Shown: piece by piece, positions 1 through 64,000 of the stretch | Layout: every line of letters starts with the position of its first letter | Numbering within the stretch: position 1 is the stretch's first letter | Assembly: GCA_904063045.1 (NCBI GenBank) | Contig: CAJFCJ010000008.1 | Location: forward strand, 744,001-808,000 | Direction: 5' to 3' | Origin: Dimorphilus gyrociliatus | Lineage: Eukaryota > Animalia > Annelida | DNA: 64,000 bases | Notes under the pieces: model-generated | Told to the model about the DNA's origin: nothing | The model's database searches: none | What the model saw: the letters and a program-made list of their open reading frames with translations, nothing else | Position numbers and translations under genes: made by a program

Positions 1-1277
1 CCCTCATAACTAGGTGTTCTACTTCGCCTTTGTTAAGATCTGTTTCTTTGGCGATATCAGAAAAATTTAAAACTCTTTCTGTAGCTGGCCTTTTAAAAGT
101 CATTTCCATCAGACAAAGCAAAGAGATTTTCTGTCTCATATATTTTTCATTTACGTTTAAGTCAGGCTGCTTACTCCAATGAACTTTTAGATCCTGATAT
201 TGGCTTATATTGCCGCTATTAAAAGCAAACAGAAGTTGTACGAGCCAGGATTTATCAGATTTTCTTAAAGCTTCTAAGATGTCGTGTTGTAAAAGTTCAC
301 CAAAATTATAAATGCCACTTCCCAAAATAGCTGCTAGTCCAATATTGAAAGCCCTTTCGATTTGATCTTGGTCTGTAATAATTTATACAAATAAATAAAT
401 AAAGAGTAAATTGTGTGTAACAAAAAGCCTCACTGGATAAAGTTTTCACATCTATGCAACCGAGATATCTCAAAGCATCTCGATAGTAGTCAGCATGATT
501 AGCTTGTCGTTTATGAAAATTACTACATAGCTCGTAGTAAGGTGCATGGACTGAGGTTACACCATCTAGCTCTTCAAGTAAGTTTCCAGCCTCGTCAATA
601 ACATGCTAAAAAATAATTTGAAATAAGGTGAAAAAGAATTCAAATTCTCCTTTTATAAATACTTTAACTTTATCCGTATCATTCAATAAAATATAATAAT
701 TTCCTTCAGTTATAAGACATAAAACAACTGCCTCGTTATCATTTTTTACTTTTTCCTTTCGAATCTTTTCAATAAATGCAAGAGCTTGTGTATTATCTGC
801 AATTGATCAATTTATAATATAGACTATTAAATGTAAAAAAAAAACGTACCTTTCATTTGCCTTGCCACAGGGATGAGAATCTCTACCAAAGCAAGAGGAT
901 TCATTCGGTGTTCAAAGTCTGATATGAAGTTTTGGTACAGCTAATGTTGATCAACAGGGTTATTAGAAAGAGTAATCAAAAATTTTCAAAGCGTAATACC
1001 TGCATTATTGCATCACCCTGCTGCAGTTGGGCGTTTTTAACAAATTTTTGTAGTCTTATTGTTAATTGATGCCATAATCTAAAGAGTGATAAAAGGAATG
1101 AAAAGCTGAGTCACAGCCGGCAAAACAATTTAGCCTAAAAATCTGCAATTATATTAAGTTATACTTAAAAACTTACTTCCTATTGTACAAATCCTCAAGG
1201 GCTGCCCATTCCTGGGATACTTCGCTAGAAGATTTCCTCTGTTGTTCGAAAAGATAAGCTGAAACGTCTCTCACCAT
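1..1277 (-). CDS. PSMD13: 26S proteasome non-ATPase regulatory subunit 13 (Rpn9), multi-exon, 3' end beyond window start
   Basis: Hand-spliced minus strand: ATG at 1277 [25 protein letters not shown]|LWHQLT..|[21 protein letters not shown]..|..[29 protein letters not shown]|..[48 protein letters not shown]. These match characteristic PSMD13 segments; GT-AG introns (e.g. 373-433). Confidence 0.96.
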
Positions 1278-4200
1278 TTTTATTTAACGGAAGTGAATAT
1301 TTGGTAAAATATAAATTTTCTGTTAAAACAAACTGGTACTAATCCAGAGCCCTCTAGAGGTTCAATTAATATTTGAAGAAACTTTGTTGTAAATCCTTAA
1401 ATTTAATATAATTTTATTATTAATTAGAAAAGGTTAAAAGAAATAACCTTTTTCGGATTTAATGAGCGGAAAAATAATCCATATTCGACAGCTTCAACTG
1501 AATAAAAGAATAAAGTCTGACGAAATTGATATATATCAATATTTGCAAATTGGAATTAATAAAAGATTAGAAATGTAAAATAAGTTTTGATTAGTATTCT
1601 TGATAAACGAATTCTTGAATGTCAATTTAAGCAGAGGTTTCAATTAATTAAATCTTTGCTATTTCCCTTAGAAAATTGACGGTAGTTGAAAGGAAGTGGA
1701 ATATATTGAAACTTAAATATAGGAAATAAGCGAAAGAGTATGGATAACGAAACCGCAATAATACTGGATGAATAGATCTTGGTTTAAGAGCATACAATGT
1801 CTTTGTTCTTAATACCATACTTATCAGAGATTCTCTTTTTTCGCTGTTTCTTAGCGAACTTTACGACCTTGAAAAACAGTCTGTTTATTACACTGATAGA
1901 GGATAAAATCCGTAATAGAGCAAAATCGGATATTAGTAAATCGCCTGAAATACTTATGTCTTATATTTATAATAAATAAAATACTTATACTATATATGTG
2001 AAAATTTTGAAGTGAAACTTAGAGAACAAAATACGACTTCTCTTAAATAATTAGGCATTGTATTGATAATCACTTTCATTATAACTTTAACATTCTATCA
2101 AGCTATAGTAATCCTACATTTTAGATTTTATAAAATTCTAAAACCTCAGCCGAAAAAGGGCCATTAATCGTTGAAGCTTTATTGTAAAATACTTTTATTT
2201 TTTATCCTTATCCAGATTTCGCTATCGATTCTGAGCCCATGTTTTTTCATTGTAATGGGTTTTAGGTAACATTCCATTTCTTTCACGCATCTCTAACCGG
2301 AACAAAATATATAGAACTTACCGAACCTTTAAGTGATTTAATCACGCATACAAATGCAGATCTTTGAAACTTTTTTTTTTAACATTTCTTTTGACGGTGT
2401 GCACTAATAATTTAAACCAAGCTGACTCTGCTTACAGATGCAAGAAATGAGATTATATGAAAAAGGGTTAAATGAAGCAAAATGGAAAGGAAGAAGGGAA
2501 AAAAGAAAAGAAGAAGAAAGGTAAATAATAACAATGATATTAGTAATAATAAACGTAAGGGAGGGCTGATACGTGTATTATATGTAGTACACGATGTTAT
2601 GGTACTGGTAAATTAGACTCTAGAGAAAAAATTTTATACTAAGTATACTCTATGGTAGAATTTGAAGTTTGTTTTTTTATCTTGATAACTATCTATTATA
2701 GTATATGACCATTAGGCAAAATATAAGAAAAAAGACATCTATTTATAATTGTATTTTTTCCTTTTTGCTATTTATTTTTTGTTATATAGGTAAAGCTATT
2801 TTCTATTTAATTAACACCGGATCTAAATTGTAAAGGGAGACGAAAAAAGTGTAGAAAATTTTTAGAATCTATTGATCCAATTAAGAATGAAAAAGAGTGA
2901 AGAAAAGGAAATTAATATATTTTATTTAGTATTTTTTTGAAAGGATACTCACTAACTTAATTTAATGTTATTGCTAATATAAAATATACATTTCTTCTTT
3001 TTAATAATTTATGAATATTAAGTAGTTATATTTCCATATTTGTACGTGTTTAAGTGTATAAATATTGCGCACGACAGCAATATTAACTATTAGTATTTAT
3101 TGTTTAGACATATGCAAGTTTCTGAAACTATTTCTCTATTTTATATACTGTATAAGTATGTATAATATAGATTTTTATATTCAGCCTCCCTCATGCAAAG
3201 CTCTAAAATGACTCAAGGCAAGAGTATCATGAGGTAAAGCTACATATTTCACGTAAATAGCATACTATATACTATAAGAGTACATATTTTTTTACTGTAG
3301 AACCTTGTGCGGAGGTGTTCCTTTTCGTATTGTTAGTAAAGTAGAACATAAAAAGCATTTTACTCATCATGTAACAGATTCTCCTTTCAGTCTAAGTTCT
3401 TTTGGCCATGTGAACGATTTCCCATGCAATCTAGTATTAATTTCCTTAGCCCAAGCTCCGTACCTTTTAATTGACTTAATCCTTCAGCATCGGATACATT
3501 ACTTAAAAGGAAGAGAAAGGTTTGAAAGAAGGAGGATTTTAAAAAGCACTCTTTATAAGATCAATCGATAAATATAAAAACGTAACGTTATGCAACAATG
3601 ACAGAATCAGTTTTTTTTTACAACAAAACTTTTTGAAAACACCTTTCATAAGCTGTTAACGCGTAAAGTAAAAGAGACGCTTGTCGTTATATCTACCATA
3701 CGAATGAGAGTAAATATGGATCGTAGATGAAAGCTAAATACTATGTGGCCTCTTTTTTGCTTTTACATAACCTTTTGAAGTGTCAAAAGAGTACAGCAAA
3801 ATTTTCTTTTTATTCCTTCTGTTAAAGAGACCTATTTTATTTTATTGGCTATCAACTACATTAGTTAGTTAATTATTGTTATTCTATTGTATTATTGTAT
3901 TTTCTTTTAATGTGGGTCCATAATGAATATATAATTTGTAAATAGAAAATGTAAAAGGAGCATGTAAAACAAGTAAAGTGAGTTACTACAATACGATATG
4001 ACTTTGTAAAAGTGGAAAATATTTCTGTGATTTTATTATACATTGCTAGGAGTTATTTAGCATTTTCAAACTCTTCGAATTAATGTTGCAAATGAGTTTT
4101 TATTGATGGCATTTAAAGGAGAGCATACAATTTAGTTTCATATTTGTAACATGAAGATTAACCAAAAAGAAATAAGTCAAGTAGAACAGAGGGATAGAGG

Positions 4201-4841
4201 GAGAGAGAGAGGGTGAGAGAATGAAGAGGGAAACGAGAGAGTGAGAATGCGAAAGAGCAAAGGAATCTATGATAAATGTTGCAAATTTTATCATAACATT
4301 TCGTTTAAAGTCAGCTCCCTTTACTACTTGATTATCTCAATATCTGCCAAATGGTCAATTAATTTTTCAACCATTTGTTTCTCATACAAATTTCCCTTTT
4401 GTTTATTTGACTAACTTGTCTTATTGAAACGAGCGAAAAGTGCCTTGATTATTTATAACCCATCATTTGTCACGTTGTAGGGTTCCTTGTTGCGAATAAA
4501 GAAACTAATCGAACACATTGCAATGATTGTGACAAATCATAAATACCTTTTCCATTCCTAAGCTTCCGGTTACTCCATTCCTAAATTATTTATTGGATGG
4601 TGAAGCTGAGATTTTAAAACGTATTTTATATAATATTATTTTTAGAATTGACCTTTATTTCTTCTCTTTGTATTGAAAATTCTATAACCTATCTCTTAAA
4701 ATGATTACTGATATATTTCATATATTCTATTGTCTGTTTGATTCACTGTCTAATGATTGGTAAAACGTTTTACCAGGTGGCGCTTCCACATTTTACTTTT
4801 TTATAGGCAAAAACGAGAGTGTCGTCTCCAGCTACTAGTCG

Positions 4842-6020
4842 ATGGCTAACAAAGTAACTCTTGAGGATATCGTAGAAAATTTTTGTTCAAATTTCTCGGA
4901 AGGATCTTGGCAGCATTCCGGAGGAACAACACCAAGCAATGTGACTTACGTGTATTTACCCCTTTTGCAACTTTCATTGGGGGTTCCCCTTATTATTATA
5001 TGTTTAATTGTTCTTAAAAGATTCCACTCAGGTAGAACTAAAGCGTATTTTTTGTTAAGATTGTTAGCTTTATCGGACTTAGCAGCATTGATCATGTATG
5101 TAGCGACGATGCTCTATCATTGGGTAGTCGCAAAAAGCTTAAAAACTGATAACACCTATAATATACTTAAAGGTTTTTCACATGCCGGGGTTCTCTGGAC
5201 AACATGGACAGCGGTAATTGTCGGTTTGGAACGCTGCATTGCTGTGTGCCGACCAATTCAATCTAGAATCTTCAAGACAAGATCAGTTGTAATTATTATT
5301 GCTGCTATACATATCTTTGCAACTACTTTGTACGGTTGTCATGCGGCTATCAATTGGACATTTCAATCGAAAGCGAATGACATAGATGTGTCTACAAATC
5401 GTCCTGAATTAACCGCGTTTTTAATGAATAGATGCAGCAGTAACAACAATGAAGTCAGATATTTAGTCAACTCCAGAGTAAGAATAGTTTTGGTTCAAAT
5501 ATTTGATATATTTATTCTGGCCACCGGATATATTATACCTATTTTCCTTTTGGCTGTTGTGGACGTTCAAATCGTTAGAAAACTTCGACAACTCCAAAAA
5601 AACGGCCCGGATAAAGCCAGGGGAGCTGTCAATTCTAAGAGGGCGACGAAAGTTGTTGCCGCTTCAGTTTTTGTCCATTGCACGTGCTTAATACCTATGG
5701 CAGCACTTCACGTGATAACTATTATAAATAGTGAGTTAAAAAATGACGCTTTTAAACTAATAGTTGACGCCTTACTTCATTTGCATACAATATTAACTTT
5801 ACCTGCTTACTGTGCAGTGGGAAAGTCTTTTAGAGCAGCTTTAAAGACATTTGCATCTTGCGCTCCATCTGCACACAACAGTCCAACTAACATGGAAGGA
5901 TCAGTGACGAGGTCAAGTTTTGTTTCAATGAGTACAATGAGTAGTACCAGAGGATCATTGAAATTCAAATTGATAAGAAGAGGAGAAAGTAAAAATAAGG
6001 AATGCTTAATAAAGAGATAA
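4842..6020 (+). CDS. Single-exon class A (rhodopsin-like) GPCR, peptide-receptor-like, divergent motifs
   Basis: 392-aa ORF with seven hydrophobic segments, LALSD (TM2), LERCIAVCRP (TM3), CLIP (TM6) and N-terminal N-glycosylation sequons (NFS, NVT). Confidence 0.9.
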   Translation: MANKVTLEDIVENFCSNFSEGSWQHSGGTTPSNVTYVYLPLLQLSLGVPLIIICLIVLKRFHSGRTKAYFLLRLLALSDLAALIMYVATMLYHWVVAKSLKTDNTYNILKGFSHAGVLWTTWTAVIVGLERCIAVCRPIQSRIFKTRSVVIIIAAIHIFATTLYGCHAAINWTFQSKANDIDVSTNRPELTAFLMNRCSSNNNEVRYLVNSRVRIVLVQIFDIFILATGYIIPIFLLAVVDVQIVRKLRQLQKNGPDKARGAVNSKRATKVVAASVFVHCTCLIPMAALHVITIINSELKNDAFKLIVDALLHLHTILTLPAYCAVGKSFRAALKTFASCAPSAHNSPTNMEGSVTRSSFVSMSTMSSTRGSLKFKLIRRGESKNKECLIKR

Positions 6021-6035
6021 TTGTTTCCTCCATCG

Positions 6036-6070
6036 CTCTCTCTCTCTCTCTCTCTCTGTCTGTCTCTCTC
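6036..6070. repeat. (CT)n microsatellite, interrupted
   Basis: Read directly, just after the GPCR1 stop codon. Confidence 0.9.
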
Positions 6071-7022
6071 TTTTCTGCGTTATCAGTGTATCAATTTATC
6101 ACTCTCTCTTCTCAACTCCAACTCCAGAATGACAAGCAATCGTCAGCTCTCGCTTGTAATAAAAAACACTTCAAGATTATTACTATTATTATTATTGCAA
6201 TCATTATCATAAGTTACGTTACCTGTATTCTTTTATTATATCGTTAACCAAATAGAGAATAATGGCTTATATTGTATGTAAGCAAATTGTAACGTAATAT
6301 TTCGTGATGTAATGAGAGAAATAGTCGCAATTCGTTTATTGATTGAATATGAAAAGGAAAATAAAGAGAATTTCAAAGAGATTTTATATAAGAACTTTTG
6401 TGAATGAGAAGAAAAAAAAGAAAAGAAAATAACGAAACTAATCGAATAGTTGTTCTTATTTTTATTAAAAAGTTAAATAAAACAATAGATTTACCTTTTT
6501 AAACCAAAGAATTGAAAAATAGAAAAACTACTAAAATTACAAAATTAATGGTCGTAAATTAAATATTATAGGATTTGTAAATATAGAAAATGTTTGATCA
6601 TGAGTAACTTTTACAATTGTGTAAATCATCTAGAACGGTTTTATTGAATTTCTGAAATGTTATATAAGAGGTTAAAGCATTGGCTTTATTTTTAAAGAGC
6701 TATCTAAAGTCGTTGTTGTTCACACGACACTTTGGAAAGAACGGAACGTAAACATATATGTTTCAGGCGATTACGTTGAGTAAACTATTGAATTTCATGG
6801 AGAAAAAGTCTTTGGAGAAGAATTTACTTAGATAATAGAGCTATCTTTCTCAATTTATAGGGGCTAAATGCTGTTTATATATCACAAAAATACCTTAGGG
6901 TGTCTTCTTTATCTATTGTTTTGTGTATGTGTGCAGTGTGTATGTTAACTTCAACTTGTTTTTTAGTATAGTTAAGAAAGAAGTTCTTTCCTCTCAACGC
7001 TACTGTCAAAAAAGAAATTATT

Positions 7023-8253
7023 ATGGGAAATTGTATGACACCTAAAGAAAACATTAGTGCTGCTGAAAAGCTAGTGTTCTACGTAAATATTTACGTTGAT
7101 GGAATCATATCTGTTGCTGGGATTTTCGGCAATATACTTATTCTATTAACGTTGAAAAATACCCCTCACGTTAGTTCATATACAATCTATATACGCGTAT
7201 TGGCTTTTGTAGAAGTTATATTTGTTGCTTATTGCCTCTTATATACGACATTCAGAACGGCTGCCAAGTAAGTAAAACAATAATAAAAAAGAAAGAAAAA
7301 GCAACTGCTTTTCTCTGCCTAAGAATAGATAGAGCTTTTTCCGGGAACATTGACGGAGAATAAGCTGAAAACGAGGGCAAGTTATTTAAGCATTGTTTTA
7401 TCTTTTTCTCCCTAACAGATATACTGATTGTATGGCAAATTATTTAAAGGCAGAGCCGATATTAGTGTCGGTTGCTCTACCGATAGCGTGGATGCTACAA
7501 ACTTCTAGTATTTGGATAACGGCTATGTTGGCTGTAGATAGAAGAATTGCGGTGGATAAACCTTTAAAATCGCTAACGTTTTGTACATCAATCATAGCTA
7601 AGAGAGTTTCAGCGCTCACTATTTTGGGATGTGTTCTGTTTAACACTCCAAGATTCGCTTATTACTCTGCCGTTTCGAAACTTGAAACAAATGCTTCATA
7701 TGTTCATATTGCCCATCTGAGAGTTAACTTACCTGGATGGGATGCCTCCATTTACTATTGGCTTTATCATGTTGGATTAACTTTTGCCCTTGTCTTCATA
7801 TTACCGTTAGGTATAATTGCAGTATGCGACGTTTATCTGGTAAAAGCTTTAAGGAAAGCTGATAAATTTCGTCAATTACACGCTAGAGAGAGTAAGAATA
7901 AAGTTCTAAAAACACCTGTTCCTGTTTCAAGAACAATAGTTGTAAATATGGTTGTCGTCATTTCAAAATTATTAATTTGTCAAACTCCTGATTTTTTGAT
8001 GGGTATCGCCCAAGCAGCAAGAGTTGATAGAAATGCAGCCGCGTACAAGATATTTTCAACGTTAAAAGAAATGCTACTTATAATTAGTGCGTCTGCAAAC
8101 TGTTATATATATTTAATCCTGAACAAATATTTTAGAAGATCTGCCAAAGCAATAACGTTAAAAATTTTCAAACCTTGTAGGCAACGAAACAATGATTCTA
8201 CACAAACACATAGTCAGTTCACTGACCTTGGCCGAATATCGACAATTAACTGA
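7023..8253 (+). CDS. Two-exon class A GPCR, FMRFamide/peptide-receptor-like
   Basis: Exon 7023-7267, intron 7268-7418 (GTAAGT..TAACAG), exon 7419-8253, joined in frame (TAAK|YTDC). Motifs GIFGN (TM1), SIWITAMLAVDRRIAVDKP (TM3), LFNTPRF (TM4), CQTP (TM6), SANCYIY (TM7). Confidence 0.9.
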
Positions 8254-9696
8254 AAAAAAAGATGGTTATTTGTAAATTAACAAACAGAATATTAAAGATA
8301 TTATTATTGATCTTATTTTTCTTTGATCTTTTTTTCTATTTTAACCTTTTGCCAATTGCTTCTGTCATTTGAATGTTCATTAAGTCAAAATGAATTCTAA
8401 ATGGAGAAGAGTATTTAAAGTTTAGAGAGAAGATTTCATGTTTAGAAAAGAAGACAAAACAGCTAATAGAAAAAAGAGAAAAATAAGTTAAAATTAGATG
8501 TGAAATACACCTTAAATTATACTCTACACTAATTATAATGATTGGTATACTATGTATAGACAAAAATAAAACATATTAGGTATATATGGTATACTAAATA
8601 TTCCCAGTTCTTTCCTCTTTCTATCTATCTGTCTGTCTGCTTGTCTTTCTATCTTTCCAATTATATTTTTCGTTTATTAGTATTCTGGAGAATGCTTCTT
8701 CTGCCAACCAAAAACAGAATCTTATTAAGCAATTTTTCTCTCTTTTTCTTTTCTTGGCTTACCGTTAATCTTTTTCTTTTCAGCTTGAAAAACTTTTTCC
8801 TTTTAAATAAATATTTCATGAACCTTCGTGTCATATATTAATTATTACACTACAGGATATATACTGTATATAAATATATATAAACTAATAATAATATGTT
8901 AGCAAAGGGGTCTTTAACCTTTAAAAGTTGTTTATTTCTTAAAAACATTATAAATAGTAATGTTATTAAATTTATGCTTAATTTGATTTACGATAATTTC
9001 CCCTGTAACGATATAGGAGAGTTAATCCTTGAAGGATATAGCTAATTATAATCAGGTTTTTTTTAACCTTGTCAATACCTCTAATTATAAAAAGTTGTGA
9101 GAAAAAACAACACTCTAATGACATTTTATATTGTATATACATATAAGTATTAATATATGGTATAAATACAACTAATCTTTCTAATCTGAATGGTAGGAAG
9201 AGCTTTTCACTATTACTTTTGTATGCCAATCCTTCTATTCTAATTACATCTTCTAAGAGAGTAGGTAGAAAATTAGAAAGAGAATTTAGACAGAACAGCA
9301 AAGAAGTAAATGAAGCATTTATATATATTATACTGTTTATATATATAAAGATCTGTCAAGTACATCTTTCGGCTTTTCTATGAAATTTAATCTATAATAA
9401 AATGAAAAAAGTTCTTTTTATTTCCTTTCTCAATGAATATATTTAAATATAAAAAATTACAAGACGATAATGAATTATAATAAACTTTTCTGTTTAATTT
9501 TTTTTTATTAATAACTTTATTGTCTTTGAACAAGTTATATAAAAACGTATATTATGGTAAAAAAAGGTAAAGATAAATGAAAATTTACGTATTTTATACT
9601 GTGCTATATATTGATATTTTCATTTAAACGTATACCTGATCTTTCCTTAAAAGTACTGTACGAAAGTAAAAGGTGTTGTATACCTAATATAGAGCG

Positions 9697-9731
<35 letters not shown>

Positions 9732-9823
9732 GTATGATGACATTTTCATGTACTGTGTAGTTCATGTAACGATACATTTACTGTCTACCTTGCAATCTAC
9801 CTCACAGATACACTTAGACACAT

Positions 9824-9859
9824 ATATACAGTATATATATATATATATATACTGTATAT
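9824..9859. repeat. Perfect palindrome ATATACAG-(TA)n-CTGTATAT
   Basis: Self-complementary tract read directly. Confidence 0.8.
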
Positions 9860-10615
9860 GCATTATAAATATGAAATAAATGTATTAATTACTATATTTA
9901 AATACATACAAAGCAATTTGTATACTCTATAAAATGTACAATGAAATTACTTTCTATATCAACAAGTACACGTATTTATCAATTTTCCTTCTCTTCTCAG
10001 GTACAAATGTAATGTATATCGTATTGGGTTTTATCAAAAATTTTTATCCATATTTAACATAGTTTTAATATTTTATTTACAAACAAATATACATAAGTTA
10101 TATTTGTAGTACAAAAGAAAATACTAGATATCATTTTTCAGCCTATATCTACGGTTAAATTCCAAGAAACTAGAATATATATATACATATATATATATTT
10201 GTTTATTTATTTATTTATTTTTAAGCTTCATTCTCAGTTAGTTTTCAACCAAAAAGTAAAGCACTTGTTTTTTAACTAATTTCGAGAAATTCTCTAAAAC
10301 AAGAAATTTGTAGTGCAATAGAGAAGGAAGAGGAAGCAGTGATTTATTGGCTTTCAACGACCTTGTAGGAGAATAGGCAAAGTAATTCTCGGTTGATTGC
10401 TAATTATATCCATTCAATCATCTTAACGGACCATTATAATGTTGAAAGAATTGTGACGGTGTATCTTTCCACCTGGACGAGAAAGGAAGGTGCAACAAAG
10501 CGGAAAAATCGAATGAGCTGTATACAATTTAACTAGAAAAGTAGAAAAAAAAACCAAGTTTTACGGATAGATTGACCTTCCAGTGGAAGTTTTTACTCAG
10601 AAAATAGAAACCTTT

Positions 10616-10669
10616 TGACGTCACTTCTTCAACGCTTACTCAGTGACACACGCACAATAAATTATATAA
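10616..10669 (+). promoter_or_regulatory. Full CRE palindrome (TGACGTCA 10616-10623) followed by TATA-like box (TATATAA 10663-10669), candidate promoter of the IGFBP-domain gene
   Basis: Motifs read directly; spacing resembles a CRE-TATA promoter; function is inferred. Confidence 0.4.
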
Positions 10670-11935
10670 GATATAACGATTCAAAATTAGGGATAATTAA
10701 GTCTATTCTCAATGTAATAGATTTTTCTATACTATGTTTAGGAAACAAAGCAACAGAGGGCGCGTATTTTATGGTATAACAAGCTTCCCCTTTTCTGTTT
10801 CTTATATTTTTTATAAAAACTTTTACTTCCGGTCAGGGATATTAACAAGAAAATCTGTTGCATTTAGTTGTCTTTTCTTGTTCTCTATTGTTTACTTAGA
10901 AAACAGTGTTGATATTTACTCTTTTGTCAACTGTAAATTGGAAATAGTCCGAATTCCTCATCACCCTTCCTTCCGCCCCAATCGACTTTTATCTTTTATT
11001 ATATTTATTCTATATTTCTCCCTTCTTCCTCTCTCTACCTCTTTACTACAATCAATATATATATATATATGTATATAAATGTCAAATACAGTTCTCTTTC
11101 ACAACAAAACACTGTTAAAATAATATAAAAAGCTATAAATTTGCCTAACCAATTAGGATTTTCAATGAGTTAAGTTCAAGGTTGTAAACGATTGTTTTTA
11201 GATTTTAGAAAATGTTATCAGAGCCCTTTTTTAGTTATATTTGCGTGTTTCAAAAAGATATAATATGCATATGAATATTGAATGATATTTTATATCAGTC
11301 TTCTTCCGTAAAATGTCTGATTAAGAAAGTAGATATTTATCTCTCTTCTTCGCTTTGTTCCCTTAGAAATGTAAATTAAAAAATATTTGACAATTTTAAA
11401 AGAGATCTTGCAGATTGCCAAGAAAATCTTACTAAAAAGTTATTTACTTTTGCAATTCCTTTGTCCATAAAATAGTAATAGTTGTATAATTAAGTCAACA
11501 TCTATCTAAGGCGTTTACTAACAAAAAGTTTTTAGTAAATATACTAACATACAGTGCATATAAATACGGAATATACTAATATATCAAATACTAGATACGG
11601 ATTATTCTAGATTTATTAAATCTTTTAATTGTTTACAATCAACTTCAGTTTATTGAATATACGATGATTTCTAATACTAAATCATAATGCTTTAAGACAA
11701 ACTGTGTTAATAAAAAGTTGCCAGGAGTTTTCAAGTTTATGTTTGATCCGGTTTTACTAAGTAAATCACCCTACTCTAAATCTACATTGAAAGTTGATAT
11801 TTACAAAGTCTAAATATTTTCTCGGGAATTCTTCCTTTGAAGTAGAATTTAATTAATTTAGTTAGATATTAAAAGATAAGAGTATCCTCTATATCCTCTC
11901 ATTTAATCTAGAGTTGACGAAAGATCAGTATACAA

Positions 11936-12967
11936 ATGCTTTATTCAATTTTTATTCAACGCATTTCTTCAATGATACTCATTTTTAATGCTTTAACATT
12001 TGATGTTCAACTAACTGACGCGTCTGTCATTAATTGTGTGTCATGCTCAAAAATGAAATGTATGGAAAGAAAGCTTACTTGTCGAGGAGGAAAAGTGAAA
12101 GGTATTTGTGGCTGCTGCGATAAATGTGCCAAAGTTCTAAATGAAAACTGTGGAGGTGTTTACTATTATCTTGGAAAGTGTGATAAGGATTTAGTCTGTA
12201 AGCCGTTAATTAAAACGAGAAGGAGAAAATTATGGCCGGGTAAAGGTCGCTGCGTAAGGAAGGTAAAACGAGAGAGGAAGCAATCAGATGAACCCGGAAA
12301 CGATTCTCAACAGTGTAGACCAAAATGTTCTCCTGAATTTTGCCGGAAACGCCCCAGAGCAATTTGCTCAGCTACAGGGTAAAATTTTGATGATTATTTC
12401 TAAAAAGAGGGCAAACTATTCTTCCCTAAAATTATATAAAATTAAGATTATACTAGAGTCTATATCTAATAAAGTAATAGTACAAAAGTATATACCTATG
12501 TACTATATATCAGTATATATATATAGTATACGAACGACTCTTTATTATAGATTCGTTCTCTCTACTTAATAAACCTAGATTGTTAGATTACTATTATTCT
12601 TTTTATCTACTACCATAATCCAACTAGCATGAATGAATAGTAAACTTCATTATTAACTAAACCTATGCTATTAGGACCTTGTGATTGTTTTGATTCACTT
12701 TGCTTTCTTTTTTTTTTACACAGAGGTGTCGCTTTGTTTGAACGCACTTGTAGCTCTCAGTGTCAGCTAACTTCGTGTAGAGCTTGCTATTATGAGGAAG
12801 AAGCTTCCTGCAGCAAATGTTCCCCAGAAGACTATAAATGCCTTCGACGTTTTGCTCTTTGCATTAAGAAGAAGACTTGCACTAGGAAAAGATATCCCTG
12901 TCAAATAAGAAGAACTCCAATTGGGCCTAGGAAATTATTTAGGTGTCACGTTCCCGATTGCCCTTAA
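11936..12967 (+). CDS. Secreted IGFBP N-terminal (IB) domain protein with an additional Cys-rich C-terminal region
   Basis: Exon 11936-12378, intron 12379-12723, exon 12724-12967 in frame (SATG|GVAL). Hydrophobic N-terminus, IB motif GICGCCDKCAK..CGG..GKC..LVC, then CRPKCSPEFC..ICS and CSSQCQLTSCRAC. Confidence 0.85.
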
Positions 12968-13684
12968 GTTATTCTCCAACCATTTTATCCAATTTACTTG
13001 GGTTATATTATTACTAAACACGCTCAAATTCATGCTACAATAATTAATGACATAGTTCACCGAAAATCATCTTTATAAAACTATGTGCTTATTCTTATGT
13101 TACCTAGGCAAATTTTTAACTTGTTACCGTCATTGCCATTGTCATCATCATCATCCTCATCATCAAGTATATTTATTCCCTATGTGTTTTGTATATTTTA
13201 GTAATGAAGATATTAAATTAGTATTGAAAATCGTATTTAACTTTAAAGTTGCTATATGTTTATTTAATTGATAAGATCAGAAAAAAATATGTCTCTCTCG
13301 CGGAAATGGAGAAAGTTAAAAGAGTCTAGATGATAAAACTTATCAATTATAACACGTTAATATAACAGACAAAAAGAATTTTTAAGAGGTAAAAGCTTAG
13401 AAAGAGATAATAGAAACTGATGATTAAACGAGTAAACACGTACAATATATACAATATAATCCTGCGTTGTTTGGTATCATACGTCATCTTAGATAAGAAA
13501 TATCATCTATACTTAATATTTTTGATGTTTACAACAGCAAAGAAATGAAATATACAGTATATTACTAATAAATTACCGTTCTTTTATACACAGCTTGACA
13601 GAGAATAAAGGCTAATTCATTCCGGATTATAGAGTTGTTTGATTTATATTTTTTCTTTATATCCGTTGTATTTTTGAATATCTT

Positions 13685-14224
13685 TCAATTAGTCTTTAAT
13701 GATAGTAGCAATTTAATGAACTCTGAATAAAACTTCAATTCTTAAGAGATATACATGTAATAGCTATAAATTAATGCTATACCTTCGTAATTAACTTGCC
13801 CTTCTGAATCAACGTTAGCTTCGCTGAGCATTTCGTTAATTTCAAGTTCGCTCATTAATTCTCCTAGAGTTTGCATAACGTGCTTTATTTCCTCCACAGC
13901 CAAGTAACCATTTCCTTCTCTATCAAATAATCTAAAGGCGTCTCTAATGTCGTCTTCGCTATCGCCTTCGTCTACTCTTCTTGCCATTAGAGCCAAAAAT
14001 TCAGGGAAATCTATATAACCACTTCCGTCCGCGTCCACTTCATTTATCATATCGTCAAGTTCTTGTTCTGCAACGACCATTCCCATTTTACGCATAAACT
14101 GCCCTAGCTCTCTTTGAGTGATCTTTCCATTTCCATCTCTATCGAAAAGATTAAAAGCCTCCTGATATTTGGCTATTTCAGCAGCTGAAAACTGATTAAA
14201 AGCTTCTTGCTGTTCTTTATTCAT
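13685..14224 (-). CDS. Calmodulin-like EF-hand protein
   Basis: Exon 14224-13783, 60-nt intron 13782-13723, last exon 13722-13685 (EFIKLLLSLKTN*). EF loops DRDGNGKITQRE, DADGSGYIDFPE, DREGNGYLAVEE, NVDSEGQVNYEE. Too divergent to be bona fide calmodulin. Confidence 0.92.
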
Positions 14225-14913
14225 AATTGCTTATTCTTACGTACACCTTCTTCGACAATTTTCAGCTTGGAACAGCTTTTCTTTTTACTCCCCAACTGCC
14301 AATTCTGATCGATCAAAATGTATTATAATCCCGGAGGGGAAAAAAAGAACTTAGGGGGGCGAGGGTAGTTGAGGTATTACAAGCTCGTGACAATCTCATT
14401 CTTTTCGGTAGTGGGGATTAATGCAGCCGATATATTGAACGCCCTTCGCATTCAATTTTTATAGTTATATACAGTATGTATAATATATACAGTATATATA
14501 GCAAAAAACTTTTTAACAAGACGGAACAATAAGTCGTGGCTGAATATCACTGACGAATTCATATAGTAGAGAAAAAGGAAGAAATCTCTTATATTAATAC
14601 AAGAGGATATAATATTTGTACGCTAAATTGAAAAGAAAATAGAGTAGGATATTTTTCTTATTCATTAGATTATTCTTATTCTGTTAAACGATTAACCTAA
14701 ATAAATATAGGCCTTTTGAGAAGGTTTTAAATAAGTTTTCAATCTATCTTAATTGTAAAATGCATAAGTTTTATTCAAGTTCTGTAAGGTAATTCATTTA
14801 TTTATTACTAAATATATTAAATTGATGTCTTATTAACTTTCTATAGATACTTTAAATGTGATATTTATCAATTATCGCTCATTATTCATTACCAATTAAA
14901 CATCTATTGAATT

Positions 14914-16268
14914 CTATTCATTACAAACTTCTTTTACGAAGTCAGCTATTTCATTGTAAACCCTTTCGCAATTTTCCTTCATCGCTCCTGTTTAATGAAA
15001 AGCTTTTAGAGGGAATTTACTCTTACTAATTAGTTTTAATTTCTACCGATCAGATGAAAAAACCCATGAACCACTCCGTTTACTTCGACGACTCTTACGG
15101 GTTCGCCTGCTTCTTTAAACTTCTTAATATATTCTTGAAAAGAAATATAAATTTCTCATTTAAATATCATTTTCATATCAAAAAGGACAAATTTCCTAAT
15201 TATAAAGCACCTCGACTTTCGTCTGCTACTGGATCTATTTCTGCAATAATGATCATGGCTTTCGGAAGACCTTTAAAACTACTTCGGTGAATTGGAAAAA
15301 GTCTCGGGTCGGTAGGATCAAAGAGATCTTTCTGTATATAGTTACCATAAAACCTTGAATAATGGAAATGGACAGCTATAAGTAATTTTTCTAAAAACAA
15401 TTTTCAACTATTTCTAACCATTCAGCGTCTGCTCTTGATAATCCTGCAGAATAGCCATATTTTTCTATTGAAGGTACAACATACGAACAAACTTTCGGAT
15501 AAATTAGAATCTGAATTAAAGTATGGTAATTAATAAAACTTAATCGTTTCTCTTATTATATACTTTTACTCCTTTTATCTGAAACCTGAAAATCTAAATC
15601 CTTTACATCATGTGCGGTAGTTGCTGAAATGTGACCACCAGCACTGTCACCAGAGATACCGACTTTTGATTTCTTAGAACCTCCTTCAAAAGAAAATTGT
15701 TATAGTCTGCTTTATAAGTTTTCTAGGAAAACAGTCAACCTATTTGGTCTTTATTTTGCAAGACCCAATTTACCGCAGTAAGACAATCATCTGGTTGAGC
15801 AGGCCATTTATATTCTGGAGCCAAGCGATACCCAATACTTAGAACAATAGCCTTACATTTCCTGTAAACAGAATAATGCATATGCACAGTATATACTAAT
15901 CAATTATGTTAATATAAGATGTAAAATTTTGATATTTACAGGGACATAAGCCTACAGCAGCTGTCATATGAGTTAATTGATCCAACTGTATGGCCTCCAC
16001 CATGGCTGTAAACGATAATAGGACAGCTTTCTTCCCTGCCATCCGGTTTATAGAGCCTTGCCGGAATTCCAGAGTCTAAGTAGGTACAAGGAATTTTGAT
16101 ATCCTCAATTTGACCCTCGTAAGATATTTTTCCAGAGAAATTCCTCGAAATAGTCTCGTGTCTTGCTCTTGCATCTTCCACGCTTAGTTGATGGTACCGT
16201 TTTAAATTTAATTTGGCAACAGCGTCTATATAAGCACGGGCTTCTGGATGCATAGTTAAATCTTCCAT
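14914..16268 (-). CDS. Hormone-sensitive-lipase family (GDXG) alpha/beta-hydrolase, about 7 exons
   Basis: Spliced translation gives HGGG oxyanion motif (VYSHGGGH), YRLAPEYKWP, catalytic GDSAGG, ILIYP, AEIDPVADE (Asp), VHGFF (His), ending VKEVCNE* at 14914. Confidence 0.92.
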
Positions 16269-17674
16269 GTTTTGTTCTCAGTTCAAAATTCAAACAGGCC
16301 AAAGTCAATTCTCAGTATCTCAGTATCAGTGTGTTTAGGTCTATGTTATTCAATGCCAATATTGTTAGTATAAAACAAGTTTTTTTATTATTGAGATTAG
16401 TACATGTTATCCTCCATATTGTCTTTTATGTATCAATATCTAACATTAACTAAAGATGGAGCCACATAAAATATCTGATTTGTTTGTTTCTTTTTTAAAA
16501 ATTTTGAGAAAGGCGGTTTTTTTTCTGATTCTACACATTGACAAACCTTTATAGATATGGAGAAGAGCAAAAAAATTGATGACAAACAACAAAAACAAAA
16601 ACAACAGAAATCGATTTTTCAACAAAATTTCTTCCTAATTAGATAATTTTTTACTCTTTTCCGCCCCTGTAGAGCTTTAGGTTATTGTACAAATTGTTTG
16701 TGGCTTTTATGGGGTCAGCTGTCCTAGATTTTAGATTTGTTCCATAGAAAATAGATCACTAAAATAGATTACCCTTTTATTTACTGCCCTAATGAGAGAA
16801 ACCACGATGTAGTTCGTCATGTTTGTTTCTAAATTTAATTGAAACTTAAGATCCTTCAAATATCCTGTAGTAACGTAAATTAAGAGGTCTCTTAACGATG
16901 TTTCTTTACAGAGTGAACACTGACCTTCTGCCTCTCTTTTATTTCTACACCAAAAAAGATAATTAGGCTTCTCCTAAAAGATCGGAGTAACTCCCTAAAA
17001 AATCCCTGGCAAAGCGTTAAGGAATAAATTAGTTATTTATAGATTGATCTGAAAATCCAATTTCTCTTCACTTGACAGATAATTTTTTGATTCTTCTAGA
17101 TGAAATTCATGGCATAGTAGCATCCATTTAGCAATACTTATTTATAAAAAATATATTATCTTTAGGCTATACAACATTCAATGAAATGTTCTATGTGAAT
17201 TTTTAACGAAAACACACTTTTTATTAAATTCTTTGAGAGTAATAATATAATTCATAATTAAACATTATACCCGTATATACAATATATATTGAATTATCTA
17301 CGAAAAGTTGACGAAAGGGACAATATGTATATACTCTGTATATTAAAAATATAACACATAGCGCCATCTTTCGTTACTGCTAACATAAAACAAAAAACGC
17401 TTAAAAGAAGTTCAGTTCTTTTTTCTTTCATACTTTATAAAATAGAACAGCCTTTGTACAAATCGTGACGTAATAGAGAATATTATTCCTTCATTTTTTA
17501 AACATTTTCCTAGAATTTATCTTCTATAACACTTTTATATTAGTTAAATTAGTTCGTTATATTTTATGAAAGTAAGAAATCAATTAGCATCAAAAAATAG
17601 ATTCTATTGATATATTCATTATTTGGATCACTAAAGGAATTTATTCTTAATCTCTAAAGATACGCAATTTAACT

Positions 17675-17815
17675 AGAGAGAGAGAGAGAGAGAGAGAGAA
17701 AATAGATTGTACTAGGCAAAAAGATAAAAATGAATAAATAAGAAAAGATTGAGATTAACAGCTTTTTATTAGATTATCTCTTTGTATTTGTAAGAGGAGG
17801 AGGAGGAGGAGGAGG
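17675..17815. repeat. (AG)n and (GAG)n microsatellites
   Basis: AG run 17675-17698; GAG run about 17794-17815. Confidence 0.9.
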
Positions 17816-19330
17816 GACGGAGGTAAGAAAATAAGATTGCAGAGAAGTAAAGATAGAAATTTTAAATAAAAACTTCATTACATCTGTCTATCTCGATAAA
17901 ATATCATTTTAGCCTTTCACTTTGCATTATATACTTTATATTATTTTCAATTGAATTACTTTGATTTGTGAAAAGAATATTCTGCTAATTAATATTTAGA
18001 AGGTAATTTAAAGAAATTAATAGAACATAATAAGAAGGAAAGAAAGGTCTAAGAAGAGAGTTATGAAGGGGATATTAGTTTTCCATTTACCTTTTTATGG
18101 ACATTATTAGAAATCTGCTTACGATAGAGAGTAGCCCAAGATAGTCTGCGTTTGTCATTGATGACCGTCTCATTTGAGAAAAAAGATTTGAAGTATATGA
18201 TGCATTCCTTTTTCTGTAGTCTTCTTCCCTTTCATTTCTTTTATTGCATTATCAGAATGATTTCCATCTATTAAAAATGCGTAGATGTATATTTTATTAA
18301 TAAATTATCGTTATTACTATTTTTAAGTAATTAATTACTAATATTCCAGATTAGAAAATTTGGGAAAAGGCCTAAAGAATGAATTAGAAATAGCAGGATC
18401 AATTTGTCTGCTCCCTTCTAGTCCTATATGTGTTTCGTACTGTAAAGAAAGGAAGAAAGATAGGAAGATTCAGAAGGGGGAAAAGAGGGTGAGAATAAAC
18501 CAAGAAATTTATTGATGATAATTTTTAAGCCGGGAAGGTTTCCTCGAAATCTCTTCTATCCCTATATGCTAATTGTACCCTTAACAACTTTATTACAAAA
18601 TCGAAGGCCTTGCGACTAAATAAAAAACTGAATGTTTCCATTACATTCTCTATCTGATTCGTCTATCTATTAGGAATAAAAGATAAGTAGAAAATATCTA
18701 ATTAGTTAGCTCGAATTATCTTGGAAAGAAAGAATTATAAAATTAACATCTACATTTTGACAAACAAGTACAGAATTTATTATACTATTTGATATTCAGC
18801 CTATTAAGCTTTCAGACAAACTACATGCAAACAATTTTTTTCTATTTTACTTTTTATGATATAGATGTAGAGAAATCTAAAATAAACAATTGATACTCTG
18901 TGATTGTATTATAATATAATATAAAATAACCTTTAGGCAAACAATATAGTTTTTTCCTCTTTCCTTATTACTTACGTAAAAAAAAGTTTTTTACAATTAT
19001 ATAGGCCCAGGAAGAGTTTTTCGTGCCACTAGAGGGCTTGGTAAATCAAATGTCATTTCTCGTCCTATTCCCAGAGACGAGAAAAGTTTGGTATGTGCAA
19101 GAAGAATAGCCAATAAACAGATAAATATATATATATATTTATATATATATATATATATATGTGTGTATATTGATATATAGAATAAAGAGAAGAGATTAGA
19201 AGATATCGAAAACTAAGAAGAGAAGTAGAGACAGCTAGTTTTTCAACAGTTTATCATCTCATTTAAATAGAAAGAAAAAAAAGTTTCATCTTATTGAAAA
19301 AAGTCAAAGATTCTAAATTCTGAATTGAAA

Positions 19331-20146
19331 ATGAAAACTATTTGTTTTCTAATATTCATTGTTCTAATTGCAGTTGCATTTGCAGTTCAGGTTTGCAATT
19401 TTTCTTTTAAAGGATTTTAGTTTTTTATTACATTATTTTACGTAGGTTATATATTTCATTTCTATATTAATATGTTAAATATGATATAATTTTTGAATTT
19501 GTAAAGATTTGTAAGATGAACGGTTTAATACATTTAAGAGAAATTCTCTGTTTAACGCCAGCCAAAAACATGGCAAAGCTATCAACATGTCATTTGCAAA
19601 AGCTCATTACAGGCCTCGTAAAGATAGAGGCTGGTATTTTGATGCTATCGAGGTCCAAATCCTTTCGTTAATGATGTCATTTACGTGCTGCATAAATTAA
19701 ATATATAGAAAAGCATATACATGTATTTGTATTTATATATGCTGTATGTAAATTAATACTAATGTCAGTATTACATTATATTCCTATGTTACAAGTTAAA
19801 GATTATACATGTATATTATAAATGTTTTTCTTCATTTTCAACTTAGGCAAGGGAGGCCAATAGGGATTTATCATCCCGTTTTCGTAGAGATCTCGAACCG
19901 GACGCGCTAATCAGACAGAAGAGAGTTAAAAGATCTCTCAAGCGTTTCGGTGACGATGATGAAGACTATGAAGGTGCAGAAAACTTAAAAAGAAAAAGGG
20001 AATGGAGAAAGAGAATTACGAAGAAAAGAGACGATGAACAAGACGAATTCGACTTTGACGAAATACGTGAACTTTTGGCAAGAGAAGAACTACGTAGGAT
20101 GATAGAAGATGAAAAAAGATCGTATCGTCGTCGTAAAAGAAATTAG
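19331..20146 (+). CDS. Secreted prohormone-like precursor, 3 exons, about 157 aa, not in the ORF track
   Basis: Exon 19331-19390 MKTICFLIFIVLIAVAFAVQ (signal peptide, cag|gtttgc); exon ~19539-19652 (5' boundary uncertain); exon 19847-20146 (ttag|gca, 99 codons open) with many KR/RR sites and acidic spacers. Confidence 0.75.
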
Positions 20147-20726
20147 ATGATTGTTTGTAATGAGAATCGTCGTTGAAAAGATACTGTAGCAATTTTATGT
20201 AATTAAAGATTAGTCTATGCCATGAATCATACATATAGAAACAAAAGTTGTATTAACAAGCAATAAAAGTCTTATATTCAATTTAAAGTGTTTCCAATAC
20301 TCTAAATAGAAATGCTATTGAAATCTATACGTATAAATACAGTACATATCTCTCTTTCTCTCTTGTAGATGGATTTTCATACCTAAAGTTCTATTAAATA
20401 TTCTACATTATTAATATTTTTTATAAACTTTATATAACAAATCATTAAAATTTTTCATATTTGAAAGAGAAAACTGGTAGTATTTTTTACGCATTGTAGG
20501 TATATACTATCCTTTTCAGAGCTGCTATCTAATTGTGTTTCCTGACTCAGAAAAACCATTCAATATCTTTTTAATGGATTGAGCATATGGTTTATTCAGA
20601 AATTTTGTTCCGATTATAAATAAAATCTTCAGGTGATTGTTATTCAGAGACATTGTACAAAGTCATTCATATTTTTCGATAGTATACTAAAATTTGATAT
20701 ATTTCGTTGGGTTCATTTTTTCGTTA

Positions 20727-21406
20727 TGGATAGTACTGTGTCCCAAGGTGGTGAAAGTAGGAACCTAGATCGTCTCCAAGAAAAAGTTGATGAGCAAAAC
20801 AAAGTTATCAGCGTTTTGGAACAAATATTAAAGAAAAATTCTATGACAATAGAAGATGGTTTAACGGACGACGATGAATTTGTCAAACCTAAAAATAACT
20901 GTTCTACCCTAAATATTTTCGAAGATGAAGAAGATATAGAGAGCGATTATGATTTGTGTATGGAAACTGAAGATGAATTTGTAGTAGGTGCAGCGATAGA
21001 GGTTCCTATCCCATCTTATATTAAAAAATTGCAAGACACAATAAAGCAGAAAGAAAGAAATAAAAATGAATGGCTTGAATGCAGTTCAATTCTTTTACAG
21101 AAACTCTCAAAACTCTTGTCTAAGGAAAATGAAAAAGATGATGATTTAACAAAACTTCAATTAAAACAAGCGTTAGAAGATTTCGAAGCAGAGAAGAGAG
21201 AAACGGACATTGCTCGGAAACGTGAAGTTACACTAAAACAGGAATTATCAGAATTACACAAAAAACTATGTAAAATAGACGCATCCCAATTAAGATTATC
21301 AGAAACGGAAAAATTAAAGTGGCTTGCAGATAGAAAGTATCTAATTCTTGATGAAAATTTTAAGAAATCGGAAAAAATTGATAAATCATATGATACAGTA
21401 GACTAA
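20727..21406 (+). CDS. Single-exon acidic coiled-coil protein of unknown function
   Basis: Long ORF (20633-21406 in the track), first in-frame ATG at 20727 (MDSTVSQ); heptad-rich E/K/L composition; no recognisable family. Confidence 0.7.
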
Positions 21407-21597
21407 ATAACTTCTAGAATTCTGCTATATTTACTTCTAGTATATAATATTGAAACCATTCATGTTTTCAATCATGAATGTAAATTAATAATTCGTGCTG
21501 TAGTTATTCAAAAATCCTGTTACAACACTTAAAATCTTTTTTTATTTTCGTTTTTTCTTATTTCTTTATTGGGTTTTTTTTTCTATTAATCTGGAAA

Positions 21598-22963
21598 TCA
21601 TTCAAGAATGATTGAATTTATTATTTCAATAGCTTGTTTGATCAATGTTTTATCATTTTCTGCTACACTGCATAATAAAAGCGCAAATATTTTATATAGC
21701 TCCATTCTTAACTTTAACTTCTCGTTTGAAACATAATTATTAACTTTTTTCCAATATACTTCATGGAACTCTTTACCAAAATTATTCTCTAGTTGAATGA
21801 TTGTGTGGTCAGCCTCCAGAGGAGAGTACGAACACATAGGATCGTATATAACTATAATAAAATTAATATATTCTTTAATTGTAATTTACAAGTAAAATTG
21901 GGCTAACCAATATCTTCGTTTACTTCTCCTATATTAATCGAACACAAATCTCCATGGTTCAGAGACGGCCAGAAGAAGGCATCTTTAAAAAATTCAGGTA
22001 ACTTTCTTTCCAGTAAACTCCATTTTTCAATTAATTCCCTATTACCAAACTGAAAAGAAATACGAATTTTTTGTCTATCTTTTTCATTTTACAAATTGTA
22101 AATATTTTACCTTTTTCTCAACTTCATCAAATTGAGCTTTCAACCAAGTTTGACAAAAACAAGTCTGAAGGGTATTTACTTTTAAGATATGAAAGTGACC
22201 ATAATTAGTTCATAAATTACCTCCCAATCATCGAACCAACGGTTCGCTTCAATCTTGAAAGTTGGACCCATGTAAGATGAATAATTATATCCGAATTTAC
22301 TAACTGCAATTGATTTTTCATATTTGCCAACAACGTTGGCCTCCTTACGTTCTTTCATTAACTTTTTTGGATTATCGAGGTGTAGACTAATGAACAGTAA
22401 TACGTATTCTTTTAAAATTTATTTTAATCTTGACAGAACTCACTCTGCAACTTGTTCACCCAGTTTGGACCATAATTTTTCAACTGGTTTTAAATTTTCA
22501 ATCCAATCTACTGCAAACATTGCACCTCTGTCCGGATGCTTTAGAACCTTTGTTTTGTTATGAAAGAAACACTTTAAGCATATGACTTGATTGTTTAAAG
22601 AATTATATGAGTAAAACCTTTATTGGATTAGGAACTTGAATGGCTTTCGTTGATCTTATATCAATTATACTTTGAAATTCTGATTCAAACATGTCCAATG
22701 CCTGAAATAATTTTCAGTTGAAATGAATCTAATTAACAACAGAAAACTAACTGAAACTTTAGTATATTCAGAAATATACTTACATTGTCTCTGGAGGAAT
22801 ACTTGACGAAAATTTTCTTACCATCCTGAGTTTCATATAAATTCGCTTTATTTACAATTCCTCCTGTTACTTTTGAGAGTTTTTTCAATTTCCCGAAATC
22901 TAATTCATTCTCCAAAGTCTCTTTTATTTGGCATTGGTAAGTATCATCACTTTCTTCAGTCAT
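21598..22963 (-). CDS. Fructosamine/ketosamine-3-kinase-like protein (divergent), about 7 exons
   Basis: Spliced: GGIVNKANLY..KIFVKYS|ALDMFESE..IQVPNPIK|..LWSKLGEQVAE|LHLDN..SKFGY..|..PSLNHGDLCSINI|VIYDP..RMELYKIF. FN3K-family architecture. Confidence 0.85.
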
Positions 22964-23760
22964 TATGTACTTTAAAGTAACAATTACTTAGAGTGTTTAA
23001 AGCTCGGTGAAGAAATGAAAAACAGAATATTGAACCGGTTACCGAGTTTATACTAAAACTGGATTGTCAGTGTTTCACATGTTTTTTTACTTTAGTAAAT
23101 CTTATTATTAAATCAACAGTATCTTAACATATTCAATATAACTTTTCAGACACATAAAAATAAAGTTATATGTTAGTTACATTTAGTATCAATAGACTGT
23201 ATAAGAAAATTAACTTAAAGAGATAATACTAGAAATGAATGTGTTTCTTTTTTTTATGTAAGATAGTTTATGAATTTTTCAATTTTTTCTTATTAACTAT
23301 ATATTTATAATCAAAAATACGAAATTTTTAATTAAAATTTAAAATGTTGTGTAATTCCGCAAAATCATTAAACTCTAGCACAATTACATATAGTAAATAG
23401 CCTAACTACAATCCAAATTTAGTAATACCAATAATAATAATGCCGTTAACCGGTTAATTGTTAATATTCCTTCTGATGGATATAAGTATTATTTTCGTGC
23501 TAGATTTCATAATCTGTTGCAATATAGGTAGAAATTCATTGATATTCTTTAACACTAATATTAATGTCTTATCTCCTGAAAAATTAGAGTAGACAAATAT
23601 TTTCGTAAGTTAAATATACTGTGTATTCAAATATTATTAAATATTCATTGTCATAGTTTATATATTTTTGAATTTGAAATAGAATGTCTATTATTTTGAA
23701 AGAATGATATTTGGAATGAGGAACAATTTTTAATCAATAACGATGGAATAGAATGAAATT

Positions 23761-24279
23761 TTGGATATATCTTATATGAAAGATATGCCAAAATCTTATA
23801 CTATAAAACAACGTCGTTGTTTCAAAGCTCCTTATTATAGATCTCATTCGAAATCTGTTCAATTTTCTATCAGAGCAGAAAATACGATGGAGGAAAAAGT
23901 TGCTGACTTTAAGAGTACTATTCAATTGTTAGAAATGAAACCTTCGAAATCTATTCTAAAGGTTAAAAATTCCGATAGTAATTTCTCTTGTAGAGATAAT
24001 GCAGACGTTACTTCCTGTGAAGAATCATTAAATCATTTCTATGAACTATTTTCAACAAAGAATAGTCTAAATTCTATTGATAAACTTCAAAGGTCAAACT
24101 CTAAAAACAAGAAAATTAATACCAATATTAATAACTCAGCTAATCAGCTAGTTCAAGAGTATGAGGAATTCTCTTTAGATGATAATTCTAAGGAATTTAC
24201 TCGAGATAATCAACAATTATCAAGTAAAACAGATTCTTTGATATCTACAAAGGACAAAGTAACAGTAAATCAATTTTAA
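23761..24279 (+). CDS. Orphan Ser/Asn/Lys-rich ORF, possibly an exon of a larger gene
   Basis: 172 codons open in very AT-rich DNA; no recognisable domain; exon structure unresolved. Confidence 0.45.
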   Translation: MDISYMKDMPKSYTIKQRRCFKAPYYRSHSKSVQFSIRAENTMEEKVADFKSTIQLLEMKPSKSILKVKNSDSNFSCRDNADVTSCEESLNHFYELFSTKNSLNSIDKLQRSNSKNKKINTNINNSANQLVQEYEEFSLDDNSKEFTRDNQQLSSKTDSLISTKDKVTVNQF

Positions 24280-24591
24280 AGACTAAAAATAGTATTAAAA
24301 TATTCAATGAACTGACAGCTAAAAAGACACGACTTGTAGGTCAATGAACTGTATTTAATTCTCTCTCTATCTCTCTCTTCTTTAGTCCTTTCCTTCCTTG
24401 AAAATATATATACATATATATAAAATATTTATTGTTACTTTTTACAAATAAAGAGAATAAATATAAAAAAACTTGAAAATTCAAACAAATCAAAATTTGA
24501 TGTAAATTCTTTAAATTTTTACTCTCAAATATATAAATTATTTTTGGAGGAAGGCAAAAAATTTACATATAATAATAAATTAAAACAAACA

Positions 24592-26004
24592 ATGAAATGT
24601 AAGACTGTACTGTCTGGAAATTTTCACGAAATATTTGGTCATACTAATACAAATAAAATTGATTGTTATTGGAAACATTTAAGTATTAAAAATGAATATA
24701 ATTTGAATTTTAACTATTCAAAATGCGATATTATTAGATTTCATAAACATAAACCATTGAACGACTTACGTAGAATTAAAAAACTCGATATAGATTTAAA
24801 CGATAATTATGATATAACACCTCAATATTTTGAAAATATTTATAAAGAAATAGTTAATAGATTGGACATTCTTCATGAATATACATTACAATTTGTGACA
24901 AATTTAAATTGCTATGGTTACAGATGTTGTATAAATAGTGTTTATACACTTTCAGATAATTTACAATATTTGAAAATGTTTTTTAAAGATGGTACCCAAT
25001 TTTCTTTCATCTTTCAGGGCTATTTAGATTCTTTGATAAAGGAAATTAAACACTTTAAACATCAAATCAATAAATCAAATATAGAATTAAAGAATATAAA
25101 AAAGTCGGCTTTAGATATCTTTAACTGCAATAGTCATTTCATAAATAATGATCATTTACAAGTACAACGTTGTAAAATGATTGACGATAGGAATAGGTGT
25201 ATTAAAGAGATCAAAGAATTAGAATTATGGTCAAGTCTAAGCGAGAGGGCAATTAATCATGTTAATGAATACTATAGGAACATTTTAAAAGCATCTGTCA
25301 ACACTATAAAAACCATTGAAAAACATTTAAGACATACTTTAGAAATGAATAGATCACCGGAGGACATTAATTCAAATATTGAGGTATTTCCTTAAATATT
25401 CTCTTCACTTTCAAATCAAATAGTTAATAATTAATTTAAGGTTCTAAAGTCAATTATATCAACTAATCTAAATCAGTTAAAAATTGAAATAAACAAGTGT
25501 AGATCGGAAAGTTGGCTATACGATTTGAAAGAGTCATTAAAAATTGATCAATCTCCTATTAACGATCCGTCTAGAAAATTGTTTGTCAAATTGAAGAATG
25601 TAGAAGATTCTATTAAAGGAATATTTCAATCAAGACAATATATAAATTTACCTAAATCTTCTATTAAAAATCATATAGTTCATGATAAGAATCGTAATTT
25701 TCCGTTATATAGTAAATCTTATAATTTAAAGTTTACTATTCCCACTAATAAGTTGGCTAATTGTCTTCCAAAGTCTAAATTTGTTCAAGAACGTCAATTT
25801 TATAGATCGAGACTATGTGTTGTTAATCCGTCAAGGAATATTATGCAAATAGAGGAACGGAATGAAAATGAAAAAAGGACAGTTCATCAGTCGAATATCA
25901 ATGAAAAGATTAGAGAGTCCAAGTCCGATAAAAGTATAACTGAGGAAAGACAGTCAGTTTCATCATTGATTACGAAAAGTAATAGTAATACGTCTAGTAG
26001 TTAA
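24592..26004 (+). CDS. Orphan predicted-helical protein, 2 exons
   Basis: ORFs 24544-25395 and 25525-26004 join in frame through a 57-nt intron 25384-25440 (gag|gtattt..ttaag|gtt). First ATG at 24592; the true start may lie upstream. Confidence 0.65.
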
Positions 26005-26334
26005 CTGATAAAGAACATTTAAAAATAGGCTTACATTATTAAAAAGGGTAAAGATATGTAGGGTTTTTATTAGTATATATTTTTTATCTGTTTATGGCAA
26101 ATACCATAGATGCTAAGAGGCGACATAGTAAACATAAGACGTAGATATGGCGTATATAAATATACTTTTATAAATGAAAATGGTAAACATATCAATATAT
26201 ATTTCATTAAATTAATCTAACAATTTTTCATGTTAGCATTTGAAACAAAACAAGTTAGGACTGACGTAAATTTATTTGTTGCATTGCCAATTGCGACTAA
26301 ATGTTAAGTTATAATATGCTTGTTCTTATAGTTC

Positions 26335-28648
26335 TTAGAAGCCTAGAGGGTGTGTGGCCTTATGCCCACCTGATTTTATGATATTGTCCGCAATACTTGT
26401 CATCATATTGTAATTGTTGCGGGAGGACGATGATGATGTAGCTTCAAGATTGAGAGCAATTCTTTCCGCAGCCTATAATTGAAAAAAATATATGATTAGT
26501 TAAAAATAGCTTATGGAAAAAACTCCATAAAATGACTTACTTCGTTACAGAAGAAGGTTACCATTTCTGCTTCGTGTTCTGCTGTTTCACTATTTTCTTC
26601 CAGAGACTTTGATGCTCTGGAAAGAGATGATACCATTGCGTACGTGTCGATTGCTGCATTAGCTAATCTAGATAGTACCATTTGTTCTTCGATAATACCT
26701 TCACCATGTTTCATTAGTAGAGTCTCAACAGCAGCTCCAAAATCTTCGATAGCCTTGCCAACTTGTTGGGCTGATGCAGTAAGAGAGACATCGACATAAG
26801 GGATAAGCGAATTTCCACTGGCGCTTAATCCAACCATTCTCCTTGCTCTACGGGCTCCAGCGTCAAAGAGCAAACCAACATTGCTAGTTGGATTTTTGAG
26901 AGCTTTCTGTAATTTTCGAAGGTGAATTCCGCTGTATTGGATTCCAGTAAGGGCTATGAATAAGCGGAGGATGTCGTTTGTACCCTCGAAAATTCTAAAG
27001 ATTCTTAAATCTCTCATTACTTTTTCAATACCAGTTTCTCTCATATATCCCATACCACCAAGTATTTGTAAAGCTTCATCTGCGCAATACCAAGCGCTTT
27101 CGGATGCAAAAATTTTTGAAATAGCAGCCTCGATTTGAAATTCTTGGAAACCTTGATCCATATTTGCCGCAACCATGTAAGCCATAGCCTCTGAGACGTA
27201 TAGAGATACAGCCATTCTTGTCAGCTTCTCTTGAATAACACCAAATCCTGAGATCTCTCTACCAAATTGCTTTCTTTGTGCTGCATGTTCAGTGGCCTTC
27301 TTCAAACAGAATTTCATTGTTCCAGTCAAAGCAGCACCCATTCCAAATCGACCGTTATTCAAAATTTTCATAGCAACCTTGAATCCTTTTCCAACTCCAT
27401 CAAGTACATTTTCAACAGGAATTTTAACATCTTCAAAATAAACTTCAGCAGTATTCGACGCCTTGATACCCATCTTTTTTTCTGGAGGTCCATTTGTTAC
27501 TCCACCGAAAGATCGCTCCACTATGAAAGCAGTGACTTTATCTTTTGTTTTACCAGTTGTTTTGTTTGTTACTGGAGTTTGTGCAAAAACTGTAAAAACT
27601 TCGGCTGTTCCACCGTTGGAAATCCAAATTTTGGAACCATTTAGAACGTAATACTTTTTATCATCAGATAATACGGCTCTTGATCTAATAGAGGAAGCAT
27701 CTGATCCAGCAGATGGTTCAGTTAGACAAAATGCAGCGATCTTTTTTCCACTAGCCAAATCGGGTAGATATTTAGCTTTTTGCTCTGGGGTTCCGAATAA
27801 GGAAATTCCCTTAAACCCAATAGACTGATGAGCACCTAAAGCGATACCTACACCAAGATCGCTAGCTCCACAAATCTCAGTCATACGGGCGTATTGGGTA
27901 TTGGTCAAACCCAAACCTCCGTAATCAGCGGGAACTTGCATACCAAAAGCTCCCAAATCTTTCATCTCATTTAATACATCATCAGGTATTTTTTCTAGTT
28001 CATCGTTTTTCAAAGCATCGTTAACTTCTGTGAAGAATTTTTCACTGGGACCAACCAACATTCTTAAAGTTGACTCCTCATCTTCGTTCATAACCTTCGG
28101 GAATGGAAATACTTGATCGGCTCTAATCTTGCCACGAAACAAGTTCATACCGAAGGACTGAGACGCCTAAGAAAATAGAAACAAACAAATGATCAATGAG
28201 CTAGGTATCACTTTCATTTCCTAAAAAGAATTTCAATCAAATGCTCGTAAATATAATATAATTATTGATTATCAATACTATATTATAGTATAGGAGGGGG
28301 GCATGGTTTATTACCAGGCCATAAATGTTAACTGAACAAACGACAAACCTCATCATGCTGTTGCTGTTGAGGAGAGACTTGAGTCTAGAGAAGAAACATT
28401 ATATTAGGGAGTTGATAATAATATTATTATAATTAAATATACCTTTGGAGACGCAGAGAAACATCTTTGTTGAGTTAAGGGTGCACTGTTGAATAAAAGA
28501 AAAGAGTTAAAGTAGAACAAATGCTAAAATGAACTTTGAACGGAAGTGAACTCAATGCTTTTGGATAATATTCAACATTCTCTCAAAGTCATAACCCACA
28601 TCACGACCTTTAAGCGAACTTTCGACAATAATTTTAAAAATGCATCAT
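26335..28648 (-). CDS. ACADVL: Very long-chain acyl-CoA dehydrogenase, mitochondrial
   Basis: 1.6-kb exon 28166-26541 with [59 protein letters not shown]; last exon 26472-26335 ending KATHPLGF*; small upstream exons 28485-28443 and a 36-nt exon near 28350-28385. First exon uncertain (see findings). Confidence 0.97.
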
Positions 28649-29061
28649 TTTATAGATATTAAATGATAAGGTTATAATTTACGTCAATGCTTTAAAACTA
28701 CTAAAAATTAAGTAATTGTCAATCAACTGACTTGTTTTAGGGTATTACAAAAGGAAAAATCTTTTAGTTTGTCTTGAATTTGCGATGTCAAATTCTAGGA
28801 CGCTTTAATAATAGTAGTTTCATTTTAAATCAAACAAAAAATTGATGAATTGAAAAAGGTAAATGAATAGTTTAAAACCTACCAGTTGTTTATACTTTTC
28901 TTAGCAAGATTGCTTTTGATGAATTCGTTGAATAAGCGATTGCGAAGCATTTGTGCCATTTTTTTCTTGTACCTAGGACGTTGTTGATACTCTGAGCTGA
29001 GAACATAAACTGGTTGTAGCTGTTAGTAGCGAAACACTCTCCTGATAACAGGTAAACAAAT

Positions 29062-29884
29062 ATGGCTGCTAGTTTCTGTGGCTGTTTACGATTATTTATG
29101 AGTGGCGGGATAACCACAAATAAATTACCAAATCGTGAACAATCTGGAGTTAAACTAGATCCCTCTCATTCTGGTCAGTATACATTATTTAAAATCATTA
29201 ACTGGCAACAGAGAAATCAGCGTATTGTACTAAATTTTGATCAATTCATTTTTTTCGTTAATATTAGTGATATTATTCTTAACGCCCATAGGTCAAGATG
29301 TCGTTATAGTAAAAAATGGAAGAAGAATATGTGGCAGCGGGGCTGCCCTTTCAAATGCTCCGATCGTGCAGAATAAAGCTTACTTCGAAGTAAAAATCCA
29401 GTCATCAGGTACAGTTGAACCATACGTACAGTTAATGAATGACTATGGCTAATTTATCTAGGTTCTTGGGCGATCGGTTTAGCAACAAGGAAGTGCAATA
29501 TTAATAAATTACCATTAGGAGAAGATGCTGAGAGCTGGGTACTGCGAAATGACGGAGCTATCTTTCATAAAAATGAACAAAGCGCAACTCTTACCGGTGC
29601 AGTGGAGGAAGGCGATATCCTGGTAAAATATTTGATAAATTTTCCAGATAACATAACATTAATGCTTTTATTCATTTTTTTAGGGCTTTACTTTCGATCA
29701 CGTAGACTTTAATATTTACTTAAACGGAAGACCAACAGGTTGCAGTGTGCATGGTATAAGGGGTACAACATTTCCAATATTTTACGTAGACGACGGGGCG
29801 ATAATGGATATTCAATTTGTCAATTTCTTTCATGAACCACCTGAAGGATACGAAAGAATTATGATTGAACAATCTCTTTTATAA
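29062..29884 (+). CDS. SPRYD7: SPRY domain-containing protein 7
   Basis: Four exons: MAASFCGCLR..KLDPSHSG|QDVVIVKNGRRICGSGAALSNAPIVQNKAYFEVKIQSSG|SWAIGLATRK..GEDAESWVLRNDG..EEGDIL|GFTFDHVDFNIYLNG..FPIFYVDDGAIMDIQF..PPEGYERIMIEQSLL*. Confidence 0.96.
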
Positions 29885-30125
29885 AAGATCTAGAGTACAA
29901 GATATTTTATTATAAACATTTTAGGCGTTGTTTCGTGTTCAATTTAATATTTTTAACCAAATAAGAAATTCCATTGAAAAACTGTCTATTCTTTTAAAAC
30001 AAATTTTATTCTGACAAATTATATTATTACGTGAAACAATAAATTTACAATACGTATACTTTAGTTCTGCAGTAAATATCAAAACTAAACTCTAAAAAGA
30101 CAAGAACAGAAAAATATACTATTTA

Positions 30126-31727
30126 CTAAATAATAGGTAACATGTCACTTATATCGACGCGTTCATCGTCAAATATTGATCGATTATCATCGTCGGTCTT
30201 TAATTCTTGCAGTAGAGTATCACTATCGAAAGATTTACGACGCTCTCTTTGAGATTCTTCCGACGCAATGGCATAATTCTCTTCCATGAGATTCCTTATA
30301 TTATTTACCTCCGAATGGCCTTCTTCAGAATGTTGTACGACTTGGACCAAATCATCGAAAGGTAAAGAGTTTTCTGTTATATCATCATAGGGAGGAGGAG
30401 GAGCAGCAGCAGCAGCAGGGAGTGCACAAGCCATAAAATGAGTTTGTTCCGTATTGTCTGAATTGCTAATTTGACTATCACTATTTCTTCTTTCAAGAAC
30501 ATGAAATTTACGAATACATCCCAGTGAGATTACAAGAATAAGACTACAAACTAAAGATCCAATTACGGCAGTTATAATAACTTTAAGACTGAGTGGCTCT
30601 GTAAATATATTAGTAAATTAATAGATTTCAACAATTATTTATCAATCAATCATTTAGTAAGAGTTACTTACTTTTACATATATTTTGTCCTGACGCATTC
30701 CTGCACTCTCCTCTATGGCGATTATCATTTCCCATACAAAGAGGACTTTTACATATAGTAGACTTTTTATTAGGATTACAATACACTAAAAAAACAATTG
30801 TAAACATATTAATGTTTTGATTGCGCAATAACAAGATAGTAGCGTACATTAATGTACAGTATACTACCTTATGCAAAAAAGATAATAGTAAAATATAAAC
30901 AAATTAAATAGATTTTTAATATAACAGTTTAAGCCTATATACTTGGAATACATTGGCATTTTCAACAGAGTAGTAGTCTAAAAACGTTATGATGCAACAG
31001 TTTTCATTTAAGTTCTTTTGTTTTAGAAAAGCTAATTGAATATTATAGATTATATAAAAAAAAACGATTATGCATATCTAGTTTATCATTGTTTGAGCTT
31101 TGAACTTTTTAAATTAAGCATAGCCGGTTTTATATTTCTTGTTTATTAAACACAAAACTAGAAAGTAAGAATAGTCTTACTTGCTCTATAAGCAATAGAG
31201 ATAATATCTGTATCGTCCATCCATTCCACTTTTAGTCTTGATACGTTAGGTAGGATTTGAAAAATGTTTCCAGTAAACAATTTAGTGAACTGATTAGTTT
31301 TAATTGTTACTGGATTTAATAAAATATTTCGGTGAACCAAACTGAAAAATTGTTTGCATTACACTAAAGTGAATAAGATTAATAATCCGTAATAATTACT
31401 GAAATTTTATGTAGCAGCGTTTATCACATTTTACGTCTAAGCAACGATTAGGACCTCCCTTTACTGTAATATTTGTCCAGGAGAAGGGACAAATCAATGG
31501 TGGTTGATCTAGGAATAATTTTATTACTTAGGTGATTAAGGATTTTGAAGTATTATTAAAAGTAGCTTATAATAACTTACTGCATGTTCCATAAAAATCC
31601 GACTTTGATTTATTTGGATAGAAGGAAACACATACAACTGGAAAGATGTTAATTTATTATCCATATTTTTAAAGAGTGTTGAAAACTTACCAAAGAAAAA
31701 AAAGAAAGAATTAAAAGCGCTTATCAT
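30126..31727 (-). CDS. Small type I membrane protein with LRP3/10/12-like TM segment and cytoplasmic PPxY
   Basis: Hand-spliced with GTAAGT/GTAATT donors: MISAFNSFFFFF|VVCVSFYPNKSKSDFYGTC|NQPPLICPFSW..RCLDVKCDKRCYIKF|HLVHRN..SIAYRA|MYCNPNKKSTICKSPLC..GECRNASGQNICK|KPLSLKVIITAVIGSLVCSLILVISLGCIRKF..APPPPYDD..DISDMLPII*. One extra internal exon near 30940-31030 cannot be excluded. Confidence 0.7.
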
Positions 31728-32093
31728 TATTTTGAAAAATTTACATAGCAGAATTAATGAATACAATAGAAATATTGCAATTCTTATTGCGATCAAATTT
31801 TTAGATAGCTTGGAAAAAAGAACCGAGCGAAATAGGTAATATTTTCCAGTGATGGGCGCCATCTACCGGATAAAATTTTATTTGACCGATTAAGCACAGA
31901 TTTTAATAAAGATTATAGGCAATTGCGCATTAAAAAAAAAAAATATAACTGTATTTATGAATTGTATATAACTCTTTAACTTGAATACATGCAATCTCTG
32001 AAAACTCCCAAAGAATTGTCTAAGCAGTAATTGTCTATAGGAGACATAAGCTTATTGTATGAATAAGCCTCCGTGTTTAAGAAAGCCGTTCCT

Positions 32094-32874
32094 TCATCTG
32101 AAGACCATGAAGCTTTATTCAACTGAGGTATTAGGCAATCAAAGGATTCGATATATGTAGTTTCGGATTGAAGAACAAAAGGAGTTTTGGTGAAAGAAGT
32201 AGGATTTACGAAAGGAGTTATAGGCTCAATTAAAAAAGGCGACTCTCGACTAAGCTAAATATAAAAATAATAGGGAAAATATTTTTTTAAAACTGTAAAC
32301 AAGTTAATGATAAAGAAAAGATACGAACTTCGATCGATTTACGGTCTATCTTGGGTGTTGATGTCTGTCTGCATGATGAAAGACTAGACGATCCGCTCTT
32401 AATATCAAATTTGCCTTGTCGAAAGAATTTTATGAATGATTCATCTATTTTCCATTTGTAACCTCGGCCACCTTTCGCTCTTCCAGCTTTTACGAAGCAA
32501 TCCGAAACGGATAATGTATGACGAACTGAACTCGGCCAATTTCTCTTTGAATTCTCGTAATATGCGTATTCAGCAGCTATCTATAAATAGGAGATTATCT
32601 AATAAATTTTTACAGAGTACTTCGAACTGAGTACCTTATCTACTATTTCTCTTAAGGACATTTCGCCTTTTTCGCTATTAAGGAGAATCTTAGCCACAAT
32701 CTCTCTATAACTTATATTCGGACGTACATTTCTATCTGAAAAATTATGAATTTTAGAAGAATATTCACTTCTAGCCTTACCTTCTACAGTATAGTTCATA
32801 TCATTCTCTTTCCCTTCATTTCCAATGGCTTTCGGGGAAGAGTATCCGCTATCATTTGAAGTAGGATTAGCCAT
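32094..32874 (-). CDS. foxQ2: Divergent forkhead transcription factor, FoxQ2-like
   Basis: Exon 32874-32635, 54-nt intron, exon 32580-~32325: RPNISYREIVAKILLNSEKGEMSLREIVDK|IAAEYAYYENSKRNWPSSVRHTLSVSDCFVKAGRAKGGRGYKWKIDESFIKFFRQGKF. The CFxKAGR..G..W.I......F..G.F pattern is typical of FoxQ2. Last exon boundaries uncertain. Confidence 0.8.
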
Positions 32875-35731
32875 AATTCAGTATCGAAAAAAAAATTTAT
32901 CTTTGGGAAATGTGTATATCTTTCAAAGATTTCTGATCACATGTAATGGTACTTGTAGATACTGATGAGCATTAATCAGTGCTTTTATAGGAATTAATAT
33001 GGCTGGCATTGTAAAAATCGGTGAAAAATATTTAGAAAGGTAGCGAAAGGAGCGCGAGTGCATTGAATTCGGGGATCGGTATCCTTGATGTTTTTTCTTT
33101 GAAAGTTCATGCAACATGATCTTAAGAATACAATAAATTCGTTTAATTTCTGAGAAAGTTGAAAAGTAAAACAATACAAAATAAGTTTATAAAGATGTAG
33201 TTCATCAAAACAAATATAAAGAATAAAGTGTTTTCTGTCTCTATTTTTTGGCAATACGCCATCTGATGGGACTTTATACATCTCATCAGATGAGATATTA
33301 ATTTTCCCAATTCATAAATAAAGAACTTAGCATGAGACACTATTAATATATTATATCAGTAGAAATGAATTACTTATCATTTATTACATATCTACTAATG
33401 ATAATACCATATCATTTGAATGTTTTGAAATTATGCTTTGGGCTTTGACCTGATCAAATGACTTTTGAAATTGAGCTCAAAAATTGAAAAAAGGACAACT
33501 ACGCCTTTTAATTCAAATATATTTTTTCACCATTAACTCAATGAATATTGTTTTATATAATTAATTTATATATAATACATATTTTCATTAAAAAACAGTT
33601 AATTAAATAAATTATACAATGTTGAAAACTAGAATACTGCTTTAAAAGAAAAGTTATTGAATGTAGAATTAACAACAATTCAAAACAAGTATAACCTAAA
33701 TATTGTTTATTGCGTATTAGATTGATAGTTATTAAATTTAATATATGCATAAATTAATATTTGAATAATACATTATTGTTTTTTTATTATTCTAAAGTAT
33801 TGATATACATATATGAATTTATCTATTTTTGTTTCCTTTTCGCCTGAGGTATCTTTTTTATTAAATCAACAATTTTTAAATAATTTTTCTTATCATTTCT
33901 TCTTCCTCTTCTTCTTCTTCTTCTTTCATATTCGTTACTCTTTTTCATCTTAGATAATAAATTTGCAATATATTTAATAAATCAGAATCTTTTAGGTCTA
34001 TTATAAATGCGAAATAACAAGTGTCCCAAATTCGATTAGTTGAGACTTAAAAAAGTTTAAGTGCTAACTCCATTGAATTAGATTAGATTTTTTTTTGTTC
34101 TACTTTCAAACCTAAAATAAGAATGACTAAAGTAGTTTCACAATTCAATGTAGGTCAAATTGTTAATTCTTGCTCACTTTTTAACTTTTAGTAGAGGACG
34201 ATATTTTTTTATATTGTTCCACATGGATATAAAGTTAAAATACGCCTTTGTCTTTTAAAAGGCCTAAAGGAAGAACCTATCATTTTTAATACAAAGTTTT
34301 ATATATACAGTTTATACTTGGATACATTTTTTATGTTTAAAAAAAATCTAACAAGATAAAAAATAAAGAAATCAACTCTTCTTTTTTTTTTTTTCATTTT
34401 TTTGACGAGGAAATAGTTGACCAGCAAACGAGACGGTGAGAGTGACAGCAGGAGTTTTTTTTTTTGCTTTGTTTTTTTTTGAGAGAGGAAGACAAAATAT
34501 CACAGCTACGAACCGTTCAACTCTGGACTAGATTATTCAATAATAATATAAAAAAAAAACAAAATTAATATTAAAACAGTAAGATATTAAAGTTTATACA
34601 TTAACTTCCGCTTTCTAGCATTACTAGCATAGGAATTATTATCCAATTATCAAAGCAAAAAGTTTTTAATGTCTAGGTGGAAAATGTTTAATTATCCTAT
34701 ATAAATGTACCATTTCTCAAGTATATTGCTATTCTTCAAAGAGTACATTATTCCCTTGTACTGATAACTACTCAGTAACTCTCTGACAACCTACTCCTTC
34801 AAACTTTATATCATAAAATAATTTACAATTGGTGTTTTAAAGCTTATAAATGTACGGAAATACAGTGGTAGTTTTGTCCTTTTTAACAAATGTAATTAAA
34901 AATTTAACTTTCAAGTTACCTATAATGATTTTATGTGTAAGGGACTCTGTTTTATTTGTTTATGCGATACTCGCTAACGCTCTTTCTTCTTCCTACTTGT
35001 TTTTTTTTTTGCCTCTGCCCATTTGTCCACGCCCTTCCTCTGTCTCTATCTCTTTAAGATATTTCTATGCGTATATTTATAATTGCAATAGCTTTTCAAG
35101 TGCATTTCTTTACAATACCATTTCTTGTCTTTCGTTTAATTAAAATGAAGATAAAAATCTAAGTATAACGTTTCATAGATTATAAATTGGGATTATTTAG
35201 TTTCTATACATTAATCTTATGTAATGTGACATTCAAAAGACAAATATTTTTAATTATATAAGAGAAAGAAAGATGAGAATTACTTAAAATAAGAAAAACA
35301 AAAAGCGCCTATGTATTGCATGCATCTTTGTATTGCATGCTTGCATGCATGCATGCATGTATGAACACAGAAATGAAAAGATAAAAAAAGATTACTTTTG
35401 ATCAGTGAAAAAAAGTTTCTAAAAACTATAAAGTAATTAATATTCGAGTAACAATATTCTAAAAGGAAAATGTAACATTCCTTTCTCTCTCTGTAATTAT
35501 TGTCATCTTTTCTTTTTATAAGAGAGAGAGAGAGAGAGAGAATGATGTTAACGATAATAAATTTTGAATAAAACACACGTAGCTTTGCTTTACCAAAATA
35601 AAAAAAAAAAATAAAAAAAAATTTGATATTGAAAAGTCAAAAAAAATTTGTTGTACATTGAACATAAGATGGTCAAACGTTTGAATTTAGAGTCATAATT
35701 TTGATGCATCTTAGATAATTAATGTAACGAA

Positions 35732-35733
<2 letters not shown>

Positions 35734-35765
<32 letters not shown>

Positions 35766-35787
35766 TATTATATATTAATATATATAG

Positions 35788-35818
<31 letters not shown>

Positions 35819-36164
35819 TTATATATCTATATTTAGACGCATCTGAGATTTTACAATAAATACAATTTATATATAGATATATCTAAGATTTATCTCCTAA
35901 GTTTAAATAATAAAATGTTGACTTTATGTCTTTCTTTGATATCAGTTAAAAATCATGTATAAAAATTTCAAAATCTAATTGAGTTATGTAACGATATTTT
36001 GAAAAATAATCAATGAAAAACAACCTGAAAAAATGACTATTGTGTTTACCTCAAATGATCTGATTTTAAGCTAATAAGCTACTTTTAATCAGATTTATCC
36101 CTGAAAATGACGCTTTAATTATGACATCAATGCCACTTCAAACTTACAGTAATGGGTAAAAAAG

Positions 36165-36207
<43 letters not shown>
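35734..36207. repeat. (TA)n microsatellite tracts
   Basis: TA runs at about 35734-35815 and 36168-36207. Confidence 0.9.
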
Positions 36208-36210
<3 letters not shown>

Positions 36211-36232
36211 ATAAGAATCTAAAGATACTTTC

Positions 36233-36595
36233 ATGAGCAGAAAGAATAAAAATAGTGACATTTTAGATGACATAAATGTAACGAAAGTTGAAATTAAACT
36301 TCGTCGGCGTGATATGCAACGTATTGAAAGACTTCACGATCTGTTGAAAATTAACTATAAAGAAATAAGATGTAATGACAACGATTTGGTCAGAAAGATA
36401 TGCTTCTTAAAAAATAGATTAATCTCAATTAGAAATGAAATAGATTTGAAAATGAAAAGAATAGAATTGGCTAGATGGGAGAATTTCCAAATTCAACAGG
36501 AAAACGATTCCCTTAAGTCTTTATTATTAGCTTTGGAAAGGGATGGGATAAACGTGGCAGATATTCAAAACACGTACCAGTTAAACCAAAGTTAA
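36233..36595 (+). CDS. Small basic/coiled-coil protein, possibly a degenerate bHLH-ZIP
   Basis: 120-aa single-exon ATG ORF with a basic patch KLRRRD, QRIERLHDLL and a C-terminal heptad region. Confidence 0.6.
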   Translation: MSRKNKNSDILDDINVTKVEIKLRRRDMQRIERLHDLLKINYKEIRCNDNDLVRKICFLKNRLISIRNEIDLKMKRIELARWENFQIQQENDSLKSLLLALERDGINVADIQNTYQLNQS

Positions 36596-37037
36596 CATAA
36601 GAGAGAGAGACAAAAAGCGAGAGATTGTGTGCGAAAGAACGTGTACCCTGAAAACAGTGTCTTTCCGCAAAAGATGTCGCCACTGTAACAAATGAAAAGC
36701 CAAATATATTCGTGGCACGTAAATCTTTTGTAGTGCCTCAATAGCTTAAATTCCTGCTTTCAAACCGCCGAAACGCCCATTTAAATCTGTCAAGGTCATT
36801 TAGTCCAAAATTTTAACAGCTGGACAAGTCTAGGGAGGAATAGAGCTAAATCTTTGCTTGCAAGCATTCAAATTTTTTGTAAAAATCACTCGTTAAACGT
36901 CAAACTTAACCGAACACGCTTTTTATGTAAATAAGCTTGCTAAATTAGTCCTCTGCTCTAAATGAACTTCACAAGAATATTATTCACAATCAAACATGTG
37001 TCACATATGCAAATTTTTTTAGCCGTGTCTGGTACAA

Positions 37038-37099
37038 GGGAATCCCGGCTCTGATTGGTTAGATCCCGGAACCACACATAAACAAAATAGTTCCCCGAA
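37038..37099 (+). promoter_or_regulatory. kappaB-like (GGGAATCCC), CCAAT and STAT/GAS-like (ATCCCGGAA, TTCCCCGAA) cluster upstream of Pim
   Basis: Motifs at 37038-37046, 37054-37058 (ATTGG), 37063-37071 and 37091-37099, about 280-340 bp before the Pim ATG. Confidence 0.4.
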
Positions 37100-37377
37100 T
37101 ATAAACACTGCAAAATACAGCAATATAATGTATATATTCTATTAAAATTTATTTGCAATTTGCATAATTAGCAAAAGTATGATTGGAATTTGAGGAATAT
37201 TCGGTGAAAGCTGTGACATTTAAAAAAAAACTCAACGCGTATGAAATTACTACTCACTCGCCAACGTAAAACGAGAGAATTTCCATTCGTCTGTCAGAAA
37301 TCGGTTGGCTTCGATCCGTTCAACACCTCACCGTTCGAAAACTACTGTTTTAAGTTTCACCAAAAAATATATCCAAA

Positions 37378-39043
37378 ATGGATAGAACCTTAAAAAAGTG
37401 TCCAACGGTTGACTATGACTTGTTCAAGAAGGGAGAAGCTATCGAAATACAAGGTAAGTTATAAGTGTTTTTTTTCTAAAACTTCAATTTTCGATGTGAA
37501 ACGGGTAAATGTGTGACGTTTATAATTAGTTAATTTCCTATATGTTTCGTTAAACGTATTCTTATTGTTAATAGACAATGAATATTATCTGGATACGAAG
37601 TATATTGTAGAAAATCAGTTGGGAAGTGGCGGATTCGGAACTGTCTATGGCGGGTTTCGAAAAGAAGATCAATTACCAGTAAGTTTTTTCTAATCAGGCC
37701 TAATATTAAACAATATCTAAAAATGTACTATAATTTTTTTCTACCGTAGGTTGCTATTAAAAAGATTAACAAGTACAAAGTGCCTAAGTGGAGCGAGGTA
37801 AGCTTCTTTTTCTTTATTATTGTTCATACTGACGTTTCCCGCCAAAAATTTTGACGCGGGAAAGTGAAAGTTTAGAAAGTAATTCGTTACCGTGACTAAC
37901 CCTAAAATGTTGACAAACAAATGATTCATAGGCCATATGGAGGTCTAATAGGGTTCAGCTGACTCAGCATCACTAATTATTACGTAATTTTTTTCGTCAC
38001 AGTTAAACGGCGAAAGAGTTCCAACTGAAGTCGTTCTTCTTTTAAGAGTTCAGCACATTGAAGGAATTGTTAAACTGATTGAATACTTCGATACGGAAGA
38101 ATATTTTGTGCTTGTACTCGAAAGGCCGAGATCGGTTGTCGATTTGTTCGATTACATATCAGAAAAGTTACTGGTCGACGAGGATACAGCAAGGGACTTT
38201 ATGAAACAAATTGTTAGGATGTTGATACAATGCCACGATTCCGGTGTTACTCATCGTGATATCAAGGATGAAAATCTACTAGTTGATCTGGAGAATGGAA
38301 AATTGAAATTAATTGACTTCGGATCGGGTTCTTTCACTAAGGAGACTCTTTATGATGAATATGACGGTAAGTGAAAATAGTAAAATAACTTTCCATGTTC
38401 AAGCGCGTCGTTCATTATCGATTGCATAATCAGTTCAGGATTATGTAATAGGAGACCACCTGTCTTAGTTATATGTATTGTTTCGAGAGCGATCGATTAC
38501 AATGAATAGTGCTTAATTATGGAAGTCACATGGCTATTGTTTTGGGAACTGTTTATTGTTACTAGCTCCGAATGTTAGTACCACAGTATTCTTTCCCAAG
38601 ACTATCAAATAAGAATAGCCTCCGCTCTGTCGTTAATTGGCAGCTGCATGTATATTCTTAATTAAATGTAATTTTGCTCATGTATGTAATTACTCATTTG
38701 TTCTAATTATTCAGGAACTCGAGTATACAGTCCTCCTGAGTGGGTTCGCTACAAGCGATACTTCTATGGGCCTATGACTGTTTGGTCTCTGGGAATCCTC
38801 TTATACGATATGGTTTGCGGTGACATTCCTTTTGAGAAAGACGAACAAATAATCCGAGCCGAAGTTGAATTTCGGGGTAATATAAGTGAAGAATGCAAGA
38901 ATTTAATAGAAAATTGCTTGTCCGTAAAGTGGGTTGATAGGCCTACATTGAAAGACATTCTCAAACACCCTTGGATGACTATGGGCAGTTTAAGTAGAAC
39001 AAGTTCTCAAAACTCATCGACAAACAGCTTGAATAATAATTAA
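37378..39043 (+). CDS. PIM: Pim-family Ser/Thr kinase, 5 exons
   Basis: MDRTLKK..|..[15 protein letters not shown]|VAIKKI..|[47 protein letters not shown]|[30 protein letters not shown]. The ERP hinge and [10 protein letters not shown] are Pim-type. Confidence 0.96.
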
Positions 39044-42000
39044 TGAGGATGATACGAAACTACACAAAAAACAGACAATTTTTTTTAATTGGTGCTAATT
39101 TTTTTGAAACTTTGCAACGTTTCAATGCAGACTGCAAAAAAAAACCTCTCCGGATAAACTTGGTGTAACGTGTTCAATATTTATTTTAATATTTATGCGT
39201 GTAAATGTTCCATCGCATATTATGTTTCTCACTAGTTTAGGCAATTATCGTTGTTTTTAAATGAATGTCCTAAAGTTCGTAAAGATGTTTTTATTCAATT
39301 GATTGTTGTTATTGGTGATCTGGACGATTTTTGATAGAATTAGAGAAAGTCAGGGAAAATATAAAGTTGTTTTGAAATAATAAAAACCATTGTATTTCTG
39401 TTGAAAAAAATTTTTGCATCTTGCATTCTTTTTATTTTTCCTTCGGGACTGCAGGCGATGTTGTCCACCAGGTCAGTTTGACCTTTGAACTTTTCTCCCT
39501 CATGGTCGCACCACTTTTCTTTTATTTTTCCGAAGCGTATGTCTGGTCGTTAGGGGAAAACTAGCCTTGTTCGAAGACGTGTTTCTCGACGAGGCGTACC
39601 ATTCATAAGTTTATTTGTAACGCTAGAGCGTTGAACTGGTTTTTTTTTATAATGTGGTTCTAGTTTGAGACGCCTATTTGCTACTTCAGATTAAAGATTA
39701 ATGAAGGAAAATCTTTTAAACTCTAGCTATTATACTAGTGTACTAATTTATTTAAATCGTTCAATCGAGGGATTAAAGAGGAAAAATAATAAAATATTTT
39801 ATTAATAGCCAAGTATTATTTAAAAAGATACAAAACTCCTATATTACTTAAAATTATTAGCGTACCAACAATTCTTTTTAAATGCGCACTATTTACAGGA
39901 CATATCCTATTCCGTTACGTAAGATATGAAATTTAATTCCCTTTTCAAAGCAATTTAAGATTATTTTTTTTAGGGGACAAAGGCCATGTTACAAACAAAA
40001 AACAGAAGAGTTTACATGTACTTGTAATTGGTAAATCATTGGTACTTCACATTTTCTGTCTTGTTTCCTTATTCCTCTTTGTGACAAACATCTTTAGGCC
40101 TCTGTTCTAAGGCAACAATTCTATAAAGCATAAGAAGAAGAAGAAAAAACGAAGTAAAAATCGTTAACCGGATGTTATTTTTTGTGACAATAAAAAAGGA
40201 AACGTTTGTAATTTGACAAAAATTTGTTACAGTCACCGTTTGAACCCTCTAATCTCGTAATCACCCGTATTTTGCCTGAACCCGTATTAGAATAATTAGC
40301 CGTAGAACAATGACCCATTAAAATAACTATCGGACATTCAATGATATTAAAATGATAAGGCGTGCGAATGAACATACAGATATTATTTCCCGACTTTTTC
40401 TTTCCGGCAGTTGTTTTTTATTGACATAGATATAGATTTGTATGTCTGTCGGAAGTAAAAAGTATATCCTTTTTATTCATTGTAATTGACAATGAAGATT
40501 GAAGCGTTAATTCGAAAGAGAAAACTACCCCTACACAAAGTAAATAAATAAATAAATACTTCCGCTCTTTTTATCACAGCTTCTTATGACGTAATTTTTG
40601 CGTCTAAAACGTTTAAACAAGTTATCTTAGCAGGAAAACGGCTGAATAATTACACCTTTATAGTAAACATACGATACTTTATAAGCACAATATACGATTA
40701 TGTTTATTCATGTACAATATCCAATGTATGCATAGTACTGAGAAAAGGATAAGTATGAATATATTAAATGTTTTCTTTTAGAAATAATATCTATTCCCTA
40801 TTTACGTCATTCAATATTTATACTTCATAAAAATAAAATAAAACGTCCAACTAAATGACGAAAGACTTTAATGTTTTATTTTATATTTAGTTTTACAAAG
40901 TGTTTGTAAATAAAGGCATCCTTATCCTATTGTGCCTATTCTCAGGCTGAAATGTCAAAACTAAATGATATAGATGTTAAATATTTAGTTTCACTACGCA
41001 TTGTGTTTCTAAATAAGAGACAGACAGATGATAAAAAACCTGTCTCCTAATAGATAAAGTATTTACTAAGAAAGGCGGTTATAAAAGTAGAAAAAGTTAA
41101 AGAAAAAAAAGCATGAACTTTTCCTTTATGACTCTTTTATGTATATAGAATGAAGAAAGATAGCTTGCACTGGGTGACATAGGGCTAGTACAAAAGTTTC
41201 ATCAAGGTCAGACACCGTAAATCAACACGGCAGGATGTAAATGGGTCTAGGCTCGATTTATCATATGCAAAATAGATGCGTCTGGGTCAGAAATATCTCC
41301 GGGGCATTCGTCAACACACCCTACACTACTACAGGGGTCATAAAATACTTAACTCAGAAAGTAAAACCCCGCGGGTGGGCTTAAGTCTTCTTGGTATGTA
41401 AGCAATAATATGAAAAAATAGAAATTTTTTTCAGAGGAAATTAGCTATTGAGATAATAAGCAGTTTAAAAATTTGGACAAAAAATTACATGATCCGCCCT
41501 CTAAATTCTTCCTGTATCTGAATCTATCCTTTTCTCTTTAATAAACGTGCCTAATCGTGTATAGAAAAGAAATTATATAATAAAGAAACGCCCATCCTAA
41601 TCTTATCTACAAGGCTATTTCAAAAGAATTAAAGGGGTTGACACCCTGCGGGAAAGGGGGCTCTATTTAGGAGAGCCACGATCCTTAAAGCTGCCATAAA
41701 AAAAATGACGGAATAATTGTATAGAAACAGACCGAAACGTCCTTTATTTGTCGCTTTCATGAATAATTTAAAAAGAACGTCTAATAGTCGAGAAGACAAA
41801 AAGCAGACGTCACATCTGCGAGCTTGTCGGCTATGGTAAACTGTTGATGCAATCTGCAAAATCGGGATAGTCATTGTTTAACCATCAAGTTTTGTGTTTA
41901 TTCATAGAGACGATTAACGTTGACCGACTTTTAATTATTTACTTGATCAGCCGCAAATATGAATTCATGATGATTTAATAGAAGAAGATAATTAAGTATT

Positions 42001-43437
42001 TGAATTGAGAAAGATTGAGCTAACCGTAGTAATAGTTTATTTTGGTTTTTTTTTGTTTTTAAACGTTATCTATCTACTCTACTTTTATGATTTTATAAAT
42101 CGCCTAATATATTACAAATATTCGTTTAATCTTGTTCAATCATACGCCTCTGCATTACGCCTGCTTCGTCAAAATTCATTTAATTAATGCTAGCTGTCTA
42201 ATTAGTAAAATATACATCAGTTATCGATAATTACCAACTCCAACTGTTGTGATATTTCACTGCATAAATTATAATTGATTGTCACAGTATAACAGTACTA
42301 TTTTCACACGCTAGTCATATTTGATATTCCAATCAATTGTTGCCAATAGTGGGTGTTGAATAATAACAACAAATAAATATATAAACATATTAAAATTAGA
42401 TAATAATAAAAAATAGTCTGCTAAGAATGTACGAAGAGAAGAAACACGCAAGAAAAATTTTTTTATAGCATGTTTAAACGAAGTATTCTTATCAGTGCAT
42501 GCACATGCAAGTCGCGAAAACTCAGTCTGTTGTCGTAAACAAAGCAAAACCGCAATTATTCGTTGTTGTACCCAATTTTTTTCTACTTCTTTGTTCCTAT
42601 CTGTTATGTTTGTTTTTTTCTTTCACATTGTAAGAATTCTAGATCTAATTGTAAAAATTACCTTTATTTTATATTACACTGTATAGATATATAAATAATA
42701 TCTATGTTATATATATTCAGTACTATTTTAATAATTGTTTAATTCAGACTGATAGACAACTGATAGTGGTGTCTGCTAACAGTTGAAGAGTAATCGTTAT
42801 GTAAAGTGCATTGCGAAGGCACAGAGGTAAGTAACCTCGTCCTCCTTCACCCAATAAAAAACAGGTGGAGGAAAGGGCATGAAGAATAAATGAAACTACT
42901 CGAAAGTTCATTTTGCGAACTAATATGTAGATCATATTGATATTTTCTTAGACAATAGACGCTCTTCTTATCAAATTATGCACTTACTGACGTGTATATA
43001 TGGTATTTGATAAGATAATAAACGTTGCCTTTATTCTAAGTAGAAAACGTTTTGATCACGTGACCGGAGTACAATGACCGAGTGCGTAGGTGAATGCCAG
43101 GGTAAGGCGGCCGTTATCGAGCGTCTACACCACTCTTTCGCCTCTTTTTTTTTCTTTAACCGCTCTTGTCCATATTTCTTTCTTGAAAAAATGTGTTGCA
43201 CTTATGTAAGCATAGGGAAAGAAGGAAAAAAAACGTGACAATTGTAAAAACAAATTTAGCAGATGTTTTACTCGTGCTCCAGTTTCCGGTTACAATTTTT
43301 AATTAAGCAGGAATAATAAGCGTGACAGACATTCTCCTATATTCTTTTACTATATTCTAATTTTCTTGCTTCTAGTACGAAAAGATAAAAGAAATATGAT
43401 AATAGTAGTAATAAATACAGACAACATTAATGGAGAT

Positions 43438-43440
<3 letters not shown>

Positions 43441-43468
<28 letters not shown>
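43441..43468. repeat. Poly(A) tract, 28 nt
   Basis: Read directly. Confidence 0.9.
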
Positions 43469-43469
<1 letters not shown>

Positions 43470-46404
43470 CGATGATAAACAAATGAGATGTTGTTTGGGT
43501 TTATGTATGTCTGTGCGCATGTCTGTCTGTGTCTCCAGCCTTTCTCGCCGTCCTATGTATATGAAAAATCTGTTTTTATTTATATTTAATTCCGCGTAGA
43601 GAGAGACAGACAGATAAACTCGTATATTAAATATATTAAATATGCTTATGTATAAATTTATATATATATATATAAATCTATTTATAGATCATTTTTACGC
43701 AATTTAATTGAAAATCTATACATTTTTCTTTGAGCATCTCGTGTACGCAATTGTTTCTAAAAATAACATTAACAAACCTATAAAAACTAATAGTAGTTGA
43801 TATATTTACGCTTGCCCAAGATCGATAGAAATATTGACGTTAACAGAAAATATTTTTAACCCGTATACGTCACTGACCGTTAAGTTATTAGCGTACGGTG
43901 TATACAAACAATGGATAGCATAATTTTTCTCAAGATTCGATTGCTCGAAAGTAGGTTTGGTACCTAGACTGCAACTGTTATATATACGATAGAGAACGTT
44001 TTTACACTCTCCCTAACTGCTCTCTTTTTTATATTATGATTTAAGCCTATACTTTCCCTTTTTTCTCTTTTCTTTTCGTTTTTTCTTCCCTTTTTTTTGC
44101 AATACAATCTGTTCTATGTTAAATACATTTTGTTAAAATAAAAAGAAAATAATACTATCTATCTCTCTCTCTCTCTCTCTCAGATTTAGCCTTAATTTAT
44201 TTTACTACTACTTAAAGGTTCGAGGACTATATGTTTTATCAATGTAGTTCATTGGGTAAGGCCAATATCTCTATATATGTACGTAATTTCTTTAAACTAG
44301 TGCATCAAGTGCGGTCTAGACTCAGGCCAGCCGCATCTGTCTTCTCTTTTTCCCGCCAGAAAAAAAAAGCGGGAACGTCTAGCGGCTCTTTGTACTCCAT
44401 CACGTGACTCAGGTGGCCCTTATCACCATCCTCCCCCCACACATTTCCCACCCGTTGCCACCGCAGCATTCTACTTTCATTCGTAGATAGTTGTTGCGCA
44501 ACAAATGATCATAATAAACATTTGCACACTTGCCAGACAACTACGCAGTCGCCCTAGTTGGAGGTTATGTTATTGTTTTGAAGACAAAAAGGCATTGTTT
44601 AGACGGAGGGAAAGAAACGTCACAATACAATTCAGTTTGTTCAACCCAATTCTGGGGCGGGGCGTCGTATGTTAGTTCAAAGTTCAATCTAGATTGGCCA
44701 ATCGCCAAATTTCACGCCCTTATTTTATTACAAGTAACGACGTTAATTTCAGGTCGGTCTGTAAATAGTAATAATTAAACAAATACTCTTCCCGTTTAGT
44801 GCGAAAAATTTGTTGGAATTTATTAGCATTCCATTCTCAACCGATTTATATTCAGTCACACCCATCGTATTTTAAGGTCTCTGACGAAGCTTATTAATAA
44901 CGAGTGAGTAACCTCAATAATGTTCTGTCTCGAAAAAGCGGGAAAATCCCCGAGTCACGTTGTTGTGTTTATACTTTTCCAGTTATGCGGTTTCACTCCC
45001 TGTTTGGAAGATTGCCAGATTGTAAAACTAGGTTTTTATTGTGCAATTCAGGTTCGTTTCTTATTCCTGAAAGTAATGTTATCCACGGACTACTTTTAAT
45101 TCTGTTAAAACCACGTAAAACTTTCCTATTTGGACAGGAAGTTTTTGAACAATTAAATAGAAAAAAGGGAAAACACCTGCCCTTATTCAAAATTCTATCG
45201 CGTAGAAAGAAACAGTTTTTTTAAGACCGTTGTATTTATAGAAAACAAAGGCTCTGTTAAGAGAGAACGGACGATTAAAGGGAAAAGCCGAGTTTTTGAA
45301 ATTTTCAAAACACGTTCCGGAAAGCTCCCGCATTAATCCGTAATACCTACTATCTAGACATTTAGCCTAACACAGATGGCGCTATTTCATAAGTATCCCA
45401 TTCTGACATCCTTCGATAGGGCAACAGTTCATTCAACTTTCTTAGTGCGTACAAGGAGTGAACGGAAATATTGCTTTTTCCCGCCAAAAAAAATTGTACT
45501 AGTGTTTATCTTGCGGTGGTCGATCAATAACCTTTACTCCCTCTAGTCCCTTACCGCCCTCCACTATAATCAGTCCAAAACTGCCACTCCCAAGAGCTGA
45601 TAAGTGTTTGCAACGTTCCAGGTGGTTGAGAGTAGCTCCCGCCTTAAATTTCACGAATAATCCATATGTGGGTATTTGCGTTCGAATTTTCCTTCTTTGC
45701 ATTCATAAAATTTTTCTCCCTCGCATTTTGAATACAGATAGATAGGTCAAAATCACGGTCTTTGGCGAGAGTCTGGCGCCTCTTTGAAAATTGAGAAACC
45801 CGCGTGTATCTTATTAAAATGATAAGGTTAAAATTAGTCTCTAGACAAATACGTCCCAAAACAGTGCTACAACTGTTAGTACTTATATCTGTAATTTCAG
45901 TTATGGATGTTTAAAAATTTGCAATAATTGCGGTTATATATTGATTTAGAGATTAGCCTAGATTTTGGCGGTTATGAATGCATTCAGATACTATTTTTAA
46001 TTATTATTCACGACGCCTACTTGATTTCATTCAACACGTTTCCCAAAAAGACTCGACCTCAGAAAAAACCATCTAATAGCATTTTTATGATATTATTCAG
46101 AAAATAAGAGCGCGCAATTTCTCCAGTACTTTTTCTAAACACTAGATGGCTGTAGCAGCCAATGAAAAATCTATTTATCCCAAAATCAAATTATAGATAA
46201 ACTAATAAAAATTTTAATAATTTTTAAAACAATTTTAAATATTTGAATTTGTATTTAAAATTAGTTTGAGTTTATACGAAAACACAGTTGACCGGAAAGG
46301 ATTCTAGCAGACATCAGATTATCGATCGAATAAAATATGCAATAAGCTCATGCTTCGGCGGCTTTATAATATTTGCTGACGTTATAAAGAATACAAAGAG
46401 TGAA

Positions 46405-47381
46405 AATGGATGCACCTTTTAAGAAACTCGCTTCGGAGGCAGGATCATTTTTCAGTAGGGCAAAGCAGGTATGAAATATTTCAAATATCATTCGTCCATT
46501 TTACGAATTAAAAAATTATCGACTTTATCCCATTTCCCCACTTCCCTCCCACACAGTTTACTGAAGAAGCGTTAGGTGGGAGTAGTACTGAAAAAACGCC
46601 TTTAGATCCTCATCTGGAACAGCTTTTGCAGCGAGCCGATGCCACTAGAAATCATACAGAAAGAATCGTTAAAGACACAGAAGGCCTTTTACAGCCGAAT
46701 CCCAGCGCTCGGCTCGATAAATTTGTAAATGATGCTCTAGAAAGAAAATCCGGGAGATTAACTGAATCTGAAAACCTTGGCACGGGTATGATGGATGCCG
46801 GAAATGAGTTAGGTGGCCCGTATGGAGCCGCCTTAGCTCGTGTAGGAAGAGCTGAACAACAACTTGGAGGAGCAGAAAAAGAATTTCTAGCTTCGGCAAT
46901 GACAAGTTTTGTTCAACCTCTTCGAGCTTTTCTAGACGGAGATATGAAAACAATACAAAAAGAACGTCGGAATCTAATAGCTAGGCGATTGGATTTAGAT
47001 GCGGCTAGAGGAAGGCAGAAACGAGCTGAGCAAGCAGCTGGAGGTCCTGGGAGTACCAGCGAAGAGTTATTAAAAGCCGAAGCTGATGTACGAAATGCTC
47101 GTAGCGAATTCGAGAGGCAAGCGGAAGTTACAAGATTGCTTCTGGAGGGGATGGGAAGCGCCCATAACCACCATCTGCGTTGCCTACACGATTTCGTCGA
47201 TGCGCAGCATTCATTTTATGCGCAATGCGAAAGGATCACAGCCCAACTTCAAAGGGAACTCGCTAGGTAATGAAAATATTTAAGTACAGTTAAAGAAATA
47301 TCCATCTTATTTTTCCTCTACAGTTGCAACTTGGAAATGGCTCCACCAGTAGTCATCGGCAACGACACTAATATGCAGTAG
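46405..47381 (+). CDS. SH3GLB: Endophilin-B N-BAR protein, apparently without SH3 domain
   Basis: MDAPFKKLASEAGSFFSRAKQ|FTEEALG..LQPNPSARL..ENLGTGMMDAGNELGGPYGAAL..FVQPLRAFLDGDMKTIQKERRNLIARRLDLDAAR..FERQAEVTRLLLEG..|SCNLEMAPPVVIGNDTNMQ* (exon 47324-47381). Confidence 0.9.
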
Positions 47382-47979
47382 GAGATATTCCTCTTGTTTC
47401 AATTTTTCCGTTTCAATATGCTGCCAGTTTATTTGATGTTGTACGAATTCTTAATCTACTTAACAGTCTTACTCTATATCTCTTTTTCTCTAGTCATTAT
47501 CTAAAGTGTGATTTGTCGCTAGTTTACAATGCCTTAGAACTCCTGTTAAACTCAAACACAAAAATATACTTTACTAAAATGTCTATGCCAAAATTAATTC
47601 TATCATAGCTGTGCAGACTTAATATCATTGCGCTAACAAAATTGATTGTTTATTTATTGGGACAGAAATGCCATTAGAAAGTTATTGCTTCTTATTCTTT
47701 CCGGAGAGTTGTCTTTTCAATAGAATTTGAGTGATTTTCTATAGGAGAGATTCTCGGAAGATATAATATGAAATATCGGTAAGCTCTTTTGTCAATAGAT
47801 GTTATTCAATTATTTAAAACTTCTTTTATACTAATACAACTAAAATTTTAAGACAAGTAATAATATGAAAACAATAATTGGCAGCCGGAATTATTACTGA
47901 TATGTCTATTATATATGCTGCTTCTATACTCTATATGCATAAACTTACAACTATTAGTCATCATCCTCATCAAATAATA

Positions 47980-48646
47980 TCATTTTCTATTTGAGATGAA
48001 CACAATACTAATGATTCGTATTAATATTTAAATATTACAGTCTACCGCAAGTTCAATATTTCGCTGCATGATTGAGAAAGAGGAATAGTGATGCTTAAGA
48101 CTTTCTAGAAGAAAGAACTGACTTAAGACGTCTAGAAATTATTCAAACAATCTTACATTTGCCCACTGTCTGAATTCTTCCGGACTTGTTCTAAATACGG
48201 GACCATCATAGAGATTTACTCTAACAACAAAAGCATCAAAAAATGTTTTATAGAACTAAGAGATTTTCAATGAAGGAAGAAGATATGGGCTTCGGTACTT
48301 ATTTCCTTTATTACTACAGTATAAACAAGCATTTTAAAAGGAACATATAGGACTTCACATTTGTTATATGAAATTTTTTTCTATACAGATTACCGAAACC
48401 CCTCGAGAGGAAATGTAGTAATTCATAAATATTTATTACATAATAATACAATATAATAATGAAAATATACAAAGATCATTATTAAAATATCTTTTTTATC
48501 AATTATCCTCTAATTTCCGAATTTTACTAGTCGAACAATACGTTATGCTTCATCAGTTCTTTGATAAAATCAGAGTATTCTCCTATAACAAGATTTTCTA
48601 ATTGAACTACAATATTTTTAGTCTGGTTGGCATGACAATAATACAT
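47980..48646 (-). CDS. Candidate small unannotated multi-exon gene
   Basis: Exons 48255-48157 (FYKTFFDAFVVRVNLYDGPVFRTSPEEFRQWAN) and 48104-48046 (KVLSITIPLSQSCSEILNLR) are joined in frame by a canonical 52-nt intron. Possible first exon from ATG 48646; ends uncertain. Confidence 0.3.
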
Positions 48647-49138
48647 TGTTTTCTTTAATTAAGTTGATAATTGAAAATTTAGAGTGGTTTGAATGATTAA
48701 GTTAATTCCACTTATTGTTTTTATTCTTTATTATAATTTCAGTGACGATATTTCAGGTGAAATAATAATAATAGATCAAAAATGTCTTTATATTAATATA
48801 TAAAGAATATTTATTTAACTTAAATAGGAAATAACTCAGAGGTTCGAGCTTAGCAACAATCACGTGATGTACATAGCAACTAGTAACAGGCTTTAAGGAC
48901 AACTTACTATTTATCTATTGTACCAAACGGATCGGCCCAAACTAATAGAGCTATTAAGTTACTTACAGTGCAATTGAAACAATAAGAGAATCAGCTTTTG
49001 AGATATAGTTTATCAGCCATTGGACTGCGAACAGGAGAAAAATAGTTTAAAGAGAATATTTTCCATGTTTTGTTAAATATAGCTGATTGCTAACGGTTAT
49101 GCTATTGATTAGAGCGTAAAAGAGAATCATAATCGGGT

Positions 49139-52100
49139 ATGAATAGTGAATACGAACTTAAGCGTCGATCATCTTCTCCAGAGAGTCCCCCCCATCGTCG
49201 TCGGCGAGGTGAAAGCTCGAATAAAGAGTTGAAAAGGATAGATTATGTTTTGATATATGAACTGGACGAGGAAGAAAAAGATGATGCTAAAACGCAGGAA
49301 AAAAATAAGTTAAGGAATAAATTTAAGGTAGGATAACACAAAGAATAAGGTAATTCATTAAAATAGTTGGAGTCTTTCCCAACCGCCAATACAGGAAGCC
49401 ATTTGGGAAGAAGGTCTTGAGATGCAAGAAGATGAGATTACAGATTCGAAAAATTTTGATAAAAAAAATATATTCATTAAAATACATGTTCCATTTGAAA
49501 GAATTTGCACGCAGGCGGAAAGAGTGGCCGTAGAAATGAACATTCGAGGGGTAAAGATATTATAAATAATGAATTAATTGTCGTTTAAAGGAAAGATTAC
49601 TTTTTTATATCTTTATAGTTAAGTATACCCGAAGATCCACCACCATCATATCTTGAATGGTTCTATGAATTCGAAAGAAAACATTTAAAAACAGATAACG
49701 AAGGTAAACAAATTGTCAATGAATTTTTATCTCATAAAACGTTCTTTGTTTAAAGAATGTTAATAACTTATTTATTTTTGCTTGAAAATGGGAAGAGCTT
49801 AATTGATTCATTATCCTCTTCGCAACAATTTTAACTGTAAATTGGCCAATTAGTGACAAATTTAAAAAGTAAAAAGAATTCCATTAACATTTTTTTTTTA
49901 GCAAAAAAGATATTCACTATAGATGGAAGAAGCGTTGAAAGATATACAGGTGTCATAGTGTCTTTCTTAAATGTATAGCACAATAATAAGACTAGATCAA
50001 TCAATTAATTAATTAGCTAATTGATTAATTATCACTGTATACTATCTTTAAATGGTTATTTTTTGTTATTATTGTTTTAATAACACAAGTTTCGGGTTCT
50101 TTTTGGTTAAAACATTATTGTTCTAGTTTCTTTTAGTTAGCAAGATTTTAATTTATTCAAGGCTTTTATCTATTTAATATTCACTCATAATATTGTTGTA
50201 TCTTTTGGAGTCGGGCTTTTATAAATTTGGTAATGGAAACTATAAAATTAATTCGTTCTATTGAATTCATTACAGTTGATAGTGTTGCAACGACATTCGA
50301 GAAGGAAAAAATGAAGATATTTGAAAACCATAGCGATGTAAATACATTCTTTAGGCCGGCCTTGCGATGCTTTCTGGTCTGTGTTAACAACATACACAAT
50401 TATTGTAAATAGATTGATGGATTCTATTGTTTCTTTAGGCAAATGATATTCTTATAAATATTGATATTCGCGATGAAGCAGACAGACAAAATGAACCTTT
50501 AAATAGAAAAGGTATATTTTATTACCTAAAAGGTTCTCTTTATAATAAAGTTCTTAACTAAATATAGGCCTCAAGTATATGCTGATGGAGAAAATTTTTT
50601 TGGATGCTTTTATTATGCACGACGAATCGGATATCGATCCAATGGAAGAGGAAGAAAAAAAGAAAAAGGAAAGAGAATTCGGTTCAAGATTTGTTATAGA
50701 TGATCCACCAGAAGGGAAAAAGTTGATTTTACCAGATACTAGAAAAGAGTTACACGTAAGTATAGAAAACTCTCAACAAAGAATACTCATTTTGGCTAAT
50801 TTATGGGGGCAATTTTTTAGGAGAGTTGGTTAAGATACAGGAAATATCAACCTCTTTGGAAGATTAGAAACTATTTTGGGGAAAAAATATCATTATATTT
50901 TGCTTGGGTAGGAACGCTTATAGTATCTTTATGGATACCAACTTTGCTAGGACTCGCCATATTCTTTTACGGATTGTACTTGAGCATAGAACATAACATT
51001 AACAATACTAATCAGTTGAATGCGACCGATCCTCTGACATTGTATGTATCACACGTATTCAATATATTGTTATCGTTTAATGAAATACTCTATACTTTTA
51101 CTCTATCCCTTATTCGAAAGGACAAAGTCGTACGTTGAAAGGTCTATTCAAGTAATTCGGCAAGCATTTGATAATAAAGTCACTCCGTATTATGCTCTAA
51201 TTATGTGCCTTTGGGGTACTCTCTTCCTTGAGTTTTGGAAACGAAAGAATGCAGAGTTGGCCTATCGTTGGGACGTCGATTACTTTGAAGAAACTGAACC
51301 TGATAGACCCCAGTTCCAAGGGACACAGAAGAAACGAGATCCTGTAACTCAAGAAGAAATCTGGTATTATCCTTTTAAGAGGCAATTATTTAAATTTATG
51401 TTTTCCTTTTCCATATTGATAACTATGGTTCGTAGAGAAAATTGTTCTATAGTTGATGGTAATTAATAGTTTAATAAGCAATTCTCTCTAAATACAGGTG
51501 TTTTTCGTTCTAATTTCTGTTGCCATGGTAATTCTATATCGGGTGTATACAGCCGTCAATCTTTGTTCGGATCCAAAAATTTGTATAATAGTGAACGCCT
51601 TGGTACCAGCACTACTAAATGCTATTTCTATTATGTTACTCGGTAAACTGTATGAGATTTTGGCCTATAAACTAACGAATTGGGGTAAGTCATTTATTTA
51701 AATAAACAGTTTATGTTCTATTTTAATCGTGTATTGTCTTCTTTTGTAGAAAATCATAGAACGCAAACTCAATACGACGACGCCTTAATTATAAAACTGT
51801 TCGCTTTCCAATTTGCCAACAGTTACGCTTCTTTGTTTTATATAGCATTTTTTAGAGGAGTAAGTTGTTATTGGTTAAAAATTTGCGATTAATTAACATC
51901 AAGTAATTTATCCTCTTGTAACTCTTTCCTTAGATTAATTATGGTAAAGATGGAATATTTGGCCTGGGAGAAAAATATACGGACAGTTGCGGAACAGATA
52001 ACAATTGTATGGCAATGCTTTCGCTCCAGGTTCTCGTTCTTATGATAGTTAAACCTCTTCCAAAGTTCTTAAAAGATATTATTTTACCGTAAGTAGAAAT

Positions 52101-55088
52101 GGGCTTAAAAATGGCTGGTAAAAGAGTATTAGCAAGGTTTCTTTCAATTAAAAAAAAAACAGATGGTTACTAAAGAAATGGCGACTACGTAAAATATGTC
52201 GAGGAAAAAGGCGTGTTGACGATACTGAATCTGCTCAAAAGAAGAAGAGTTTAACGCTTCCCGACTTTTTGGAAAGGGAACGTCTTAAACCGGAACTTGG
52301 GGATTTTACACTTGGAGAATATACCGAAAAAGTTTTAATCTATGGCTATTTAATGGTAAATGATATTTATTTTATATTCACGTGAACCTTTTTACGTATT
52401 ATGTAATAATTTATTTCAGATATTTGCGGCTTCATTACCAGTCGCCCCATTGATAGCACTTATTGTATATTTAATCGACATACGAGTAGACGCTGGAAGG
52501 CTTCTCTGGTGGTATAGAAGGCCCATTAGTACCATAGCCCAAGATATCGGTTAGATAGCTCTTGACATAACCGTAATAAACATTCTTATCATTTTCCAAC
52601 CATTCACTTCTATTTTAGGTATGTGGTATGGAATTTTATACGTTTTAAACGTAATAGGAGTAATCAGCAATGCATGCTTGATTGCATTTACATCTCATTG
52701 GGGAAGATCATTTGACGAAACATACAAGAAATTACTTATTGTTATTGGCTTTGAGGTTTGTGATTAAAAATGTTTTTCTTTTTTTTATCATCTTTGATCA
52801 AGAAAAAGCAATTAAATCAACGGCTTAGTTTGTATTATGAAATCCAAGAGAAGATGCTAAAATATGAATTCTCTTTAAAAACAAAAAAATTATTGCAGTT
52901 GTTTAAGTTTCTTCATTTGTTTAGAGAATTTTTCCATCATTTTTTTGTTATTTGTTATAAAAACAAAACAAAATATCATAAATCATTTACAGCATATAGT
53001 GTTTTTCGTCAAATTTGTCATCGATCTTCTCATACCCGACACCCCAGCCTGGGTTTGCCTAAGGCGTCGTAAGGTGATGATCTTTTTGAATTGGTCTAAA
53101 ATTGGATCTCTATTATGTCCTAAAAGCGTTTGACTTGAAAAAATCTTCTTTTATTCATATACTCTTTTTTAGATAACCCATAATCATATTTTATTCAATT
53201 AGTAGAAAGAAAAAGAGAGGGAGAGAGATAAGATTATAATGTATCTAATGGAGAGAAATTGATGAAGTAACTAAAAATAGAGAATTATTTTCTATTTCCT
53301 CTCTTTTGATAAATTACTGGTGAATGAACATGTAGAAATTTTGAATTTGTCGATATACTATCTAACATATCTGATATAACTCTCTTGTGCATGTTTGCTT
53401 TCTAATATTACAGCATATTGTGTTTGCTGTTAAATTTATCATACGAATTTTGGTGCCTGACGTACCTCGCTTCATTCAACGTCGTAGAAGAAGGGTGAGG
53501 ATATATCATGATCTGCTTATATCTGATTTCAATTTCCCTCCTCCTAACCTTTCTCCTTGATATTCTTTATACAAAAACCTATATAAATACCCCTTTCTCT
53601 ACATAATAATTTTCCTCTACCAATAGGAAAAGTATCAAGTTGCAAAAATATTGGAGGCTGCAAGAAGAGATCCGAATATTAATCCAGCTGATGTAGTAAA
53701 GCCGAAAGAACCTGGCGAGTAAGCTCCAGTTAATTACTCTAATTTCCCTTCTACCATTTTCTATTTTATTATCGACTTAATCTTTATATAATTATATTCC
53801 AACTTCTTAGAAAACACCAAAAAACGAGTTATTTAAGTTCTGAAGAAAAGAGTAAGCTATTGGAAAATAATATGGAATTGAGAGAGAGATCGTCAATGGC
53901 TGAAAATTCAGGTAATATTGCTTGTTTTTTTTCAATAAGCTTCATCTTTCGAATTATGATTTACCTGCTCAAAAGGTGCGCTTTCTTGATAGCTAATAGA
54001 ATTGCTCTGATATTTGAAATTAGATTAGTAGTTTTATAGTCTAACTTGAATTAGAAACAAACAAACAAACACAAGAGAAAATTCCAAAAATTGATAACAA
54101 GTTATCAAAAAACAAACAAATAAACAAGCTAAACATTTGATTGATAACAGAAAAAAGAAATCGCTTCTCAATAGGAATGAGGCAAGATTTATTACCTGAA
54201 TGCTTAATCATTTTCAATTGAGCACTTTGATTTATTTGATGCTTTCTGAAGAATTTTACAGAGAAAATTTCGTATTTATTTCTTTATTTATTTATTTCAA
54301 AATTTTTATATATATTTATAAAGAAGAACAAAATAAGGAAGGAGAGTTTTAATTGTTTTTCTTTCCTATTTTCATTAAACAATTCATTTTAGTAGTTAAA
54401 ACGTTGTTTTTTTTATCACGCCACACGGCTTGTCAAAAAGGTATAGGTTTGATAGGGATAAGTACACTCTTTCAAACGAAAAATTAGCTTGAGACGATTC
54501 ATCTTTAATATATTTTCTCTTCTATTTTTGTACCTTTAAGCCATCTTTTTATTCTCATATTATTATTTTTGAATTTATCAATTACAAAATTTTATCCTTT
54601 ATCGCTCGGACTACGTTACACGTTAAAAAATAGGAAAGAAAAAGAAGAAATATAAGTTGAAACCATTGAAAGCTCGAGGAGATCACGAAGAAGAAGTCTA
54701 TAGCGATAATCGACCACTAAACAACAGAAGGTGAAATATTAAAAAGAGAAAAATATTAGTATTAATAATAATAATCATAAAACAAATAATTTACTTTTAT
54801 TTATCATATTTTTTTTATATTTTTTTTATAAAAAAAAATACTACCATTTTCTTCAGAATGTCCAGCGAAAGTATACCAAGGTGATGATGATTTAAAAATA
54901 AAATATGAATAGTTTTATAAGATCGATTAAAACAATGAAAAAGTAGCTCTAACATAAAAAAAACAAACAAAAGGAGAATATTTCGTCTAAAAAAGTAGAA
55001 AAATTTTTAAAATATATCGTTTTTACTTTAGTTTTTTTAACAAAACTAGTTAAAACTTTTAATTTTCTCTCTCTCTCTCTCTCTCTCT

Positions 55089-55132
<44 letters not shown>

Positions 55133-55955
55133 TTCCTCTTCTATATTTAATTTCATTTCATAATTTTGTTTTTCTTTGTTGTTATCATTAAAAAAGAGTG
55201 TTAGCTTATTTTCTTAACATTTTTAAAACGGTATAAAAGGAACAATTTATTAATAGAAAGTATTTTTTTTATGTTGTTTATGGAGTATAAGTCAATTCTT
55301 ACTTGGTTTTTTATTGTTGTTATTAATTCCAATAATATAGTATGAACGGTGCTTATTTTTGGTTTTTTTTGGTTTATTAACTCTAACAGTTTTGTTATCT
55401 AGAAACGAGAAGAAGTAAGGAATTTTTAATTGCTTAACTATTATCGCTTTCATATAATTGCACATTATTGTATGACGTTGTTAATTTTGTAGTATCTATA
55501 GCGTAATTTAGTTTGCTTTTTTTTGGCTCTCTACAGAGAACAGCTGATGGGAAGACAAAACTATATGTAAATATTACCTTTTCTCGATAACAGATAGGCT
55601 TTATTTTGTCATAATAAGAGAATAAGAATGAGTGTGAACGAAAAAGACAGCTAACAACTAATTGTATATCGTGTATAATCTTATTAAGTATAGTCTATAT
55701 ATAAGAAAAGCTTAGTTATGAGTTATGAAAGGTGTTTTTTTTAACAAATACTTCTTCAGAATCTCCTATCAGGATCCGGATGAAGAAACTAAGGAAAACG
55801 AAAAAGCATATATCCGAAGTTTAAAGATGAATCTTGAAACTCAACAATCGAGTCATATTCCAGTTGTTAAACTACGTCATACCGAAGATGACTCTGTTCC
55901 TGCAATCGTTCTTCCTTCTCCTATTTTTCATCCAGATAAAGATAGTGAAGCTTAA
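49139..55955 (+). CDS. ANO: Anoctamin/TMEM16 family channel or scramblase, about 20 exons with alternative exons
   Basis: Spliced segments: RIDYVLIY, FIKIHVPF, QPLWKIRNYFGEKISLYFAW, LWGTLFLEFWKRK, ENHRTQTQYDDALIIKLFAFQFANSYASLFYIAFF, EYTEKVLIYGY..FAASLPVAPLIALI..IDIRVDA, YRRP..AQDIGMW, IGFE|HIVF..IPD..|EKYQV. Last exon 55760-55955. Confidence 0.95.
52993..53073 (+). other. Anoctamin TM10 alternative exon A (HIVFFVKFVIDLLIPDTPAWVCLRRRK)
   Basis: 81 nt, ttacag| acceptor, |gtgatg donor, phase 0/0. Confidence 0.85.
53414..53494 (+). other. Anoctamin TM10 alternative exon B (HIVFAVKFIIRILVPDVPRFIQRRRRR)
   Basis: 81 nt, ttacag| acceptor, |gtgagg donor, phase 0/0; paralogous to exon A. Confidence 0.85.
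55066..55130. repeat. Compound (CT)n(TA)n microsatellite in an anoctamin intron
   Basis: Read directly. Confidence 0.9.
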
Positions 55956-56187
55956 ATAGTAGCTTGTAATGAAACCAGTAGTTTTATGTTTGCAATTGTT
56001 AACAGGAATATTTTTGAGTTCTCCCTGAAAAATTGAAATTATTTCCAATGATGTTTTTTTGTCTTTTACATCTTGTACTTTTATATTCCTTGCTTATGTT
56101 GAAAGAAATTGACATGACAAAAATAAATGTAATAGATGGCGCTGTATAAGTGCGCAAGTTTGTTTCTTAAAAGAATTGGTGACAATC

Positions 56188-56324
56188 GTTTCTAGGTAAC
56201 GAAATTTCTAAGTGGTCTAAACGAAGAATAGGACACCTGTTAACTAACTTCAAAGAAATTTGTAAGACCATTTATGAGGGCCTTGTTAATTGGTAACATA
56301 CGTTATAAAAACTGCGCATGCGCG
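56188..56324 (+). promoter_or_regulatory. Oaz proximal promoter motifs: RFX X-box-like GTTTCTAGGTAAC (56188-56200) and NRF1/EWG-like TGCGCATGCGCG (56313-56324)
   Basis: Motifs read directly 110-245 bp upstream of ATG 56433; function is inferred. Confidence 0.35.
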
Positions 56325-56432
56325 TCGAACTAACAGCGTGGGGTGCGCAGCGGGGTGGAGATATCCCACTGGGAGTTGGCCCTGGCGTGGCCGAACGCTG
56401 CAGTTGTTTAGAAGATTCTACGGCGGTCGGTT

Positions 56433-59400
56433 ATGTCTAGGAGGAAACAGGCCAGACCTAAGGCTCTACACCGGAAATCTACCGACAAACCTCCTCGTCT
56501 CGGTACGTAGACAAACACTAATTATAAATATGAAATAATGACTAGGTTCATAAAATAATATAAGATCTATTCCCTCTATCCCACTTTAACTGATCCTCTC
56601 CGACTATTCGTTTCTAAGAGTAACAGGAAAAGTTGTATGTGACTTTTTTCTTTTCGAAAGTAAATTGCCAGTGAGAAGGAGCTTGAAGAGGAACGATGAA
56701 GCGCATCATATAGATTGCTGGATCGTATATATAATTCGTTTAACTTCGCGTCGCAAAACAAGCGGAATAGAGAGCATTGCTGTAATTGCAACATGCTTCT
56801 ATTCCCTCTGGTATTCGACCGTCATTAGCCGACGAGCGCAGAAACAGTAGGATAATCTACGTCTCTCCTCTAATTACCTATACTATAGGCTCAAACGTCG
56901 CATTACTCATTCGCCGTCGCGAATCCCCCCTAAACTCCCACAGGAGTTTTGCCGAATAAATGTCATTCATTTTTTTCGCTGCGGTAAAAAAAGAAAGAAG
57001 ATGAGAAGTTCACTTAAAAATATATAAATAAGACACAACTAAGTGAAGGGGATTTGAAACGTCGGGTGGTAGGAGGAGAGAAAGAGCGGTAGGGAATAGT
57101 CTAAGAGACTAAGGGAAAAAGAAAGAGAAAAAAACCCCAATCCACCAAGACCCGCGGCATGACACAATCGTTGCCCGGGTAACCGCGGGGAATGGAAGCA
57201 TTAGTTAGCTCCCCGGGGATACTGACGTAAATGTCAGCGACCCTCCAGGGAAGGTAGTACAGTCCGTTTTCGTTTATTGCAGACTGCGAATTATGTGAGA
57301 GAAACTTTAGTGAAGAAAGTGACTTCGACAAACACCGGACGGTTCATTCGAGGAAGGATGGAGTTTACAGCTGTTCCTATTGTTCGGCTCGTTTTAAGAG
57401 GTATATGTATATAGAATTTTTACCTCAGGGAATACGGATCCCTGTGGAGTCGTACGTCTTCCCAACGCCACCTAGGACGGTCGTCTACCGCCAGTCTATT
57501 GGACGCCGACAGTTGGCATTAGTGAGATGGATGCGCGAGTCGAGGGACGCTAAGTAGATGCCGTTCTACATTTTAAGCTCTTTTAAGGTCACGCGACTCG
57601 CTTTTTAACAACGGCTTAGTTTAGTAGAAAGGGTGGGTGGCGGTGTGGAGACGTAACAATTTTATCCCATATTTCCCATGATCGACCACTTTTATTCGTC
57701 TAAGGAGAGTTGCAAAGTTTACTTTATTTAAGAAAGGCGACACCTTACGTCTTGTGCGATCACTAGGGTGTGGCTTTTTGTCTTACATCGTTGGGTGCAG
57801 ACCTCCCATTGGTTTCTACAAGCGTTTATATGTGTAAACTTGCTCAACTAACAGATGCGATCAACTTTCCGCGCACGTTCGTTCGCACGACAAATCTCGA
57901 CCATATACATGCTCCAGATGCGCTTCTTCTTTTCCAACCTTGTCGACTTTTTCTACGCATATAACTTCGCAACATGCCGATTTCTTTCCGGTGGATATAT
58001 GCCCGATCTGTGAGGACTTCTTTGAAGACTTAGAAAACCATTTCTATTCGCACGACCCGCCTTCTGCTCGGGCGAACGATCGATGGCGATCAACTTACGA
58101 ATGCCCTTATAAGCTTTGTCAAAAGAAGAACTTTGTAAATCAGAAAGTATTGGATATTCACATTCATACAATGCACGGTCAAGGTGGACAAGCATATGTT
58201 TGCGAGCTATGTGATGCTGTGTTTCCTACATTTTTTGAACTAGATGAACATTCGAAAGAGGAGCATAGCAAGGTAGAACGAAATGATTCGAATACAATGT
58301 ATTGCTCGCATTGTGCCAAAGCCTTTCCAAACAATCACGCTTTGGCAGAACATGTAAGGGAGTCACATGGAATTTTTATGAGTTTAAAAAGTGAAATTCT
58401 TAGTCCACCTAATATCGAGTCAGAAGAGTCTAAGACTGTCGAATATCCTTGTTCCTCCTGTAACCAAGTTTTCTCTTCTGTTGATCTACTTAATGATCAC
58501 CAATTAGACAAACATACAGAAGTACTCTACAGGTGCGGATTTTGTAAAGAGACTTTAGACTCTAAAGTAGGCTTACGCGTTCATTTTTCAATGAATCATT
58601 CGAATGAACAGCGTTCTTATAAATGCACCGATTGTTCAGCGGCGTTCACAACTGAGATTTTATGGCAAATGCATATGAGACGTCACAATTCAAAGCCCTA
58701 CAGGTGCCTTCTTTGTGATGAAACTTACGCCACGGAAAGAGAATTGGAAGTTCATTCGGTCACTCATAAGAAGACAGTCAAGTGTCCCATTTGCGAGGAA
58801 GCATTCCATGTTGAGTACCTGCTAGATCTTCATCTTCAGACAGCCCATTTCCCTGTCGCCCCATCTCCTGCTAAAAGATCAAAGAAGGAAAGAACCAAAT
58901 GTGAGATTTGCGATGTTCGTTTTCCAGATGAATTAGCACTCGTTCGCCACAGAAGAATAGAACATAAACTCGCTTCATCTGTTTCTCCATCAACGTTAAA
59001 ATGCGTCTACTGTCAAACTGAATGCTTTAATTCTTCCGAATTAGAATTTCATATACAAGAAAAACATGCTCCGCCGCCTATAGTTGCTCACAAATGTAAT
59101 ATTTGTGACAAACTCCTGCCCTCTTCTACTTCACTAGTTCAGCATAAACTTAGCCACGTGACACTTCCGTCCCGCCTCACTTGTTTCGTGTGCCAAGCCT
59201 CTATCGCCGAAAAAGGAGATTTTCTTAATCATTCAAGAGATCATTCCGTGATTGGGAGTAAATGTCTTGTTTGTAGGCAGGCGGTCAATTCCACAGAAGA
59301 ACTTCGATTACATTCTCAACATCACTTTCCGGAAGAGAAATGTTCCAGGTGTCATATTACTCCGACCAATACCGAACCTTCATCACCGAACGAGATGTAT

Positions 59401-60455
59401 TCTTCGCAAAATCGAACAAATGATAAATCTAAAGTTTGTTCGTCCTGCCTAATGCAACCGGAGAAAAAGAACAGTCAATTACCAAAAGCCTATCAATGCA
59501 TAAAATGTCAACAGTCATTTCTTTCGGAATCGGAGATCCAAGCTCATGTCGCCACTCACATGCTGAATGAATCAAATGTTCACGAATGCAGACTTTGTTG
59601 GAAGAATTTTGATACTCCAGCACGTTTACAGTGCCACTTAATAGAACATTCTTATGATCAGGGTAAACCTTTTGAATGCTACGTCTGTGGTAAGATACTA
59701 CCTTCATCGGCGGGTATACAACAGCACGTTTTAGAGCATTCTGTCGGTTCAAGAAAGTATTCATGTTCAAGCTGCTCAAACGTCTACTTTTTTAGCGCTG
59801 AATTAGAAAATCACAAGATAAGTCATCATTCGCAGATGACAAACTCTCCAACTCCTTCACAGTGTCGTTGTCCCGTTTGTGGTATTATGTACGAGAGTTC
59901 AGCAATTCTTCATCAGCACGTTCTCGACTCTCACAGTAGCTCGAGTAAGAAGAACGAACAATTGGAATGCGGAGAGTGTAGGAGAACATTTGCTTGTCAG
60001 GCAGCACTTATCTCACATTCCAAGTCTCACAAATTTGGTAAAGAAAACAAAATGGCCTCACAAACTAATAAACCATTTTCATGTTCTATATGCTCTAAAA
60101 ATTTTACTAAAAAATCTCAAGTACGGGAACACATGAAAGTTCATTACAGCCAAACAGTATTTACATGTCCCCAATGTAGTGCCATCTTTCGGGAAGCTGA
60201 CGAATTACGACTTCACTCCAACTCAGTTCATTATTTGGATGATTCGTGCTCATTATGCCAGCGTTCATTCGCCGATTCTCAGGAATATCGGTAAGCGGAT
60301 ATTTAATTATCTTATGTAGTAAATAAACGAGATTACACTAGATGGCGTTATTTTTTCTTTACAGGGATCATATGTTGCACAGTCATAGAATCAGTTTAAA
60401 CGGTGTGGAAGAAGGAATGAAATTAGAAATTCCAGACATTAACGTCACAGATTAA
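56433..60455 (+). CDS. Oaz: Multi-C2H2 zinc-finger protein Oaz (ZNF423/ZNF521 orthologue), 4 exons
   Basis: N-terminal NuRD-binding motif MSRRKQARPK (56433); exons 56433-56502, 57281-57400, 57855-60290 and 60365-60455. Diagnostic segments FHVEYLLDLHLQTAH and YQCIKCQQSF..EIQAHVATHM..HECRLC..FDTPARLQCHLIEH..FFSAELENH. Confidence 0.93.
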
Positions 60456-60570
60456 TTTTTGACGAATTGTTTTGTGTCCCTTCCATGTCTTTTTTCCTGT
60501 CGCCATATAATAAAAAACAAAAAATGTCTCTACTGCATAATGAACGCTAATCGCGAGTGTGTTTAAAGCC

Positions 60571-60576
60571 TATAAA
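60571..60576 (+). promoter_or_regulatory. TATA box (TATAAA) of the alpha-arrestin gene; predicted TSS near 60600
   Basis: TATAAA lies upstream of a GC-richer leader exon that ends at a strong donor cag|gtaagt (60813). Confidence 0.4.
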
Positions 60577-61098
60577 GACACATGTCGAATTTACAATAGA
60601 GAGAGATTCGTACGCCGGGAGCGCTTTAAAAAAACCGTCGCTATAGGAACGAACGAAAAAACGACGGTGGCGCCTTTGCAGTCTGAACGGAGAGAAAAAA
60701 CTCAGGCGATCTGCTAGTTGAAACTAGAGTACCTGCGCCGTCCGTATACAAAAGTGAGCAGATCAGGCTCATTCCGTCAAAAGCGGCGCCACGCTGGTCA
60801 GCCCGTTTTGCAGGTAAGTTTCATTCCCAATTTTAGCAAGTTTTTATTCTTATCCGAAACGATCTTTCCCATATTTGCTTGCTGAAAGAAGAGTAGATGT
60901 ATTAGATTTCACGTTTATTATAAAGTTTTCATCCCTTTCTTGACTGTCTCCGTCGGGAATACATATATATATATATATAGTTTTTTTCTTACTAAATTTC
61001 TTCTTCAGCGATCGGCGTCGTTGGGCAGGTATCGGCGGGCGTCGTCGGTAGAAGATGACTGCACGGTTCCAGCTAGGCAGGAAGTTCTACCAACGACG

Positions 61099-63098
61099 AT
61101 GCCGACTAACGTAAACCGTTTCGACGTTACCCTCGACTCTCCAACTGGAATTTACCGTCCAGGAGAGACGATAGTCGGTCACGTCGTTGTTCACGTTACT
61201 CGTCAGCTGCAGATTAACGGTTCGTTACTTGTTTCTATTAGAAGAGCTAAATAGAGTAGGAGGGGAAAATTTCTATTTGCCTTATCTTTTAGTCAGATTC
61301 ATTACCTAATTTAGTCAGTCTATTATAAAAGCCACTATATAAATTTATAAATATGTACAAAAATATAAAATATAAACTAATGAATATTCAAATATTTTAT
61401 ATCAATAGAAAAGTCTACATGACTATATTGAGTGTATAAAAACGTAATATGCTTTTATAGATATTTATAAACCTAATTAATTTTTCTCTATATGTATGTA
61501 TATAAATTATATTCTGAATGAAGAAATTATACATTTATGCATATATATAGTTAAATATACATATATATATATATGTATATATGTGTGTTGCACGCGTAGA
61601 AATCGATGGGGGGCGTTTTATACAACGTAAATATATATACCGCAAACCCCGGCGAGTATATAGAGTGCGGTCGATCGATAGCCCGCGCTAGTAGAGGTGA
61701 GCGACAGCAAATACGATTAAGTGGCCGTAGATTTTGCTGGGAAGTCTAGTATAAATCCACTTCCGTTTTTGTCTGCAGCCCACCTTGCTTCTTTATTCCT
61801 CCCAAGCTGGTCGAGTTCCTCCCTTGTTAATAATTTTCTGCGCTATTTTACTGTCGAAACGTAAAAAACATTGATTCATTTAAACTTTATCCAACTCATT
61901 TTATGATTTATGTCCAGGGATTCATGTATGGGTTCTTGGTCAAACCGAAGTGTCGTGGACAGACAAACCGGGTGGTCGCAAAGTTCATTTCGATTACGAA
62001 ATTTATATGAAAGACTGCATAACGCTATGTGGACGGGGTGAGTTCTATCTATCTATTTATTTCTGTCTGCCATCTCGGCACGTTTCGTCTATCTATATAT
62101 CTGCTTGTCTCTTACTCTTTTACATTTAAAAAAAATCGCGAAACTAGACGGCGCTAACGTCGAAAGGAGAATCGATTTGGGAACTATATAGAATTTATAA
62201 AAAAAATTTTTTTTGTCTAGCACCCAACCAAAGAGGACCAACAACGTCCGAGGAAAAGCCGATATTACCTGCTGGACAGCATGATTATACATTCGAATAC
62301 AAATTACCAGATGTTCTACCAACTTCTTTCGAATCATGCCATGCTTATAAAGGAAAAGTCTACTACCTCCTGAAAGCTCGATTAGATAGCTCTGAGGAGA
62401 AGGTCAGACAAAGCAAAGACAGAACTTTTATAGTTTTATCGAGTCTTGATTTGAATTCGTATCCAAGATGTGCCGAGCTTGTACAAGTTAAGAGAGAAAA
62501 GCATTTGGGGTGCTGCTGTTGTTGTCGTTGTGGCTCAATCACTTGTTTGCTAAGGTTAGACAGAACTGGCTATGTTCCAGGAGAAGACATAAATGTTGAC
62601 GCCGAGTTGCAAAACCATAGTAAGAAAGAGATTACAGCTAGCTATGTTACTATGCAACAAATTGTAACCTTGGAAGCAGGGGGTGTTAGTAAGCAAAGTA
62701 CAGCAGACATATTTCGTATATCGGGAGGGAAAATTAAATCCGGGGGTAGTGCTCTTTATCACGATATCATCCATATTCCACCTTTACCTCCATCCAGGTT
62801 GGATGGCTGTAATCTAGTTCAGATTGACTACGTGATTACCGTAGGTGTACTACCCTCTGGCATGAATGACAGCATTGAAATTTCTGTACCAATTCTCATT
62901 GGCACTGAACCCCTTCTACATGTCATTCCACCCGGAATAACTGTAGGACCTTCATACTCTAGATACAGTCACTCCTCAGGGGAAATCGAAGATTACAGCG
63001 CCGAAGACTACGTCCGTGGGAAATATCAGCATGTTTATACATATTACAAAGCTTTGTATAGGCGAGCCGTTACTCAGGATGGCGAATGCATTTCTTAA
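61099..63098 (+). CDS. ARRDC: Arrestin-domain-containing protein (alpha-arrestin, ARRDC/TXNIP family)
   Basis: MPTNVNRFDVTLDSPTGIYRPGETIVGHVVV|GIHVWVLGQTEVSW..|..LPAGQHDYTFEYKLPDVLPTSFES..GKVYYLLKA..DLNSYP..RTGYVPGEDI..IPPLPPSRLDGCNLVQIDY..IEISVPILIGT. Confidence 0.93.
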
Positions 63099-63861
63099 AA
63101 CCTTTTTTACATGATAATCAAGACTTTAGTTGTTAGCTATATCCTCTTTATTTTTCTCTTCGAAGAAGAGTCGTTGAAGGGTTTTATGAACAATGGAATT
63201 AGTGTTCTTATTATTTCTATCATTATACCTCAACTATTTACGAATTTTATTTTCTCTTTCCTTTCTTATGTTAAGAAGCATGAAGGAAAAAAAGTACCGG
63301 GGAGGGAGAGTTGGTTGCTCTTTTGTCATCAGGTGGCGCTGATCTGTCGAAGTCCTATTAATTTTACAGCTTATTTTGTAAGTGAATATGGAAAAATTAG
63401 TGAACAGAAGAAATGTTATGCTTTTTAAAAATAAAATCTAGCAATGCCTTTACATATTCTTTGTCTATAAATGAAATATATTTATATCCAAATAATCGAA
63501 TTTATTTACAAATTAATTAAAAGTAAAGAGTAAAAAAGCGAGTCGGATTACATGAATCAAGAGAGTTTTACCTTCGCTTAATCGGATTTAGTCTAACTAG
63601 TTAAAATGTAAGAGCCTCGACAAAAGAAAACTGGGAGGAAAAGATTTTCTTTTTGATAGAGATTACCATGCGTAATTCGACAAATACTACCGCATTTGGG
63701 GCGGATAAACCCAGAAGATTGTTCCCGAGCCTATAGTTAAAAATATTTATCAAGAAGGATCCGACAGGGGGCGTATCCCCAGGATAATTGGGGCGGGAAG
63801 ATAGCGTTGGGCCTGAAAGAAAATTTATCGATGGATCGCTCCTTTATGGTATTTATTACGA

Positions 63862-64000
63862 TTATATAAGGGAAGGATTATCGGACTTAATCTTCTTGTA
63901 GACGGCTTTAACAGCGTTCCAAATCTCTTCACCAGTAGGGCGAATTTGTTCCGGTGGAAGTTCCCATCCGAATTCACCCTTATCGCGTAACTCAATGGTG
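63862..64000 (-). CDS. 3' end of an M14A metallocarboxypeptidase (carboxypeptidase A/B-like), truncated by the window end
   Basis: Minus-strand frame TIELRDKGEFGWELPPEQIRPTGEEIWNAVKAVYKKIKSDNPSLI*. Matches the IELRD.G..G..LP..QI.PT.EE.W segment that carries the catalytic Glu. Not in the ORF track. Confidence 0.85.
   Translation of the reverse strand, partial: TIELRDKGEFGWELPPEQIRPTGEEIWNAVKAVYKKIKSDNPSLI

What the first reader, a model, noticed from the sequence alone, without database searches (positions are those of the whole stretch)
52993..53494. Tandem duplicated, probably mutually exclusive TM10 exons in an anoctamin: a splice switch at the dimer interface and third Ca2+ site
Seen: after the exon ending ..VIGFE (52755) come two 81-nt phase-0 exons with identical ttacag acceptors: A HIVFFVKFVIDLLIPDTPAWVCLRRRK and B HIVFAVKFIIRILVPDVPRFIQRRRRR. 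Either joins in frame to the next exon EKYQVAKIL (53627). Including both would duplicate half of a TM helix. Established: TM10 forms the TMEM16 dimer interface, and in TMEM16A the TM2 ExxK motif plus two TM10 acids five residues apart (DxxIPD) form an allosteric third Ca2+ site. The TM2 motif is present here (LEFWK). Exon A keeps D-L-L-I-P-D; exon B has R-I-L-V-P-D and a more basic tail. Inference: alternative splicing toggles Ca2+ allostery, lipid binding or dimer partner choice. I know of no described case of mutually exclusive TM10 exons in this family.
Basis: partly seen in the sequence, partly recalled or inferred. Interest (0 to 1): 0.85.

Follow-up and report, generated by a model that had tools for sequence, protein, structure and literature searches.

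The report
Swappable TM10 exon pair in anoctamin
An anoctamin (TMEM16) gene of the tiny marine worm Dimorphilus gyrociliatus uses one or the other of two neighbouring 81-base exons, never both in the messages seen, so it makes two proteins that differ beside a regulatory calcium site; other annelids, ribbon worms and a lamp shell carry the same exon cluster.

Summary
Exons A (52993-53073) and B (53414-53494) are 81 nt, phase 0, share the ttacag acceptor and GT donors, and match at 15 of 27 residues.

RNA contigs show upstream>A>downstream (B skipped) and upstream>B>downstream (A skipped). No A>B joint was listed.

The window is Dimorphilus gyrociliatus. Its GenBank annotation already holds both isoforms: DgyrCDS6968 (A) and DgyrCDS6969 (B).

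The same exon is multiplied in tandem in Owenia (3 copies), Lingula (2), Tubulanus (3) and Lineus (5). RefSeq lists isoforms with alternative copies for both nemerteans. I found a single copy in four molluscs, one bryozoan paralogue and a crinoid.

By alignment and an AlphaFold model, the exon encodes the cytosolic half of TM10, the IPD kink and the start of the following helix. Its Asp equals TMEM16A D884 and TMEM16F D859. Exon position 11 equals TMEM16A D879, and is D in A and R in B.

The TM2 Glu and Lys and this Asp are invariant in 35 orthologues. Position 11 is among the most diversified sites across the alternative copies.

The functional effect is untested, and the dimer-interface claim is weak. 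I found no paper describing this. The scan had noted other exon pairs in this genome, but not this one.

The parts
49139..54878 (+). Anoctamin gene (DgyrCDS6966-6969 of Dimorphilus gyrociliatus). The CDS starts at 49139. The 3' part is alternatively spliced, so the end given is that of the 6968 model and is approximate.
   Evidence: tblastn of P0223 gives 100% identity on the exons. Pfam PF04547 and PF16178 match. GT..AG joints are seen in RNA contigs.
51227..51241 (+). TM2 motif LEFWK (E391..K394 of P0223), the TM2 half of the third Ca2+ site
   Evidence: Aligns with TMEM16A E425 and K428. E391 and K394 are invariant in 35 orthologues.
52619..52755 (+). Constitutive upstream exon: TM9, the short outer loop and the outer half of TM10 (ends ..VIGFE)
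   Evidence: The model shows the TM10 helix at residues 749-773, with the exon boundary at 760/761.
52993..53073 (+). Exon A: alternative inner half of TM10 (..VIDLLIPD..), with D at the position of TMEM16A D879
   Evidence: Spliced 52755>52993 and 53073>53627 in runs X2 and X4. Present in DgyrCDS6968.
53074..53413 (+). Intron between A and B (340 nt), with a purine-rich tract at 53205-53263
53414..53494 (+). Exon B: alternative inner half of TM10 (..IIRILVPD..), with R at the position of TMEM16A D879 and a more basic tail
   Evidence: Spliced 52755>53414 in X1 and X3, and 53494>53627 in X3. Present in DgyrCDS6969.
53528..53559 (+). Pyrimidine-rich tract downstream of B, complementary to 53217-53263. 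This is a candidate intronic pairing that would loop out exon B (weak lead).
   Evidence: Duplex of -25.9 kcal/mol. In the intron-against-intron comparison, 6 of 200 shuffles reached the observed energy. There is no comparative support.
53627..53718 (+). Constitutive downstream exon (EKYQVAKIL...), the continuation of the helix after TM10

Best explanation
Shown:
- The two exons are a pair of mutually exclusive exons that arose by tandem exon duplication in an anoctamin/TMEM16 gene of the annelid Dimorphilus gyrociliatus.
- Each mRNA seen carries A or B between the same flanking exons.
- The gene therefore makes two proteins that are identical except for 27 residues: the inner 13 residues of TM10, the I/V-P-D-x-P kink, and the first 9 residues of the following cytosolic helix (TM10').
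- The exon cluster has 2 to 5 copies in annelids, nemerteans and a brachiopod.

Shown by alignment:
- The kink Asp is the third-Ca2+-site Asp (TMEM16A D884, TMEM16F D859) and is kept in both exons.
- The TM2 Glu and Lys are constitutive.
- The residue five positions earlier (TMEM16A D879) is D in A and R in B.

Inferred:
- The two isoforms differ in how TM2 and TM10 are coupled. Isoform A would have a more acidic, Ca2+-binding third site like TMEM16A.
- Isoform B would have a built-in positive charge that weakens Ca2+ binding there and biases gating. TMEM16A D879K/A mutants do this.
- Further differences would come from the TM10' start.

What keeps the two exons exclusive is unknown. It is not intron shortness, and it is not reading-frame policing.
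For: - Sequence, frame and splice sites.
- RNA: an X2 contig runs 52621-52753 | 52991-53071 | 53625-53719 | 53812-53908 (A only). An X3 contig runs 52655-52753 | 53412-53493 | 53626-53711 (B only). An X1 contig joins 52653-52753 | 53412-53493. X4 shows joints 52753>52991 and 53071>53625.
- Deposited isoforms carry A (P0223) or B (P0322), and none carries both.
- Conservation: tandem copies with AG/GT flanks occur in Lingula, Lineus, Tubulanus and Owenia. RefSeq lists isoforms with alternative copies in both nemerteans.
- Selection: pS 0.69 against pN 0.38 between A and B.
- Structure mapping.
- Position 11 has an entropy of 2.61 bits among alternative copies against 1.05 among single-copy orthologues, while the Asp is kept in 13 of 14 copies.
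- TMEM16A mutant data: D879A/K enhance and D884A/K reduce activation, and the acidic residues are needed for third-site Ca2+ sensing (PMC7786149).
Against: - The RNA evidence comes from assembled contigs, not raw reads. Three runs are metatranscriptomes at 97-99.5% identity. Levels, tissues and rare forms cannot be read from them.
- Seven joints were not displayed, so a minor A+B or skip-both form is not excluded. RefSeq models a two-copy form in Tubulanus and a skip form in Lineus.
- In single-copy orthologues, position 11 is usually Ala. In TMEM16F and TMEM16K that position contributes only a main-chain carbonyl, so the side chain may matter less than it does in TMEM16A.
- In this orthogroup the TM6 ligands of the primary Ca2+ site are replaced by K, F and D, so its Ca2+ dependence is itself uncertain.
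- No function has been measured.
Confidence: 0.72

Rival explanations
1. The mutually exclusive splicing is real, but the relevant difference lies in the start of TM10' and its basic tail, not in the third Ca2+ site. That segment could change inter-subunit contact with the TM2-TM3 loop, PI(4,5)P2 binding, trafficking or partner binding.
For: - Positions 19-25 of the exon are also strongly diversified among copies.
- According to the review, replacing or truncating the region after TM10 alters the Ca2+ sensitivity of TMEM16A, and TM10' contacts the TM2-3 loop of the other subunit (PMC8640346).
- The tail is RRRK in A and RRRRR in B.
Against: Positions 11 and 12, next to the Ca2+-binding Asp, are among the most diversified sites relative to single-copy orthologues. 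The D to R change is a charge reversal at a site with a known phenotype in TMEM16A. The two readings do not exclude each other.
Confidence: 0.3
2. The two exons are functionally equivalent. The pair is kept only because splicing choice is tied to cell type or stage, that is, regulatory subfunctionalisation without a biophysical difference.
For: No functional data exist. Many genes of this genome carry such exon pairs according to earlier notes of this scan, which suggests a general tendency of the lineage.
Against: The copies have diverged at 12 of 27 residues, including a charge reversal. The helix-forming and Ca2+-binding residues have stayed fixed over a divergence that has nearly saturated synonymous sites. 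Clusters of 2-5 diversified copies persist in three phyla.
Confidence: 0.1
3. One exon is a decaying or unused copy, and the B-containing or A-containing contigs come from other strains or species. Alternatively, both exons are normally included together.
For: The metatranscriptome contigs are only 97-99.5% identical to the window. Two-copy gene models exist for Lingula and Tubulanus.
Against: - Both exons lie in the same genome window with intact frames and splice sites.
- Both isoforms were deposited from the genome project of this strain.
- The contigs join each exon directly to both shared flanking exons.
- Including both would put a second copy of the half helix into TM10.
Confidence: 0.03

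Closest known systems
Mutually exclusive exon pairs and clusters made by tandem exon duplication in channel genes (for example CaV1.2 exons 8/8a)
   Same: The exons are adjacent, homologous, of the same length and in the same phase. Each encodes an alternative version of part of a membrane helix, and one is used per transcript. The CaV1.2 8/8a pair is cited.
   Different: This is a different protein family. I found no paper for any anoctamin. Both exons are multiples of three, so inclusion of both or neither would stay in frame and could not be removed by nonsense-mediated decay. The intron between them is 340 nt, so steric exclusion does not apply. The exclusion mechanism is unknown.
Third Ca2+ site of TMEM16A/F/K (TM2 E..K plus the TM10 acids; Le and Yang 2020, PMC7786149)
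   Same: The TM2 Glu and Lys and the TM10 Asp are present and invariant in the orthogroup. Exon A also has the second TM10 acid, with D-x-x-I-P-D spacing as in TMEM16A.
   Different: Here the second position is switched by splicing, to D or R. Single-copy relatives mostly have Ala there, as TMEM16K does. Ca2+ binding has not been tested.
Known alternative splicing of vertebrate TMEM16A (segments a, b, c, d) that tunes Ca2+ and voltage sensitivity
   Same: Splicing is used to tune the gating of an anoctamin. (This statement rests on my own knowledge. A review that covers TMEM16 regulation is listed.)
   Different: Those are cassette segments in cytosolic regions, not homologous either/or exons inside a transmembrane helix.
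Orthologous exon clusters in Owenia fusiformis, Lingula anatina, Tubulanus polymorphus and Lineus longissimus
   Same: The exon sits at the same position, has the same 81-nt length and phase, and keeps the same invariant H, P-D and P residues. There are 2-5 tandem copies. RefSeq lists isoforms with alternative copies in both nemerteans.
   Different: The copy number and the order of canonical and divergent copies differ between species. One-to-one orthology of the copies could not be resolved with 27 columns.

Membership tests
Anoctamin / TMEM16 | Pfam Anoctamin domain plus the N-terminal Anoct_dimer domain | tested here: met
   PF04547 matches at 427 bits and PF16178 at 90 bits, for both isoforms.
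Anoctamin / TMEM16 | Sequence similarity to solved TMEM16 structures across TM2-TM10 | tested here: met
   TMEM16F matches at E 6e-37 and TMEM16A at 1e-32 over residues 455-720.
Anoctamin / TMEM16 | Primary Ca2+ site ligands in TM6-TM8 (TMEM16F N620, N621, E624, E667, E670, E699, D703) | tested here: inconclusive
   The TM7 E..E and the TM8 acids are kept (as D...D). The TM6 positions read K, F and D in this protein, and K, F or L, and D in the orthologues that could be checked.
Mutually exclusive exon cluster from tandem exon duplication | Adjacent exons of equal length and phase with detectable homology and their own splice sites | tested here: met
   Both are 81 nt and phase 0, with 15/27 identity and AG/GT flanks.
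Mutually exclusive exon cluster from tandem exon duplication | Transcripts carry exactly one of the exons | tested here: met
   Contigs with A only and with B only are each joined to both shared flanks, and deposited isoforms agree. Rare double inclusion or skipping is not excluded, because 7 joints were not displayed.
Mutually exclusive exon cluster from tandem exon duplication | Both copies maintained by selection and conserved in other species | tested here: met
   pS is 0.69 against pN 0.38. Clusters occur in two annelids, two nemerteans and a brachiopod.
Mutually exclusive exon cluster from tandem exon duplication | A known exclusion mechanism: steric hindrance, U2/U12 incompatibility, frame policing by NMD, or competing RNA pairing | tested here: inconclusive
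   The 340-nt intron and GT-AG sites argue against the first two. An 81-nt length rules out frame policing. One candidate intron pairing is only weakly above shuffles.
TMEM16 third Ca2+ site | TM2 Glu and Lys (E-x-x-K) and the TM10 Asp of the I-P-D kink | tested here: met
   E391, K394 and D776 are invariant in 35 orthologues and align with E425 and K428 of TMEM16A and D859 of TMEM16F.
TMEM16 third Ca2+ site | A second TM10 acid five residues before the Asp (TMEM16A D879) | tested here: inconclusive
   It is met in exon A (D) and not met in exon B (R). This acid is not a general feature of the family: TMEM16F has S854 and TMEM16K has A610.
TMEM16 third Ca2+ site | Ca2+ actually binds there and modulates gating | not testable with these tools
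   This needs electrophysiology, scrambling assays or a structure.

The most novel reading that the evidence does not exclude
An old exon cluster of annelids, nemerteans and brachiopods acts as a swappable allosteric module of an anoctamin. The Ca2+-binding Asp of TM10 is held fixed while its helical neighbour (the TMEM16A D879 position) is switched by splicing among D, R, A, H, G, T and M. In the R versions, the side chain would act as a tethered cation that partly replaces Ca2+ at the third site. One gene would then yield channels or scramblases with different Ca2+ set-points.
Probability: 0.3. Interest if true: 0.7.

Novelty: new member of a known kind. Interest (0 to 1): 0.55.

Why it matters
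How the third Ca2+ site is coupled to the TMEM16 gate is named as an open question in the field's own review (PMC8640346). Here evolution has produced ready-made natural variants of exactly that region. They include a D/R charge reversal at the TMEM16A D879 position, kept under selection in two to five versions per gene across three phyla.

Expressing these isoform pairs would test the allosteric model with native sequences rather than point mutants.

There is also a practical annotation point. Some public gene models (Lingula, Tubulanus X1) string two of the alternative exons together, and others list only one.

Tried and rejected
- PDB searches with single short exons found nothing. Longer pieces worked.
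- The representative-library search with the TM2 exon did not return the window's own protein. It was found only with a profile that included window exons.
- P0008 had no genomic record, and P0003 is only a transcript contig.
- A maximum-likelihood tree of the 27-residue exons was unresolved except for the Lineus copies 3 and 4. Whether there was one origin or repeated duplication cannot be decided.
- RNAduplex on whole introns gave unrealistic long-range structures. Only the pairing between the A-B intron and the intron after B exceeded shuffles, and only weakly.
- Steric, U12 and NMD explanations of exclusivity were rejected from the sequence itself.
- Four literature searches found no description of either/or exons in anoctamins, and a fifth found none in Dimorphilus. 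Hits for 'mutually exclusive' concerned CaV1.2.

Full report
**1. The observation**

- Exon A (52993-53073) and exon B (53414-53494) are each 81 nt and open.
- Both are preceded by ...ttacag and followed by GT (GTGATG and GTGAGG).
- The upstream exon ends ..VIGFE at 52755, and the next exon begins EKYQVAKIL at 53627. Either exon therefore joins both neighbours in phase 0.
- The two exons share 15 of 27 residues but only 44 of 81 bases.
- No other 27-codon stretch in either strand of the window comes close. The next best is 11/27 and contains stops.
- Exon A has a poor, A-rich polypyrimidine tract. Exon B has a good one.

**2. The gene and the organism**

Exon-by-exon homology and RNA joints define an anoctamin gene on the + strand from about 49.1 kb, with 64-92 nt introns.

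A profile search that included window exons returned DgyrCDS6968 of *Dimorphilus gyrociliatus* (P0223). Its exons match the window at 100%, so the window is from this miniature annelid.

Both deposited isoforms match Pfam Anoctamin and Anoct_dimer. The closest solved structures are TMEM16F and TMEM16A.

**3. Are the exons used, and one at a time?**

I laid Logan contigs of four runs on 50800-56500.
- **X2** (marine metatranscriptome): one contig covers 52621-52753 | 52991-53071 | 53625-53719 | 53812-53908. That is upstream exon, A, downstream exon, next exon, with B skipped.
- **X3**: one contig covers 52655-52753 | 53412-53493 | 53626-53711. That is upstream exon, B, downstream exon, with A skipped.
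- **X1** (coral metatranscriptome): one contig joins 52653-52753 to 53412-53493.
- **X4** (a run of the coded 'organism A', spliced contigs at several hundred-fold depth): this run has the joints 52753>52991 and 53071>53625. It also has depth over exon B but none in the first half of the A-B intron.

No A>B joint was among the joints shown. Seven weaker joints were not displayed, so a rare double-inclusion form is not excluded.

Independently, the GenBank annotation of this genome holds four models for the gene.
- 6968 carries A.
- 6969 carries B.
- 6966 and 6967 run into the intron after 52755 and stop (..GFEVCD*).
- None carries both exons.

Those outcomes were one exon never used, both always included, and A always terminal.

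The limits are as follows. The evidence is from contigs, not reads. Three runs are metatranscriptomes at 97-99.5% identity. Nothing can be said about levels, tissues or stages.

**4. Age and conservation**

Between A and B, synonymous sites are nearly saturated (pS 0.69) while pN is 0.38. The duplication is therefore old, and both copies have been kept by selection.

I scanned orthologous loci for 27-codon matches with splice sites.

| Species | Group | Locus | Tandem copies | Start positions |
|---|---|---|---|---|
| *Owenia fusiformis* | annelid | L008 | 3 | 20910, 21653, 22791 |
| *Lingula anatina* | brachiopod | L002 | 2 | 11912, 13073 |
| *Tubulanus polymorphus* | nemertean | L007 | 3 | 10156, 10763, 11287 |
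| *Lineus longissimus* | nemertean | L006 | 5 | 12103, 12743, 13275, 13739, 14911 |
| *Littorina*, *Patella* | gastropods | L003, L004 | 1 | - |
| *Liolophura* | chiton | L009 | 1 | - |
| *Mytilus* | bivalve | L011 | 1 | - |
| *Watersipora* (one paralogue) | bryozoan | L010 | 1 | - |
| *Antedon* | crinoid | L005 | 1 | - |

Isoform sets of several other molluscs, echinoderms and a hemichordate show only one form.

RefSeq already lists isoforms with alternative copies.
- *Tubulanus*: X2 and X3 carry different copies, and X1 has two copies in a row.
- *Lineus*: X1, X2 and X3 carry three different copies, and X6 has none.

An old *Lingula* model strings both copies together.

A tree of the 27-residue exons is unresolved apart from a recent *Lineus* duplication. 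I therefore cannot say whether the cluster arose once before annelids, nemerteans and brachiopods split, or several times.

**5. What the exon encodes**

The *Lingula* orthologue aligns to mouse TMEM16F so that the Asp of the I-P-D motif is D859 and the residue five positions before it is S854. These are TMEM16A D884 and D879 (PMC7786149; PMC8640346).

The window's LEFWK aligns to TMEM16A E425..K428. In an alignment of 35 orthologues and isoforms, E391, K394 and D776 are invariant.

An AlphaFold2 model of the A isoform was built (pTM 0.74; pLDDT 81-92 over residues 751-790). It places a helix at 749-773, a break at the IPDTP kink, and a second helix at 779-801.

The alternative exon covers residues 761-787. 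It therefore supplies the inner 13 residues of TM10, the kink, and the first 9 residues of TM10'.

According to the review, the membrane dimer contact is made by the extracellular end of TM10. That end lies in the constitutive upstream exon. The indirect route would be through TM10', which is reported to touch the TM2-TM3 loop of the other subunit.

**6. What differs between the versions**

I compared 14 alternative copies from five species with 15 single-copy orthologues.
- H1, P15, D16 and P18 of the exon are almost fixed.
- Positions 11, 12, 14, 23 and 24 gain the most variability relative to single-copy orthologues. The tail positions 19 and 20 are highly variable in both sets.
- At position 11, single-copy genes mostly have Ala. 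The alternative copies have D, R, G, H, A, T or M.
- *Dimorphilus* A has D and B has R. *Tubulanus* has R, R and A. Among the four full-length *Lineus* copies scored, one has D, two have A and one has T.
- One *Lineus* copy (13739) has Gly in place of the Asp.

**7. Most likely mechanism**

*Shown:* one gene makes two proteins that differ only in this 27-residue module.

*Inferred:* the module sets the electrostatics of the TM2-TM10 third Ca2+ site and the start of TM10'.
- In TMEM16A, D879A and the charge reversal D879K enhance activation. D884 mutants reduce it. Removing the acids abolishes Ca2+ sensing at the third site.
- By analogy, isoform A (D771) should bind Ca2+ at this site in the TMEM16A manner.
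- Isoform B (R771) should bind Ca2+ there less well and be biased in gating. Arg may pair with E391 or D776.

Three caveats apply.
- In TMEM16F and TMEM16K, this position contributes only a backbone carbonyl.
- The orthogroup's TM6 ligands of the primary site are replaced by K, F or L, and D, so its Ca2+ dependence is itself uncertain.
- No function has been measured.

How exclusivity is enforced is open.
- The 340-nt intron excludes steric hindrance.
- The splice sites are ordinary GT-AG.
- Both exons are multiples of three, so frame policing cannot act.
- A purine-rich tract in the A-B intron (53217-53263) can pair with a pyrimidine-rich tract after B (53528-53559; -25.9 kcal/mol), which would loop out B. 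The signal is weak: 6 of 200 shuffles reached the observed energy, and there is no comparative support.

**8. Novelty**

Either/or exons made by tandem duplication are a well-known device, including in channel genes. Four literature searches found no description of this for any anoctamin, and a fifth found none for *Dimorphilus*.

The isoforms themselves are already in GenBank and RefSeq. This scan has noted many such exon pairs in other genes of this genome, though not in this one.

I therefore rate it a new member of a known kind. It has moderate interest because the swapped residue sits at a site whose coupling to the gate is an acknowledged open question.

Noticed in passing
window 49901-49948: A 16-residue cassette exon in the N-terminal cytosolic domain. 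It is present in DgyrCDS6966, 6968 and 6969 and skipped in 6967.
   Followed up: partly
window 53908-55773: The 3' part of the gene is alternatively spliced. Joints 53909>54632, 54728>54855 and 54878>55535 compete with 53908>55534. An unspliced contig covers 53883-54661. The deposited B isoform reads through the 53909 donor and so has a different C-terminus from the A isoform.
   Followed up: partly
window 52756-52767: Two deposited models (DgyrCDS6966 and 6967) retain the intron after 52755 and stop after three codons (..GFEVCD*), in the middle of TM10. A low-depth unspliced contig (52726-53020, depth 26 against several hundred) fits pre-mRNA rather than a real isoform.
   Followed up: partly
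P0223 residues about 595-605 (window exon 51934-52088): The TM6 ligands of the primary Ca2+ site (TMEM16F N620, N621, E624) read K, F and D here. They read K, F or L, and D in the orthologues that could be checked, from echinoderms and a hemichordate to lophotrochozoans. The TM7 and TM8 acids are kept.
   Followed up: partly
L006:13739-13819 (Lineus longissimus): One of the five tandem copies has Gly instead of the otherwise invariant Ca2+-site Asp. It is not in any RefSeq isoform seen. It could be a Ca2+-blind version or a decaying copy.
   Followed up: no
L007 (Tubulanus) and L002 (Lingula) gene models: Public models XP_074650544 (isoform X1) and UPI00078A61ED string two alternative TM10 exons together, adding 27 residues. 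This is probably a gene-model artefact, or it reflects a minor transcript.
   Followed up: partly
window 53205-53263: A conspicuous GA-rich tract lies in the intron between the two exons. It is complementary to a CU-rich tract at 53528-53559 after exon B.
   Followed up: partly
window 4839-6017 and 7390-8250: Long single open frames on the + strand show features typical of seven-helix receptors. I did not examine them.
   Followed up: no
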